Notes: generated by a model from the sequence alone, not told the origin. A DNA stretch of 64,000 nt from Brevibacterium luteolum (GCF_013004595.1 NZ_JABEMC010000003.1:1-64000); one strand, 5' to 3'. Positions 1 to 64,000 are shown, counted from the stretch's first letter. A program made the numbers and translations.

Positions 1-28
1 CTGGGACGAATCATGCGATTCGTCCCAG
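1..28. terminator. Hairpin, probable terminator downstream of the S1 protease gene
   Basis: Perfect 12-bp inverted repeat CTGGGACGAATC-atgc-GATTCGTCCCAG, about 75 nt past the protease stop codon. Confidence 0.6.
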
Positions 29-104
29 CGCCCCGGGTCACCACACCCGTACCTTTGTGAGTAGCTGCCTCCGGTTCAGCCCTGCGGAGGCCCAGGGGGA
101 TCGA

Positions 105-1346
105 TCAGCGGTGGCCGTAGCGCAGACCGTAGTAGTTCAGCGCATCCTGCACCGGCTGGAAGTAGGAGGAGCCTCCCATGTATCCGCCGTTGAAGCCGCA
201 GCGCTGGTTCGACGGTCCGCCGGAGGTCATTCCGACTGCGTATCCGCCGGCGGTGTAAGCGCCGCCGGAGTCACCGGGAGCGGTGCACACCGAGGAGGTG
301 CCGAGACCGGAGACCTGGGCCACCGAGCGGCCCTGGTTGTCGGAGTAGTTGACCGAGGCGTTGTAGCCGGTGACTTTGCCGCAGGTGACACCCGAGGTTG
401 CGCCGGTGCGGCACATGTCGGTGCCGACCGGAGCCTGCCAGGCCCCGCGATCGGCGTTGGTGATGCCGAAGTCCGAGCCGTAGGTGTTGACGCTCGTGCT
501 CACCGAGTTGCCGGCGTTGACGTAGATCGCTCCGATGTCGCGGTCGGGCTTGCCGTCGTAGGACTTGAAGGCGGTGGCTGCGAAGGTGCCGAAGGTGCTG
601 CCGCCGACGGAGAAGTTCTGCTGACCTTCGACGCAGTGACCGGCCCAGATCATGACCTTGGTGCCGGCGGTGGTCGAGGCCGGGAAACCAGCCGAGCAGT
701 AGCTGCCGGGCACGGAGACCTTGTCGCCGCCGCGGGCGGTGGTGTGCAGGATATTGCGCTCGCCTTCGACGACGGTGACGGCGTCACCGTACTCGGCGGC
801 CTTGTCGAGCACAGCGGACTTCGCATCGGCGTCGGAGACGGTAATGACGACGCGGTCGTCGATGATCTCCGGGGCGATCGAGGCGATGGCCGAACGGTCT
901 CCATCGACCGAGTTGAGGGCATCAACGATCTCGTTGAGCTTGCTCTCGCCGTGCTGCGGGTCGCGGACCTCCAGACCCTTCGCCTCAGCGGCCTTGGCCT
1001 CTGTCGAACCGGCGGCTGCCTGGACAACGAGCCCATTGTCCTCATTGAAGAATGCGCCGTCGAAGTCGTTGCCCTTCTGCGAGAGCTCGTAGAGTTCGTT
1101 GTTCTGCTCGGCCTGGGCCTCGACGTACTCGCGCTGTTCGCTGAGAGTGCGGCCTGAGGACTCGGCCATGATCTTCAGCTCTTTGTCGCTGAAGACCGGG
1201 TTGACCTTCTGCGCCTCCGGGCTTTCCTGGATGGCGGTGTCTGCCGTCTTGAGCGGTGCCGGGCCGGCTGCCGCGGGCAGTGCAGTTCCCACGCCGGTGA
1301 AGGCGAGTGCTCCAATCAGCACAGCGTGGACCAAGTGTCGTTTCAC
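105..1346 (-). CDS. Secreted S1-family (alpha-lytic/streptogrisin-like) serine protease with signal peptide and pro-domain
   Basis: GTG start at 1346 after an AGAGGAGAG RBS; signal peptide KRHLVHAVLIGALAFTGVGTALPAAA; triad motifs WAGHC, DRDIG, GDSGG; CRTGATSGVTCG typical of streptogrisins. Confidence 0.93.
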   Translation of the reverse strand: MKRHLVHAVLIGALAFTGVGTALPAAAGPAPLKTADTAIQESPEAQKVNPVFSDKELKIMAESSGRTLSEQREYVEAQAEQNNELYELSQKGNDFDGAFFNEDNGLVVQAAAGSTEAKAAEAKGLEVRDPQHGESKLNEIVDALNSVDGDRSAIASIAPEIIDDRVVITVSDADAKSAVLDKAAEYGDAVTVVEGERNILHTTARGGDKVSVPGSYCSAGFPASTTAGTKVMIWAGHCVEGQQNFSVGGSTFGTFAATAFKSYDGKPDRDIGAIYVNAGNSVSTSVNTYGSDFGITNADRGAWQAPVGTDMCRTGATSGVTCGKVTGYNASVNYSDNQGRSVAQVSGLGTSSVCTAPGDSGGAYTAGGYAVGMTSGGPSNQRCGFNGGYMGGSSYFQPVQDALNYYGLRYGHR

Positions 1347-1564
1347 TGTTCTCTCCTCTGAGATGACCAATTTGGTGCGTCTAACCTTTGCAACACCCAA
1401 GGTGCCGCGCTATTGGACCTTGGTGCCGTGAGCTAAGCCGAAAGGGGTAGCTATGCGCGGGTCGGAATGCCTTTTGGGTTCAGCTGAGAGGGAGCGTATG
1501 TTGCAGCTTTGCTCAGAATCCGCCGTTTCCACACAGGGCGCGGTCATCATGTTCGGTCTATGAG

Positions 1565-1582
1565 ATACGACGAAAGTCGTAT
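1565..1582. promoter_or_regulatory. Perfect inverted repeat ATACGAC-gaaa-GTCGTAT, candidate NarL-family response regulator operator
   Basis: 7-4-7 palindrome centred about 44 nt upstream of ATG 1618; its core matches the CGAC-N4-GTCG pattern of corynebacterial ChrA boxes; a -10-like CATGAT lies at 1605-1610. Confidence 0.7.
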
Positions 1583-1617
1583 TGGCTCAGGTCACGCGAA
1601 CGGGCATGATAGGGGTC

Positions 1618-1782
1618 ATGAAGAAATCACTCGGCCTGACGCTCGCGGCAGCTGTCATGCTGTCGTTCGGCACTGTTGCTCCTGCTGCGGCTGTGCAGGC
1701 AAAGCCCTCACCTGATTACCCGAATATCTGCCTGGTGTGGAAAGTCAAGATGCTCTGCTCGAACGTGAAGCCGAACGGTTAA
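1618..1782 (+). CDS. Small secreted peptide (54 aa; Sec signal plus about 29-aa mature part with C-x8-C), putative signalling peptide
   Basis: MKKSLGLTLAAAVMLSFGTVAPAAA|VQAKPSPDYPNICLVWKVKMLCSNVKPNG: classic n/h/c signal regions, AxA cleavage site, GC3-biased codons, ATG 7 nt after a -10-like hexamer. Confidence 0.75.
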   Translation: MKKSLGLTLAAAVMLSFGTVAPAAAVQAKPSPDYPNICLVWKVKMLCSNVKPNG

Positions 1783-1883
1783 CGCCGAAGAGTCTTCTTC
1801 GTCGTGCGCCTGCTAGTCACACGGCCGGTGCGCGGCTTTCCGAGTGTCCGAAGATGGCCGTAGCGAAGTAGTACCATCAACGA

Positions 1884-3188
1884 ATGGCTGACGTACGGGA
1901 GAACCTGCCCTTGATTCGTCGCTTGAGTTCGCGCACCCAACTCGGGCAATTCGGTGTCCCTGTTCTGCTGGCGCTCCTGCTCGTGGGGCTGGGGATCATG
2001 GATGCGACCCAGGTTGAGGCCGCTGAGTTCCCGTTCATCCCGCTTTCCCTGCTTGGCATCGGCATGCTGACGATCCCATTTTCACCGTGGATCATGGTGG
2101 CCACTGTGGGTTTTGCAGGTGCCTACCTCATCGTCACGGACACAACGTTCCTGGGAATCGCCAGCCTGCTTCTGCCGGTCGTCGTTGCCTATTTCGTCGC
2201 TCGCGGTCTCGTCAAACACGCATTCGCGCTCGGCATCGTGTTCCTTGTGGCCGTCATGGCCCCAGGAGTCCGCAGTTACGACGCCTCAGTTTTTGTGTCC
2301 TCGTTGGTGTTCTGGACCATCATTCTCGTTTTGGCTCTCGGTGCTGGTGGATTTATTCGGTTCCTGCTTCGGCGCGAGGAAGCAGCCGTCGAACAGAACC
2401 AGAAGGCGCTTGATGAGCTCAGCGACCAGCTTTCGCGTGACCTCCATGACTCGGTCGGGGGAGTGCTGACGCGCGTTTCTCTGCTAGCCCAGCAGGCGCG
2501 CGCGAGTGGTGGGGACAAGGCGGCTGAGAATCTCGATCTCATCGTCGCCGAAACCCATGCCGCCAGCAGTGAAGTCCGTCTGCTGCTTCGGCGTCTCCGA
2601 GACGTCGACGACATGATCCGCGGCGACGGCGCAGCCGAGCCTGGGTCTGACGTCCCGCGTCCGGCCAAGAAGCCTTCGGCAGCTGCACGCGCCAGCGATC
2701 CTGTCATCGCGCATGGCCCCATGACGGTTCGCCAGCTGTTGCGGTCCTACTCCGACCGGCTGCGGGTCTACGGCTTCGCTGTCGAGAGCGCTGTCGAACC
2801 GCAGGCGTCCGAAGCCCTGGAGCAGTACGTGCGGCTGCTCGGCCGACTGCTGGACGAGAGCATCCTGAATACGATCAAGTACGCCTCGCCGGATGAGCCG
2901 GTGCACGCGGTCTTCACGCGGTCGGAAACGCACGTCAAAGTCGTGCTCAGCAACACCGAATCTCCCGAGGGCAATCCGAACCCTGCCGACAGCTCGGGTC
3001 TGGGCTTGGCAAATTTGGCCCGCGATATTGAGGCTGCAGGGGGTATCCTGACTACTGGCCGGTTGACACCGCCGGTCGTCGAAGGCGCTGAGGCCACGGA
3101 ATCGCAGTGGCAGCTCTGCGTCGAACTCCCCGCAGCACCAGCCGGGCAGCCCACGCCCCACACGGAGGTACCGAGTGACAATCGTTGA
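1884..3188 (+). CDS. Membrane sensor histidine kinase (HisKA_3/NarX-like)
   Basis: About 5 N-terminal hydrophobic segments; H-box SRDLHDSVG; N-box ESILNTIKYA; G-box SSGLGLANL. Confidence 0.92.
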   Translation: MADVRENLPLIRRLSSRTQLGQFGVPVLLALLLVGLGIMDATQVEAAEFPFIPLSLLGIGMLTIPFSPWIMVATVGFAGAYLIVTDTTFLGIASLLLPVVVAYFVARGLVKHAFALGIVFLVAVMAPGVRSYDASVFVSSLVFWTIILVLALGAGGFIRFLLRREEAAVEQNQKALDELSDQLSRDLHDSVGGVLTRVSLLAQQARASGGDKAAENLDLIVAETHAASSEVRLLLRRLRDVDDMIRGDGAAEPGSDVPRPAKKPSAAARASDPVIAHGPMTVRQLLRSYSDRLRVYGFAVESAVEPQASEALEQYVRLLGRLLDESILNTIKYASPDEPVHAVFTRSETHVKVVLSNTESPEGNPNPADSSGLGLANLARDIEAAGGILTTGRLTPPVVEGAEATESQWQLCVELPAAPAGQPTPHTEVPSDNR

Positions 3189-3882
3189 GCCCTACGACCG
3201 CATCAGGGTCATCGTCACCGATGACGATGCTTTCACTCGAGACGCCATCGCCGAACTGCTCGGCAACGACGCCGCCATCAGCGTTGACTCCACATTCTCT
3301 GACGGAGCAGAGATGCTCGCCGCCGTCGAACCGCTCGGCCGCGAAGCTGTCAAGAACATCGATGTCATCCTCTGCGACATCTCGATGCCCGAGGTCGGCG
3401 GCATCGAGGCGACCCGCCGCCTGCGTGCCGCCGGCGTACGCGTGCCGATCATCCTGCTGACGTCCTTCGACAGCGAAGAGAACCTCATCCAGGCGCTTGC
3501 CGCAGGTGCCAACGGCTACCTCATCAAGACTGCCGATGTCGTGCAGATCCGCTCGGCGATCGACGCCGTGCTCAGCGGCACCGCCGTCATCTCCCCGGAC
3601 GCCGCAGGCTTCGGCGCCACCATCACCCACGAGCCGGCAGCCTCTGCCAACCCGGCAGAGGAGATGGCCCAGCTCGGCCTGACCGACCGTGAGGAGGGCG
3701 TGCTCTACCTGCTCTGCCAGGGACTGTCGAACCACGAGATCGCACGCAAACTCGACATCCGCGAAGGCACCGTGAAGGTTCACGTCACCTCGATCATGCG
3801 CAAGTTCAACGTCCGGTCCCGGCTCGAACTCGTCGTCGAGGCTTTCAACTCGGGAATCGTCTCACCCGAAGGGGTGCACTGA
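3175..3882 (+). CDS. NarL/LuxR-family DNA-binding response regulator
   Basis: Receiver motifs VTDDD, LCDISMP, LLTSF, GYLIK; LuxR HTH LTDREEGVL...GLSNHEIARKL...TVKVHV; overlaps the kinase stop. Confidence 0.95.
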   Translation: MTIVEPYDRIRVIVTDDDAFTRDAIAELLGNDAAISVDSTFSDGAEMLAAVEPLGREAVKNIDVILCDISMPEVGGIEATRRLRAAGVRVPIILLTSFDSEENLIQALAAGANGYLIKTADVVQIRSAIDAVLSGTAVISPDAAGFGATITHEPAASANPAEEMAQLGLTDREEGVLYLLCQGLSNHEIARKLDIREGTVKVHVTSIMRKFNVRSRLELVVEAFNSGIVSPEGVH

Positions 3883-4020
3883 GCTTCTTCGAGTGCAGGG
3901 CACGGGCTTGCGGGCCCCTATAATGGTGTGTTGGGTCAGAGCCCGTGAAAGGTGCGCGGAGACTTCGCCCGCCTGTGCTCCCACCGGGGCGCGGGCCGCA
4001 CACAATTCTTGAGGATGTTG

Positions 4021-5925
4021 ATGACAGAACACACCGCACGCCGCCTCGATCGCCGCAATATCGCGATCGTCGCCCACGTTGACCACGGCAAGACGACCCT
4101 GGTCGATGCGATGCTCAAACAGACCGGAGCGTTCGGCGACCACGGTGAAGTGCAGGACCGCGTCATGGACTCCGGTGACCTGGAGCGCGAGAAGGGCATC
4201 ACGATCCTGGCGAAGAACACCGCCGTGCGCTATTCAGGACCGTCGGCCACCGACGGCCCGCTGACCATCAACGTCATCGACACCCCCGGCCACGCCGACT
4301 TCGGCGGTGAGGTCGAACGCGGCCTGTCCATGGTCGACGGTGTCGTGCTGCTAGTCGACGCCTCGGAAGGACCGCTGCCGCAGACCCGGTTCGTGCTGCG
4401 CAAGGCGCTGGCGGCGAACCTGCCCGTCATCATCGTCATCAACAAGACCGACCGCGCCGATGCCCGCATCGCCGAAGTCGTCGACGAAGCCCAGGACCTG
4501 CTGCTGGGCCTGGCCAGCGACCTGGCAGAAGAACAGCCTGACCTCGACGTCGACGCCGTGCTCGACGTGCCCGTCGTCTACGCAGCCGCCAAGGTCGCCC
4601 GCGCCTCCCTGCGCCGGCCCGCCGACGGCGATGTGCCGGACAACGACGATCTCGAACCGCTGTTCGCCACCATCCTGGAGCACATCCCGGCACCCGCCTA
4701 TAACGACGACGGAGTGCTGCAGGCACACGTCACCAACCTCGACGCCTCGCCGTTCCTCGGCCGCCTGGCACTGCTGCGCATCTACGGCGGCACCCTGAAG
4801 AAGGGTCAGCAGGTCGCCTGGGCCCGCGGCAGCGGCGACATCGGCCAGGCCAAGATCACCGAGCTGCTCGAGACCAAGGGTCTCCAGCGCGTCCCGGCCG
4901 AGGAGGCCTCAGCGGGTGACATCGTCGCCATTGCCGGCATTCCCGACATCATGATCGGCGACACCATCACCGATCTGGAGGATCCGCGCCCGATGCCGGC
5001 GATCGAGATCGACGAACCGGCGATCTCGATGACCGTCGGCATCAACACTTCGCCGCTGGCTGGCCGCGAGAAGGGCACCAAAGTCACCGCCCGTATGGTC
5101 AAGGACCGACTCGACTCCGAACTCGTCGGCAACGTCTCCCTGCGCGTGCTGCCCACCGAGCGCCCCGACACCTGGGAAGTCCAGGGCCGAGGCGAACTCG
5201 CCTTGGCCGTTCTGGTCGAGCAGATGCGCCGCGAGGGCTTCGAGCTCACCGTCGGCAAGCCGCAGGTCGTGACTCAGGAGATCGACGGCGTCCTGCACGA
5301 ACCGGTCGAGCAGATGACGATCGACGCGCCCGAGGAGCACCTGGGGGCGATCACCCAGCTCATGGCCTCCCGCAAGGGCCAGATGGAATCGATCAGCAAC
5401 CACGGCACCGGCTGGGTGCGCATGGAATTCCGGGTCCCGGCCCGCGGCCTCATCGGCTTCCGCACCCGGTTCCTCACCGAGACCCGCGGCACCGGCATCG
5501 CCAACTCGCTGTCAGCCGGCCTCATGCCGTGGGCGGGGGAGATCACCTTCCGCACCACCGGCTCGCTGGTCGCCGACCGGGCCGGTTCGGTGACCCCGTA
5601 CGCAATGCTCAACCTGCAGGATCGCGGCAGCTTCTTCGTCGAGCCGACCTCCGAGGTCTACGAAGGCCAGGTCGTCGGTGAGAACTCCCGCAATGAGGAC
5701 ATGGACGTCAACGTCACCAAGGAGAAGAAGCTGACGAACATGCGCTCAGCTTCGGCGGACACCTTTGAGAACCTCACCCCGCCGCGGGCACTGACCCTGG
5801 AGGAGAGCCTCGAGTTCGCCAACGACGACGAGTGCGTCGAAGTCACGCCAACCCACGTGCGCATCCGCAAGGTCGTGCTCGACCAGAAGGAGCGTCACAA
5901 GATCACCAGCCGCAAGAAGAACTGA
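4021..5925 (+). CDS. typA: Translational GTPase TypA/BipA
   Basis: [45 protein letters not shown]-terminal [12 protein letters not shown] motifs. Confidence 0.97.
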
Positions 5926-5932
5926 TCACTGC

Positions 5933-7447
5933 ATGAGTGCCACCCAGACCCTTCCCGCAGCACAGGCGCGCGTCCTCTTCGTCCACGCCCACCCCGATGA
6001 CGAGTCGATCATGACCGGTGGGACGATGGCCGCACTTGCCGCCTCCGGCGCCCACGTCGCCCTCGTCACCGCCACCCGCGGTGAGGGCGGTGAGGTGATC
6101 GGCGAGCTGCGGGAACGGCTGGAGGGCAACCGGGCCGAACTAGCATCTCACCGGGAGCAGGAGCTCGCCCGCGCACTCGAGATCCTCGGGGTCAGCGACC
6201 ATGCCTTCCTGGGCGACGGTGAGCGCGGGGGAGCAGATGAGCGTCTGCCTTCCCGCCGGTTCGAGGACTCCGGGATGGCCTGGGGTCCTGACGGTCACGC
6301 TGTGGCACCGGATGACATGGTGCCCGAGGCGCTGTGCGCCGCCCCGGTGAGCGAAGCCGCCGGATACCTCGTCAACGTCATCCGCCGGGTGCGTCCGCAG
6401 CTCGTCATCACCTACTCCAGTGGTGGCGGCTACGGCCACCCCGACCATGTGCGGATGCACGAGGCGACGGTCGCCGCCTGCCAGCGGCTGGAGGGCACCG
6501 CTGACGAGGCGGCTGCACTGCTGTTCTTCGACACCCCTGCCGACGCGGCCGCCGACGCCTTCGACCCGCAGGCTCCCGGCTTCGAGCTCACCGGCTTCGC
6601 CCCGGCCGAATCGATCCCGACGATCGCCGCCGAGGCGCCGATCGCCGTCGCCCAGGACGTCGACGCCTTCATCGGCGCCAAGAGCCTGGCGATGGCAGCC
6701 CACCGCACCCAGATCACCGTGGCCGGGCAGTTCTTCGCACTGTCCAACGGGATCGGCCAGAAGGTCATGGATATCGAGTGCTACACCGACGCCGCCTACC
6801 CGGGCCCCGGACCGGCACCGTATGCACCGGTCGACAATGTCCTCGATGCCGTCATCGTGCCTGTTGAGACTCACGCCTACCCGACCCCGGCCGGCACCGG
6901 CACTGACGATGCGCACGCAGCCGCCGCCTCGGGCGCGGGTGGAGCAGCCGGTGCGGCGAGCACCGCCGGAACCGGAGCGGCGAGAGCTGCCGGAGCCAGA
7001 CCGGCGAGAGCTGCCGGAGCCGGAGCGGCGAGAGCTGACACTGAGTCTCCGGGGCGTCCGAAGACCAGCGCGGCAGCGATCATCCACGCGATCCTCGTCG
7101 GGCTGCTCATCGGCGTGCTCGGCTCCTTCCAGCACCTCAACGCGACCGCCTGGGAGCTCGGCGGCCAGCAGATCATCGCCCCGTGGGGCTTGGCGCTTGC
7201 GCTTGCGCTGAGCACAGCGGGCATGTGGCACATCGCCGCACTGTACCGGTCGACATCGCTCATGGTGCTGTGCGCGGCGATCATCTGCATGGTGTCGTTC
7301 CTCTTCACACAGCAGGGCCTGCTGCCCGGCGCCGACCTCATCGTCGCAGCCTATCTGCGCTCGATCGTCTGGCTCGTCGCACCGATGGGCATCGCCGCTG
7401 TGCTCGCGTTCACGCTGCCCTCGCTCAAGGCTCCCAAGCGGTCGTGA
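5933..7447 (+). CDS. mshB: Mycothiol GlcNAc-Ins deacetylase MshB (PIG-L family) fused to a C-terminal 4-TM membrane domain
   Basis: VHAHPDDES, TRGEGGE, DSGM, GGYGHPDH, AMAAHRTQI, FALSNG; position after typA; hydrophobic C-terminal ~125 aa. Confidence 0.85.
   Translation: MSATQTLPAAQARVLFVHAHPDDESIMTGGTMAALAASGAHVALVTATRGEGGEVIGELRERLEGNRAELASHREQELARALEILGVSDHAFLGDGERGGADERLPSRRFEDSGMAWGPDGHAVAPDDMVPEALCAAPVSEAAGYLVNVIRRVRPQLVITYSSGGGYGHPDHVRMHEATVAACQRLEGTADEAAALLFFDTPADAAADAFDPQAPGFELTGFAPAESIPTIAAEAPIAVAQDVDAFIGAKSLAMAAHRTQITVAGQFFALSNGIGQKVMDIECYTDAAYPGPGPAPYAPVDNVLDAVIVPVETHAYPTPAGTGTDDAHAAAASGAGGAAGAASTAGTGAARAAGARPARAAGAGAARADTESPGRPKTSAAAIIHAILVGLLIGVLGSFQHLNATAWELGGQQIIAPWGLALALALSTAGMWHIAALYRSTSLMVLCAAIICMVSFLFTQQGLLPGADLIVAAYLRSIVWLVAPMGIAAVLAFTLPSLKAPKRS
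6965..7036 (+). repeat. In-frame tandem repeat, 3 x 24 bp, in the MshB linker
   Basis: GCCGGAACCGGAGCGGCGAGAGCT / GCCGGAGCCAGACCGGCGAGAGCT / GCCGGAGCCGGAGCGGCGAGAGCT. Confidence 0.9.
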
Positions 7448-7596
7448 CACCGGCGGCCCGGCCGGCAGCCGAGCCCGAACTGTAGCAGGATTGTCACCCG
7501 GCAGTCGCAGGTGAGCGCAGTGCCACTGGCTATAGTTGGGAACGAACTCCCACCCGCTCCGGGCTGCTGCCCGGCCGACATTCGCGAAGTGACTTC

Positions 7597-9315
7597 ATGG
7601 CCTCTGACTCCACTTCGGCGCGCGGCCGCCGTACGACGACCATCGTCATCGTCGCCGCCGTCCTCGCCCTCGCCGCCGCCTATGTGGCAACGGCGTTCTT
7701 CGCCTCCAACGGCATGCCGCGTCACGCGCAGGTCGCCGGGATCGATATCGGCGGGCTGTCCAAGGCCGAGGCGAAGCAGACCCTCGAGGAGCAGCTCGCC
7801 CCGCGTGCCGAGGAGCCGATCGAGATCACCGCAGAGGACAATTCCGCGAAGATCGACCCGGCAGACGCCGGGATCGCCCTCGACACCCAGGCGACTGTCG
7901 ATCGCGGCGCCGGCTTCACCCTCAATCCGGTGCGCATCTACGAGCGCCTGTTCGACGCCAACGTCATCGACCCGGTCATCACTGTCGACGAGTCGAAGAA
8001 GTCCGTCATCGAGGAGGTCGGTGCGGAAATGTCGACCGAACCGGTCGATGCGACGCTCGCCTACGGCGAAGACGGCAAGCCGAAGGTCACCGACAGCAGC
8101 GACGGCACCATCGTGACCGCCGATGCGATGCGGGAGACGATCGATGCGTCCTGGCTGCGCGAAGACCCGCCACTGGCGGTGACTGCGCAGAAGAAGGAAG
8201 CCGACATCACCACCGCCGAGGCGGAGAAGGCCCGGACCGATATCGCCGAACCGGCCATCAGCAACGACATCACGGTCACCGCCGACCCCGGCGACCATGA
8301 GGATGTCCAGGGCGGGACGCTCACCGTCTCACCGGAGACCGTGTCGCAGACCCTGGCGTTCGAGCCCAAGGACAGCGACCTGACACCGGTCTTCGACGCC
8401 AAACGGCTCAAGCGGCTCGCGCTGGCCGAGAGCCCGCAAGTCGGCCAGGAGATGAAGAACGCCAGCTACGAGATCGTCGACGGCAAACCGAAGGTCGTGC
8501 CGAGTGAGAAGGGCATCTCCGTTGACGAGAAGGAATTCGCCGACGCTGTGCTGCCGGCGCTGACCTCCGATGACCGCACCGCCGAGGTGACGCTCACCGA
8601 GACCGATCCGGAGTTCTCGACTGAGGACGCCGAGAAGGCCGATATCGACACCGTCATCGCGAAGTTCGCCACCCCGTACAACTCCGAACCCAACCGCGAC
8701 ACCAACCTGCGGGTGGCCTCGAAGAAGGTCTCGGGCAGCGTACTGCTGCCCGGTGAGCAGTTCAGCCTCAACGAAACCCTGGGCAAGCGCACAGCCGCCA
8801 ACGGCTACAAGCCTGCCGGCGTCATCTCCGAAGGACAGATGAAGACCGACTTCGGCGGCGGTGTCTCCCAGGTGTCGACAACCCTGTTCAATGCCGCATT
8901 CTTCGCCGGTCTCGATCTCGATGAGCACCGTGCGCACTCCCGGTACATCTCCCGCTACCCGGAGGGTCGGGAGACGACCCTGGACTGGACGTCGATCGAC
9001 TTGAAGTTCACGAACAACACCGACAAACCGATGGTGCTTGACATGTACCTCAAGGGCGGCGAGGTCCACGCCCGCGTCTTCGGCGTCAAGACCGTCGACG
9101 TCGAAGCGGATGCCTCCAGCCGGTTCGCGTTCACTTCGCCGAGCACTGTGACCGAATCGGGCCCCTCCTGCTCACCGCAGTCACCGCGGGAAGGCTGGTC
9201 GATCACGATCTACCGCACGATCAAGGACCACTCGACCGGCAAGGTCGTGAAGAAGGACGACTTCACCACCGTCTACCGTCCGGTCAACCGTGTGCAGTGC
9301 AAGACGGACAGCTGA
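7597..9315 (+). CDS. Membrane-anchored VanW-domain protein with putative peptidoglycan-binding repeats
   Basis: N-terminal TM; RDTNLRVA, PGEQFSLNETLG, GGGVSQVSTTLFNAAFFAGL, HSRYISRYPEGRE, DLKFTNNT. Confidence 0.88.
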   Translation: MASDSTSARGRRTTTIVIVAAVLALAAAYVATAFFASNGMPRHAQVAGIDIGGLSKAEAKQTLEEQLAPRAEEPIEITAEDNSAKIDPADAGIALDTQATVDRGAGFTLNPVRIYERLFDANVIDPVITVDESKKSVIEEVGAEMSTEPVDATLAYGEDGKPKVTDSSDGTIVTADAMRETIDASWLREDPPLAVTAQKKEADITTAEAEKARTDIAEPAISNDITVTADPGDHEDVQGGTLTVSPETVSQTLAFEPKDSDLTPVFDAKRLKRLALAESPQVGQEMKNASYEIVDGKPKVVPSEKGISVDEKEFADAVLPALTSDDRTAEVTLTETDPEFSTEDAEKADIDTVIAKFATPYNSEPNRDTNLRVASKKVSGSVLLPGEQFSLNETLGKRTAANGYKPAGVISEGQMKTDFGGGVSQVSTTLFNAAFFAGLDLDEHRAHSRYISRYPEGRETTLDWTSIDLKFTNNTDKPMVLDMYLKGGEVHARVFGVKTVDVEADASSRFAFTSPSTVTESGPSCSPQSPREGWSITIYRTIKDHSTGKVVKKDDFTTVYRPVNRVQCKTDS

Positions 9316-9333
9316 ACGACCCTGAGCACAGCC

Positions 9334-9365
9334 GTGCCCGGCACCGGAATCACGGTGCCGGGCAC
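9334..9365. terminator. Bidirectional terminator-like hairpin between convergent genes
   Basis: GTGCCCGGCACCG-gaatca-CGGTGCCGGGCAC, 13-bp stem. Confidence 0.7.
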
Positions 9366-9381
9366 AGGCATGGTGAGCAGG

Positions 9382-10533
9382 TCAGCCGGTGAATGTGTAC
9401 CCGCTGGGTTCCTCACCCAGGTCGATGATCGCAGCGACCGGCCCGCCGCCGTCAGGACCCTGATGGGCGGCTGATACCGAGACGAACACGGCCGGATCAC
9501 CAGTCACCGCGGAGGTGACGCCGCCGACGGCGGCCTTGATCTGCCGGTGCCAGTGGACATCGGAGTCGTCGAGCATCGCATTGCGGCGGCCGAGCACCGA
9601 GCCGTCCTGGCTGGCCTCGCACTTGAGGAACACATTGACGAGACGGCCGCCGAGGTCGTCGCGGTGCGGCCGATCCGGCAGGTCGAGGCCGGCATCGGTG
9701 ATCGCATCCCAGATTCCGTCGGCATCGAGAGCATGATCCATCACCCCGTGGCCGATCCGGAACCGGCCGCCGATGCCGGGCGCATTGCCGACGACGACCA
9801 CCTGCGCGCGGTCGAGCTCCACACCGGAGGAGCACGAGGCGACGGCGGAGTACTTCCTGCGGTCGCGCATGACATCGTCATCGGTGATGTCGGTGGCCTC
9901 GCCGAGCGCCTGGGCGATGCCGAGGGCGGTGGTGCCGTTGGAGACGTCCATCGACGTCAGCGTGTCCTCGGTGAAGACGTCGTGACCGCGGGAGCGGGCA
10001 TCGCGGATCGTGTCGATTGTCAGCAGCGGGGTCTTCGTCTGCACATAGTGGACATCGGATGTGTCGGTGATGCCGGCGCGCTCCATCGCCGCGGTGACGG
10101 CATCGGCGACCTTGTCGATCATGCCGGTGCGGCCGATCTCCTCCGGCAGGATCGGCTCGCTCATCGCGAAGCCGACCGACAGCCGCTTGTCATCGACACC
10201 GGCGGCAGCGCCGTGGCTCGGGGTGTCGGTCGCGTCGGTGGTGGCGAAGATCGTGGCATGGGGGCTGATGACGCCATCGGTGCCGCCGGACCAGACGATC
10301 GGGATCTCCTTGACCTGCTCGGGCGGAGCGCCCTTCTCGATGAGCGCCTCACGGAAGGCGCGGTCGGCGATGATGCGGGTGTAGTCGTTGACCCCGCCAT
10401 TGCCCTCGGTCTTGCCGATGATCGCGATGACGCGCGAGGCGTCGAGGACACCGGCGTCGATGAGCTTCGTCATCTCCGAGGCGTCGGAGACGCTGTGCAG
10501 GGGGACTTTCCGGACTTCGATCGGCTGTGGCAT
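9382..10533 (-). CDS. bar: Barbiturase (AtzD/barbiturase ring-opening amidohydrolase family)
   Basis: Starts [63 protein letters not shown]-terminal [13 protein letters not shown] is the barbiturase type rather than the GxEHQGP of cyanuric acid hydrolases. Confidence 0.88.
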
Positions 10534-10730
10534 AAGGCTGCTCCCAACAGAGTGTCGTTCCCACCCGGCGGGTGATGCCGAGAGGCTGTCATCGACTGCG
10601 CACCGGCGCGCGGCGCCGTCACCGCAGTCCCTGAGTGCCACTCACTGTACTGAGCGAACTGTGGGGCAGAACACGTCAGATTGCGCCAAGCGGAACCGCA
10701 CCCATTCGGCAGAAAGTGCTGTGTCAGCCC

Positions 10731-10762
10731 TGTGTCACATGCGCCTAGCGTGATGTGACACA
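10731..10762. promoter_or_regulatory. Operator-like inverted repeat in the divergent bar/permease promoter region
   Basis: TGTGTCACAT-N12-ATGTGACACA, perfect 10-bp arms. Confidence 0.6.
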
Positions 10763-10815
10763 CGACACGCCACGACGGCAGGCGGACTCGTCAGCCGCCG
10801 CGCCCAAGGAGAGCT

Positions 10816-12204
10816 ATGCCCGCTGCTGAGCCAGAGATCACCCCGCGCTACCAGATCAACGAGATGCCGCCGCTGGGCGAGGCGGTGCTGCTGGGCATCC
10901 AGCATGTGCTCGTCATGATGGCGAGCAATGTCACCATTCCCGTCATCCTCGCCACTGCGATCGGCGCCACCACCGGTGAGACCGCCTTCCTCGTCCAGGT
11001 CGCGTTGCTCGTCGCCGGGCTCACCACGCTGCTACAGACGATCGGCATCGGGCCGATCGGCTCTCGGCTGCCGATCGTACAGGGCACGAGCTTCGGCTTC
11101 CTCGTCGTCGCCATCCCGCTGGCGCAGAGCTACGGGATCGCCGCCGTGTTCGGTGGTGCGATCTTCGCCGGTGTCGTGCAGGTGATCCTCGGGATGAGCC
11201 TGCGCTGGCTTAAGGCCCTGTTCCCGCCGCTCGTCAGCGGCATCGTCGTCCTCGTCATCGGCATCGGCCTGCTGCCGACCGGCATGGCGCTCTACGCCGG
11301 CGGCAGCGGCTCACCGACATTCGGTTCGTGGACAGACCTCGGCCTGGCTAGCCTGGTGCTCGTCGTGATGCTGCTGTTCTACCGCTTCGGCCGGGGCATC
11401 ATCGGGGCGGCCTCAGTGCTCCTCGCCCTCATCGTCGGCTACCTGGCAGCGATCCCGGCCGGTCGGGTCGACTTCAGCGATGTCGCCGAGGCCGCATGGT
11501 TCGCCTTCCCCGCACCGCTGAAGTTCGGTCTGGACTTCCCCGCCGCTGCCCTCATCGGCATGGGTGCGATGGCGATCGCCACCTCCGTGGAGACGATCGG
11601 GGACCTGTCGGCGATCACCAAGAGCGGTGCTGGACGAGACGTGACCGACAAGGAGCTCTCCGGCGGCGTGATGGCCGACGGCGTAGCGACCGCGTTCGCC
11701 TCACTGTTCTCCGCCCTGCCCAACACCTCGTTCGGCCAGAACGTCGGGCTCGTCGCCTTCACCGGCGTCATGAGCCGGCACGTCGTCTCGATCGGCGCCG
11801 GGTTCCTCATCCTGCTCGGACTGCTGCCGAAGTTCGCCGCCGTCATCGCCGTCATGCCCTCGGCTGTCATCGGAGGAGCGGCGGTCGTGATGTTCGGAAT
11901 GCTCATCGGTGCTGGCATCAAACTGCTGGCCGAGACTGCCCTCGACCGCCACGACATGCTCGTCATCGCCGTGTCGATCGGCGTCGGGCAGGGCTTCGCT
12001 GCCGTACCTGATTCGGTGGCGCTGTTCCCCAACACCATCGCCGTGCTGCTGACCTCCGGCATCGTGCCGGCGGCCGCGCTGGCCGTCATCATGAACCTCA
12101 CGCGCCCCAAGCCGGCCCGCGGCGGTCACCTCGACATCGATGTGCCGATGAGCGAGAAGTCCGATCCGCTCGGCGACGACGGCACACACGCGCCGCCGCG
12201 CTGA
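10816..12204 (+). CDS. NCS2-family nucleobase (uracil/xanthine-type) permease
   Basis: QH motif GIQHVLVM; RLPIVQGTSFGF; ETIGD; signature SFGQNVGLVAFTGVMSR; AAGGAG RBS. Confidence 0.93.
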   Translation: MPAAEPEITPRYQINEMPPLGEAVLLGIQHVLVMMASNVTIPVILATAIGATTGETAFLVQVALLVAGLTTLLQTIGIGPIGSRLPIVQGTSFGFLVVAIPLAQSYGIAAVFGGAIFAGVVQVILGMSLRWLKALFPPLVSGIVVLVIGIGLLPTGMALYAGGSGSPTFGSWTDLGLASLVLVVMLLFYRFGRGIIGAASVLLALIVGYLAAIPAGRVDFSDVAEAAWFAFPAPLKFGLDFPAAALIGMGAMAIATSVETIGDLSAITKSGAGRDVTDKELSGGVMADGVATAFASLFSALPNTSFGQNVGLVAFTGVMSRHVVSIGAGFLILLGLLPKFAAVIAVMPSAVIGGAAVVMFGMLIGAGIKLLAETALDRHDMLVIAVSIGVGQGFAAVPDSVALFPNTIAVLLTSGIVPAAALAVIMNLTRPKPARGGHLDIDVPMSEKSDPLGDDGTHAPPR

Positions 12205-12223
12205 GCCTGCAGACGGCCGGTGC

Positions 12224-13363
12224 TCATTCGGCCTGGAGGGCGAACCAGTGCCGGTGATGCTCCCGGGCGCCGAGACCGCGCATGAGCGTGATCGCTGCTT
12301 CATTGGAAGCCGGCACATCGGCCAGCAGCGAGCGGATGCCCTGCTGGCCGGCTGCCGCGGCCGCGGCCTGCACGAGTGCGCGTCCGACTCCGCGGCGGCG
12401 CGCGCTGGGGTGGACGATGAGATGGGAGATCACCGCCCAGCGGTGGGTGAGCGCGACGCGGATCGTGCCGATGAGCTGCGGCCGGCTGGCCTGCGGCTGC
12501 CCGCCGGGCTGGGCGGAACCAGCCGTCCCGGACTGGGCGGTGCCGGGCAGCGGACCGGTGATCGCTGAGAGGATGAACATCTGCTCAGCTGAGGTCATGA
12601 GCGCGGCGAAGGCCGAATGGCTCTCGCTGCCCTCCGGGTGCCCCCAGGCCTCATATTGCAGTCCGTGCGGGGCATCCGAGCGCACGATCGACAGCCCAGC
12701 CGGGGCCGCGGCGGCGGGATCGGCGAGCCCAGCGGCCGCCTCGGCGGTGGCGGCGGTGAGCGCCAGCTGCGGTTCGGAGGGCACGAAGCCGGCATCGCGG
12801 AACAGCCCGGCGGCCTCCCGGCAGGCGGCGGCGAGCTCTGAGGAGTCGGCATCGGAGTAGATCTGCACAGCAGCAGGCAGCCCGTGCTGGCCGTACCACT
12901 GGGAGACCATCTCGAGCGCCTCAGCCGTCTCGACACCGGGCGGGTCGAGGGGCAGGGCGGAGTTCGCCGCCTCCTTCCCAGCCCCGCCGGCAGCCCGCAG
13001 CAGCCAGCCGGACTGGACGAACGCCTCGGGCCCGGCCGCGTCATCGCCGGTGGCTTGCGCGGCATCGCGGTGCAGATTGTCCCGGTTCAGCCACGTCACC
13101 TCCGGCGGCAGCCACGCATGGGCGGCGACCCGGCGGACATCGGCCGCCGAGACCACCTCGTGCAGCCTCCCAGCCCGCTGCGGGGCCGGGGGCACCTCAT
13201 GGGCGAGGATGATGTCCTCCCGAGGCACGCGGACCGGGCCGCGCTTCGTCTCGACCGTCACGGAGTTCCCGTCGACGGCGCTGACCTGGCCGAGCGCATC
13301 GGTGGCGCTGGAGCCCTCGCGGAACCGCAGGACGACGCGCATGCCGGGACGGGGTTCGAACAT
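12224..13363 (-). CDS. GNAT-family N-acetyltransferase
   Basis: VHPSARRRGVGRALV acetyl-CoA motif; NEAAITL; GWLLRA..ANSALPL; divergent from fdxA. Confidence 0.8.
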   Translation of the reverse strand: MFEPRPGMRVVLRFREGSSATDALGQVSAVDGNSVTVETKRGPVRVPREDIILAHEVPPAPQRAGRLHEVVSAADVRRVAAHAWLPPEVTWLNRDNLHRDAAQATGDDAAGPEAFVQSGWLLRAAGGAGKEAANSALPLDPPGVETAEALEMVSQWYGQHGLPAAVQIYSDADSSELAAACREAAGLFRDAGFVPSEPQLALTAATAEAAAGLADPAAAAPAGLSIVRSDAPHGLQYEAWGHPEGSESHSAFAALMTSAEQMFILSAITGPLPGTAQSGTAGSAQPGGQPQASRPQLIGTIRVALTHRWAVISHLIVHPSARRRGVGRALVQAAAAAAGQQGIRSLLADVPASNEAAITLMRGLGAREHHRHWFALQAE

Positions 13364-13463
13364 GTGTGACCTTTTCGACGGTGGTGTGCCAACGCTCCCA
13401 GCCTATAAGGGAGTAGTCTGGTGAGAGGACTTTTCGCATGGAAGCTGACTGAGGAGACTGACA

Positions 13464-13790
13464 GTGACGTATGTCATCGCACAACCGTGCGTCGATCTCA
13501 AGGATAAGGCGTGCATCGACGAATGCCCCGTCGACTGCATCTACGAAGGCGAACGGTCGCTCTACATCCACCCCGACGAATGCGTCGACTGCGGCGCCTG
13601 CGAACCCGTCTGTCCGGTCGAGGCGATCTACTACGAGGACGACGTCCCCGAGGAATGGGCCGACTACTACACCGCCAATGTCGAGTTCTTCGACGAGATC
13701 GGCTCACCCGGCGGTGCCGCCAAGCTCGGCAACACCGGTCTCGACCACCCGATCATCAAGGCGCTGCCGCCGCAGAACCACGACGAGTGA
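13464..13790 (+). CDS. fdxA: 7Fe ferredoxin
   Basis: [29 protein letters not shown]...[12 protein letters not shown]. Confidence 0.97.
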
Positions 13791-13796
13791 GAACCC

Positions 13797-14930
13797 ATGT
13801 ACGGACTCCAGCTGCCCGACTACCCATGGGACACCCTGACTCCGTACCGACAGCGCGCTGCCGCACATCCTGATGGCGTCTGCGACCTGTCGATCGGCAC
13901 GCCGGTCGACCCTACCCCCGAGGTGATCCGCCAGGCGCTGCGCGAGGCCGCCGACGCCCACGGGTACCCGACGACCGCCGGAACCGACGCGCTGCGCGAG
14001 GCGATCGCCTGGTGGTCTGCCCAGTGGCGCGGCGTGACCGTTGATCCCGCCTCAGAGGTGCTGCCGACGGTCGGGTCGAAGGAGCTCGTCGCCTGGCTGC
14101 CGACGCTGCTCGGGTTGTCGGCTCAGGGGGCGTCCGGTCTAGAGCAGCCTGTGTCTGTCGCCTGCCCGGCGCAGGCCTACCCGACCTATGAGATGGGTGC
14201 CCGGCTGGCCGGCGTCGACTGCGTCCGTCTCGATGCCGCTGACATCCTCGCCGGTGCCTCTTTGGAGGGGATTGGGCTGTTGTGGCTCAACTCGCCGGGC
14301 AACCCGACCGGCGAGGTCCTCGACACCGACACCCTTGCCGCCGTCGTCACCCGCGCCCGCGAGGCCGGGGTCATCGTCGCCAGCGACGAATGCTACGCCC
14401 TGCTCAACTGGGCCGCCGACACCGCGGCGCCCTCGATCCTCGACCCGGCCGTCACCGGAGGAGAGCACACCGGGCTGCTGGCGGTGTACTCGATGTCGAA
14501 GCAGTCGAACCTCGCCGGCTACCGAGCGGCATTCGTCACCGGCGATGCGACGCTCATCGGCAACCTCACCAACGCCCGCAAGCATGCCGGGATGATCATG
14601 CCTGCCCCCATCCAGGCGGCGATGATCGCGGGCCTGCGCGACACTGCCCACGTGCAGGAGCAGAAGGCCCGCTACGCCGCCCGGCGCGCGGAGCTGCTGC
14701 CGGCAGCCGAGGCGTTCGGGCTGCGCATCGACCATTCGACAGCAGGGCTCTACCTGTGGGCCAGCCGCGACGAGGACTGCTGGGAGACCATCGCAGCGCT
14801 CGCTGACCTGGGCATCATCGCCGGGCCTGGCGCCTTCTACGGCGCTGCCGCCGGCCAGCACGTGCGCCTGGCGCTGACAGCGCCCGATGAGCGGATCGCG
14901 GCAGCCGCCGCACGCCTGCGGGAGGCCTGA
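13797..14930 (+). CDS. dapC: Succinyldiaminopimelate transaminase
   Basis: LPDYPWD, DLSIGTPVDPTP, NSPGNPTG, SDECY, PLP lysine in SMSKQSNLAGYR; follows fdxA. Confidence 0.92.
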   Translation: MYGLQLPDYPWDTLTPYRQRAAAHPDGVCDLSIGTPVDPTPEVIRQALREAADAHGYPTTAGTDALREAIAWWSAQWRGVTVDPASEVLPTVGSKELVAWLPTLLGLSAQGASGLEQPVSVACPAQAYPTYEMGARLAGVDCVRLDAADILAGASLEGIGLLWLNSPGNPTGEVLDTDTLAAVVTRAREAGVIVASDECYALLNWAADTAAPSILDPAVTGGEHTGLLAVYSMSKQSNLAGYRAAFVTGDATLIGNLTNARKHAGMIMPAPIQAAMIAGLRDTAHVQEQKARYAARRAELLPAAEAFGLRIDHSTAGLYLWASRDEDCWETIAALADLGIIAGPGAFYGAAAGQHVRLALTAPDERIAAAAARLREA

Positions 14931-15148
14931 GATCGAGGTGGCCACCGCCTCGGGAAAGGCCGAACACACCCGCCTGCCGCACGGTGGCGCGGGGCAGGGT
15001 ACCAAGCCCAGGTGACAGGCCACCCCGATTTACCCTTGGCCTACCAAAGCCGGTAGTCTCTGATGTGACTGTGAAACAACACTCAGGTCGCTGTGAGCAC
15101 TCCACGCTCGAATCCCCGGCCGGAGATCAGACATTTCGAGGAGTACAT

Positions 15149-16435
<1,287 letters not shown>

Positions 16436-16463
16436 CACACGGTGCGTTGACAGCAGACACGCG

Positions 16464-16495
16464 AAAGGGGACAGACCAGCTGGTCTGTCCCCTTT
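16464..16495. terminator. Bidirectional terminator between gltA and dapD
   Basis: Perfect palindrome AAAGGGGACAGACCAG/CTGGTCTGTCCCCTTT. Confidence 0.8.
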
Positions 16496-16510
16496 GCTGT
16501 GCCTGGCAGA

Positions 16511-17455
16511 TCAGTGCAGGTCGGGGTTGAGTTCGATGCCCTGCGCGGTGCGGGAGCGGGCCTCGACGGCACCGGTCTCGGAATTGCGGCGCAGCAGCAC
16601 ATTGTCGCTGCCCGACAGCTCAGCGGCCTTGACGACCTTGCCGTCCTCTTCAGGCATGACGACGCGGGTGCCGGCAGTGACGTAGAGGCCAGCCTCGACG
16701 ATGCAGTTGTCGCCGAGTGAGATGCCGACGCCGGCATTGGCGCCGAGCAGCGTGCCCTCACCGATCTCGATGCGATGTGCGCCGCCGCCGGAGAGGGTGC
16801 CCATGATCGAGGCTCCGCCGCCGATGTCGGTTCCATTGCCGATGACGACGCCCTGGGAGATGCGCCCTTCGACCATTGCCTGACCGAGGGTGCCGGCGTT
16901 GAAGTTGACGAAGCCCTCGTGCATGACGACGGTGCCAGGCGACAGGTAGGCGCCCATCCGCACTCGGTCGGCATCAGCGATGCGCACACCCTCGGGGACG
17001 ACGAAATCGGTCATGCGCGGGAACTTGTCGACGCCGTAGACCGAGAGCTGGCCGCGGGCCTTGAGCTTGGCGCGGGTGATCTCGAAGTCCTCGACCGCGC
17101 ATGGGCCTTCAGAGGTCCACACGACGTTATTCAGCTGGCCGAACAGGCCGTCGAGGTTGAGGTCGTTGGGCTTGACGAGGCGGTGGGACAGGGCGTGCAG
17201 GCGCAGGTAACCATCGGCGGCACCGTCGGGTGCGGCATCGAGGTCGATGGTGACCGAGACGAGCTCACCGCGGGTGCCGCGGGCCTCATCGGCGACCGCG
17301 AGCGGGGCGAGGACGTCATCGTCGACGGCGTCGGCGGCGAGCTTGGCTGCCGAGGCCTCATCACCGGTCAGGACGGGGGCGGGGTACCATACGCACAGGA
17401 TCGTGTCGCCGTGGTAGGTGGCGACACCCTTGGCTGAGACAAAACGTTGAGTCAT
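16511..17455 (-). CDS. dapD: Tetrahydrodipicolinate N-succinyltransferase (actinobacterial type)
   Basis: YLRLHALSHRLVKP, VDKFPRMTDFVVP, VMHEGFVNFNAGTLG, MVEGRISQGV; TAGGCT -10 six nt before ATG (leaderless). Confidence 0.95.
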   Translation of the reverse strand: MTQRFVSAKGVATYHGDTILCVWYPAPVLTGDEASAAKLAADAVDDDVLAPLAVADEARGTRGELVSVTIDLDAAPDGAADGYLRLHALSHRLVKPNDLNLDGLFGQLNNVVWTSEGPCAVEDFEITRAKLKARGQLSVYGVDKFPRMTDFVVPEGVRIADADRVRMGAYLSPGTVVMHEGFVNFNAGTLGQAMVEGRISQGVVIGNGTDIGGGASIMGTLSGGGAHRIEIGEGTLLGANAGVGISLGDNCIVEAGLYVTAGTRVVMPEEDGKVVKAAELSGSDNVLLRRNSETGAVEARSRTAQGIELNPDLH

Positions 17456-17536
17456 GGCACCAGCCTATCGGTCAGTGTGCTGGGGAGACACTAGGCTGGA
17501 CGTGATCTGTGCCCGTCGAACGCCAGGAGTCTGCCG

Positions 17537-18268
17537 ATGTTCACCTCAGGAATCTACAACCGCGGGCCGCTGCGGCTGCGCCGCTCCCAGGTACCGGAGA
17601 AGACCGCCGACGAACAGCTGCTCGAAAGCCCAGACGAGGCCGCCTGGCAGCACGAGGATCCGTGGCGGGTGCTGCGTATCCAGTCGGAGTTCGTTGAGGG
17701 GTTCGGCGCGATGGCCGGACTCGGGCCGTGCTTCTCGGTCTTCGGTTCGGCGCGCACCGCTGAGACCTCACCGGACTACGCGACTGCCCGGGACCTCGGC
17801 CGCCTGATCGCCGAGGCCGGGTACGGCGTCATGACCGGGGGAGGGCCGGGCATCATGGAGGCGGCCAACCGCGGGGCGCATGACGCCGGGGGACTGTCGG
17901 TGGGTCTGGGCATCGAGCTGCCCTTCGAACAGGGCATGAACGACTATGTGGACCTGGGTGTGAACTTCCGGTACTTCTTCGTGCGCAAGACGATGTTCCT
18001 CAAATACTCGCAGGGCTACGTCGTGCTGCCCGGCGGATTCGGCACCTTCGATGAGCTCTTCGAAGCGCTGACGCTGGCGCAGACGCACAAAGTGCGCAAG
18101 TTCCCGATCGTGCTCATGGGCACCGGCTATTGGGGCGGGCTCGTCGACTGGCTGAAGTCCAAGCCGGTCGAATACGGCACCATCAGCCTCGACGACCCCG
18201 ACCGGCTCAGCCTCACCGACGACCCGGCCGAGGCCGTCTCGATCCTCACCTCCGTCTCCGAGGCCTGA
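17537..18268 (+). CDS. LOG-family (TIGR00730-like) nucleotide phosphoribohydrolase
   Basis: SVFGSAR, TGGGPGIMEAANRGA, FRYFFVRKTMF, PGGFGTFDE. Confidence 0.92.
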   Translation: MFTSGIYNRGPLRLRRSQVPEKTADEQLLESPDEAAWQHEDPWRVLRIQSEFVEGFGAMAGLGPCFSVFGSARTAETSPDYATARDLGRLIAEAGYGVMTGGGPGIMEAANRGAHDAGGLSVGLGIELPFEQGMNDYVDLGVNFRYFFVRKTMFLKYSQGYVVLPGGFGTFDELFEALTLAQTHKVRKFPIVLMGTGYWGGLVDWLKSKPVEYGTISLDDPDRLSLTDDPAEAVSILTSVSEA

Positions 18269-18333
18269 CCGAGCGTTCCAGCATGCCCGTCACGGTGCGC
18301 CGGTGGCCGACAGGGCTGTGAGACGATACCGCT

Positions 18334-18744
18334 ATGTCGATCTACATCATCCTCGGTGTGTGCGCTGTCGTGTTCTTCGCTGTCGTCGCCATCTTCGGCG
18401 CCACCGGCGGCTTCAACAGCGCCATGGGAGGCGATCAGGCTCAGGAGCCCCCGCGCGGACTGGGCGAGGAATGGTCGGCAGACGACATCAGCACCGTGCG
18501 CTTCCAGCTCGCCGCCCGCGGCTACCGCACCGACTCAGTCGACCTGGTGCTCGAGCAGATGACCCAGCGGCTGCGCGAACAGGAGGCCGAGATCACCCGC
18601 CTGCACGCCGAACGCGACCGCCCGCACCCAGGCCACCACCGCCTCGGCGACGGCTACCCGGAGACCCTGGGCAACCCCCAGCCCGGTGACAGCGAGCGGG
18701 GCATCGACGCACCGCACGGCACGCTGGGCGACCCGCAGCCCTGA
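18334..18744 (+). CDS. Small membrane-anchored DivIVA-domain protein
   Basis: N-terminal TM; DISTVRFQLAARGYRTDSVDLVL DivIVA-like motif; short coiled coil. Confidence 0.8.
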   Translation: MSIYIILGVCAVVFFAVVAIFGATGGFNSAMGGDQAQEPPRGLGEEWSADDISTVRFQLAARGYRTDSVDLVLEQMTQRLREQEAEITRLHAERDRPHPGHHRLGDGYPETLGNPQPGDSERGIDAPHGTLGDPQP

Positions 18745-19988
18745 TGGCACCGCCCACACCCGCCCCAGCATCCTCAGCCGGGCTGATCGCTGTGCAGCCG
18801 GCCACCCCGCGGATCGTCAGGCGGGCAGCGGACTGGCTGCTGGGCCTGCCGGTCTGGGCGCAGGCGCTTGTCGTCTTCCTCGTCTCGCGGATCATCGCGT
18901 TCGCGTTCCTCTCCCACGTGCTCGCTGAGCAGGGCAGCTCGCCGTGGACGAGCGGGGAGGCCACGACGCTGCGGGACTTCCTCAACTTCTGGGACGCCGG
19001 CTGGTACGAGCGCATCGCGACCGAAGGCTACCCCGAGGTGCTCCCGCGCGCAGAGACCGGAGATGTCAGCCAGAACGCGTGGGCGTTCTACCCGCTGCAC
19101 CCCTGGATCGCCCGCGACGTCTCCGTGCTCACCGGGCTGGACTACCAGTTCGTCTCACCGCTGCTGTCGAACCTGTTCGCCGCCGGGGCTGCGATCGTCA
19201 TCCTTGCGCTGTTCCGCCGCCACACCACCGCCGGGCGGGCGCTCATGGGCCTGGCGGTCGTGTTCGTCTTCCCCGCCTCCCCGATCCTGAGCACCGGATA
19301 CGCCGAGGCGCTCAACCTGCTGCTGCTCGCCTACACGCTCACGCTCGTTATCGACCGCGCCTACCTGTGGGCGATCCCGGTCGTCGTGGCGATGGACCTC
19401 TCCCGGCCGATCGGCGTGGCGTTCTCGTTCTTCATGCTCATCCACCTCATCAGCCGCTTCGCCCGCCGCGGCAGCGACCCCTACCCGGCAGGGGAGGCGA
19501 TCCGCAGCTGGACGCTCGGAGTGCTGTCCTGCGTTGCTGCGCTAATCCACCCCATCCACGCCTGGCTGCGCACCGGTGAGCCGCTGGCCTATCTTGAGAC
19601 TGAGCACGCGTGGAGCGGTGGGCACTCCCGGTTCGTCATCCAGTGGTTCGACATGTCGCGCTGGCTGGCAGGCGACATCATCGGACCTGTGCTGCTCGTG
19701 GCGCTCATCATCGGGTTCGCAGCTCTCATGGCCTCGGCTGCCGGCCGGCAGCTCGGCCGCGACCTGCAGCACTTCACTGTCGCCTATGCGGTGTACCTGT
19801 TCATCTTCTTCAATCCGCAGACCTCGACGTTCCGACTGCTGCTGCCGCTGTTCCCGCTCGCCCTGGCGATGGCGTATTCCCGTTCGTGGGCGTACCGCGG
19901 ACTGCTGCTCGTCGTGCTCATCGTCACCCAGTACCTGTGGATCAGTCAGCTGTGGCATTTCACCCCGCCATCGGACTGGCCGCCGTGA
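18744..19988 (+). CDS. Polytopic GT-C (PIG-V-like) mannosyltransferase-family membrane protein
   Basis: WDAGWYERIATEGYP, NAWAFYPLHP, GYAEAL, LSRPIG; many TM segments. Confidence 0.78.
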   Translation: MAPPTPAPASSAGLIAVQPATPRIVRRAADWLLGLPVWAQALVVFLVSRIIAFAFLSHVLAEQGSSPWTSGEATTLRDFLNFWDAGWYERIATEGYPEVLPRAETGDVSQNAWAFYPLHPWIARDVSVLTGLDYQFVSPLLSNLFAAGAAIVILALFRRHTTAGRALMGLAVVFVFPASPILSTGYAEALNLLLLAYTLTLVIDRAYLWAIPVVVAMDLSRPIGVAFSFFMLIHLISRFARRGSDPYPAGEAIRSWTLGVLSCVAALIHPIHAWLRTGEPLAYLETEHAWSGGHSRFVIQWFDMSRWLAGDIIGPVLLVALIIGFAALMASAAGRQLGRDLQHFTVAYAVYLFIFFNPQTSTFRLLLPLFPLALAMAYSRSWAYRGLLLVVLIVTQYLWISQLWHFTPPSDWPP

Positions 19989-20098
19989 TCAGTATGCAAG
20001 ACAGACGGATGCGCGCTTGACGCGCCCGTTACGTGATCCAGCTCAAATGGTGGATAATCAGAGATGCTGGAAATTTTCAACCGGAAGGACAGAGGTTC

Positions 20099-20269
20099 AT
20101 GGCAGCACAGAAACCGCGCACTGGTGACGGCCCTCTTGAAGTGACCAAAGAAGGTCGCGGCATGGTTCTGCGTCTACCTGTCGAGGGCGGCGGGCGGCTG
20201 GTCATCGAGATCAGCCCGGAGGAAGCTGCGAACCTGTACGACACCCTCGCCGAGGCGCTGGGCAAGTAA
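20099..20269 (+). CDS. DUF3117 small actinobacterial protein
   Basis: MAAQKPRTGDGPLEVTKEGRGMVLRLPVEGGGRLVIE. Confidence 0.92.
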   Translation: MAAQKPRTGDGPLEVTKEGRGMVLRLPVEGGGRLVIEISPEEAANLYDTLAEALGK

Positions 20270-20276
20270 CGCAGTG

Positions 20277-20305
20277 CCGGTTCCGGTCCGCTGACCGGGA
20301 ACCGG
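20277..20305 (+). terminator. Hairpin after the DUF3117 gene
   Basis: CCGGTTCCGGTC-cgct-GACCGGGAACCGG (one bulge). Confidence 0.55.
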
Positions 20306-20363
20306 AGAGCACCACCCTCATCTGGGCGCCGGAGGCGCATACGCGCAACCGGCGCCCATACTC

Positions 20364-20621
20364 ATGGAGGAACGCAGCGTCGAGCGGATCCTCCGGTTTG
20401 CCGCCGAAGCGGTCACCGAGATGGGTGCTCGCATTGCAGGGGAGGGGATTCAGGCCGGCACTCCTGACACCAGCTTCGGGCCGAAGTTCGTGCGCAAGCT
20501 CACGGCGCTGGCCGACGGTTCGGTCGCTGACCTCCGCACAGAGCTGATCGCCTGCGCCGATAAGCTGCGCGAGCTGCAGCGGCTCGAAAATGGGCGCGAT
20601 GCGCAGCCAGGTGAGGATTAG
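20364..20621 (+). CDS. Hypothetical protein (85 aa)
   Basis: Intact ORF filling the intergenic gap, plausible codon bias, helical composition; no family recognised. Confidence 0.55.
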   Translation: MEERSVERILRFAAEAVTEMGARIAGEGIQAGTPDTSFGPKFVRKLTALADGSVADLRTELIACADKLRELQRLENGRDAQPGED

Positions 20622-20640
20622 GCCCTGCCGGCTGGGAAGA

Positions 20641-21279
20641 TCAGCTCGCTGACACGCCGCTCGGAGTCACGCGCATGACATCGGTGAACCCATGCCGCCG
20701 GTACCAGTCGAGCGGCCAGTCGTCTTCGTCTGCGCCGATGGCGGCGACCGTGCAGCCGGCATCGTGCAGATGATGGAGCATCTCGATAAGCATCGCGGTT
20801 CCGTAACCTCTGCCGCGCCATGTCGGAAACACGTCAACCTCCTGCAGCCGTGCCCAGCTCTGCCACGGGGCAGGCAGGCGGAAGAAGCCTATCGCCCCAA
20901 TCCTCTCGGCGTCGATGCAGGCGAAGAACAGCGTCATCTCCAGGCGCCCCGCACGGTCACGTAACTCTGTCACCATCGCTCGGGCGCGCTGCTCAGTAAC
21001 ACCGAAGGATGACTCGACCGCGATCCGCTCACCGGTGTAGTGATGCCAGTCGTCGTCGCTGGTGAGCGGCTGCAGAAAGACGGATGCTCCGGCCGATTTC
21101 GAAGCCGGCAGCTGTCGCATCAGGAGAACTTTCGCGTGTCCGATCTCCTCAGCGTCGCCGATCGGTGCCGCACCGGGCCAGATCATCCGCTCAGTGGCGA
21201 AAGCCAGCGCGGAGGTCTCGTCAGCGCCCCCATCGCCGCCTGCCCGTGGTTCGAAGCACATGCCCCGCCCGAGCTTCAC
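20641..21279 (-). CDS. GNAT-family acetyltransferase
   Basis: ARLQEVDVFPTWRGRGYGTAML; ADEDDWPLDWYRRHGF; 4-nt overlap with the upstream methyltransferase. Confidence 0.8.
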   Translation of the reverse strand: MKLGRGMCFEPRAGGDGGADETSALAFATERMIWPGAAPIGDAEEIGHAKVLLMRQLPASKSAGASVFLQPLTSDDDWHHYTGERIAVESSFGVTEQRARAMVTELRDRAGRLEMTLFFACIDAERIGAIGFFRLPAPWQSWARLQEVDVFPTWRGRGYGTAMLIEMLHHLHDAGCTVAAIGADEDDWPLDWYRRHGFTDVMRVTPSGVSAS

Positions 21280-21914
21280 TGTCCCAGGCGCCGGAGCACG
21301 AGCAGGCCGGCATCGATGGGGATCATGAGCCGTTCGATGTCGGTGCGGGCTTCGATGTCGGAGAGCACGGTGCGCATCACCTGGGTGCGCGGGGCACGGT
21401 TGGCCGGCTTGGCCACCGCATCGCCGAGCAGCGCCTGGTTGATGATGAGCAGTCCGTCGGCGCTGAGCCGTTCAATCGCCAGCGGCACGAGCCGCGGATA
21501 CGTCAGCGGCTCGGAGTCGAGGAACACAAGATCATAGCCACCGGGTGCCAACCGGGCGAGCACGTCCTCACCGCGGCCGTGGATCATGCGCACGCAGTGC
21601 GGGCGGATCCGTGCGGCACCGAGCAGCTCGCGGGCCACAGCCTGTTTGTCGGCGTCGACGTCGATGCTCGTGAGCACTCCGCCTGCGGGCATGCCGCGCA
21701 TGATCGCCAGCGTGCCGGTTCCGGTGCCGGTGCCGACCTCCAGGGCGCTCGCCGGCTTCGCCAGCTGGGTGAGCAGGCGCAGCAGGCCTGCAGTGTTGAC
21801 CGACAGCGGGGTGACGGCATAGTCAGAGGCGATGGTGCGGGCAGCGTCGAGGACGGCGTCGGCAGGGTTGTAGCGTTCGGCGTATTGCGCGTTGATCGCC
21901 CAGTCGCGGCTCAT
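21276..21914 (-). CDS. SAM-dependent O-methyltransferase (class 3)
   Basis: LEVGTGTG, LTSIDVD, YDLVFLD; conserved position divergent from tatB. Confidence 0.88.
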   Translation of the reverse strand: MSRDWAINAQYAERYNPADAVLDAARTIASDYAVTPLSVNTAGLLRLLTQLAKPASALEVGTGTGTGTLAIMRGMPAGGVLTSIDVDADKQAVARELLGAARIRPHCVRMIHGRGEDVLARLAPGGYDLVFLDSEPLTYPRLVPLAIERLSADGLLIINQALLGDAVAKPANRAPRTQVMRTVLSDIEARTDIERLMIPIDAGLLVLRRLGQ

Positions 21915-22039
21915 ACGTTCCTTCCTGCTGACAGCGGATCGCGGACCGGCAGAAGTCGTGGAAAGCGCCGGCGATCCGTGCCCTCAGTGTAGCCCGGAGC
22001 AGCCGTGAGACCCCTGAGCGCACTGCTAGAATGAGGGCC

Positions 22040-22462
22040 ATGTTCGGGATCAACGGCACGGAGATGCTCATCATCGTCATCGTTGCCCTCCTTGTCATCG
22101 GCCCGCAGCGGCTGCCCGAATACGCCGAGCAGCTCAAGGAGTTCGTCAAGCTGCTCAAGCGCCGCGCTGACGAAGCCAAGGGCAGCCTGCGTCGCGACTT
22201 CGCCGAGGACCTGCCCGATGTCGACTGGAAGACCCTCGACCCGCGTCAGTACGACCCGCGCCGGATCGTGCGCGAGGCGCTGCAGGAGGAGTCCCAGGCA
22301 CAGGCGTCTTCCGGTTCGCGGAAATCCACAGGCAGTACGGCTGCCGGTTCCAGCTCAGACGAGGCAGCAGCCGCGCAGCTGAGTCCCGTCCAGCGCTACC
22401 GCGCCCAGGTCGCTCTGCGCGACGCCGAGGCGGCACCGCCCTTCGACCCGGAAGCCACCTGA
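22040..22462 (+). CDS. tatB: Sec-independent translocase TatB
   Basis: MFGINGTEMLII...GPQRLP, DWKTLDPRQYDPRRIVR, C-terminal PFDPEAT; TAGAAT -10 seven nt upstream. Confidence 0.92.
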   Translation: MFGINGTEMLIIVIVALLVIGPQRLPEYAEQLKEFVKLLKRRADEAKGSLRRDFAEDLPDVDWKTLDPRQYDPRRIVREALQEESQAQASSGSRKSTGSTAAGSSSDEAAAAQLSPVQRYRAQVALRDAEAAPPFDPEAT

Positions 22463-22529
22463 GCCAGACCCAGGTTGGGGTCAGTCCGACAGGGGTCGAT
22501 CAGGCGATGTCTGATGCGGGAGGGGTCGA

Positions 22530-23657
22530 TCAGGCAGGGGAGAGGCCGAGTGATCGGCCGGCGAGTCCGCGCGAGCGCGTCGCCAGCTGCTGAGCCACCG
22601 CCCGCAGAGCCGTTGAAGCTGGTGAGTCCGGGGCTGCCAGCACAGCAGGAGTGCCCGCATCCCCGCCGGTGCGCACGGGCGGATCGAGCGGGATCTGGCC
22701 GAGCAGCGGCACCTGACCACCGGTGATCTCCGACAGGTTCTTCGCCACTGACTCTCCGCCGCCGGAGCCGAAGACGTCCATCCGGGTGCCGTCGGGCATC
22801 TCCATCCACGACATGTTCTCAATGACACCGGTGACCTGCTGCTGGGTTTGCGTTGAGACCGACCCGGCACGCTCAGCAACCTGTGCGGCTGCCTGCTGCG
22901 GGGTGGTGACGACGAGCAGCTCAGAGCGCGGCAGCAGCTGGGCGACTGAGATCGCGATGTCGCCGGTGCCCGGCGGCAGATCGAGCAGCAGCACATCGAG
23001 ATCGCCCCAGAACACGTCGGTGAGGAACTGCTGGAGAGCCCGGTGCAGCATCGGTCCCCGCCACACGACGGCCTGACCGGGCTGGACGAACATGCCGATC
23101 GAGATGACCTTCACCCCGTGGGCGACCTGCGGCAGGATCATCTCATCGACCTTCGTCGGCTTGCCGGAAAGGCCGAGCATGCCCGGGATCGAGAATCCGT
23201 AGATGTCGGCGTCGACGACGCCGACGCGCAGCCCTTCGGCAGCGAGCGCCACGGCGAGGTTGGCGGTGATCGAGGACTTCCCGACCCCGCCCTTGCCGGA
23301 GGCGACCGCGTAGATGCGGGTGAGTGAGTTCGACTTGTTGAACGGGATCTCGCGGTTGGCACCGGGCCCCTGCAGCTTCTCTCGCATCGCCTGCCGCTGC
23401 TCAGGGGTCATCGTGCCCAGTGTCACCGTCACGCCGGTGACGCCGTCGACCTTCGCAACCGCCGCCTCGGTGTCGCGTGTGATGGTGTCCTTGAGCGGGC
23501 AGCCGGCGATGGTCAGCAGCACGGTGACGGCGACATGCCCGTCATCGGCAACGGCGATGTCGTCGACCATGTCGAGTTCGACGATGCTGCGGCGGATCTC
23601 GGGATCGAGCACAGTGGCAAGGGCGGCGCGGACAGCATCGATGGTGGGGGCGGTCAT
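22530..23657 (-). CDS. mrp: Mrp/NBP35 Fe-S cluster carrier ATPase with N-terminal DUF59 domain
   Basis: VLDPEIRRS, LTIAGCPL, SGKGGVGKSS, DADIYGFS, VWRGPM, DLPPGTGD, ENMS. Confidence 0.95.
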   Translation of the reverse strand: MTAPTIDAVRAALATVLDPEIRRSIVELDMVDDIAVADDGHVAVTVLLTIAGCPLKDTITRDTEAAVAKVDGVTGVTVTLGTMTPEQRQAMREKLQGPGANREIPFNKSNSLTRIYAVASGKGGVGKSSITANLAVALAAEGLRVGVVDADIYGFSIPGMLGLSGKPTKVDEMILPQVAHGVKVISIGMFVQPGQAVVWRGPMLHRALQQFLTDVFWGDLDVLLLDLPPGTGDIAISVAQLLPRSELLVVTTPQQAAAQVAERAGSVSTQTQQQVTGVIENMSWMEMPDGTRMDVFGSGGGESVAKNLSEITGGQVPLLGQIPLDPPVRTGGDAGTPAVLAAPDSPASTALRAVAQQLATRSRGLAGRSLGLSPA

Positions 23658-23841
23658 ATGCGCTCTGAGTGTCCTTCCAGCAGGCCGGAGATCGCGGGCG
23701 ATTCCAGCGTACTCCATTCGCTGCCGCCTGCAGCTGTGCGATATCTGACTCGTCTCTGTGACCGGTTCATCACCCGGCGTGGACGTAGCAGACTCGATCC
23801 CGCTGCCGTGATCCAGTCCCCATCTGAACGGAGTCCCTCCC

Positions 23842-24188
23842 GTGCCCGCTGAGCTCCGCATCGGCGCCACCCGGATCGTCGAGACCGCCACCGGCGGTCT
23901 CACCCTGGACATCAGCGACAGCTCAGCTGACTTCTCGGCGTTCGGCTACGACTTCCTCGACGAGACCGGGATGGTCACCGGCTCGATGGAGGTCTACGGG
24001 GAGGACTCGGTGCAGGCGCTCCGGTCGCCATCACCGCCGCAGGTGACTGTCTGCAGCGCTTCGTGCCCTCTGCCTCATTCCTCGGGCTGGGAGTCCACGG
24101 TCTGCTGACAACCGACCTCAGCGCTGTCGACGAGTGGCGGGCACAGGTCGTCCTATCAGCCGGCGAGCTCGATCTGCCCGCAGTCTGA
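23842..24188 (+). pseudogene. Probable frameshifted gene remnant of unknown function
   Basis: Coding-like codons from 23842 to about 24020, continuing in a shifted frame (PVAITAAGDCLQRF...DLPAV*) to TGA at 24186-24188. Confidence 0.4.
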
Positions 24189-24247
24189 TGGTGCACACCC
24201 GGCAACCCAACACATCTGGCAGCCGGTGACTAGTCCATACTGGAGGT

Positions 24248-24721
24248 ATGGCTTCCAGACGACCGGTCACCCAGATCCCGCACGGCGAAGTGCTCGGCTC
24301 CTACCGCACGCATGAGGATGCGCAGAAGGCGGTCAGGTTCCTTGCTGAGAAGGACTTCGACGTCTCCTCGCTGACGATCGTCGGCTCCAATCTCAAGATC
24401 GTCGAACCGGTCACCGGCATGCTCACCTGGGCTGCTGCAGCCGGCCGCGGTGCGCTGTCCGGTGCCTGGATCGGGATGCTCTTCGGGCTGGTGTTCATGC
24501 TGCTCGGCGGCGGCACCGACGCATCGCTGACGACCGGGGCGCTGCTGCCGGGCATCGTCATCGGCGTGGGCCTGGGCATGATCTGGGGGATTGCGATCAA
24601 GGCGATCAACCGAAAGCAGAGTGCGGTCATGTCCAGCCCGCAGGTGCTGGCGACGACCTACGACATCATCTGCCCGCCCGGCGTCGTGAACGAGGCGCAG
24701 GCGATCCTCGCCGCCCGCTGA
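24248..24721 (+). CDS. General stress protein (YflT-like) membrane protein
   Basis: LGSYRTHEDAQKAVRFLAEKDFDVSSLTIVG; two glycine-rich TM helices. Confidence 0.82.
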   Translation: MASRRPVTQIPHGEVLGSYRTHEDAQKAVRFLAEKDFDVSSLTIVGSNLKIVEPVTGMLTWAAAAGRGALSGAWIGMLFGLVFMLLGGGTDASLTTGALLPGIVIGVGLGMIWGIAIKAINRKQSAVMSSPQVLATTYDIICPPGVVNEAQAILAAR

Positions 24722-24752
24722 GACACGGAGCGGAACAGAACTGCAGGGTTCG

Positions 24753-25862
24753 TCAGTCGAGTGCCTGCCACGCAGCTGCGAGCTGCGGGCACACCGTGCG
24801 CAGCGGGGGAGGAGAAGCTGGCAGCGGCGCACCCCCGGCATAGTCGCCTGCGGAGATGACCGCATCGACGATCGCTGCCGAGAGCACATCGGCGGCCGCG
24901 GTATTCAGCTGCCCGAGCACCATCGTCTCATCGGCCTCACCGGACCCGCCCTCTGACTGCGTCAGGGCCACGGCACCGGTGGCTGCGGCGAAGACCGTAT
25001 CCCCATCGAAGAGCGTATGCGAGGGATGGATCGCCCGCGCCAGCCCGGCATGGGCTGACTGCGCCAGCCGGTGCGCCTGAGCAGTATCGAGCCGGGCGTC
25101 GGTGACGACGGCGGCGATCGTCGTGTTCCGCGTCGGAGGCGGGCCCTCGACAGACTGTGGCGCCACTGCTGCTAACCTCTCACGCAGCACGTCACAGTCG
25201 TCTGCCGGCAGGTCGATGCCGTAGCCGGAGAGCACCTCGGCGGCGTGCAGCCGGCCGGTCGGTGCGATGACGGTGCCCATGGGATTGGCGACGACGATCG
25301 CTGCCACCCGGTGGCCGGTGTCGGTGTCGATGACTGCCGAGCCGAGGCCTCCGCGCAGCAGTCCGCGCCCGGTCCACGCACCGATCCCACCGCCGGCAGA
25401 CCCGCGCACCACCGCCTCGGGCCCGGTCGCCCGGTCGGCATAGGCGGCCTGCCCGGTCTCGATCGTCGGCGGCAGGCAGGGCGCGCCGCCGCGGCCGAGG
25501 TCGAAGATCCCAGCCGCGGGCACGAGCGGGACGGTCACACCAGCCAGCCCGGGGGCGGGGAACCCGCGCCCGTCAGCGGCCAGACCGGCCTGCACGCCGT
25601 GGGCTGCGGCCAGCCCGTAGGCGCTGCCGCCGGTGAGTACGATCGCATCGCATCCGGCGGTCAGCGTGCCCGGAGCCAGCAGCTCGGTCTCGTGACTGGC
25701 CGGCCCGCCGCCGCGCACATCGACCCCGCCGGTGGTGCCGGCAGGAAGGATGAGGGCAGTCGTGCCGGTCAGCGCACCGGCAGCGGAGTCGATGAGGCCG
25801 GCGTGGCCGAGTTCGACACCGTCGATCTCGCAGACCCCGCCGCCGCGGCGCAGCACCGGCAT
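24753..25862 (-). CDS. P1/S58-family (DmpA-like) peptidase/amidohydrolase
   Basis: GVDVRGGGPASHET, LTGGSAYGL, FDLGRG, NTTIAAVVTDA autocleavage motif, HTLFDGDTVF. Confidence 0.9.
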   Translation of the reverse strand: MPVLRRGGGVCEIDGVELGHAGLIDSAAGALTGTTALILPAGTTGGVDVRGGGPASHETELLAPGTLTAGCDAIVLTGGSAYGLAAAHGVQAGLAADGRGFPAPGLAGVTVPLVPAAGIFDLGRGGAPCLPPTIETGQAAYADRATGPEAVVRGSAGGGIGAWTGRGLLRGGLGSAVIDTDTGHRVAAIVVANPMGTVIAPTGRLHAAEVLSGYGIDLPADDCDVLRERLAAVAPQSVEGPPPTRNTTIAAVVTDARLDTAQAHRLAQSAHAGLARAIHPSHTLFDGDTVFAAATGAVALTQSEGGSGEADETMVLGQLNTAAADVLSAAIVDAVISAGDYAGGAPLPASPPPLRTVCPQLAAAWQALD

Positions 25863-25864
25863 GC

Positions 25865-27439
25865 TCAGCGGCCCTGCTGGACCCAGGCTTCGACTTCGGC
25901 GCGGGTGCGCGGGAAGTCAGCCGAGAGGTTCTCGACGCCGTCCTCGGTCACGAGCACGTCGTCTTCGATGCGCACACCAATGCCGCGGTACTCCTCTGGG
26001 ATGAGCTGGTCCTCGGCCTTGAAGTACAGGCCCGGTTCGATCGTGAAGACCATGCCCGGCTTGAGTTCGGCACCCAGGTACATCTCCGCGCGCGCCTGCG
26101 CGCAGTCATGCACGTCGAGGCCGAGGTGGTGGCTGGTGCCGTGGACCATCCACCGGCGGTGCTGCTGGCCCTCAGGCGAGAGCGACTCCTCGGCGCTGAC
26201 CGGCAGCAGACCCCACTCCTCAAGGCGGTGGGCGATGACGTTCATCGCCGCATCGTGGACCTCAGCGAAGATGACCGGGCGCTTGGCGTGCTCGGCGGCC
26301 ACGGCGAAGGCGGCATCAGCGGCTTCGAGGACGGCGTCGTAGATCTTGCCCTGGACCTCGGAGAAGGTGCCGTTGATCGGCAGCGTGCGGGTGATGTCGG
26401 CGGTGTAGAGGGAGTCGGCCTCTGCGCCGGCGTCGACGAGGATGAGATCGCCGTCGCGGACCTCACCGGTGTTCTTGATCCAGTGCAGGGTGCAGGCGTG
26501 GTTGCCTGCAGCGGCGATCGTGTCGTAGCCGACGCCGTTGCCGTCGGTGCGGGCAGCGGATTCGAAGGCCGTCTCGATGACGCGCTCGCCGCGGTGGTGG
26601 ACGATCGCCTGCTTGAGCGAGGTGACGACATTGTCGAAACCAGACCGGGTGATCTCAACAGCGTGGCGCATCTGGCTGATCTCGTAGTCGTCCTTGATGA
26701 GGCGCAGCTCGGAGAGGAACTGAGCCATCTCGGCATCGCCTGCCTGCGAGATCTCCAGGTCGGCTTCGACCTCGGCGCGGGCGGCATCGACCCGCGCGTC
26801 GAGTGCCTCATCGGCACCGCGGACCAGGCGCAGCGAGGTGGCGTTCAGGTCCCGGCAGATGGCCTCTTCCGCGTGGGTGATGTCAGCACAGCGGATGCTA
26901 GTCTTGATCGCCATCGTCTCCAGGTCCTCACGCGGGCCGACCCAGTACTCGCCGTAGCGGGCATCGGAGAAGAACTCCTCGGTGTCGGCTCCGGCACGCG
27001 GGCGGAAGTAGAAGGTCGACTCGTGGCCGTCGTCGGTGGGCTCCATGACGAGCACCGAATCGGGTTCGAGGTCCGAGTGCAGGCCGGTGAGGTGGATGAA
27101 CGCCGAGTGAGCGCGGAAGCGGTAGTCGGTGTCGTTCGAGCGGACCTTGAGCCCGCCGGCGGGGATGACGAGGCGTTCGCCGGGGAAGGCCTCGGACAGC
27201 GCCTGACGGCGAGCGCCGGTGTAGGCGGCCGAGGCGAAGGGCTCGACATTGTCCTCGCTCGTGCGGTCCCAGCCGGAGGCGACGAAGTCGCGGAAGGCCT
27301 GCGACTGGGGGCGGCGGGAGCGGTTGTTCACTCGGTCTGACAGGGGCTGGTCGGGGGAGTCGGTGCCGGTGGCGGCACCGGATTCAGCGGCTGAGGGGCT
27401 GGTGGTCTGCGCGTTGTAGTCAGAGTCCTGAGTCATCAT
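25865..27439 (-). CDS. pepP: Xaa-Pro aminopeptidase
   Basis: RSNDTDYRFR, VDAGAE...YTADITRT, HGTSHHLGLDVHD, TIEPGLY, GVRIEDD. Confidence 0.93.
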   Translation of the reverse strand: MMTQDSDYNAQTTSPSAAESGAATGTDSPDQPLSDRVNNRSRRPQSQAFRDFVASGWDRTSEDNVEPFASAAYTGARRQALSEAFPGERLVIPAGGLKVRSNDTDYRFRAHSAFIHLTGLHSDLEPDSVLVMEPTDDGHESTFYFRPRAGADTEEFFSDARYGEYWVGPREDLETMAIKTSIRCADITHAEEAICRDLNATSLRLVRGADEALDARVDAARAEVEADLEISQAGDAEMAQFLSELRLIKDDYEISQMRHAVEITRSGFDNVVTSLKQAIVHHRGERVIETAFESAARTDGNGVGYDTIAAAGNHACTLHWIKNTGEVRDGDLILVDAGAEADSLYTADITRTLPINGTFSEVQGKIYDAVLEAADAAFAVAAEHAKRPVIFAEVHDAAMNVIAHRLEEWGLLPVSAEESLSPEGQQHRRWMVHGTSHHLGLDVHDCAQARAEMYLGAELKPGMVFTIEPGLYFKAEDQLIPEEYRGIGVRIEDDVLVTEDGVENLSADFPRTRAEVEAWVQQGR

Positions 27440-27504
27440 GCGGCCATTCTAGTCACGGCCCACCGGCGGGGGAGGAATCGTGGGGATCGTCCTATGATCG
27501 ACTC

Positions 27505-28356
27505 ATGATCATCGACCTGCACACCCATTCGACCGTCTCAGACGGCACCCAGAGCCCGGCAGAGCTCATGGCCGAGGCGGCGGCCTGCGGCGTCGATGTC
27601 ATCGGCCTGACCGACCACGACACCACCGGCGGGTGGGCCGAGGCGACCGAGGCGGTCACGCGGCTGGGCATCGGTCTGGTGCCGGGCATGGAGATCTCGT
27701 GCCGGTATGAGGGCATCAGCGTCCACCTGCTCAGCTACCTCCACGATCCCGGCAGCACCGAGCTGGCCGCCACCGTCGGGGCTGCCCGCACTGACCGGGA
27801 GGGCCGGGCCCGGGAGATCGTCGCCCGCCTGTCCGAGGACTACCCGCTCAGCTGGGCCGACATCGAGGCTGTGTGCGAACCAGGAGCGACAATCGGCCGG
27901 CCGCACATCGCCGATGCGCTCGTGCGCGCCGGCATCGTCACCGACCGCACCGCAGCCTTCTCCGAGCTGCTCTCAACCCGCTCGAAGTACTACGTCACCC
28001 TGCCGACGGTCAGCCCGATCGATGCGATCCGCATGGTCCGCGAGGCCGGCGGAGTGTCGGTCTACGCCCACCCCCGGGCACGGATGCGCGGACGGGTCGT
28101 GCCCGACGCCGGGATGCGCGAGATGATCGCCGCTGGCCTTGACGGCATCGAAGTCGATCACCGCGACAACCCGGTGGCCGAGCGCGCCGAGCTGCGCCGC
28201 ATCGCAGCAGCCCACGCCCTCATCGTCACCGGCTCCTCGGACTACCACGGAGCCGGCAAACCGAACCTGCTGGCAGAGAACACGACGGCCCCGGAGATGC
28301 TCGCCCGCATTGTGCGGGCGGCCTCCGGGGCCAGCCCTGTCGGTCTCAGCCTCTAG
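27505..28356 (+). CDS. PHP-domain phosphoesterase (TrpH/YciV-like)
   Basis: IDLHTHSTVSDG, LTDHDT, GRPHIADAL, AHP, GSSDYHG. Confidence 0.93.
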   Translation: MIIDLHTHSTVSDGTQSPAELMAEAAACGVDVIGLTDHDTTGGWAEATEAVTRLGIGLVPGMEISCRYEGISVHLLSYLHDPGSTELAATVGAARTDREGRAREIVARLSEDYPLSWADIEAVCEPGATIGRPHIADALVRAGIVTDRTAAFSELLSTRSKYYVTLPTVSPIDAIRMVREAGGVSVYAHPRARMRGRVVPDAGMREMIAAGLDGIEVDHRDNPVAERAELRRIAAAHALIVTGSSDYHGAGKPNLLAENTTAPEMLARIVRAASGASPVGLSL

Positions 28357-28359
28357 GCA

Positions 28360-29853
28360 TCAGTTCTGCGCAGCCGGCTGCTCGGCATTCGAGCGGCGGC
28401 GGCGACGGCGCCGGCGCGGAGCCGAGTCACCTGAAGTCTGCTCCGGCTTCGAAGTGTTCGTGTTCGCACCGGCATCGCTGGAGTTCTCACCCGAGCGTCC
28501 GCCGCGGGTGCGGCGGCGCTGACGGCGCTCGCCATTGCGGCCCTCCTGCCGGTTCCGGTCACCTGAGCGGCCGTTGTCACGGCCACCGCGGCCACCACCT
28601 CGGCGGCGGTCACGACTCTCATCGGCAGGCTTGGCGCCCTTGATCCGGCCCTTCGTGCCCTTCGGGATGTTGAGGTCCTCGAAGAAGTGCGGGGAGGTCG
28701 AGTAGGTCTCGACCGGCTCGTCGAAGTCGAGGCCGAGCTGGCGGTTGATGAGCTTCCAGCGCGGCACGTCATCCCAGTCGACGAAGGTCACCGCGATACC
28801 GGACTCGCCGGCACGGCCGGTGCGCCCGATGCGGTGGACGTAGGTCTTCTCATCATCGGGGCACTGGTAGTTGATGACGTGGGTGACGTTGGAGATGTCG
28901 ATGCCGCGGGCGGCGACGTCGGTGGCCACGAGCACGTCGACGGTGCCGTCGCGGAAGGCCTTGAGGTAGCGCTCGCGCATCTGCTGCGGCAGGTCGCCGT
29001 GCATCGGCTTGGCGTTCATGCCGCGGTCGCCGAGCTCCTCGGCCAGGCGGTCGGCGGTGCGCTTGGTGCGGGCGAAGATGATCGTCCGTCCCCGGCCCTC
29101 GGCCTGCAGCATGCGGGCGACCATCTCAGTCTTGTCCATCGCGTGGGCGCGGTAGATGTACTGGGTGGTGTTCTTCGCCGTCTGGGTCGTGTCATCCGGG
29201 TCCTGGGAGCGGATGTGGGTCGGCTGGATCATGTAGCGGCGGGCCATCGAGATGACCGCGCCGGGCATCGTTGCCGAGAACAGCATCGTCTGCCGCTGGG
29301 CGGGCAGGTGGGAGATGATCTTCTCGACGTCGGGCAGGAAGCCGAGGTCGAGCATCTCGTCAGCCTCATCGAGCACAGCGGTGCGCACGCCGCCCAGGCG
29401 CAGGATGCGCCGGCCGACGAGGTCGAGGAGCCGTCCGGGGGTGCCGACGACCACCTCGGCGCCGGATTCGAGCGCCTTGATCTGGGGTTCGAAGTCCTTG
29501 CCGCCGTAGATGGTGACAACGGAGATGTTGCGGCGGGTCGAGGCGGCTTCGAGGTCGCCTGCGACCTGCTGGGCCAGCTCACGGGTCGGCACGACGACGA
29601 GCGCCTGCGGGATTCGGTCGGCCGGGGCGCCGTCCTCATCGGGGCCGACGACGCGCTCGAGCAGCGGGATGCCGAAGCCGAGGGTCTTGCCGGTGCCGGT
29701 CTTGGCCTGGCCGATGATGTCGGCGCCGGTCAGGGCGACCGGCAGGGTCATCGCCTGGATGGGGAAGGGGTGCACGATGCCCTTGTCGGCAAGCGCATCG
29801 GCGATCGGGGCTGACACACCAAGGTCAGCGAAAGTCTGTTCAGTTGTGGTCAC
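28360..29853 (-). CDS. DEAD-box RNA helicase
   Basis: Q motif PFPIQ, AKTGTGKT, PTRELA, GTPGR, DEAD, SAT, HRIGRTGR; Arg-rich tail; GTG start after GAGGAG. Confidence 0.95.
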   Translation of the reverse strand: MTTTEQTFADLGVSAPIADALADKGIVHPFPIQAMTLPVALTGADIIGQAKTGTGKTLGFGIPLLERVVGPDEDGAPADRIPQALVVVPTRELAQQVAGDLEAASTRRNISVVTIYGGKDFEPQIKALESGAEVVVGTPGRLLDLVGRRILRLGGVRTAVLDEADEMLDLGFLPDVEKIISHLPAQRQTMLFSATMPGAVISMARRYMIQPTHIRSQDPDDTTQTAKNTTQYIYRAHAMDKTEMVARMLQAEGRGRTIIFARTKRTADRLAEELGDRGMNAKPMHGDLPQQMRERYLKAFRDGTVDVLVATDVAARGIDISNVTHVINYQCPDDEKTYVHRIGRTGRAGESGIAVTFVDWDDVPRWKLINRQLGLDFDEPVETYSTSPHFFEDLNIPKGTKGRIKGAKPADESRDRRRGGGRGGRDNGRSGDRNRQEGRNGERRQRRRTRGGRSGENSSDAGANTNTSKPEQTSGDSAPRRRRRRRRSNAEQPAAQN

Positions 29854-29923
29854 GTTCTTCTCCTCACAGTGCTCCTTCGAGGAGCACGCGTTCACGTCTG
29901 AGTGAGGCGGTAGGCTATGGGGC

Positions 29924-30556
29924 ATGCCCCAATCCTCGTCAGCTGCCTCGACTCCGGTGACAACCCTTGCCGTCATCGCCCACGGTCAGCTCACCGCTTT
30001 CGAACGGTCAGCCACCGATGCGCAGTACGCGCCCACCATGCAGGACAGAGTGGATCTTGCGACTGTCGCCGGGCATTCCCTGGACAATTTCTCGCGTCTG
30101 GCCGCTCGCATCGGCGAGCTCGGCGAAGACACGACGGCGCAGATGCAGCATGTGCAGCAGGCCTACAGCGAGCTGCGGGACCGCACCGCACCCCATGACT
30201 GGCACGAAAGCCTGATGAAGGGCTATGTGCTCGACGGGATCATGCACGACTTCTATCGTGCGGTGCTCACCGGCCTCGACGAGGAGAGCCGGCAGGTTGC
30301 CACCGCTGTCCTCGATGATACACGCCAGGCCGAATATCTCCGCACTCGGCTGGCCGCAGCGATCGAGGAGGATCCCTCGCTGTCGTCGCGTCTGGCGCTG
30401 TGGGGACGCAAGCTGGTGGCCGATTCGATGGGCCGCGGCAGGCGGCTCATCCGCCGCTATCACGCCGCTGAGACCCAGGACGCCGAAGCGCAGATGGTGC
30501 AGCAGGCGATGACGGCCCACTCGAAGCGGATGAGCGCGCTCGGCCTGGTGGCCTGA
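29924..30556 (+). CDS. Ferritin-like fold protein (MiaE_2 type)
   Basis: QLTAFERSA, RTAPHDWHESLMKGYV, RLALWGRKL, HSKRMSALGL; divergent from the DEAD helicase. Confidence 0.85.
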   Translation: MPQSSSAASTPVTTLAVIAHGQLTAFERSATDAQYAPTMQDRVDLATVAGHSLDNFSRLAARIGELGEDTTAQMQHVQQAYSELRDRTAPHDWHESLMKGYVLDGIMHDFYRAVLTGLDEESRQVATAVLDDTRQAEYLRTRLAAAIEEDPSLSSRLALWGRKLVADSMGRGRRLIRRYHAAETQDAEAQMVQQAMTAHSKRMSALGLVA

Positions 30557-30616
30557 GCGCGCTCATCCGCGGTGCCGGCAGGTGCCGCCGGCGAGGCTGT
30601 CAGGTGGCGTGCGGAC

Positions 30617-30841
30617 TCAGGAGAGCCCGAAGCCGACCGGGTGCTGCTGGGCGCTGCCGGTCTCGACATAGGCAAGCGCTGCTGCCGGGACGATGACTTT
30701 GCGGCCCTTGTCGTCGGCGAGGACGAAGGTCGAACCCGAGGACAGCGCCTCGTCGACCTGCTGGGTGATCTCCTCAGCGGTGGCCTCCGTTTCGATGACG
30801 AGTTCGCGCGGGGCCTGGCGGACGCCGATCTTGACTTCCAT
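30617..30841 (-). CDS. DUF3107 protein
   Basis: MEVKIGVRQAPRELVIE...LADDKGRKVIVP...VGFG. Confidence 0.92.
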   Translation of the reverse strand: MEVKIGVRQAPRELVIETEATAEEITQQVDEALSSGSTFVLADDKGRKVIVPAAALAYVETGSAQQHPVGFGLS

Positions 30842-30882
30842 ACTCACTCCTTGTGATCTGGGTTCGGGTGGGGCAACCCTCG

Positions 30883-31539
30883 TTAGTCTACGTCCCACGG
30901 ACGCGCTTCGGCCGAACCGTCCGGACCCGGTGGGGCGACCTCGTCGACGCGCGGCATCGACGTCAGCCCCCGGTAGGTCATGAATGCCATGAGCCGGGCA
31001 TTCGAGCGCGGGTCCATCGACTCGGATTCGACCACCTGGCTGGCGGCCTTCTCCGCGATCCCGACGACGCCCTGCGCCAGCAGCAGCGCCTCGTCGAGAG
31101 TCGCGTAGGTGTAGCGGGTGATGAGCTCGGCGATCTGGCTGGCGATCCGGCGCCGGACCGCGTCGGCCCGGCGCACCGCCTCGGGCTCGTAGCTGTCAGC
31201 GCAGAAGAGCACGATGAACTCGTTGCGGTTCTCGCTGACGAAGGTGAAGAAGGCGTCGAACGTGCTGTAGACGCGCTCCTCATTGTTCTCCGTGGCTTGC
31301 AGCGCACTGCGGACGGAGGCGTCGAAGGTGGCCGCAGCCGCGTCGATGGCGGCCAGGTACAGGTCCTTCTTGGATGTGAAGTGCTGATAGAGGACCGGCT
31401 TGGACACCCCAGCGGCCTCGGCGACATCGTCCATCGACGTCGTGTGGTAACCGGAGTCTGCGAACATGGCGGTTGCAACGCCGATGAGCTGTTCGCGGCG
31501 CTGCTCACGCGGCATGCGCTGTGTCGGAACCATGGCCAC
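30883..31539 (-). CDS. TetR-family transcriptional regulator
   Basis: RMPREQRREQL; HTH GYHTTSMDDVAEAAGVSKPVLYQHFTSKKDLY. Confidence 0.93.
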   Translation of the reverse strand: MAMVPTQRMPREQRREQLIGVATAMFADSGYHTTSMDDVAEAAGVSKPVLYQHFTSKKDLYLAAIDAAAATFDASVRSALQATENNEERVYSTFDAFFTFVSENRNEFIVLFCADSYEPEAVRRADAVRRRIASQIAELITRYTYATLDEALLLAQGVVGIAEKAASQVVESESMDPRSNARLMAFMTYRGLTSMPRVDEVAPPGPDGSAEARPWDVD

Positions 31540-31684
31540 ATCCTATCCGCAGTGGTGGCGTCGGGTTGGTGAGTATGCCCTCCCATTTATATAACAATCA
31601 ATCGTACAGTTATGCGGCAGGGGCAGGCGAAGACGCCTCCGGCGTGAACCCGGCGATGTCAGTGGGCTGTGCTTCAATGAAGCC

Positions 31685-34600
31685 ATGGTCGCAACGGGAG
31701 ATGAGCACACGCCGCACACCACCAGGGACGGAGCCGGTTCCACGTCTGAATTGGGTGCCGTCATCGAGCGGTGCGTACGTGAGCTGCGAGACACCCATTC
31801 TGGGTGCAATATCACAGTCATCGGAGCGCCGGGAACCGGGAAGACGACGCTTGTCTGCACAGTGTTCGAACAGCTCGCTGCGACACCGGGCGTCGGAGCC
31901 GACGACATCCTCGTGCTCACCCCCAACCGCGACCACGCCACTCTGCTGCGCGACCGCCTCGGGCCCGGCCGCGACGGAATCCGCTCAGCACCTGCCGCAC
32001 GCAGCATCCACTCCTTCGCCTTCGGGCTCGTCAGCGCGCTCAGCGGTGCCGCCGAGGGCCGGCAGTCGCGGTTCATCTCCGGGGCCGAACAGGACGCCTT
32101 CCTTGCCGACATGCTCGAGGGATACGAATCCGGTCTCATTCCCGCGCCTGCCTGGACGGAGCACCTGAGCGCTGAGGTGCGGGCCACCCGCGGCTTCCGC
32201 GACCAGCTGCGCGAAGCCCTCAACGAAGTCATGGCCCGCACACTCGACCCCGGTGAGGTGTTCGCAGCCGCTGCGGCCCACGGGCGAGGGGAGTGGGAGG
32301 TGCTGGCTGTCATGATGCGCGAGTACCTGGAGCTCAACTCGTTCCCCGGCTTCAGCGGCGTCGACACCGCCAGTGTGCTCACCGAGGCGACGAGCATCCT
32401 CATCGAGCAGGACACCCGCGGGGTGCGGGCCGGCAGCCACTGGGACTTCTCGGTGCCCGGCCGCCCGGCCAGCGAACAGCCCGGCCAGCCGGTGCCGCGC
32501 TTCGTCCTCGTCGATGCCGCCCAGGACCTGCCCGACGGCGCACTGTCGGTGCTGCAGTGCCTGGTCGCCTTAGGCTGCCGGATCCTGCTGACCGCCTCAC
32601 CGGATACGACGACCCAGGCGTTCCGCGGGGCGACCGGCCTTTTGTTGCGCCACGCCGCCCGCCAGGAGACCACCGGCGGGGCGCTCGCCGGGCCCGGTGG
32701 CAGCCTCGTGCTCACCCTCGATCCACTCGACCCGGCCTGCCGCGGTGCCGGTGCACTGGCACCGCTGTGGCATAGCTTCGCCTCAGCGATGTCGGCCGAA
32801 CAGGCCTATGGGCATCTGCCGATTCCCGACCGGACGGCAGAAGCAGTCGCACAACCCGGTGAGCCGGGAGCAAGCGCACCAGCGGAGTTCACGGTGTTCC
32901 CCAGTGCCGCCGAACGCACCCGCGGAATCGCCCGGACACTCAGGCGCTGGCACCATGACGCAGGCCTGGACTGGTCGGACTGTGCGGTGCTGTGCCGCAC
33001 TGCAGGCACCGCCACGGCGCTGCGGCAGGAACTCGAGCACCTGGGCATCCCGGTCGCCGGCAGCAGCATGTCGCTGGCCGCCGACCCAGCCACCGCCCCG
33101 CTGCTGCGGCTGCTCGACCTTGACCGTGATGACGACATCGCCGTCGAAGCCGTCGCCCGCGAGCTGCTCACCGGCGTCTACGGCGGCGTCGACGCGCTGG
33201 CCGTGCGCGGTCTCGAACGCGAACTCGCCGTCCTCACCGGCAGTGCCGACAACGCGCTGCTCACTGCATTGCGCACCTATCCTGCCGAGCAGCTGCCCGG
33301 GGAGCTGGCGATGGTCCACCGGCTGCTGAGCACCGCTGACGAGGTGCGCGGCACCGACCCGCACACGGCATTGTGGCAGCTGTGGGAGACCTCCGACGCG
33401 GCCGGTCGCTGGGAACCGGTCGCCGCATCCCAGCCGACGCACCCACTCAATGACCGGCTCGACGCCGTCATCCGCCTCATGACGCTGGCCGAGCGCTACA
33501 GCGGCCGCGACGCGATGCCCGCGCACAGCTTCGCGCTCAAGGTCCTCGACCAGGACTTCGCACAGGACTCACTGGCCCGCCAGCACTACGGCGACATGGT
33601 CGTCGTCGACTCACCGGCCGGTGTCGCCCACCTCGACTTCACGGCCGTCATCGTCGCCGATGTCAACGACGGCCAGTGGCCCAACCCGAAGATCCGCGGT
33701 TCGATCTTCGACACCGCCGACCTCTGCGACGCCCTCGACGGGCGCCTGCCAGCCGGAACCCCGGAGACCGACAGCGCCACCGCCCACGCGGCCCGCTTCG
33801 CGCAGCGACGACGCGCGGTCATCCGCGATGAGGCCCGGCTGCTGCTCGCCGCGCTGTCCCGGGCACAGACCCACCTGCTCATCACCGCCCTCGCTGACGG
33901 CGAGTCGAGCCCCAGCGGCTTCTTCACACTCCTGCGCCCGGACCCCGAAGACGGTGCAGACCACGCCGATGCGGTGTCGACCGCCGCGGCTGCCGATGCC
34001 GAACCTGCTGCTGAGCTTGCCACCCAGCAGCTGAGCATCCGCTCGATCGCAGCCCACGCCCGGCACCGCTTCGAAACAGCGGAAACGGCTGAGGACCAGC
34101 AGCAGTGGGCGCAGCTGCTCGCAGCACTCACACGCGCATACATCAGTGAGGCCGACACCGCGACATGGCAGCGCTGGTATGAGCGCAGCTCACAGGACCC
34201 GATCCGGGCAGCCGATGAGATCGTCACCCTCAGCCCGTCGACGATGGAGACATTCGCGACCTGCCCACTGCAGTGGTTCCTCTCCCGGCACGCAGGCGAC
34301 ACCGCAGCCACACAGGCACAGACGACCGGCACGCTCATCCACGAGCTGGCCGAGGAATTCCCGGACGGGGACCTGCTGGGCATGCAGCAGGCGTTCGAAG
34401 AGAAGTTCGCCCAGCTCGAGTTCGACGCCGAGTGGGAACGCGAACGCGAATACGACGCGATCGCCGGCATGGTCGACAACCTCAGCACCTACCTGCGCGC
34501 GCGCCGCAGCGAAGGCACCCTCGTCGGAGTCGAAGCCAGCGTCAGCGCCGTAGAGAACGATCCCGAACAGGGCGGACCGTGGCAGATCCGCGGCCGGATC

Positions 34601-35029
34601 GACCGCATCGAGCAGCTCGTCGACGGACGCGGCCTGTATGTCATCGACTTCAAGACCGGCAAGAAACCGACACCGCACAAGGACCTGCCCGAGCATCCGC
34701 AGCTGGGCACCTATCAGGCAGCTCTGGCACACCCGAGCGGGACGGTCGAACTGACCGACGGCAGTCAGGTGCACGGCACGCCAGCTGGAGCTGAACTGGT
34801 GTTTCTGCGCAAACAGAAGCCCACCACCCGCGAACAACCCGCTCTCCAGACTGACGACGAAAGCCCCGACGGATACAGCTGGGCCGGCCGGATGGTCGTC
34901 GAGACCGCCCGGCAGATGCGCTCGGCGTACTTCCCAGCCACCCCGTCCCCGGATGCCTGCCGGTTCTGCCCGGTGCGCAGCTCATGCCCGGCCGTGATGG
35001 ACAGCGACAACGAGGAGGCACACGCATGA
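31685..35029 (+). CDS. adnA: AdnA-like UvrD helicase/RecB-type nuclease subunit
   Basis: GAPGTGKT; degenerate Walker B VLVDAAQD; nuclease GRIDRIE...IDFKTGK, QLGTYQ; Fe-S Cys set TCPLQW...CRFCPVRSSC. Confidence 0.85.
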   Translation: MVATGDEHTPHTTRDGAGSTSELGAVIERCVRELRDTHSGCNITVIGAPGTGKTTLVCTVFEQLAATPGVGADDILVLTPNRDHATLLRDRLGPGRDGIRSAPAARSIHSFAFGLVSALSGAAEGRQSRFISGAEQDAFLADMLEGYESGLIPAPAWTEHLSAEVRATRGFRDQLREALNEVMARTLDPGEVFAAAAAHGRGEWEVLAVMMREYLELNSFPGFSGVDTASVLTEATSILIEQDTRGVRAGSHWDFSVPGRPASEQPGQPVPRFVLVDAAQDLPDGALSVLQCLVALGCRILLTASPDTTTQAFRGATGLLLRHAARQETTGGALAGPGGSLVLTLDPLDPACRGAGALAPLWHSFASAMSAEQAYGHLPIPDRTAEAVAQPGEPGASAPAEFTVFPSAAERTRGIARTLRRWHHDAGLDWSDCAVLCRTAGTATALRQELEHLGIPVAGSSMSLAADPATAPLLRLLDLDRDDDIAVEAVARELLTGVYGGVDALAVRGLERELAVLTGSADNALLTALRTYPAEQLPGELAMVHRLLSTADEVRGTDPHTALWQLWETSDAAGRWEPVAASQPTHPLNDRLDAVIRLMTLAERYSGRDAMPAHSFALKVLDQDFAQDSLARQHYGDMVVVDSPAGVAHLDFTAVIVADVNDGQWPNPKIRGSIFDTADLCDALDGRLPAGTPETDSATAHAARFAQRRRAVIRDEARLLLAALSRAQTHLLITALADGESSPSGFFTLLRPDPEDGADHADAVSTAAAADAEPAAELATQQLSIRSIAAHARHRFETAETAEDQQQWAQLLAALTRAYISEADTATWQRWYERSSQDPIRAADEIVTLSPSTMETFATCPLQWFLSRHAGDTAATQAQTTGTLIHELAEEFPDGDLLGMQQAFEEKFAQLEFDAEWEREREYDAIAGMVDNLSTYLRARRSEGTLVGVEASVSAVENDPEQGGPWQIRGRIDRIEQLVDGRGLYVIDFKTGKKPTPHKDLPEHPQLGTYQAALAHPSGTVELTDGSQVHGTPAGAELVFLRKQKPTTREQPALQTDDESPDGYSWAGRMVVETARQMRSAYFPATPSPDACRFCPVRSSCPAVMDSDNEEAHA

Positions 35030-38000
35030 AAGCGCAGTACAGTGCCGCCGCACTCGCCGAGATCGTCGGAGTGCACCCGCCGACCGACGAGCAGGCGAAG
35101 ATCATCGAAGCCGAACTCGAACCGACCGTCATCATCGCCGGTGCCGGCTCCGGTAAAACCGAGACGCTGGCGCTGCGCGTGCTGTGGCTCATCGCCAATG
35201 GCCACGCCGACCCGCAGCGCATCCTCGGCCTGACATTCACGCGCAAAGCCGTCGGTGAGCTGACCGAGCGGATCTGGGCGTTCGTGCGCACCTTCCGCCG
35301 CGCCCGGCCTGCTAGCACCGGGCCCGGGCTCGGTGCTGGCCGGATCGCTGATTTCGAGATGCCGACGATCTCGACCTACAACTCCTATGCCGCCTCGCTC
35401 GTCAGCGACTACGGCCTGGCGATCGGCATCGAATCCGACTCCTCAGTCCTCGATGCGGCCGGATCGATCCGGCTGGCCGAGCAGATCGTACTCGCCGCCG
35501 AACCGCACGAGATCCCCGCCAACGTCCCTCGCACGGCTCTCATCACCCGGGTCCGCGAGATGGCAGGGCAGATCAACGAGCACCTGCAGACACCGCAGAG
35601 CGTGCTCGAATACCTGGACGCCTGCATCGACCACCTGCTCGGCGAAGCCGGGCTGACGTGGTACTTCACGAAGATCCGGCGCGGACGGTCCCTACGCAAG
35701 GAAGAGAAGGACGGCGTCATCGCCGAACTGTGGGCGCTAGCCGACGAGGCTGGCGTTGGCAGAGCAGGCAAAAGCCACACCAACCTGGCGGCACGTAATG
35801 AGCTCGCCGAGCGGATCATCGCTCTGCGCAAAGACACTGTTCTCGAACAGCTGTTGGACAAGCGGAAAGTCACCGTACTGGCCGAACGGTTTCTAGCAGC
35901 CAAACGGGAGACCTCGGCCATGGAGTTCTCCGACCAGGTGAAGTACGCCCACGACATTATGAGCCGACCTGATGGGCGCATCCTGCCGATTGAGCGCAGC
36001 CGGTGGGATGCCATCATGCTCGACGAATACCAGGACACCTCGGACTCCCAGTTCCAGCTGCTGCAGCTGCTGTTCAACGGCAAGAACGTCATGGCCGTCG
36101 GTGACCCCCGGCAGTCGATCTACGCCTGGCGCGGAGCCTCCGCCCGTAACATCAGCGACTTCCCGAAACGGTTCCAGCGCCAGCTGCCGGCAACCGGCCA
36201 GGGAGGCGAGCAGCAAGCGGTCGCCGATGCACACGTGCGGACGCTCAGCATCGGCTGGCGCAACGACAAGAGCATCCTCGCGGTGGCCAACCGGATCTCC
36301 GAGGATCTGCCCGAATACGACGAGAAGGACGTGCTGCGGCCTCGGCCCGGTGCCGGTGATGGCCAGACACACGTCGTCTCGACCATCGGAGAGGTCGACC
36401 AGACCTACGGCACCGATCTCATGGCAGAACTCGTCGACTTCATGCACACTGCCACCGAGACCTGGTACGCCAGCGGGAAGACCGACCCACCTCAGCGCGC
36501 GGTTTTGTGCCGTAAACGCTCGTTCCTGACTGCAACGGCCAACGCGCTCGAAAGTGCCGGCTTCGAGGTGCACATCGCAGGTGCCGACGGACTGCTCGAA
36601 GACACCTACGTCGCCGATATTCATGCGGCTTTGCACGCGGTGGCCGACCCGAACGCCGGCACTGAGCTCATGCGGCTCATCAGCGGGCGCAGCTGCGCAC
36701 TCGGTGCTGCCGATATCGCCGCGCTGCACCGGTTCGCCAAGTCCCGCAATGAGCGCGCCCAGCAGGTCTTCGAGGCCAGTCAGAGTGCTGCCGGTGCCGA
36801 GGCTGGTGATGGTGAGACCGGTGTGTCCACCGCGGATGACACGGGCGTTGTCACCGTCGGGATCATCGAAGCCGTTGATGACCTCATCGCTGTCAGCCCT
36901 GCCCTCGACGGCTCCGAGAACGTCCAAGGTTCCCCGGTCGTCGCTGACTGGCGCAGATCCAAGCTCAGTGAGACGGCAACCCGCCGGCTCATCCGCCTGG
37001 CGGAGAGCCTGCGCCACCTCAGGCGCCTGGCCGTCACCGTGCCCGGTCTCGTCCGTACTGCGATCGTCGAACTCGACATCGACACAGAGATCGAATCGCT
37101 GCCGGAAGCAGCACGGGCAAACCATGAGAAGTCCGTCGATGCTTTCATCTCCCTGACAAGTGACTTCGTGTCACAGAACCCGGTGGGATCACTCGCTGAG
37201 TTCCTCACCTGGCTGACGATCATGGACGCCGAGCAGTCACTGAGCATGCCCGAGGAACCGGCGGCCGAGGGTGCTATCACCATCATGACCGTCCACGGGT
37301 CGAAAGGGCTGGGATTCGACATTGTCGCCATCCCGCACCTGACAGAGGGGGACATGCCGACCACGCTGCGCAGCACCAAGGCGTGGCTCTCCGGTGGCAT
37401 GCTGCCGTACCCGCTGCGCGGAGACCGGCACCACATTCCCCGCTTCGACCTCACCGACTCCCGATTCGCCACCGAAGAGGACATTGAGGCGTACCAGAAG
37501 TCCGAGTTGAAAGAGCAGCTCAACCTGCACCACGCCATCGAGGAACGCCGCATCGGATATGTCGCAGTGACACGGGCGAAACAGCAGCTGTGGCTCGGTG
37601 GCAGCCTCTTCACCACTCGGCAGAATAAGAATGAGTTCTCCCCATTCCTGCACGAGGCGGCCGAGGTCCTCAACCTTGATCCCGACGAGGTCCTCAACCC
37701 CGGAGACGACGACACCGAACGCCCAGAAGGTGAGGCGATCTCCGTCGAGTGGCCGAAACGAGCCGATGCGGCGGAAGCTGCGCGACGAGCCGAACTGACC
37801 GGGATGTTCGCCGCCGCCCTGCGATTGAAACCCGAGCTCGAACAACTGGCTGAATCTCACCCCGACGAGGATGACAGCGCAGCTGCCGAGATCGCCGCTC
37901 TCGCTCAGATGGCGCTGGCACTGCAGGCAGAGCGGGCCAAGCAGGCAGAGGAGTTCCCGCTACCGAGCCGGCTCTCAGCCACCGGGCTCGTGCAGCTGGC

Positions 38001-38562
38001 AGAGGACCCGCAGGCCTATCGCCGGGAACTCAGGCGCCCCATGCCGCAGGGCCCATCCCACGCCGCCGGGCTCGGCACGGCCTTCCATGCCTGGGTGGAG
38101 AACTTCTATGGCCAGGCGGCGCTGAGTGACCTTGACGACGATCCGAACACTGTGACACTGCCGGCATACCTGCATGAGCAGCTCGACGAGCTGTGCCGGC
38201 GGTTCGAGCGCTCACGCTTCGCAGCACTCGAACCGGTTGCGGTGGAGCAGTCCTTCGAACTCACTCTCACCGGCGCTGACGGCCACACGGTGACAGTGCC
38301 GGGCAAGATCGACGCGATCTTCGCCATCGACGGCGGCTACTACGTCATCGACTGGAAGACCGGCCGATCCCCGCGCAGTGACGACGAGCTGGCAGACCGG
38401 GCGATTCAGCTGGCGATCTATCGGATAGCCGTGCAGAAGATGCCCGCATTCGCTGATGCGGAGCGGATCGAATGCGGGTTCTACTTCCTCGGTGATGACC
38501 AGGAGATCACTGTCCCGCACATCATGAGCGAGTCAGAGCTCGTCGCCCGGCTTGAGCTCTGA
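35026..38562 (+). CDS. adnB: AdnB-like UvrD helicase/RecB-type nuclease subunit
   Basis: AGAGSGKT, LTFTRKA, LDEYQDT, VGDPRQSIYAWRGA, TVHGSKGL, YVAVTRA; nuclease GKIDAIF...IDWKTG, QLAIY; ATGA overlap with adnA. Confidence 0.88.
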   Translation: MKAQYSAAALAEIVGVHPPTDEQAKIIEAELEPTVIIAGAGSGKTETLALRVLWLIANGHADPQRILGLTFTRKAVGELTERIWAFVRTFRRARPASTGPGLGAGRIADFEMPTISTYNSYAASLVSDYGLAIGIESDSSVLDAAGSIRLAEQIVLAAEPHEIPANVPRTALITRVREMAGQINEHLQTPQSVLEYLDACIDHLLGEAGLTWYFTKIRRGRSLRKEEKDGVIAELWALADEAGVGRAGKSHTNLAARNELAERIIALRKDTVLEQLLDKRKVTVLAERFLAAKRETSAMEFSDQVKYAHDIMSRPDGRILPIERSRWDAIMLDEYQDTSDSQFQLLQLLFNGKNVMAVGDPRQSIYAWRGASARNISDFPKRFQRQLPATGQGGEQQAVADAHVRTLSIGWRNDKSILAVANRISEDLPEYDEKDVLRPRPGAGDGQTHVVSTIGEVDQTYGTDLMAELVDFMHTATETWYASGKTDPPQRAVLCRKRSFLTATANALESAGFEVHIAGADGLLEDTYVADIHAALHAVADPNAGTELMRLISGRSCALGAADIAALHRFAKSRNERAQQVFEASQSAAGAEAGDGETGVSTADDTGVVTVGIIEAVDDLIAVSPALDGSENVQGSPVVADWRRSKLSETATRRLIRLAESLRHLRRLAVTVPGLVRTAIVELDIDTEIESLPEAARANHEKSVDAFISLTSDFVSQNPVGSLAEFLTWLTIMDAEQSLSMPEEPAAEGAITIMTVHGSKGLGFDIVAIPHLTEGDMPTTLRSTKAWLSGGMLPYPLRGDRHHIPRFDLTDSRFATEEDIEAYQKSELKEQLNLHHAIEERRIGYVAVTRAKQQLWLGGSLFTTRQNKNEFSPFLHEAAEVLNLDPDEVLNPGDDDTERPEGEAISVEWPKRADAAEAARRAELTGMFAAALRLKPELEQLAESHPDEDDSAAAEIAALAQMALALQAERAKQAEEFPLPSRLSATGLVQLAEDPQAYRRELRRPMPQGPSHAAGLGTAFHAWVENFYGQAALSDLDDDPNTVTLPAYLHEQLDELCRRFERSRFAALEPVAVEQSFELTLTGADGHTVTVPGKIDAIFAIDGGYYVIDWKTGRSPRSDDELADRAIQLAIYRIAVQKMPAFADAERIECGFYFLGDDQEITVPHIMSESELVARLEL

Positions 38563-38570
38563 GGTGGTGG

Positions 38571-39827
38571 TCAGGACTTCTCGGGGCGATCTTTGGACGC
38601 CTGCGGTTGTTCGTCGAAGTCCATGATGCGCTCAGTCGGCACATCGGCTGACGAGCCCTCGTCAAAAGGTGCGGGAGCAGCTGCCGGACGGAACGCATCG
38701 GCGTCGCTGCTGCGCTGCACCTGCGGTTCGACCCGCGGCTGCAGATCAGGCGCGGACGGAGCAGGTGAGGTGTCGCCGCGCTCATCGTCTGCAGGGGTAT
38801 CCTCTGCAGGCTCAGCTGCAGGGGCCTCATCTTCGGGGGCGGCTGGATCATCTGCCCGGGTCTCACCGCGGTCGGTGAACTCGTACGGCTGGGCGTGCCG
38901 GGGCTGTTCGGCATCAGCTGTCGCCACCTCGGCAAGTGAGTTCAACAGTGCGACCGCATCGGACTTCGCGGCCTCATCCTCGGTGTCGACTGCCAGCAGC
39001 AGCCAGTCGAGGACAGCCAGTTCGGCCAGCAGCTCGGCGCGCGCCTGCAGACCGGCATCCTTGATGTGACGCTGCTGGCGGTAGCGGTCGAGGAAGTGCT
39101 CGTAGTGGGATCCCTCGACGAACGTCGACACCGCCGCCAAGTCGGCAGCCGGGTCACCGACCCGGAAGCGGAAGAAGTCGCTGACGCTGGTGATGCGCCC
39201 ATCCTCGACGCGAATCGCCTCTGGGGCCAGCGCTGCGTGGATCGGGCAGGGCAGGAATCGCCATGTCGAGACGTTCTCCAGGGCGTCCTCCCAGCGCTGC
39301 AGCAGCACCGCAGGCACAAGCCCGGTGCCGGCGGCGCGATCGAGATCAGCCAGCAGCTGTTCGCGCAGCTCGGCCGAATCATGGACGACGAGCCCAGCAT
39401 CAGCGACCGCACCGGTGTCGCTGTTGTGCAGGTCGGCGAGGAAGTCGGCCAGGGAACTGACCAGCTGCTGCGATTCGGCGAAGTCCTCAAGAGTGGCAGG
39501 CGTACCGGCCAGCGGATCGGAGATCTGCACCTCGTAGGTGCGCTCATCCTCGGTCAGATCATCAGGGGCCTGAACGCTGGCAAGGATCTGCGGGAACCCG
39601 ATCTGCGTGTCGGGCAGCAGGCTGCGCAGCACAGCGCAGGCCACCGCCTCGGTCTGGGCGGCCGGCACATCAGAGTCGGGGATGAGGCTGACGACCAGCG
39701 AGCGATCCTCAGCGCTGAGCAGCACCCGCGGGCCACGCGAATCCGGCAGCTTCGTCCACAGCGACGGTTCGAAACCGGCGATCTGTCCGGCTGCGATTGC
39801 TGCAAGCCTGAGTCCCAAGGTGTCCAC
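38571..39827 (-). CDS. APH/macrolide phosphotransferase-like protein with degenerate catalytic loop and acidic Pro-rich tail
   Basis: LADFLADLH, LLQRWEDALE, WRFLPCPIHAALAPEAI, VGDPAADL; start position approximate. Confidence 0.75.
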   Translation of the reverse strand: MDTLGLRLAAIAAGQIAGFEPSLWTKLPDSRGPRVLLSAEDRSLVVSLIPDSDVPAAQTEAVACAVLRSLLPDTQIGFPQILASVQAPDDLTEDERTYEVQISDPLAGTPATLEDFAESQQLVSSLADFLADLHNSDTGAVADAGLVVHDSAELREQLLADLDRAAGTGLVPAVLLQRWEDALENVSTWRFLPCPIHAALAPEAIRVEDGRITSVSDFFRFRVGDPAADLAAVSTFVEGSHYEHFLDRYRQQRHIKDAGLQARAELLAELAVLDWLLLAVDTEDEAAKSDAVALLNSLAEVATADAEQPRHAQPYEFTDRGETRADDPAAPEDEAPAAEPAEDTPADDERGDTSPAPSAPDLQPRVEPQVQRSSDADAFRPAAAPAPFDEGSSADVPTERIMDFDEQPQASKDRPEKS

Positions 39828-39967
39828 GTCACCCAATCTACCTGTCCTCACCCGGAGGTTGGTGGATCTACACTCCGATGCCGCCGCCCGGTGGCAGAAG
39901 TTCGCCTCCTCCACAGGCGCGGCCACCGCACGAATAGATGTCCCTGCCCTTCGCTACAGTGGAACGC

Positions 39968-40948
39968 ATGAAGCCCCTCCCGATGCTCCAGCCGGCCAGC
40001 CTTGCCCGCAGCGCCGTCGACCGCAACGACGTGGCACGCGGTTCCGACGGCGATCTCTCCGAGCTGTGGCAGCGCTCGCGCGTCCACGGGATCCTCGCCC
40101 ACCGCGGCTACCTGCTCGTCGCCTCCGGCGGCCTGGTCCCAGTGACCGAAGCAGACGTGCCGGAAGACTCCACCCAGATCTACCTGGGCGGCGACGACAC
40201 CGAAACCCACTGGATCGGCATCGACCTCACCGATGAGGGACGTGCCGCGATCGACTCCTCACTGGCCGCGCAGCGCGACCGGGACGCCGTCGATTTCCTC
40301 GACGCCCCGGCCAGTGGCATCGAGGCGGCCGAACCGACCTGGCTGCCGCTGCGCGAGATCGCCGAAGCGCTCAGCGACCGCGACGCAGGACTGGCCTGCG
40401 AGCTCGTTGCAGTGGGCAACTGGCACCGCACGCACACGCACTCTCCGCGCAACGGCGCACCGACCGTGCCGATGCGCGGCGGCTGGGTGCGAAAGGACCC
40501 TGAGGCCGGCAGCGAGCACTTCCCACGCACCGACCCAGCCGTCATCATGGCCGTCGTGCACACCGACGACGATGGCACTGAACGCCTCCTGCTCGGCAGC
40601 AACGCCGCCTGGCCCGAAGACCGCTTCTCCGTGCTGGCTGGCTTCGTCGAACCCGGAGAGACCCTGGAGAACGCCGTGCTGCGCGAGGTCTGGGAGGAAG
40701 CACGCGTGCCGTGCCGCAATCCCCGCTACTTGGGATCGCAGCCGTGGCCGTTCCCGGCCTCGCTCATGCTCGGCTTCAGCGTCGAGGCCCAGACGCTGGA
40801 CTTCCAGGCCGATCTCGTCGAGATCTCAGGCCTGCGCTGGTTCACCCGCGAGGAGCTGCGTGAGCAGGTCGACACCGGCGCCGTTTCGGTGCCCGGCAGC
40901 GTGTCGATCGCAGGCCAGCTCATCTCCGCGTGGATGCACAACGCATGA
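39968..40948 (+). CDS. nudC: NAD(H) diphosphatase NudC
   Basis: FPRTDPAVI; Nudix box AGFVEPGETLENAVLREVWEE; SQPWPFPASLM; TACAGT -10 seven nt before ATG. Confidence 0.93.
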   Translation: MKPLPMLQPASLARSAVDRNDVARGSDGDLSELWQRSRVHGILAHRGYLLVASGGLVPVTEADVPEDSTQIYLGGDDTETHWIGIDLTDEGRAAIDSSLAAQRDRDAVDFLDAPASGIEAAEPTWLPLREIAEALSDRDAGLACELVAVGNWHRTHTHSPRNGAPTVPMRGGWVRKDPEAGSEHFPRTDPAVIMAVVHTDDDGTERLLLGSNAAWPEDRFSVLAGFVEPGETLENAVLREVWEEARVPCRNPRYLGSQPWPFPASLMLGFSVEAQTLDFQADLVEISGLRWFTREELREQVDTGAVSVPGSVSIAGQLISAWMHNA

Positions 40949-40989
40949 ACCCACCACCCACCCAGCCCCGCGGGCAGAGCCGCACGAGC

Positions 40990-43092
40990 ATGCCATCAGC
41001 CCCCGGCACCTCGGGTCCGGTAGCTGACGAGCTGCTGGCTGCCCTCGACCCCGAACAGCGGCAGGTCGCTGAGCACTTCGACGGCCCTCTCGTCGTCCTT
41101 GCCGGTGCTGGCACCGGAAAGACGCGGGCGATGACGCACCGCATCGCCTACGGGGTGCACACCGGGCAGTTCCGGCCCACCGAGGTGCTCGCTCTGACGT
41201 TCACGTCGAAGGCCGCCGGTGAGATGCGCTCCCGGCTGCGCAGCCTCGGCGTGCCCAGTGTGCAGGCCCGCACCTTCCACTCGGCTGCGTTGCGGCAGCT
41301 GCGGTTCTTCTGGTCCTCCTTTGCCGAAGGGCCGTTCCCAGACCTGCTCACGCACAAAGCCGGCGTCCTCTCGCAGACGATGGCAAGCCTCGGCTTCGAA
41401 CCCGAACGCGAAGTCGTCCGCGATGTCGCAGCCGAGATCGAATACGCCGCAGCCTCCCTGCTCGGCATCGAGGAGTACCTGCATGCCGCAGGCGGCCGCG
41501 AGCTGCCCGACGGCATCGACGTCGCCAGCATGGAGCGGATCATGCTCGCCTACTCGGAGACGAAGTCACGGCGCCGGCTCATCGACTTCGAAGACGTCCT
41601 CCTCGTCCTCAACGGCGTCCTCGGCACCCGGGAGGACATCGCCGCGAAAGTCCACTCCCAGTACAGCAGCTTCGTCGTCGACGAGTTCCAAGACGTCTCC
41701 CCGCTGCAGTACGACCTGCTGCGCCGCTGGCTGGGCAAGCGCGAGAGCCTGTGCGTCGTCGGCGATCCCGCCCAGACCATCTACACCTTCGCCGGCGCCA
41801 CCGACTCATTCCTGCTCGGCCTGCGCCGGGACCTGCCCAACGCCTCGACCGTCCGACTCGTGCGCAACTACCGCTCGAGTGCCGACATCGTCGACACCGC
41901 CAACCGGCTGCTGGCCCACACCGGCCGCGGGGCACTCGTCCTCCAGGCCACCCATCCGCACATGGGCCCGGTGCAGTACTTCGAATACAGCGACGACCCG
42001 GCCGAAGCGGCAGCCGTGGCAGACGCCATCGCCGCAGAACTCGCCGCCGGCCGCGCCGCCCAGGACATCGCCGTGCTGTTCCGCACCAACGGCCAGAGCC
42101 AGGCATACGAAGAGGCGCTCGCCGCCCGCGGCATCACCTACGTGCTGCGCGGCGGGGAGCGGTTCTTCGCCCGCCCCGAGGTCAAGCAGGCCCTCGTCAT
42201 GCTCACCGCCGCCACCCGCACCCACGGCGTGGAACCGCTGCCCGAGGTCGTCCGCGAGGTGCTAGAGAACACCGGCTGGACTGCCGCCGGCGAATCGCGG
42301 GTGGGCGCCGCGCGCGAGAAGTGGGAATCGCTGGCTGCCATCGTCGACCTTGCCGAGGCGATGCAGGCCGACAGCGAGGTCCCGGTGCCCTTGGAGAAGT
42401 TCGTCGCCGAGCTCGCCGACCGGCAGGAGCACCAGTTCGCCCCGCCGATCAACGGCGTTACATTGGCTTCTGTGCACGCGGCCAAGGGCCTGGAATGGGA
42501 CAGCGTCCACGTCGTGGGCTTAAGCGAAGGGCTCATGCCCATCAGCTACGCCAGCGAGCCGGCCGAAATCGCCGAGGAGCGCCGCCTGCTCTACGTCGCG
42601 GTCACCCGTGCACGCAAGCAGCTGCGGCTCAGCTGGTCGAAAGCCCGGCACGCTGGCCGCGCTGGATCGCGGCGCCCATCACGCTTCCTGGCCGAGCTGC
42701 GCGGAGACCAGCCGCGCCAGGTCCCGCAGGCGCGGCGCAGCCGGGCCGCCGGAACGGCCCGCGGGGGAGAGACAGTGCACTGCCAGAAGTGCCAGAAGGT
42801 CCTCGTCAACGTCGTCGAACGCCGCATCGGGCGCTGCGGCGACTGCCCAGGAGTCATCGACCCGCAGCTGCTCGAAGCGCTCAAGGACTGGCGCAAACAG
42901 GCCTCAGAGGACAACCAGATCCCTACCTACATGGTGCTGACGAACGCAACGCTCAACATGGTCGCCGAGGTCGCACCCCAGAACCGGGAAGAGCTCGCCC
43001 GCGTGCCGGGCATTGGTCCGGTCAAACAGGAACAGTTCGGTGAGGCGATCATCGAGATCGTCCGCCAGCAGCGCGGCAACAGCAGCTCCTGA
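40990..43092 (+). CDS. uvrD2: ATP-dependent DNA helicase UvrD2 with CxxC..CxxC and HRDC domain
   Basis: LDPEQ, AGAGTGKT, VDEFQD, GDPAQTIY, HAAKGLEW, YVAVTRAR, CQKC...CGDC, LKDWRK...PTYMV...VPGIGP; start uncertain (40930/40945/40990). Confidence 0.9.
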   Translation: MPSAPGTSGPVADELLAALDPEQRQVAEHFDGPLVVLAGAGTGKTRAMTHRIAYGVHTGQFRPTEVLALTFTSKAAGEMRSRLRSLGVPSVQARTFHSAALRQLRFFWSSFAEGPFPDLLTHKAGVLSQTMASLGFEPEREVVRDVAAEIEYAAASLLGIEEYLHAAGGRELPDGIDVASMERIMLAYSETKSRRRLIDFEDVLLVLNGVLGTREDIAAKVHSQYSSFVVDEFQDVSPLQYDLLRRWLGKRESLCVVGDPAQTIYTFAGATDSFLLGLRRDLPNASTVRLVRNYRSSADIVDTANRLLAHTGRGALVLQATHPHMGPVQYFEYSDDPAEAAAVADAIAAELAAGRAAQDIAVLFRTNGQSQAYEEALAARGITYVLRGGERFFARPEVKQALVMLTAATRTHGVEPLPEVVREVLENTGWTAAGESRVGAAREKWESLAAIVDLAEAMQADSEVPVPLEKFVAELADRQEHQFAPPINGVTLASVHAAKGLEWDSVHVVGLSEGLMPISYASEPAEIAEERRLLYVAVTRARKQLRLSWSKARHAGRAGSRRPSRFLAELRGDQPRQVPQARRSRAAGTARGGETVHCQKCQKVLVNVVERRIGRCGDCPGVIDPQLLEALKDWRKQASEDNQIPTYMVLTNATLNMVAEVAPQNREELARVPGIGPVKQEQFGEAIIEIVRQQRGNSSS

Positions 43093-43983
43093 TCACACGT
43101 GGCTCAGATCCTGTGGGACGGTTGCCCGGCAGGAACAGCTGGAATGGAACTCCGGTGTCTCGATGACGACCTCGCCGCTGGGGGAGATGACGAGATCAGA
43201 GGCGACACGACCGGGATGGAGAATGTGCTCGCGGACGCGCTCAGCCTGATGCGCATACGCCAGTGCGCACAGCACCGGATCGAGCAGCGACGCGGAGGGA
43301 GCCTGCTGCCACAGCGCCTGCCAGCTGCCGAACCAGTCGGCGTCGTCATCGCAGCGGAAGCCGATCGCACAGCGGGTGCAGGGAGTGTCCTGGGCCCGGA
43401 TCACATGGGACAGACGGGCCTGATCCTGCCCGACGGTCAGGTGGCAGTGGTCGATCCCGTGCTCATGGAGGAACCCCGCACCGACCGCGTCGTCGACCCA
43501 GGCACCGGTCAGCACGACGAGCGGTTGAGCAGCCGTCAGCGCATCCTCTGCCCGGTCGATGATGTCAGCGCGCATCCCGGCGGCGACGAGCAGGGCCTGC
43601 AGCCCACGTCGCAGCGGCCCGAGGACGAGCACGCTGGGTCGTGTGAGCCTTCCGGTGATGCAGCTGGGCTCCTCCCGGATCCGAGCGGCATAGGCATCGA
43701 CGTGCGTGGTGCTGCTGGCCTGATACGCGGTGCGCTCGACAGGCATGAGCACACCGGCTTCGGTCAAGAGGGACAGCAGTGAGGCAGCACGAGCCGGGCT
43801 GACATCGAGATGCGCGGCACGGGCGTCGAAGTCACGGGCGCTGATGCCCATCCGGATCGCATTGATGAGTTCGGTGTCGGCTGCGGTGAGCCCGTCGATG
43901 AGCACGGGAGAGTCGACGCCGAATTGGATGCACCGTGAGCTGCGCCAGACAACCGGTACCGATCGGTAAAGCTGATATCTCAT
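43093..43983 (-). CDS. Rv3196-like hypothetical protein with degenerate ThiF/cyclodehydratase-scaffold features
   Basis: VVWRSSRCIQFGVD, TPCTRC, D..W, HSSCSC; conserved location after uvrD2. Confidence 0.65.
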   Translation of the reverse strand: MRYQLYRSVPVVWRSSRCIQFGVDSPVLIDGLTAADTELINAIRMGISARDFDARAAHLDVSPARAASLLSLLTEAGVLMPVERTAYQASSTTHVDAYAARIREEPSCITGRLTRPSVLVLGPLRRGLQALLVAAGMRADIIDRAEDALTAAQPLVVLTGAWVDDAVGAGFLHEHGIDHCHLTVGQDQARLSHVIRAQDTPCTRCAIGFRCDDDADWFGSWQALWQQAPSASLLDPVLCALAYAHQAERVREHILHPGRVASDLVISPSGEVVIETPEFHSSCSCRATVPQDLSHV

Positions 43984-44053
43984 GCCGTGAACCCCCTTGT
44001 TCATCGGCATCGTAGGCTCACGCACGCACGGAGCGACAGGGTGATGAGCCAAT

Positions 44054-44431
44054 TGTGGAAAACTCTGTGCAGAAACGGGCCCAGACAGAAATGAGACCGG
44101 GCGAACGCACTCGTGACATGGGGCGTGGAATGCACGCCGTCAGAGCTGTTCGCCCGGTCGAAGCCCTCAGCCGCTCGCGAGTTTCGTGAACCTTCCCCCA
44201 GCCCACGAATCTCGGGTTTTCCGAGGGTCTGACTCCTCAAACTATGTCGCCTGCCGCGCCTACGTCAACAGACTGCCGAGCACCCCCTGTGCACGGTGTG
44301 TGGAAAACGCCGGGGAACTGACGTCGATTGTGTGGATAACGGTGTGCATTGTGCATCGGATTCAGGTGTGGCAAAACGCCGAGAAGTCCCGATTGACATG
44401 AGGAATCACCCTCTGGGTGAGGTGTGGACAC
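44054..44431. promoter_or_regulatory. Cluster of same-orientation DnaA-box-like 9-mers
   Basis: TGTGGATAA 44331-44339 (perfect); TGTGGAAAA 44054-44062 and 44299-44307; TGTGCAGAA 44066-44074; TGTGGCAAA 44367-44375; TGTGGACAC 44423-44431. Confidence 0.6.
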
Positions 44432-44641
44432 AAAGAAATCTCAAGAAATTTTTCCCACGCTCATGACTGCGGCGTTGCGGCTTGGAATTCTCTGCCGACT
44501 GTGGCAGTTGGTCATGGTCTGGGTGGTGCTCGTCACCCTCGTGCCGCCGTCGATGAGCCCCGGCCACCGTGGTGATGTCCGCGCGGCATGCGAGGATGTC
44601 TCCAGTGGCAGCAGAGCCGTGTGAGGAAGAGGGGAGAGAAC

Positions 44642-45184
44642 GTGGACGCCTCAGATGTGCGGGCAGGGATCGGTGACGGCACCATCACCCTCAAGCGCTC
44701 AGCCAGACGCCGCAAAACGATCTCGGCGACGAAGACTCCCGTCGGCTATCAGCTGGCCGTGCCTGCCCGATTCGACCTGGAGCGCAACATCTCCTCGATC
44801 GCCCGGCTCATCGAGCGCTTAGAGCGCAGGGCTGCCGTGCCGGCGCCAGGGGACGAGGACTTGGAAGCCCGCGCGGCTGAGCTGAATGCGCGCCTGTTCG
44901 ACGATGGGATCGCCCCGACCTCGGTGCGCTGGGTGTCCAATCAGCGCACCCGCTTCGGATCGACGACGTCGGCCACCGGCCAGATCCGAATCTCCAACCG
45001 CCTGCGCGAGGTGCCCGCCTGGGTTCTTGACGCGGTGCTCGTCCACGAACTTGCGCACCTGCGCGAACCCAACCACTCACCGGCCTTCCATGCGCTGGCT
45101 GACCGCTATGAGCGCACCAAGGACGCCGACATCTTCCTGTCGGGATTCAGCTACGGAGAAGGCGCCGCCCGGTACACCAGCTGA
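44642..45184 (+). CDS. YgjP/DUF45-like (M48-related) metallohydrolase
   Basis: RSARRRKTISA, VRWVSNQRTRFGS, VLVHELAHL, HSPAFHAL; GTG start after GAGGGGAG. Confidence 0.88.
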   Translation: MDASDVRAGIGDGTITLKRSARRRKTISATKTPVGYQLAVPARFDLERNISSIARLIERLERRAAVPAPGDEDLEARAAELNARLFDDGIAPTSVRWVSNQRTRFGSTTSATGQIRISNRLREVPAWVLDAVLVHELAHLREPNHSPAFHALADRYERTKDADIFLSGFSYGEGAARYTS

Positions 45185-45196
45185 TCAGGCTGTGTC

Positions 45197-45748
45197 TCAG
45201 CGCTCTGCGAGCCGGCAAGCGGCATCCCACAGCGTCGGCAGCCGGTCGGTCAGGTCGGGCATTAGCTGATCCGGTAGCGTATCGAGGCTGAACCAGCCGA
45301 GCGCGTGGGACTCCACCGAGACGCTGACAGCCTCGCGCTCGGAAACATCTGCAGCGAAGAGCACATCCCGGTGACGGGCACACCGGCCGTGCTGGGCCGA
45401 GAGCGCATACGACGTCACCGATACCGGCACGGGGGAGAACCAGCGCCACGAGCGCAGACCTGCCTCCTCGGTCAGCTCGCGTGCGGCTGCGGCAGCAAAC
45501 GAGGCATCGACTGCCTCGACGTGACCACCGAACTGCATCCACTTGCCGGTCTTGCGGTGCCGCTGCAGAAGCACCCGCCGATCATCGGCGGCGAGGTCGA
45601 AGACGACGCAGCTGGCGGTGAAGTGATCCGGATCCGCAGTCTTCGACAACGCGGCAGGCCCCGCAGTGAGCAGAAACTCGGCCTGCGGGGCCTGTCCGGC
45701 GCTGCGCAGCTCGGCAGCGAAGTCGTTCAGTGTGCGATCAGCGCTCAT
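45197..45748 (-). CDS. NUDIX hydrolase
   Basis: HFTASCVV, HRKTGKWMQFGGHVE...AAARELTEEAGL. Confidence 0.85.
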   Translation of the reverse strand: MSADRTLNDFAAELRSAGQAPQAEFLLTAGPAALSKTADPDHFTASCVVFDLAADDRRVLLQRHRKTGKWMQFGGHVEAVDASFAAAAARELTEEAGLRSWRWFSPVPVSVTSYALSAQHGRCARHRDVLFAADVSEREAVSVSVESHALGWFSLDTLPDQLMPDLTDRLPTLWDAACRLAER

Positions 45749-47177
45749 CATCCGCATCGGTGCCACCGGCGGTTCCGCTGTCACCGTTATCGCCAGCGTC
45801 GTCACTGCTGTCAGCATCGTCAGCGGCTGGCTTCTCAGCCGAGCCTTCGCTCAGGATCTTCTCGAGCGCTTCATCGATCTCGGTCTCACTCGACCAGGCT
45901 TCCTGGCGGCGCTCCCGGTAGCCGAGCGGATCATTGAGATCCTTGGCCGTGGGCAGCAGATCCGGGTGGGTGAAGATCTGGTCACGGGCCTCAGCACCTT
46001 CGGACTGCTCCAGGTAGCCGAACAGTGCCACGGCATCGCGCAGCCGGGTGGGCACCAGTTCGAGACCGACGAGTTCAGCGAACCGGCGATCGGCAGAGCT
46101 CTGGGTGGCCAGCCGGCGATGCAGTGCTTCGCGGATCGCATCGCGGCCGCTCAGCGCCTCGCAGGCGGAGTAGGTGACGACATCAGCCCAGCCGGCGATG
46201 ACCGACAGCAGGTTCTGCACCTGCTCGAGCGCCTCAGCTTGCTGCGGGGTCTGCTGCGGGTTGAAGAGGCCCTCGCGGACCTCCTGGCTGACCTGCTCCA
46301 GGTTGCTCGGGTCGATCTGCCCGGCCAGCCCCTCGATGCGGCCCATATCGACTTCGATGCCCGAGGCGTACTTCGCCAGCGCCGTCTCGACGTGACCAGC
46401 CAGCCACGGGGCGCGCTTGAACAGCCACAGGTGGGCAAGCTCACGCACTGCCAGGTAGATGCGCAGCTCCTTCGGGTCGATGTCGAGCTCGGCTGCGGCT
46501 CCGACGATGTTCGCGTTCACCAGCGCCGGCTTGTCACCGGCGACCAGCGGCAGGCCGATATCCGACGAGGTGAGCACCTCACCGGAGAGACCGCCGAGCG
46601 CCTCACCGAGCTGCACGCCGAACATCGAGCTGCTCATCGAAGCGAACATCTGCGAGGCACCGGCGAGCATCGGCTTGAGCTCCTCAGGCGCCTGCTCAGC
46701 GATCGTGCTCGTCAGCGCCTGCGTCATATTCGTCTGCACCGGAGCGAGGAACTTCTCCCAGCCCGGCAGCGACTGGTGCACCCATTCCCTGCGGGTCAGC
46801 GTCTGCGCGTCTCCGATCCCGGCCGGCTGATCGGTGACCTTCGCCAGCCACAGCTCAGCGACACGGAACGCATCCCGGCTGGCTGCGACAGTCTCCTCAC
46901 TGACATCCGGGTCGGGAGTCGGCACCTTGTCCTCAGCTGCCTTGAGCGCAGCCTTCTGGGCGCCGGCACCGCTCATCATCTCCTGCAGCTGCTGCATGAT
47001 CCCGCCGAGCATCGCCGGATCGAACGGGAACCCGCCGGGCAAGCCCTGCTGGCCGCCGGATCCTCCGCCGGGGCCGCCGAAGCCTGCACCGCCGCCGGGT
47101 CCGAAGAACATGCCGAACATGTTGCCGAAGGGATTGTTCTCGTCAGGCTGCTGTTCGTTGTCGTTCTTATCGGTCAT
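45738..47177 (-). CDS. Zincin-like putative hydrolase (DUF2342/Rv3195-like)
   Basis: DIGLPL, YLAVRELAHLWLF, GWADVV, LVGLEL, HPDLLPT; conserved position beside the PDZ gene. Confidence 0.85.
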   Translation of the reverse strand: MTDKNDNEQQPDENNPFGNMFGMFFGPGGGAGFGGPGGGSGGQQGLPGGFPFDPAMLGGIMQQLQEMMSGAGAQKAALKAAEDKVPTPDPDVSEETVAASRDAFRVAELWLAKVTDQPAGIGDAQTLTRREWVHQSLPGWEKFLAPVQTNMTQALTSTIAEQAPEELKPMLAGASQMFASMSSSMFGVQLGEALGGLSGEVLTSSDIGLPLVAGDKPALVNANIVGAAAELDIDPKELRIYLAVRELAHLWLFKRAPWLAGHVETALAKYASGIEVDMGRIEGLAGQIDPSNLEQVSQEVREGLFNPQQTPQQAEALEQVQNLLSVIAGWADVVTYSACEALSGRDAIREALHRRLATQSSADRRFAELVGLELVPTRLRDAVALFGYLEQSEGAEARDQIFTHPDLLPTAKDLNDPLGYRERRQEAWSSETEIDEALEKILSEGSAEKPAADDADSSDDAGDNGDSGTAGGTDADDER

Positions 47178-47410
47178 GCGGACCCCCTGGTTCGGTGCGG
47201 GCGGTGGTAGTCATGTCAGGCTAACCGGAGAAGCTGGTCAAATGTTCCGAACCACCGGTCCCGAGGCGTTGGTTTCGTCCTCGGCGAAATGCGCACCGAC
47301 CGCCCTGCTCACAGCCTGCGGACAGCCGATTCCTGAGTGGTTCCCATCCGGTGCCTCGTCTAGACTGGATCAGGTCTGTTCACTGGTGCGTATCGAAAGG
47401 GTTGAACCAC

Positions 47411-48598
47411 GTGACGAACAACGTCGGAGCCGGTTCGGGTCACGCGCCTGAGCCCGCCCCCGTCGGAGCGCCGCAGACCCCCGCGACCAGCGCTGACGCC
47501 GCCGCGGCCCCGGCAGAGAAGCCGGCCCGCAAGCCCCGCGCCCGCTCCGGCGGGATCTTGTCCGGGATCATCACCTACGGCCTCGTCCTCGCCTGCGCGC
47601 TCATCCCCGTGCCCTACCTGCTGCAGATGCCCGGCCCAGTGGTCAACACCCTCGAACCGGTCGACGGTAAAGATCTCATCACGATCAGCGGCACCGAAAC
47701 CTATGAGGCCGAAGGCCAGCTCGACATGCTCACCGTCGCCGTCGCCGGCGGCCCGGGCAACAACGTCTACGCCTCCGAAGCACTGCGCTCGGTCATCAAG
47801 GGGACCGACACCGTCGTGCCCAATGAGTCCTACTATCCGCTGACGACCACCCGCGAGGACGTCACCGGCCAGAACACCGCCCAGATGGCCTCCTCACAGG
47901 ACACCGCCACCGCCGCTGCGCTCGGCGAGCTCGGCATCGACTACTCCTCTGTCACCACCGTCGCCGAGGTGGTCGCCGGCTCCCCAGCAGACGGCCAGGT
48001 CCAGCCTGGAGACGAGATCACCTCGATTAACGGCACCGGACTCGGCGGCGATCCCGACGCTGCGACTGCCGTCGCCTCGGCGGTGACCGAATCCGAGGGC
48101 AGCGTGCAGCTGGGCCTCAAGCGCGGGGACGGAGAGCTGTCTGTCGATCTGGAGCCCCAGCCGGTGCACGGCAAGAAGATGATCGGCATCTCGATGCAGC
48201 AGCGCTTCGACTTCCCGTTCGAGGTCACCTACAACGTCAAGGACATCGGCGGGCCCTCAGCCGGCATGATCTTCGCCCTGACGATCATCGACGAGCTCAC
48301 CCCGGGCAATCTCACCGGCGGCAAGCCGATCGCCGGCACTGGCGCCATCGATGCCGCCGGGACCGTCACCCCGATCGGCGGGGCCCGGCAGAAGGTCAGC
48401 GCTGCCTCGGACGCGGGTGCCGAGTATTTCCTGTCTCCGGCGAAGAACTGCGCCGAGGTGGTCGACGCCGCCGCCTCCACAGATCTCCATGTGGTCCGCA
48501 TCGACACGCTGTCCGATGCCCACGCTGCGGTCGAGGACATCGCCGCAGGAAACACCGACAGCCTTCCGCAGTGCGACGCCCAGCAGGGCGCGCGATGA
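47411..48598 (+). CDS. Membrane PDZ-domain Lon-like protease (YlbL type)
   Basis: TM then PGPVVNTL, MASSQDTA, PDZ GSPADG..PGDEI, catalytic IGGPSAGMIFAL, IAGTGAI, IGGARQK. Confidence 0.9.
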   Translation: MTNNVGAGSGHAPEPAPVGAPQTPATSADAAAAPAEKPARKPRARSGGILSGIITYGLVLACALIPVPYLLQMPGPVVNTLEPVDGKDLITISGTETYEAEGQLDMLTVAVAGGPGNNVYASEALRSVIKGTDTVVPNESYYPLTTTREDVTGQNTAQMASSQDTATAAALGELGIDYSSVTTVAEVVAGSPADGQVQPGDEITSINGTGLGGDPDAATAVASAVTESEGSVQLGLKRGDGELSVDLEPQPVHGKKMIGISMQQRFDFPFEVTYNVKDIGGPSAGMIFALTIIDELTPGNLTGGKPIAGTGAIDAAGTVTPIGGARQKVSAASDAGAEYFLSPAKNCAEVVDAAASTDLHVVRIDTLSDAHAAVEDIAAGNTDSLPQCDAQQGAR

Positions 48599-48622
48599 CA
48601 CCGCTTCGACGAAAGGGATCGA

Positions 48623-51616
48623 GTGACGTTTTCCGCCGGTCAACCCCGTAAGCCCGGTTCGCCCGGTCGGCCGCAAGGGCGGTCGACGAAGGTCTCGCCG
48701 CTGGTCCTCACGCTCATCGGCGTGGCCGTGGTGCTGGGCTTGTTCGTCGTGTTCGCGCAGGTCTACACCGACATCCTGTGGTTCGATCAGCTTGGCTTCC
48801 TGCAGGTGTTCACCACCGAATGGGTGACGAAGATCATCCTGTTCGTCATCGGTGTGCTGCTCATGGCCGCACCGCTGTGGCTGTGCCTGAACCTGGCTCA
48901 CCGCAAGCGCCCGGTCTATGCGCCGACGACACCGCAGCAGGAGAACCTCGACCGCTACCGCGAGGCCATCGAGCCGCTGCGCGCAGTCGTGACCATCGTC
49001 GCCTCGCTCGTCGTCGGTGTGCTTGGCGGCATCGCCCTGTCGGCCTCCTGGCAGCAGGTGCAGATGTTCCTGCACTCCACCCCGTTCGGGATCAAGGATC
49101 CGGAGTTCGGCCACGACGTGTCCTTCTTCGTCTTCCAGCTGCCGGTCATCCGCCTCCTCGTCGACTACCTCGGAATGGTCGCGCTGCTGGCCTTCATCGG
49201 CTCGCTGGTCGCCCACTACCTCTTCGGGGGACTGCGTCCCGGCGAGCAGCGCGGTCTCGACATGACCCGCGCGGCTCAGGTGCAGATCGCGGTGACCGCC
49301 GGCGTGCTCATCCTGCTGCAGGCCGCCCGCCTGTTCGTGCTGCGCTACGAGTCGCTGACCAACACCAGCGGTATCGTCACCGGTGCCACCTACACGACGA
49401 GCAACATCACGCTGCCGGCGATGCTCATCATCGCCCTGGCCGCGCTCGTCGTCGCGCTGCTGTTCCTTGCCAACGCCTTCCGCAGCATGTGGAAGCTCTC
49501 GATCGTCTCGGTCATCATGCTGCTCGTCCTCGGTGCTGTGTCGGTCATCGGCCTGCCGGCTGCCGTGCAGCAGTTCCAGGTCTCGCCTTCTGAGCAGTCC
49601 CTGGAGCGCGAGTTCATCCAGCGCAACCTCGACGCCACCCGCTACGCCTACGGCATCCAGGACGTCGATGTGATCCCGTACTCGCCGACCACCGAAGGTG
49701 AGCCCGGCGCGCTGCGCGCCGATGCCGAGACCGCCGCCTCGGTGCGTCTGCTCGACCCGAACCTGGTGTCCGATACGTTCCGCCAGCTGCAGCAGCAGCG
49801 TCCGTTCTACAGCTTCCCCGAGCAGCTCGACGTCGATCGCTACCGCATCGACGGTGAGATGCAGGACACAGTCATTGCGCTGCGTGAGCTCAACCCGGAT
49901 TCGCAGTCGGATTCCTCCTGGCTCAACCAGGCCGTCGTCTACACCCATGGTTTCGGTGTCGTCGCCGCGTACGGCAACCGTCAGGGCAATGACGGTCAGC
50001 CGTCCTTCCTCGAAGCAAACATCCCGCCGACTGGTGAGCTCGGCGAGTACGAGCCGCGCATCTACTTCGGTGAGCGCTCACCGCTGTACTCGATCGTCGG
50101 CGCACCTGACGGCGCCGACCCGCGCGAGATCGACTATCCCGCCGATGGCGACGACGGTGAGGCGCAGGTGTACAACACGTTCTCCGGTGAGGGCGGGCCG
50201 TCGGTCGGCAACTTCTTCAACCGTCTCGTCTACGCCGTGAAGTTCCAGGACGAGCAGATCGTGCTCTCCGATGCGGTCAACGACGAATCCCAGATCCTGT
50301 ATGAGCGCACCCCGCGTGAGCGCATCAAGCGCGTCGCCCCGTTCCTCGAAGTCGACGGCGACCCCTACCCGGCGGTCATCGACGGGCGCATCAAGTGGAT
50401 CGTCGATGCGTACACGACGAGCCCGCACTACCCGTACTCGACCCCGCAGGTGCTGCAGGACGCCACCCAGGACTCGAACACTGAGCGCAGCGGCAGCCAG
50501 CAGGCGCTGCCGCCGCAGCAGGTGAACTACATCCGCAACTCGGTCAAGGTCACCGTCGACGCCTATGACGGCAAAGTCGACCTCTACGAGTGGGAAGACG
50601 ACGATCCGGTGCTCAAAACCTGGATGAAGATCTTCCCGGGCCTGTTCAAGTCCACCGATGAGATGAGCGCAGACCTCATGGCGCACGTGCGCTACCCCGA
50701 GGACCTGTTCAAGGTGCAGCGCCAGCTGCTCACCCGCTACCACGTCGACGACGCGAACTCCTTCTACACCGGCCAGGACTTCTGGACGCTGCCGACGGAC
50801 CCGACGGTCAACCAGGAGCGCAACCTCCTGCAGCCGCCGTTCTACCTGACGCTGCGCATGCCCGGCCAGGAGAAGCCGTCGTTCTCGCTGACTTCGTCGT
50901 TCATCCCGCGCCAGGCGCAGGGTCAGACGCGCAACAACCTCACCGGCTTCCTGGCGGCTAACGCCGATGCCGGTGAGGAGGCTGGAACGAAGAGTGAGGA
51001 CTACGGCCGGCTGCGTCTGCTGCAGCTGCCGCGCAACACGACGTTCCCCGGCCCGGGTCAGGCGCAGAACAACTTCAACACCGAGCCTGAGATCCAGTCG
51101 AGCCTCAACCTGCTGCGCCAGGGTGAGTCGCAGGTGCAGAACGGCAACCTGCTGACCCTGCCGGTGGCCGGCGGTCTGCTGTACATCCAGCCGGTCTACG
51201 TCCGCTCGGCCGGTGAGACCTCCTACCCGGTGCTGCAGCGTGTGCTTGTGGCCTTCGGTGAGCAGATCGGCTTCGCCCCGACTCTCGATGCCGCCCTTGA
51301 CCAGGTGTTCGGCGGTGACTCCGGTGTCCAGGCCGGTGACGCCGGTCAGGAGCCTGAGGAGGATGAGGAAGGCGCTACTGGCGGCACCCAGCCGGGGGAG
51401 ACTGCTGACCAGGCTCTCGCCAACGCCCTCGACAAGGCCAAGCGGGCTATGGAGGACTCGGACAAGGCCCTGCAGGACGGGGACTTCGCCTCCTACGGCG
51501 AAGCGCAGCAGCGTCTGCGCGAGGCCCTCGATGAGGCGATGAAGGTAGAGAACGAGGCCAAGCCGGCTGACAGCGAAACCGAACCCGGTGACGCTGCCAC
51601 CGACGGCGGCAACTGA
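48623..51616 (+). CDS. UPF0182 family membrane protein
   Basis: YTDILWFDQLGF, DPEFGHDVSFFVF, YTHGFG, PRIYFGE, NYIRNSVK, RYPEDLFKVQR, GNLLTLP. Confidence 0.95.
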   Translation: MTFSAGQPRKPGSPGRPQGRSTKVSPLVLTLIGVAVVLGLFVVFAQVYTDILWFDQLGFLQVFTTEWVTKIILFVIGVLLMAAPLWLCLNLAHRKRPVYAPTTPQQENLDRYREAIEPLRAVVTIVASLVVGVLGGIALSASWQQVQMFLHSTPFGIKDPEFGHDVSFFVFQLPVIRLLVDYLGMVALLAFIGSLVAHYLFGGLRPGEQRGLDMTRAAQVQIAVTAGVLILLQAARLFVLRYESLTNTSGIVTGATYTTSNITLPAMLIIALAALVVALLFLANAFRSMWKLSIVSVIMLLVLGAVSVIGLPAAVQQFQVSPSEQSLEREFIQRNLDATRYAYGIQDVDVIPYSPTTEGEPGALRADAETAASVRLLDPNLVSDTFRQLQQQRPFYSFPEQLDVDRYRIDGEMQDTVIALRELNPDSQSDSSWLNQAVVYTHGFGVVAAYGNRQGNDGQPSFLEANIPPTGELGEYEPRIYFGERSPLYSIVGAPDGADPREIDYPADGDDGEAQVYNTFSGEGGPSVGNFFNRLVYAVKFQDEQIVLSDAVNDESQILYERTPRERIKRVAPFLEVDGDPYPAVIDGRIKWIVDAYTTSPHYPYSTPQVLQDATQDSNTERSGSQQALPPQQVNYIRNSVKVTVDAYDGKVDLYEWEDDDPVLKTWMKIFPGLFKSTDEMSADLMAHVRYPEDLFKVQRQLLTRYHVDDANSFYTGQDFWTLPTDPTVNQERNLLQPPFYLTLRMPGQEKPSFSLTSSFIPRQAQGQTRNNLTGFLAANADAGEEAGTKSEDYGRLRLLQLPRNTTFPGPGQAQNNFNTEPEIQSSLNLLRQGESQVQNGNLLTLPVAGGLLYIQPVYVRSAGETSYPVLQRVLVAFGEQIGFAPTLDAALDQVFGGDSGVQAGDAGQEPEEDEEGATGGTQPGETADQALANALDKAKRAMEDSDKALQDGDFASYGEAQQRLREALDEAMKVENEAKPADSETEPGDAATDGGN

Positions 51617-51633
51617 ACCTGCCGGCCCCACGC

Positions 51634-51672
51634 CCGAGGCGGCGGTCACCACTGCGGTGACCGCCGCCTCGG
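51634..51672 (+). terminator. Terminator hairpin after UPF0182
   Basis: CCGAGGCGGCGGTCACC-actgc-GGTGACCGCCGCCTCGG, 17-bp stem. Confidence 0.75.
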
Positions 51673-51709
51673 CGATTCAGGCAGTGTTAACAAGGTCACC
51701 ATCAGGGAT

Positions 51710-51738
51710 TTGGACGCACGTCAGGACTGCCGTATAGT
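51710..51738 (+). promoter_or_regulatory. SigA-type promoter of the tRNA gene
   Basis: TTGGAC-N17-TATAGT, 11 nt upstream of the tRNA 5' end. Confidence 0.7.
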
Positions 51739-51749
51739 AGAACATGCGC

Positions 51750-51823
51750 CGCGGGGTGGAGCAGTTCGGTAGCTCGCCGGGCTCATAACCCGGAGGTCGG
51801 AGGTTCAAATCCTCCCCCCGCCA
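51750..51823 (+). tRNA. tRNA-Met(CAT), initiator type; CCA not encoded
   Basis: Cloverleaf CGCGGGG...; anticodon stem CCGGG/CCCGG around CTCATAA; T-arm GGAGG-TTCAAAT-CCTCC; unpaired C1:C72 and three G:C pairs mark an initiator tRNA. Confidence 0.97.
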
Positions 51824-51829
51824 CGAGAA

Positions 51830-51870
51830 AAGGCCCGCTGACCAGCAGAAACGCCAGGTCAGCGGGCCTT
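51830..51870 (+). terminator. Terminator after the tRNA
   Basis: AAGGCCCGCTGACC-N13-GGTCAGCGGGCCTT. Confidence 0.75.
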
Positions 51871-52019
51871 CTGCTCACTCAGAAAGTGATCGGCTGCGGT
51901 GGTCAGCGGTGGCGTGCCTCGACCGTCCGGCAGGAGACGGACATCACGTGGAGTGCTGTGTGCACCGGCGGTCGTGGTGAGCCGATTGCACGCCGCTGAC
52001 CGCTGGATGCAAGAATGAC

Positions 52020-53198
52020 GTGGTGAAATCCTCCGCCGCCTACGTACTCGTCGTCATCGGCATCGTCGCCGCCGGTTTCAACCTGCGGCCCGGAGTCACC
52101 GGGCTCTCGCCGCTGCTCGACACGATGGCGCAGCCGCTGGGCATCACGGCCGCATTCCTCGCCGTCATCGGCATGCTGCCTCCGCTCATCTTCGGCATCG
52201 CAGGATTCCTCACCCCACGCCTGACGATCCGCTGGGGTGCTGTGAGCGTCATCAGCCTGGCGATGATCATCATCTCTGCCGGCCTGGCGATCCGCAGCGC
52301 CACCGGCTCACCGGTGGTCTTCCTGCTGCTCTCAGCGTTCGCGCTCATCGGCATGGGCATCGGCAACGTCGTCATCCCACCGCTGGTGAAGGGATTCTTC
52401 CCCACCCGGATCGGTCTGTTCTCGACCATCCACGTCGCAGCCCTGCAGTTCGGGACGTTCATTCCACCGGTGCTGGCGGTTCCGCTGGCGCAGGGACTGG
52501 GATGGCGGGGTTCACTAGCAGCGTGGTCGCTCGCCGCTGCCGTCCCCGCCGCGATCTGGCTGCTGCTGTGGATCCGGCGCGTCACCCCGGAAACCACGCC
52601 GAGCACGGCTGTGGTTTCGTCTGGCCGCTACCTGGAGCTCTTCCGCAGCGGCCGGGCGTGGGCGCTCATGCTCATGACCGGCATCACCTCATTCAACAAC
52701 TTCATCCTCTTCACCTGGCTGCCGATGCTGTTCGTCGGCGCCGGTCTGTCCGAGAGCTTCGGCGGGGCGATGCTCTCACTGGTCACCGCGATCCCGTTCC
52801 TCCTCGGACTGGTGCTGCCGATGTTCGCCGAACGCGTGCGCAGCCCGGTGGCTGCCGTCCTGGGATTCTCCGCCTGCCTGGCCGCCGGCTATCTTGGGCT
52901 GTGGCTGGCACCGGCTGCCGCACCAGTGCTGTGGACGGTGCTGCTGGGACTGGGGATCTCGACCTTCCCGCTGGCGCTGACCCTCATCAGCCTGCGATCC
53001 TCAAGCGCCGAGTCAGCCGCGGCCCTGTCCGGTTTCGTCCAGGGGCTCGGCTACTGCCTGGCAGCCACCGGTCCGCTCATCTTCGGCTTCCTCGTCCAGT
53101 CCAACGTCGTCTGGCCGGCCTTCGCACTCGTCCTCGGTTCGGTCGTGGTCAAGGCAATCGTCGCAGCCCGGGCCTGCCAGCCCGGGGCGATCAGCTGA
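52020..53198 (+). CDS. MFS transporter, CynX/NimT family
   Basis: GFNLRPGVTGLSPL, GNVVIPPLVK, FPLALTLISLR, LSGFVQGLGY; about 12 TM segments. Confidence 0.9.
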   Translation: MVKSSAAYVLVVIGIVAAGFNLRPGVTGLSPLLDTMAQPLGITAAFLAVIGMLPPLIFGIAGFLTPRLTIRWGAVSVISLAMIIISAGLAIRSATGSPVVFLLLSAFALIGMGIGNVVIPPLVKGFFPTRIGLFSTIHVAALQFGTFIPPVLAVPLAQGLGWRGSLAAWSLAAAVPAAIWLLLWIRRVTPETTPSTAVVSSGRYLELFRSGRAWALMLMTGITSFNNFILFTWLPMLFVGAGLSESFGGAMLSLVTAIPFLLGLVLPMFAERVRSPVAAVLGFSACLAAGYLGLWLAPAAAPVLWTVLLGLGISTFPLALTLISLRSSSAESAAALSGFVQGLGYCLAATGPLIFGFLVQSNVVWPAFALVLGSVVVKAIVAARACQPGAIS

Positions 53199-54462
53199 GC
53201 TTCTCGGCTGCTGACCGCACACGGCGTGCGGCCTCAGCGGTCTCCTCTTTGCTCTTGCAGAAGGAGTAGCGGATCGTCTGGGCGAAAGTCTCACGGGCCC
53301 GGGTGCCGGCTGCGCACAGCGAGGGTCCAGGGATCCCGGTGAAGCCGAACTCGCGGGTCAGCCGTTCGTTGAGGGCATAGGCGTCCTCATCGGTGGTGCC
53401 GGCGAAGTCGACGAGTGTGAAGTAACCGCCCTGCGGCTGGGAGACCCGCACACCGGGCAGCTGCTCGAATGCCGGCACGAGGATCTCCGAACGGGCAGCA
53501 AGACTCTGTGCTGAGCGGTGGGCGAAGTCCTCATGTTCGTTCAGGGCTGCAGCGACCGCCGGCTGGAAGGGTGCCCCGCCGGTGAAGCAGAAGTACTGCT
53601 TGACCGCCTGGATCGCTTCGCGCACCTCAGGTGCCGCGACCGTCCAGCCGATCTTCCAGCCGGTGATGTTGAAGCTCTTGCCAGCTGATGAGATCGACAC
53701 CACCCGGTAGGGATCGTCGACGATGCTGGCCAGCGCCACGTGCGTGCGAGCGCCGAAGACGAGGTACTCGTAGACCTCGTCGGTGAGAATCCACGCGTCG
53801 TTGTCCACTGCGGCCTCGTAGATGCGGGTGAGCATCTCAGCGGTGAACACGAGCCCGGTCGGGTTGTGCGGGGTGTTGACGATGATCGCTGCCGTCTGCG
53901 GGCCGATGGTGCGTTCGAAGGCCTCCCAGTCAGGGGTGAAGCCGCCCTCGCCGTCCTCGATGAGCCCGACGGTGCGCAGCTTTCCGCCGGCCAGTGCGGT
54001 GGCGGCAGCGTAGGAGTCGTAGAAGGGCTCGAAGACGATGACCTCGCCGCCGCGGGAGACGAGGGCGACGATCGCGGCGCTGAGTCCCTCGGTTGCGCCG
54101 ATGGTGATGAGCACCTCGTCAGCCGAGACGTCCTGTCCGTAGCAGCGGCGGCGCTGCTCGGCCACGGCGTCGATGAGCATACGGTGGCCCTGGCCTGGGG
54201 CGTACTGGTTGACTCCGGCGCGCATCGCCTCGGTCGCGGCGTCGATGAGGAAGTCCGGCGTCGGGTCTCCCGGTGATCCCTGCCCGAGGTTGACCGCATC
54301 GTGCTGCCCGGCCAGGGTGGTCATCTGCCCGAAGATCGTCTCGCCGATCGACCCGTCGGCATTCACCAGCCCAGCCGCGGTGGCCATCTGGTGCCACGTC
54401 GGGGCCGCATACAGGTCGGGGTGGGCAGCGCCGCGGCTGCCGGACTGGGTGCCATCAGACAT
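53191..54462 (-). CDS. PLP-dependent class I/II aminotransferase (YbdL/methionine aminotransferase-like)
   Basis: [54 protein letters not shown]. Confidence 0.9.
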
Positions 54463-55231
54463 GGGTGAGAACCTCCGTGTGCAGTAGTCCGTTGGTGGCC
54501 AGGCCGTTGGCGCCGAAGGGCCCAGGCTGGCCGCCGAGATCGGTGAAGGAGCCGCCGGCTTCGGTGACGATCGGCACGAGCGCGGCCATATCGTAGAGTT
54601 CGAGCTCCGGTTCGCAGGCGACGTCGACGGTGCCTTCGGCGACCATCATGTACGACCAGAAGTCGCCGTAGGCCCGGGTGCGCCACACCTGGTCGGTCAG
54701 CGCGATGAACTTCTCGCGGTCCCGGTGGGAGGCCCATCCGGTCAGCGAGGAGTACGACAGAGACGCATCGGCGAGATCGCTCACCGTCGAGACCTGCAGG
54801 CGCTCAGGCTCGCCGCCGCCGAGACCAGCAGCCAGTGTGCGGTAGGCGCCGTGACCGGCGGCGGCATGCCAGCGCATCCCGAGCGCGGGGGCGCTGACGA
54901 CGCCGACGAGGGGTGTCTTGCCGTCGTAGAGGGCGATGAGGGTGGCGTAGACGGGCACTCCGCGCACGAAGTTCTTCGTCCCGTCGATCGGGTCGACGAT
55001 CCAGCGCCGCGATGCCTGCCCGCGGCTGCCGAACTCCTCCCCGTAGAACGAATCGTCCGGCCGGTGCTCGGCGATCTCGGTGCGCAGCATCTGCTCGACA
55101 GCTTGATCGGCATCGGTGACCGGTGTCAGATCCGGTTTCGTCGAGACGGCGAAGTCATGCGTCCGGAAGCGCGGCAGGCTGATCGCATCGGCGGCATCGG
55201 CCAGGCGCAGCGCGAGTTCGAGATCGTCCAT
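54455..55231 (-). CDS. hisN: Histidinol-phosphate phosphatase (inositol monophosphatase family)
   Basis: [46 protein letters not shown]. Confidence 0.9.
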
Positions 55232-55309
55232 GGTGACACTGTAGCGGTGCCGCTGAGAGCACTTGCCGCCTGGTCGGCATATGGAAAAGGCAGGCGTCAG
55301 GGGAGTGGT

Positions 55310-56350
55310 TCAGTAGGCCGGCTGCTGCAGCCCGCTGAGCAGCCGGCGCAGGGAGGCAAGCCGCTGCGGCCCGGCATCCCCGGCCTTGCCCTCGGCGACC
55401 CACGCATCGAGGGCGCAGTCGGGTGCGTCATCGAGGTGTGTGCATCCGCGCGGGCAGTAGGCGGTGGCCTCGACGAGCTCGTCGAAGGCGGTGAGCACGC
55501 TGTCGATGTCGACATGGGCGAGACCGAAGCTGCGCACCCCGGGAGTGTCGATGAGCCAGCCGGCGTCCGGCAGCGGCAGGCACAGCGCCGAGGACGAAGT
55601 GTGGCGGCCGCGTCCGGTGACGGCGTTGACATCGCCGATCGCCCGGTCGGCTGCCGGGATGATCTCGTTCATGAGCGTCGACTTGCCCACCCCGGAATGC
55701 CCGACGAGCACCGACAACCGTCCGGTCAGCTCCGGCAGCAGCTGGCTGATATGTGGGCGGCCGGTGGCGTCGAAGCCGCAGGCCACCACCCGCACGCCGG
55801 CAGCGGCATAGTAGTCGCGGATCGCATCGATCGGCGCCAGGTCGAGCTTGGTGACCGCGATGAGCGGTTCCATGTCGGCGTCGAAGGCGGCGACGAGCGC
55901 CCGGTCGATGAGCCCCCACGAGGGTTCGGGGTCGGCTGCGGCGGTGACGATGACGAGCTGGTCGGCGTTGGCCACGAGCACCCGCTCGGTCGGGTCGGTG
56001 TCATCAGCGCTGCGGCGCAGCAGCGTCTGCCGGTCGAGGATCTCGACGATGCGGGCCATCGTGCCATCCGCACCCGAGGTGTCGCCGACCACCCGGACCC
56101 GGTCGCCGGGGACGATGGAGCGGCGGCGCAGACGCGACGAGCGCACGCAGGTGACGATCGGCCCGTCGACTGGCGCCTGCCCGTCATCGTCGTGGACGAC
56201 GACGCGGTAGCGGCCGCGGTCGACGGCCGTGACCATCGCCGTCGGGGCATCCGAATAGTCCGGGCGCTCCTTGGTCCGCGGCCGGGAGCCTTTGCGGTTG
56301 GGCCTGGGCCGGTAGTCGTCTTCGGTGAAGTTGTCGTACCGTCTGCCCAT
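55310..56350 (-). CDS. rsgA: Ribosome small subunit-dependent GTPase
   Basis: Circularly permuted G motifs TKLD, GHSGVGKST, GRGRHT, DTPG; Zn site CPRGCTH...C. Confidence 0.95.
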   Translation of the reverse strand: MGRRYDNFTEDDYRPRPNRKGSRPRTKERPDYSDAPTAMVTAVDRGRYRVVVHDDDGQAPVDGPIVTCVRSSRLRRRSIVPGDRVRVVGDTSGADGTMARIVEILDRQTLLRRSADDTDPTERVLVANADQLVIVTAAADPEPSWGLIDRALVAAFDADMEPLIAVTKLDLAPIDAIRDYYAAAGVRVVACGFDATGRPHISQLLPELTGRLSVLVGHSGVGKSTLMNEIIPAADRAIGDVNAVTGRGRHTSSSALCLPLPDAGWLIDTPGVRSFGLAHVDIDSVLTAFDELVEATAYCPRGCTHLDDAPDCALDAWVAEGKAGDAGPQRLASLRRLLSGLQQPAY

Positions 56351-56352
56351 GC

Positions 56353-57654
56353 TCAGCGCTCGCCTGCCAGCATGCCCGACCACAGCTGCGTGAAGTCAGG
56401 CATCGTCTTGGCCACCGTGCCGGCGTCGATGACCTCGACGCCGTCGACGCACAGGCCGAGCACCGCTGCGGCCATTACCATCCGGTGATCGTGATACGTC
56501 TCGAACTGCCCACCGGACCGTGCCGGGGCGTGGATCGTGAGGGCATCAGCATGTTCGGTCACCTTCGCACCCAGCCTGCCGAGTTCGGCGGCGAGAGCGG
56601 CCAGCCGGTCGGTTTCGTGTCCGCGCAGATGCCCGATGCCGCGCAGCCGGCTCTCACCGTCAGCACACGCAGCGACAGCGGCGGTGACGGGGGTGAGCTC
56701 GCCGACAGCCGAGAGATCGACGTCGATCGGGGCCACCGCCTCGGGTCCGGTGACGCACAGGGTGGCGTCAGTCAACTCGACCTGGGCGCCGAAGCTCTCA
56801 GCCAGGCCGCGGAAGGCATCACCGGCCTGCGTCGTCTCGGCAGGCCAGTGCGGCACGCACACCTGCCCGCCGGTGACGATCGCAGCGGCGAGGAAGGTCG
56901 CGGCGTTCGACAGGTCCGGCTCAACCGTGACGGTGAACCCGCGCGGCCGGCCAGGAGCGACCGTCCACTCGTGCTCACCGGTGGCGGAGGCGTCGATGCC
57001 GGCCAGACGCATCGTCTCCAGGGTCATCTCGATGTGCGGGCGCGAGGGGACAGCGTCGCCGGTGTGGACGAGGGTGAGCCCGTCGTCGAACAGGCAGCCG
57101 GCCAGCAGCAGCCCGGAGACGAACTGGCTGGAGGCCGAGGCGTCGATCTCGATCCGCCCGCCGGCCACGCCGCCGGGGGAGTGCAGGTCGAAGGGCAGCG
57201 AAGTCGCACCGGCGGTGATCTCGACGCCGAGGTCGCGCAGCGCGCCGATCATCGTGTCCATCGGCCGCACATAGGCCTGTGCGTCGCCGTCGATGCGCAC
57301 GCTGCGGCCGGTGGCCGCGGCCAGCGGCGGGATGAAGCGCATGACGGTGCCGGCCAGCCCGCAGTCGACGGTGGCAGCGGCATCCGTGCCCGAGGCGGTG
57401 GCCGGAAGCGGAGTGATCGTCACCTGGCCGTCGGTCGAGTCGTCGACCTCGGCGCCGAGTGCGGTGATCGCTGCGAGCATGAGCTCGGTGTCACGGCTGA
57501 TGAGCGGGTTGATGATCGTCGAGGGCTGGGCTGCGACCGCGGCTAAGGCGATATAGCGGTTGGTGAGCGATTTGGAACCGGGTACTGCGACTGTGGCCCG
57601 CACCGGTGCGGTTGCACGCGGGGCGGGCCACAGCGAAACGTCGCGCTGGGTCAT
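56353..57654 (-). CDS. aroA: 3-phosphoshikimate 1-carboxyvinyltransferase
   Basis: VPGSKSLTNR, DCGLAGTVMRF, SASSQFVSGLL, HLRGHETDRL, TYHDHRM. Confidence 0.97.
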   Translation of the reverse strand: MTQRDVSLWPAPRATAPVRATVAVPGSKSLTNRYIALAAVAAQPSTIINPLISRDTELMLAAITALGAEVDDSTDGQVTITPLPATASGTDAAATVDCGLAGTVMRFIPPLAAATGRSVRIDGDAQAYVRPMDTMIGALRDLGVEITAGATSLPFDLHSPGGVAGGRIEIDASASSQFVSGLLLAGCLFDDGLTLVHTGDAVPSRPHIEMTLETMRLAGIDASATGEHEWTVAPGRPRGFTVTVEPDLSNAATFLAAAIVTGGQVCVPHWPAETTQAGDAFRGLAESFGAQVELTDATLCVTGPEAVAPIDVDLSAVGELTPVTAAVAACADGESRLRGIGHLRGHETDRLAALAAELGRLGAKVTEHADALTIHAPARSGGQFETYHDHRMVMAAAVLGLCVDGVEVIDAGTVAKTMPDFTQLWSGMLAGER

Positions 57655-57659
57655 CGAGT

Positions 57660-58139
57660 TCAGCCGAGGTTGACGGCGTCCATCGCCTTGGCGGAGGTCT
57701 TCTCGACGTTCTTGCGCAGATCCTCAGCGGCGTGCTGGACGCGCCAGGCCAGGCCCGGCTTGCCGGCGGTGTCGACGCTGGCGATGAGCGCGCCGCCGAT
57801 CATCGAGGTCTTCGTCAACAGCGAGACCTGCGAACGCTCCTCCTTCGGAGTCAGCAGCTGCTCACCGATGACGTCGATGAGGTAGGTGCCGACGAGGACC
57901 GTGGCGGAGAAGCGCGGGAACTTACCGATCGCCAGCAGCGAACCGGCGGCGACCTGGGCGACACCGGTGGCGCGAGCGGCGAGCTCAGCGTCGATCGGGA
58001 TGTCGACCTGCTTCTTCACGGCGTTGATGACCGGGGTGATTGAATCGGTTGCGGCCTGCGGATGCTTGATCCGGGAGACGCCGTTGGCGATGTAGGCCGA
58101 AGCGAGCATAGGACGGGCGATGAGGCGAACCAGGGACAC
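57660..58139 (-). CDS. DoxX-family membrane protein
   Basis: RLIARPMLASAYI, LLAIGKFPR, GGALIASVDTAGKPGLAWR. Confidence 0.85.
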   Translation of the reverse strand: MSLVRLIARPMLASAYIANGVSRIKHPQAATDSITPVINAVKKQVDIPIDAELAARATGVAQVAAGSLLAIGKFPRFSATVLVGTYLIDVIGEQLLTPKEERSQVSLLTKTSMIGGALIASVDTAGKPGLAWRVQHAAEDLRKNVEKTSAKAMDAVNLG

Positions 58140-58320
58140 GGTGGCTTCCTTCCGATTGACGTCGATGAGTCGAGCCTGGCTCAAGCATAGTCGAAGATCA
58201 GGCCCATGCCATGCGCCGGCGTGCAGATGAGCCGCTGGCTGCCGGCAGCTGGGACTGTGAGCGTGCCGGCAGGCGATTGTGAGACAAGGTGCCTTGTGTC
58301 GACGATGTGGCCGGCCGGGG

Positions 58321-58680
58321 TCAGCTACGCCGCAGCTGACTCATGAGCGGGCAGTCGAACGGGTCGCGGGCGGCCAGGCCGACCCGGTTGAGGTAGGCGA
58401 TGACGATGCCGTAGGAGCGCCACAGGCTCGTCTCGGTGCAGGGGACGTCGAAGCGCTGGCAGGCGTCGCGGACGATGAGGCGGGCTTTGGCCAGGTGCGG
58501 GCGCGGCATGGAGGGGAAGAGGTGGTGTTCGACCTGGTAGGTCGGTCCGCCCATGAGCGCGCTGGCCCACCAGCCTCCGGCGATGTTGCGGGAGGTGCGC
58601 ACCTGCTTGGTGAAGAAGTCGATGCGCTTGGCGTCGGTGAAGACCGGCGCGGGTTTGTGGCCAGGGGTGAAGGCAGCACT
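58321..58680 (-). pseudogene. 5'-truncated fatty acid desaturase remnant
   Basis: Frame reads SAAFTPGHKPAPVFTDAKRIDFFTKQVRTSRNI...YQVEHHLFPSMPRPHL...RDPFDCP; only the third His box is present and there is no room for the N-terminus before cspA. Confidence 0.8.
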
Positions 58681-58853
58681 GCGCGGCTGGCATCGGCAGG
58701 CTCTTTCGGGATGGGGATGCGGGGATCCGTCAGTGCCCAGGGCAGCAGGCAGGGGAGGGCTGTCCGCAGTATGCGATCAGCGCGGTGGCGGGAGGCGGGA
58801 ATGCATCAGCGGGGCAGGGTCGTCAGACCGCCGCCCCGCTGATGTCAGGAGTC

Positions 58854-59057
58854 TCAGAGGACGCGCACCGAGGTGGCCTGCGGGCCCTTCGGGGTGCTCT
58901 CGGAGGTGTACTCCACCGTCTGGTTCTCCTCGAGGCTGCGGTAACCCGAGCCTTCGATGGCGCTGAAGTGCGCGAACACGTCAGCCGAGCCGTCGGAGGG
59001 CTCGATGAAACCGAAGCCCTTTTCAGCGTTGAACCACTTGACGTTGCCTGTAGCCAT
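58854..59057 (-). CDS. cspA: Cold-shock protein
   Basis: [18 protein letters not shown]...DVFAHFSAI...KGPQAT; AAAGGA RBS. Confidence 0.96.
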
Positions 59058-59616
59058 TGTTTTTCCTTTTTGTGTAGATATGGCCAAATTCATGACCTCT
59101 TGCTCCATGCCGATAGATGCGACATGGAAAACTGTGGATTGCACAACACGGCAGAGTTCTGCCCGGATGCGTGCCGATGAGATGAACTGGGAATGATGGT
59201 GTCCGGCGTCCGCGAGTCAGAGACTCTCAACTGTCATCACAGATGCGAGCGGGCGCAGGTGTGCTGCATGAGAATGCGGCGAAGGTGCGGCGCAGAGAAT
59301 GGGGGAAACTGAGATAAGCCAACCGAATCGTCAGTGGCACGTCCGCGAGCTGATCGCAGGTGCCGAGATGAACAACAGCAAACCGATTCATAATCCTTGA
59401 CGAAATCGGATGTGCCGAAGCGGATATCCCGAATTCATCGAGCTTGAACCGCCTTGGACAAGTTCAACTGTATCAGCAATTCCGGCTCACACGAATTCGC
59501 TTGTTGAGAAGGGTGTGAAATCAGAGTGAATGATGGGCGTCTCACCAGGGTCGGGACCGGTGCCGGGATCTGCTCAGGCGACGTGACGAATGGAACCCTG
59601 CCGCCGTCTCGGGCAC

Positions 59617-59642
59617 GGAATGATCGAGGGGCCGGATGCGTT
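59617..59642 (+). promoter_or_regulatory. SigH/SigR-dependent autoregulatory promoter
   Basis: GGAAT-N18-GTT, the SigR/SigH consensus, upstream of the sigma gene. Confidence 0.75.
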
Positions 59643-59750
59643 GTCGCTCATGAACGATCAACCGTGCACGGTCGGCACGACCAGGCAGGAAGGGGCGATG
59701 CGATGCCAGTCATAGAAGGGCAGACGCATAAGCGCGTACTATGGACGGTG

Positions 59751-60485
59751 ATGACGAAACCTCTTGCTCCAGACGCACCCGAGTCCTCACCGCCGGATGA
59801 GAACCTCGATGTCGCCCAGGCTGACGAGATCACTGAGACGCCCGAAGAGCAGCATGCGCGGTTTGAGCGCGATGCGCTCGAGTACGTCAACCAGCTGTAT
59901 GCGGCTGCCCTGCGCATGACGCGCAACCCGGCTGATGCCGAGGACCTCGTGCAGGAAACCTATGTCAAGGCCTACGCGGCCTTCCACCAGTACAAGAAGG
60001 GCACGAACCTCAAAGCCTGGCTGTACCGGATCCTGACGAACACCTTCATCAACTCCTACCGCAAGAAGCAGCGCCAGCCGCAGGAGTCCAGCGGTGAGGG
60101 GATCGAGGACTGGCAGATCGCACGCGCGGCCAGCCACACCTCATCCGGCGGCCGCTCAGCTGAGCTCGAAGCCCTTGATCACCTGCCGGATTCCGACATC
60201 AAGGAAGCGCTGTCACAGCTGCCGGACGACTTCCGGATGGTCGTGTACTACGCCGATGTCGAAGGTCTGCCGTACAAGGAGATCGCCGAGATCATGGACA
60301 CGCCGATCGGCACCGTGATGTCGCGTCTGCACCGCGGCCGGCGCCAGCTGCGCGAGATGCTGTCCGACTACGCCCGTGAGCGCGGCTTCGGCGTTGAGAA
60401 GGACGGCGACAAGGCTGCTGCCGGGAAGAAGCCGGCGAAGAAGGACACGACTGCGAAGAAGACGACCGAGGAGGTGTCCTCATGA
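59751..60485 (+). CDS. sigH: ECF sigma factor SigH/SigR
   Basis: [60 protein letters not shown]; alternative in-frame starts at 59703 and 59748. Confidence 0.93.
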
Positions 60486-60778
60486 GCGAAGAACCCATCA
60501 GCCACACCGGCTGCTGTGACGAGCAGAATCGCCAGAACAGCCTCATGCGGATCTACAACTACCTCGACGGCGAGCTGACGCGCGACGAGATCGACGTCAT
60601 CAAGGATCACCTGGCCAACTGCTCACAGTGCCAGGACGACTACACCATCGAGGCGCTGCTCAAGGAGCTTGTGCGCCGCTCCTGCTGCCAGGATCAGGCA
60701 CCGGCCGGGCTGGCCGAGCGGATCCGGGCGCGGATCGTCGTCGAGCGCCGCACCTACGTGCGCCGCACGTTCGGCTGA
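60482..60778 (+). CDS. rsrA: Zinc-binding anti-sigma factor RsrA/RshA
   Basis: YLDGEL; HxxxCxxC in [12 protein letters not shown] overlap with the sigma gene. Confidence 0.92.
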
Positions 60779-60792
60779 GAGACGGCATGCGA

Positions 60793-60827
60793 AAGGCGGG
60801 GCGGAGATCATATCTCCGCCCCGCCTT
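60793..60827. terminator. Bidirectional terminator between rsrA and bL37
   Basis: AAGGCGGGGCGGAGAT-cat-ATCTCCGCCCCGCCTT. Confidence 0.8.
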
Positions 60828-60845
60828 CGTCAGTGTCTGAATAGA

Positions 60846-60923
60846 TCAGGTGTTGGGACGCTTGCCGTGGTTGGCCCCACGCTTCTTGCGATCCTTACGC
60901 TTGCGAGCGCGCTTGCTTGCCAT
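60846..60923 (-). CDS. Actinobacterial 50S ribosomal protein bL37 (25 aa; too short for the ORF track)
   Basis: Translated by hand: MASKRARKRKDRKKRGANHGKRPNT*, preceded by AAGGAG; usual location beside rsrA. Confidence 0.92.
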   Translation of the reverse strand: MASKRARKRKDRKKRGANHGKRPNT

Positions 60924-61312
60924 CTCGGTTCACTCCTTCTTTTGAATCCAGTCTATTTTTCCACACCCGTGCCAGCGGGGCAAAACAGTCCAGGCTGCAG
61001 GATGGGGTGTGCGGGTTCTTGCTAGGCGGGTTGCCTGGCGGGTCGTTGCTCGGATCGGTGACTATTTGAGCTGCCCTCTGTCCTGCAATGTGGACAGGAA
61101 GCTCCTACTCGATTCGTCGCGCGGTGTTTCGCAAAGTGCCGAGCGCGCTGAGGGTTTCATTGGGATACAAGTCGAGGGGCGTCTTACTGGTTCCGTCGTG
61201 TGTCAGCCAGGACCAGTCGGCAGAGATCGTGAATGCCCTGAGAAGTCTAGAAGTGCCGGTACGGCGAGACTAGGCTGAAGGCACCACACCATCTCAGACC
61301 AAGGAGGGCGCG

Positions 61313-62695
61313 ATGAGTGACAGCTACCGTGTACAGAACCCCGCTACTGGTGACATTCTTGAGGATTTCGGCACTGCGACAGACCAGCAGATTGAGGATG
61401 CGCTGTCGGCAGCACAGAGCTCCTATAGTGATTGGGCCGCGCGGCCCATGAGCGAGCGAGCAGCAATCGTTTCGAAGGTCGCTGCGCTCTTCGAGGAGAG
61501 GAAAGATGAGCTTGCAGACATCATCGGTACCGAAATGGGCAAGCGTAAGGCCGAAGGGATAGAAGAAGCCGAGTTCTGTTCAGCGATCTTTGGTTACTAC
61601 GCAGACAACGGAGAGAAGCTCACTAAGGACCTTGATCTTGAAGTCGACGGTGCCAAAGCGGTGCTTGAGCGCAGACCGATCGGTGCCATCCTTGGCATCA
61701 TGCCCTGGAATTTCCCCTACTACCAGGTGGCACGGTTCGCTGCGCCGAACCTGGTGCTCGGTAACACCATCCTCCTGAAGCATGCTGAGATCTGTCCTAA
61801 GTCGGCTGGAGCGATCCAGTCGATCATGGATGAAGCTGGCGTACCGAAGGGCGTCTACCAGACCATCTACGCGACTCACGATCAGATCTCGACCGTCATC
61901 GCCGATCCGCGAGTGGCTGGCGTATCCCTGACCGGATCGGAGCGAGCCGGAGCAATCATTGCTCAGCAGGCTGGCAAGGCGCTGAAGAAGGCAGTGCTCG
62001 AACTCGGTGGTTCCGATCCGTACATCATCCTCGATACGGACGATGTCAAGTCCGCAGCTGCAAATGCGTGGGCGACACGCATGTACAACACTGGCCAAGC
62101 TTGCGACTCGAACAAGCGACTCATCGTCATGGAGGATGTGTACGACGAGTTCGTGGCAGAGCTCGAGTCACTCGCTTCCAAGATGAAGCCCGGTGATTAC
62201 GACACCGAGGATGAAACGATCTATCAGCCGTTGTCCTCCCGCAGCGCTGCAGAGCGGCTCGCCGATCAGCTTGACCGCGTCAAGAAGGCTGGTGCCAACA
62301 TTCGCGTTGGTGGAGAGCTAGCCGATGATGGCGCGTATATCAGCCCGGCCGTAGTTACCGATATCCCGCGCGGTTCCGATGTCTACTATGAAGAGCTCTT
62401 CGGACCGGTTGCTGTTGTCTACAAGGTCTCCAGCGATGAAGAGGCGATTGAGCTTGCCAACGATTCGCAGTTTGGCCTTGGCGGCTCCGTGTTCTCCAAG
62501 GATCGCGAGCGGGCTGAGAAGGTCGGATCGCAGCTGGAGGTCGGAATGTCAAAGGTGAACACTCACGCTGCTGAGGGTGAGGGGATTCCGTTCGGCGGCG
62601 TGAAACGCTCCGGCTATGGACGAGAGCTAGGCCCTGTGGGTATGGACGAGTTCGTCAACAAGCGTCTGTACTGGGTTGGAGACGAGGGAGCGTAA
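61313..62695 (+). CDS. NAD(P)-dependent succinate-semialdehyde dehydrogenase-like aldehyde dehydrogenase
   Basis: IMPWNFPYYQVARF, LLKHA, LTGSERAG, LELGGSDP, catalytic GQAC, EELFGP, PFGGVKRSGYGRELG; AAGGAGG RBS. Confidence 0.92.
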   Translation: MSDSYRVQNPATGDILEDFGTATDQQIEDALSAAQSSYSDWAARPMSERAAIVSKVAALFEERKDELADIIGTEMGKRKAEGIEEAEFCSAIFGYYADNGEKLTKDLDLEVDGAKAVLERRPIGAILGIMPWNFPYYQVARFAAPNLVLGNTILLKHAEICPKSAGAIQSIMDEAGVPKGVYQTIYATHDQISTVIADPRVAGVSLTGSERAGAIIAQQAGKALKKAVLELGGSDPYIILDTDDVKSAAANAWATRMYNTGQACDSNKRLIVMEDVYDEFVAELESLASKMKPGDYDTEDETIYQPLSSRSAAERLADQLDRVKKAGANIRVGGELADDGAYISPAVVTDIPRGSDVYYEELFGPVAVVYKVSSDEEAIELANDSQFGLGGSVFSKDRERAEKVGSQLEVGMSKVNTHAAEGEGIPFGGVKRSGYGRELGPVGMDEFVNKRLYWVGDEGA

Positions 62696-62734
62696 ACCTG
62701 GCAACTCGCGAGGCAACTCTGGCGAGCTACGAAA

Positions 62735-62767
62735 TCGGCCCCTGACAGAGCTTCTGTCAGGGGCCGA
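62735..62767. terminator. Bidirectional terminator
   Basis: TCGGCCCCTGACAGA-gct-TCTGTCAGGGGCCGA. Confidence 0.75.
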
Positions 62768-62786
62768 CTACGTGACCAAGAAGAAA

Positions 62787-63554
62787 TCAGAATACGCCGT
62801 GGTCGTGAACCGCGTCTTCGTCTGCGGGAACTTCGGAGATCGCATCCCATAGTTCGGCGATGGCTCCATCCTCGACACGCCAGAGCTCACAATACGAGTG
62901 TCGAGCGCCAGCAATGCTGCCTTCGGAGTGAGTCAGAACGAAATCGCCTTGCGCTACAGTCCGATGGATGCGGTCGTAGACCAGCCCTTCACCGGAGTCT
63001 CTTAGCTTCTCCAGAAAGTCGATGACAGCGGGGATGCCGTCTCCGATGTCAGGACTGTGCTGCGTGAACTTACCGTCACGGCTGTACTCTTCGAAGCCCT
63101 GGTAGTCTCCGCCAATCAGCGTCTTCGTAAAGAACTCCGTGACCAGCGCGCGGTTCGCTTCGGTGTCTGCGTTCAGGTCAACATCGGTCGTCCCGTCAAG
63201 CTGGGTATGACCGGATTCGTTCGAAGCTGCGGCTGGCACGAGATTGTCCCAGTGCTCTGCGAGCTTGCCGTTCTCGACTCGGTAGATATCGAAACCGACG
63301 AGGTCGTTCTCGTCCAGGCCCTCGAACTTCCCGTGCAGAGCGACCAAGTCGCCGTCTTCGATGACACGAACGTTCGTGTACTTCAGCCCGTCTCCCGCTT
63401 CGTCAACGAGCTCCTTCAGACCGTTCCGGTCTCCGGCGACCAATGGCGAGTGTTCGACGAAACCGTCGGTGAAGTGGGAATCGAGCACGGACGTGTCGTG
63501 CTCATGGAAGAGCTTGGTGTGGATTTCCAGTACGAGGCTTCCGTTATCTGACAT
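62787..63554 (-). CDS. Tandem SnoaL-like/NTF2-fold protein
   Basis: Two repeats: FVEHSP...EDGDLVALH...DIYRVENGKLAEHWD and FTQHSP...QGDFVLTH...ELWRVEDGAIAELWD. Confidence 0.88.
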   Translation of the reverse strand: MSDNGSLVLEIHTKLFHEHDTSVLDSHFTDGFVEHSPLVAGDRNGLKELVDEAGDGLKYTNVRVIEDGDLVALHGKFEGLDENDLVGFDIYRVENGKLAEHWDNLVPAAASNESGHTQLDGTTDVDLNADTEANRALVTEFFTKTLIGGDYQGFEEYSRDGKFTQHSPDIGDGIPAVIDFLEKLRDSGEGLVYDRIHRTVAQGDFVLTHSEGSIAGARHSYCELWRVEDGAIAELWDAISEVPADEDAVHDHGVF

Positions 63555-63651
63555 GTCAGCGTCTCCTCTGCTGCTCCAAATGCATGGCATTCGCCTGCTT
63601 CTTGCAGTCTAAGCGGCAGAGTCACACTTCGATAGGGTCAGCGGTTACTCC

Positions 63652-64000
63652 TCAGCGCCCGGCGAGCACGTCGGGCACACCGAGCCAGTCGAACCAGCCG
63701 CGGTGGATGACGAGCCAGGCCAGCAGCCCGTAGCCCTCCTGGCTCGGCAGGCCGGTTGACGACGAGGCGATCTCCCGCTGCCACACAGCATGACCGCGCA
63801 GGGGAGTGAAGGTGTCGACGTAGGGCACACCTCGGCGATGGGCGACATCAGCGAAGCCTGCGTTGAGATCGGCGATCGACCGGTTCGTCAGCTCCCCGAT
63901 CGCCGGCGGCGGGCCGACGACGAACGTCGAGACCTCAGCAGCCAGGGCCGCATCGAGGATGTTGGCGAGGTTGAGCCGTGACCGGGCGGTCGAGAGCCCG
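63652..64000 (-). CDS. GDSL/SGNH-family lipase-like protein, 3' part (runs off the window)
   Basis: Translated by hand: GLSTARSRLNLANILD...FVVGPPP...RRGVPYVDTFTPL...LPSQEGYGLLAWLVIHRGWFDWLG...*. Confidence 0.75.
   Translation of the reverse strand, partial: GLSTARSRLNLANILDAALAAEVSTFVVGPPPAIGELTNRSIADLNAGFADVAHRRGVPYVDTFTPLRGHAVWQREIASSSTGLPSQEGYGLLAWLVIHRGWFDWLGVPDVLAGR

Follow-up and report, generated by a model that had tools for sequence, protein, structure and literature searches.

Does the small two-Cys peptide encoded near the start of a Brevibacterium luteolum contig act as the signal for the sensor kinase encoded beside it? The window, meaning the whole 64,000-nucleotide stretch of DNA that was analyzed, carries at one end a secreted protease gene, a short peptide gene, and a kinase-regulator pair. 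The original prediction was that the exported peptide is the ligand of the kinase, induces its own gene, and switches on the protease.

The peptide gene (1618-1782, plus strand) encodes a 54-residue precursor consisting of a signal peptide (residues 1-25), a spacer of only about 12 residues, a two-Cys loop, and a 7-residue tail. Its N-terminus is basic and is followed by a hydrophobic stretch, P22-A-A-A25, and C38-LVWKVKML-C47; cleavage is predicted after P-A-A-A. These elements agree with the Sec signal that had been called clean, as far as motif heuristics go. The Cys38-Cys47 loop (C-x8-C; 1729-1758, plus strand), which differs among close relatives, is the predicted disulfide-closed active core. 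Comparison of the ORF with three relatives gave 9/7/20, 3/3/11, and 9/7/19 base changes by codon position, and synonymous codons were commoner than non-synonymous ones each time (14/11, 9/4, and 16/10). Because third-position changes dominate and synonymous changes exceed non-synonymous ones, the predicted ORF is a real coding gene and not a chance ORF. It was also found at all eight Brevibacterium loci having an orthologous kinase, in two genomic contexts and at kinase identities down to 40%.

No Pfam or NCBIfam family fits the peptides, and no autoinducer model matched any of 30 of them; the N-terminus of the window's peptide gave a weak, non-significant match to the bacteriocin-type model NF053514 (E 0.16). 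A PDB search with the peptide profile returned weak matches to the signal part only (best E 0.076), and Atlas matches, including a PagK-named cluster, were rejected, the best score (0.82) being within the chance range. As predicted, no modifying enzyme or dedicated exporter was seen in the window region, nor did one recur among the neighbors when 20 wide loci were checked by eye; no immunity or transporter gene recurred there either. Separately, contigs of a related strain cover the protease, peptide, and kinase in tick metatranscriptome X4, one of four examined (24 runs, all contigs); these carry no level or strand, were compared with no silent control stretch, and are not counted as expression.

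The downstream, co-oriented genes are the predicted multi-TM HisKA_3 kinase and NarL/LuxR-type regulator. The kinase (434 residues; 1884-3188, plus strand; PF07730, E 3.9e-08) carries H188 in its H-box and has a DesK/VraS-like catalytic core. The regulator (235 residues; 3175-3882, plus strand) overlaps the kinase stop codon and contains Response_reg and GerE domains, with D68 in the receiver and a GerE helix-turn-helix; its best NCBIfam model, NarL, was below the cut-off. Among solved structures, the catalytic core is closest to DesK (E 3.3e-22) and VraS; structure comparison of query residues 175-424 gave Z 14.7 and an rmsd of 2.6 across 124 residues for DesK, with VraS level. Residues 19-160 of the sensor part form about six membrane helices joined by short loops, and a large extracellular domain is lacking; the sensor matched no Pfam family, and in Atlas it matched unnamed clusters only, or DUF7134 at a 20% share. 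Another kinase, P0006 (74% identity, divergent sensor), was not located on any DNA examined, and a Corynebacterium-labelled kinase cluster exists. No plasmid match was found.

On the other side of the peptide gene, the divergent ORF (105-1346, minus strand; 413 residues, likely starting at the GTG at 1346) is a secreted S1 serine protease of the alpha-lytic/streptogrisin type, with signal, pro-domain, and catalytic domain. Pfam does not detect it; the ORF matched 23 PDB sequences (best 2sfa, E 6.8e-20) and contains the triad motifs AGHC, DIG, and GDSGG (H237, D270, S360), which bears out the claimed protease sharing the intergenic region. A terminator-like inverted repeat lies downstream of it at the contig start (1-31). 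Contig C3 ends in the other arm of this repeat and carries a second protease gene (C3:62737-63972) that is 65% identical to the window's; therefore, as in relatives, the two form a tandem pair. The protease adjoins the cassette at 8/8 Brevibacterium loci; at one of these, the gene next to the cassette has decayed and its tandem partner is intact. The same protease family occurs at 3/22 loci of family f24, where it lies downstream of the regulator and the gene order differs; in the flanks examined, none was found at loci of the Mobiluncus or Enemella families. Given this restricted occurrence in those flanks, the protease cannot be a required maturation enzyme, and its role as an obligatory maturase was rejected; it is a frequent neighbor and candidate target, and no core part of the cassette.

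By eye and from conservation, a promoter (TTGGCT, 17 nt, CATGAT; 1582-1610, plus strand) is predicted 7 nt before the peptide ATG, and the peptide mRNA is likely leaderless. An imperfect palindrome, TACGAC-GAAA-GTCGTA (1566-1581), which is the predicted regulator site, ends directly before the −35-like hexamer, the placement expected of a class-II activator site. The protease start is 220 bp away from it, and there is no second copy. The hairpin 3′ of the peptide stop codon (1801-1836, plus strand), folded without a shuffled control, is kept with differing sequence in three close relatives and probably terminates the peptide transcript; none was observed in the 40%-identity group. A conserved −10-like hexamer, TACCAT (1872-1877, plus strand), located 6 nt before the kinase ATG, is likely a separate leaderless promoter for the kinase-regulator pair. 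These promoter calls rest on conservation; a consensus promoter/terminator scan returned 0 promoters and listed neither hairpin, the peptide promoter falling below its threshold.

The 16-nt palindrome pattern was present in 8 of 72 Brevibacteriaceae genomes, exactly those holding the kinase, at a chance expectation of about 0.004 per genome. There are 15 sites in total, of which 8 are circular matches, as the pattern was derived from these same promoters. The other seven are not at the cassette; they occupy three orthologous positions in four genomes that are close kin, and another regulator could bind these extra sites. Two of the extra sites are exact (C15:131420 and C1:408141). One of the three positions is 93 bp upstream of a 980-residue LPxTG-anchored TAP-like peptidase. 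The palindrome thus co-occurs with the cassette, and its role as the site of the cognate regulator is predicted.

The linkage between peptide and kinase was analyzed at 95 loci of the kinase subfamily, spanning Brevibacteriaceae, one further family, and the families of Mobiluncus and Enemella (four actinobacterial families). Under uniform criteria (signal plus a C-x4..14-C ORF within 1.5 kb; 69 raw calls, one rejected by eye), 68 of the 95 loci carried a signal-peptide ORF with a two-Cys loop, compared to 0/38 control kinases. The call at L157 and one of two calls at L228 were rejected by eye. The controls were generic HisKA_3 kinases returned when a broad profile, A5, was run on 401 class genomes (the unpublished G709 is included, and no claim is built on it); in a quick tree, the 35 control kinases grouped in a single clade that contained no peptide-linked kinase (SH-aLRT 99). 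For the tree and co-variation, 125 rows were kept, leaving out kinases with <330 aligned residues and L014, L028, and L071. At loci found after profile building and outside the profile, 22/28 had the peptide ORF, and two more were added by hand. A refined profile, run on 251 class genomes with 7 candidates scored in each, gave no match below E 1e-55 outside its own genome. The peptide lies upstream, divergent, downstream of the regulator, or convergent; the linkage therefore survives rearrangement across four gene orders. The system is more general than the original prediction had it, and it also occurs outside Micrococcales.

The expectation that homologous kinase loci carry a peptide ORF held in general, the exceptions including 12 of 21 loci of genus g27. 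At 11 of these 12, a search widened to as much as about 5 kb on either side (less where a contig ended) found no peptide. An orphan peptide elsewhere was unsupported; all nine strong profile matches in 55 genomes were training loci. Nine of the peptide-less kinases, all intact, group in a single old clade that lost the peptide and kept the kinase, which suggests a peptide-independent input or eavesdropping.

The 68 precursors contained 56 distinct loops. The two Cys residues were nearly invariant, with rings of 5-13 residues between them and a loop length of 8 or 9 in 51/68. An aromatic residue (W/F/Y) was present in 54 of the distinct loops and Pro in 45; Trp was frequent, not invariant. In most precursors the h-region was short and rich in Ala/Gly, with Pro and A-x-A after it. 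The mean best 19-residue hydropathy was 1.9 (a membrane-anchor heuristic); A-x-A followed the hydrophobic stretch in 46/68 and was absent from 22/68. Spacers of 10-57 residues were poorly conserved. A lipobox was present in 3/68, and the Mobiluncus precursors look like lipoproteins, i.e., tethered.

Co-diversification of peptide and sensor, proposed as a check of the original prediction, was evident statistically. Among 24 close pairs (cytoplasmic identity of at least 0.85, drawn from 7 clusters), the 10 with identical loops had sensor identities of 0.89-1.00, and 13 of the 14 with different loops had 0.66-0.81; in the exception, two loop residues differed at a sensor identity of 0.93. Over 22 disjoint pairs, selected for the highest cytoplasmic identity (a choice that introduces bias), the loop correlated with the sensor given the cytoplasmic part (rho 0.72) and did not correlate with the cytoplasmic part given the sensor (rho −0.08). 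The loop-sensor value was 0.64 when the pro-region was also given. The pro-region control was itself positive (rho 0.55 with the sensor; r 0.49 in a separate analysis); part of the co-variation is therefore shared evolutionary rate or linkage. Control kinases likewise have fast-evolving sensors. At 23 loci with the regulator gene interposed between sensor and peptide, the partial r was 0.45 (0/499 permutations; pairs not independent), and 9 disjoint downstream-arranged pairs gave a loop effect of only p 0.067. The loop tracks the sensor rather than the cytoplasmic part or the regulator. Blockwise change of peptide and sensor between near-identical relatives is typical of pherotypes, as in agr and comQXP, and any binding partner of the sensor, an inhibitor included, would co-vary.

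Layout, coding status, peptide-kinase linkage, loop-sensor co-variation, and palindrome distribution come directly from the sequence and its comparison. From these, we consider a Sec-exported, disulfide-closed autoinducer circuit, ComX/ComP-like but enzyme-free, the probable arrangement. The 54-residue precursor would be exported via Sec and cut by signal peptidase, and its two Cys residues would close a short hydrophobic loop, presumably oxidized by the general envelope disulfide machinery, which we take to be actinobacterial thiol-disulfide oxidoreductases here. The spacer may be trimmed by secreted peptidases. The loop would bind the membrane sensor of the neighboring kinase. Once phosphorylated, the regulator would activate the peptide gene, along with a few further genes, via the palindrome directly upstream of the peptide promoter. 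We expect activation rather than inhibition, giving positive feedback. Outputs would include secreted peptidases, namely the wall-anchored TAP-like peptidase with its conserved site and, by position only, the S1 proteases. The claim that the peptide is the kinase ligand and induces its own gene gains from the linkage, the co-variation, and the promoter palindrome, and is tempered by the pro-region, which also tracks the sensor.

These last two observations, co-variation and palindrome, fit equally a feedback modulator, in which a regulator-induced two-Cys envelope peptide stays on or near the producer and binds the kinase to damp or tune it; it possibly reports the disulfide-forming state of the envelope, and the kinase would have another primary input. 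A regulator-induced small gene whose product acts back on the cognate kinase is described for MgrB/PhoQ in the accessible part of PMC11825808, and a whole clade retaining the kinase without the peptide, the lipobox-type Mobiluncus precursors, and the 22 precursors without A-x-A point the same way. However, the 46 precursors with A-x-A and the spacers of up to 57 residues are unlike an anchored peptide, the loops vary between near-identical relatives jointly with sensor blocks as pherotypes do, the candidate outputs are secreted peptidases, and the kinase lacks an extracellular domain for another ligand. We regard this modulator, the main rival, as rather unlikely.

The palindrome would also suit a mere output of the two-component system, a Sec-exported antimicrobial or surface peptide that is no kinase ligand; the peptides are small, hydrophobic, often cationic, and two-Cys, and there is the weak NF053514 match. 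Such an output would not need a loop that tracks the sensor, no immunity or transporter gene recurs, and linkage is maintained across four gene orders, leaving this reading very improbable. Alternatively, cleavage by the S1 or a host protease might make or destroy the ligand, so that the circuit would gauge extracellular proteolysis and not density. The protease beside all Brevibacterium and three f24 loci, the palindrome of the peptidase gene, and the long removable spacers are compatible with this, but the protease is missing from the examined flanks of Mobiluncus-family and Enemella-family loci and the window's own spacer is short; we give this reading hardly any weight.

The autoinducer circuit would fill a gap. 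According to the accessible portions of two articles, signaling in Actinomycetota typically relies on small molecules made by enzymes, e.g., gamma-butyrolactones, and the use of genetically encoded oligopeptides belongs to Bacillota (PMC10075063, PMC13454427). A 2016 review, in its accessible part, lists Brevibacterium with bioinformatic evidence only and also refers broadly to "cyclic or modified peptides" (PMC4748050). Our literature search, in which subscription journals were largely uncovered and supplements unread, found no description of such a cassette, in line with the original prediction. On balance, we lean slightly toward an undescribed, widespread, enzyme-free peptide quorum sensing of Actinomycetota, with Sec-exported, disulfide-closed aromatic loops, dozens of pherotypes, a dedicated HisKA_3 subfamily (in Brevibacterium and the Mobiluncus and Enemella families), control of secreted peptidases, and signal-less "listener" lineages. 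If true, a peptide-kinase family with 56 distinct loops in four families, several host-associated, would provide many natural ligand-receptor pairs, open to study with synthetic peptides of 10-30 residues needing only oxidation. Even under the rival modulator reading, this would be an undescribed family of kinase-modulating peptides.

Among known systems, the likeness to the intramembrane-sensing kinases DesK/DesR and LiaS/VraS is confined to the cytoplasmic part of the kinase, and control kinases of this broad type had no peptide gene (0/38). MgrB has two Cys residues in its exposed part. It is a regulator-induced small gene product that acts on its cognate kinase and has a link to disulfide formation, as far as the accessible text of PMC11825808 goes. 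In contrast to MgrB, which sits in the membrane and binds a periplasmic sensor domain, most cassette precursors look cleavable, the cassette kinase lacks an extracellular domain, and the loops are hypervariable; a model search of 30 peptides at E<=0.1 gave no MgrB model among the Pfam/NCBIfam matches. The agr and fsr systems (AgrBDCA, FsrABDC) combine a small cyclic hydrophobic peptide, a polytopic kinase, and pherotypes, and the fsr output is secreted proteases. The cassette similarly has a predicted cyclic hydrophobic peptide, a polytopic kinase, and pherotype-like variation; however, no AgrB-like peptidase was seen in the window region or the 20 wide loci, the ring is a predicted disulfide between two Cys residues and not a single-Cys thiolactone, and HisKA_3 and LuxR domains replace HPK10 and LytTR. 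ComP/ComA comprises a polytopic HisKA_3-type kinase and a NarL-type regulator, with a strain-variable peptide/sensor block, and the cassette too has such a kinase, such a regulator, and a variable peptide and sensor. As in ComQXPA, described in the accessible part of PMC10075063, a genetically encoded propeptide stands beside a membrane-bound sensor and an intracellular regulator. The cassette differs from ComQXPA in having no ComQ-like prenyltransferase in the window region or, by eye, in the 20 wide loci, in its variable gene order, in its occurrence in Actinomycetota and not Bacillota, and in a peptide that bears an N-terminal Sec-type signal and a two-Cys loop whose Cys pair is nearly invariant.

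The four genes of the original prediction were present as described in the window, which opens contig C15 of a Brevibacterium genome: a protease (105..1346, minus strand), a 54-aa ORF (1618..1782, plus), a kinase (1884..3188, plus), and a regulator (3175..3882, plus). The protease belonged to the alpha-lytic/streptogrisin type of S1 enzymes and had its catalytic triad intact; a second copy, 65% identical, lay in tandem across a contig break. In the 54-aa ORF, third-position changes dominated in a codon-position comparison with three relatives, indicating that, as judged from substitution pattern, it is under purifying selection. Among named relatives, the kinase was closest to those of B. gallinarum, B. 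otitidis, and Brevibacterium sp. p3-SID960 (85-90% identity). Its predicted structure (mean pLDDT 80.9, pTM 0.58) showed roughly six membrane helices within residues 19-160 and no extracellular domain, and solved relatives (DesK, VraS) were found for the cytoplasmic part only. Ordinary neighbors followed downstream of the cassette (4021-9315), including typA/bipA by Pfam and, presumably, one PIG-L/MshB-like and one VanW-like ORF.

An orthologous kinase was found in 8 of 72 Brevibacteriaceae genomes, and all eight loci carried an upstream peptide gene, including a group with 40% kinase identity at a different chromosomal site, whose loops (the stretch between the two Cys residues) were CYSRPIMGIC or CYMGRPIIGIC. 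One more allele was present on a metagenome contig. The wider family was gathered by iterated profile searches. Related kinases were accompanied by the same ORF type in f24, an unnamed family of the same order, arranged divergently; in the Mobiluncus family (which we take to be Actinomycetaceae), upstream of the kinase or downstream of the regulator; and in the Enemella family (presumably Propionibacteriaceae). A convergent peptide gene directly 3′ of the kinase in loci L186 and L251 represented a fourth gene order. With one uniform caller, 68 of 95 kinase-family loci had a peptide within 1.5 kb, against 0 of 38 control loci of other HisKA_3 kinases, a few of which had short flanks; the proposed search of kinase homologues for a neighboring two-Cys signal-peptide ORF in general bore out the pairing. 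The calls comprised Brevibacterium 8/8, genus g27 9/21, g44 1/1, the Mobiluncus family 26/34 (one call rejected), f14 0/1, and the Enemella family 24/30. As peptide-linked kinases had served to train the profile, loci found afterward, namely the best locus of each of 28 further genomes, provided a fair test. The search yielding them matched 32 of 121 genomes; a peptide was called in 22 of the 28, a long-tailed or displaced one was present in two others, and a further two seemed truncated.

In a quick maximum-likelihood tree built from 125 kinases, the 35 controls grouped as a single clade (SH-aLRT 99), separate from every peptide-linked kinase; deep branching among the latter was poorly supported. 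The family is patchy, since a sample of 250 other genomes from across the class yielded no close member (seven candidates per genome scored). In genus g27, most cassettes (L049-L069) were inserted beside a fur-like regulator and catalase pair, which may reflect an insertion site only or a redox link. Two more distant Mobiluncus-family kinase loci, L182 and L188, had no signal-peptide ORF after the regulator; by eye, tiny leaderless ORFs of ~20-26 codons, rich in Trp/Tyr/Phe, stood there instead (minus strand and two in tandem in L182, plus strand in L188), possibly a sister system.

The precursors were 40-99 aa long, with an N-terminus both basic and hydrophobic, in most cases Pro and A-x-A (A-x-A in 46/68), a variable spacer, and a C-terminal loop of C-x5..13-C, mostly x8 or x9, in which Pro, Trp, Leu, and Phe were abundant; the loops comprised 56 distinct sequences. 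None of 30 peptides matched a Pfam/NCBIfam family with a meaningful score. Three Mobiluncus precursors instead showed a lipobox-like motif. A conserved third Cys lay within such a motif in L151-L156 and L160-L162 (Mobiluncus), which suggests a lipid-anchored version of the peptide. No modifying enzyme or exporter, and likewise no immunity gene, recurred by eye in 20 wide loci; from this gene content, the conserved unit is therefore three genes.

Next, we compared peptide loops with the membrane part (sensor) of the kinases, pair selection favoring homogenized cytoplasmic parts. Among close pairs, drawn from seven clusters and hence not independent, sensor identity was 0.89-1.00 in the 10 pairs with an identical loop and 0.66-0.81 in 13 of 14 with a changed loop, with cytoplasmic identity at 0.87-0.98. 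In 22 disjoint pairs, loop and sensor co-varied given the cytoplasmic part (rho 0.72), although the signal/pro-region control also co-varied with the sensor (0.55); the reverse test, loop versus cytoplasmic part given the sensor, showed no correlation (−0.08). The effect held in 23 loci whose sensor and peptide are separated on the chromosome by the cytoplasmic part and the regulator gene (partial r 0.45), which argues against simple linkage, although the nine disjoint pairs of this arrangement reached only p 0.067. Fast-evolving sensors also occurred in control kinases. In a peptide-less clade of genus g27, sensor divergence was slower (0.45 against 0.33 where cytoplasmic identity was about 0.5). 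One kinase (P0006), 74% identical overall, had a strongly diverged sensor and an almost identical catalytic part, and is probably another pherotype.

The palindrome (1566..1581) abutted a predicted −35/−10-like pair, itself 7 nt 5′ of the peptide ATG, and this spacing was constant within one base across 8/8 Brevibacterium loci. A hairpin followed the peptide stop in the close group, and the kinase had its own −10-like hexamer; a consensus promoter/terminator scan listed neither the peptide promoter, the hairpin, nor this hexamer. The 16-nt pattern occurred in 8 of 72 Brevibacteriaceae genomes, exactly the kinase-bearing ones, and its reversed control gave no match in the same search. Eight matches were the peptide promoters used to derive the pattern. 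The other seven were spread over three orthologous positions in four closely related genomes: one lies 5′ of a 153-aa membrane protein gene and shares the promoter spacing, one is flanked by an LPxTG-anchored TAP-like peptidase and an aminotransferase, and one separates a convergent gene pair. At G000:C20:78899 and L274, a regulator-type palindrome between convergent gene ends, doubled in genome G027 and partial in the genome of the window, pointed into a short region without an obvious protein gene, possibly as a small RNA or antisense promoter. At G000:C12:37862 (L276), a site that had two mismatches and the same promoter spacing stood ~320 bp upstream of the gene for a ~430-aa secreted protein without a Pfam match, a candidate regulon member adjoined by a transposase-like ORF. 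In the Mobiluncus family, many of the peptide genes were preceded by related motifs, CTACTTT(C/T)G.

The S1 protease started 220 bp from the palindrome, and a second copy of the site was absent there. The same protease family lay downstream of the regulator in three f24 genomes, a position suggesting a functional tie to the cassette, with its control a candidate only. In Brevibacterium sp. p3-SID960 (L002:3150-3580), the peptide-adjacent copy was a decayed remnant; the peptide, palindrome, and second protease copy were intact.

Taken together, we consider it rather probable that the peptide is exported and its loop (C38-LVWKVKML-C47 in the window) oxidized, and that this loop would diffuse and act on the neighboring kinase as an autoinducer; the activated system would raise its own peptide gene by positive feedback, with secreted peptidases among the outputs. 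Alternatively, the peptide could be a cell-bound modulator of the kinase like MgrB, the PhoQ feedback peptide (PMC11825808). This is unlikely but carries appreciable weight, as co-variation and autoregulation suit inhibition no less than activation, and two results count against the autoinducer reading: precursors with a tethered look exist, and 12 of 21 g27 kinase loci had no nearby peptide, nor was one found elsewhere in those genomes. Nine of these peptide-less kinases were intact and formed one nested clade. In L183, L224, L236, and L280, kinases that seemed intact stood beside a peptide gene with an internal stop, a truncation, or a 4.7 kb displacement by other DNA, a picture reminiscent of signal-loss alleles. 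That the peptide is a mere output of the two-component system appears improbable, and that the circuit reports proteolysis slightly more so.

No description of the cassette was found in topic searches of the open-access literature; three sources present Actinomycetota signaling as mainly small-molecule based (PMC4748050, PMC10075063, PMC13454427). Among Bacillota peptide systems, the cassette is predicted to work like ComX/ComP/ComA but is without ComQ and so falls outside that family. Similarly, it is separated from agr and fsr by having no AgrB and by a kinase and regulator of other classes.
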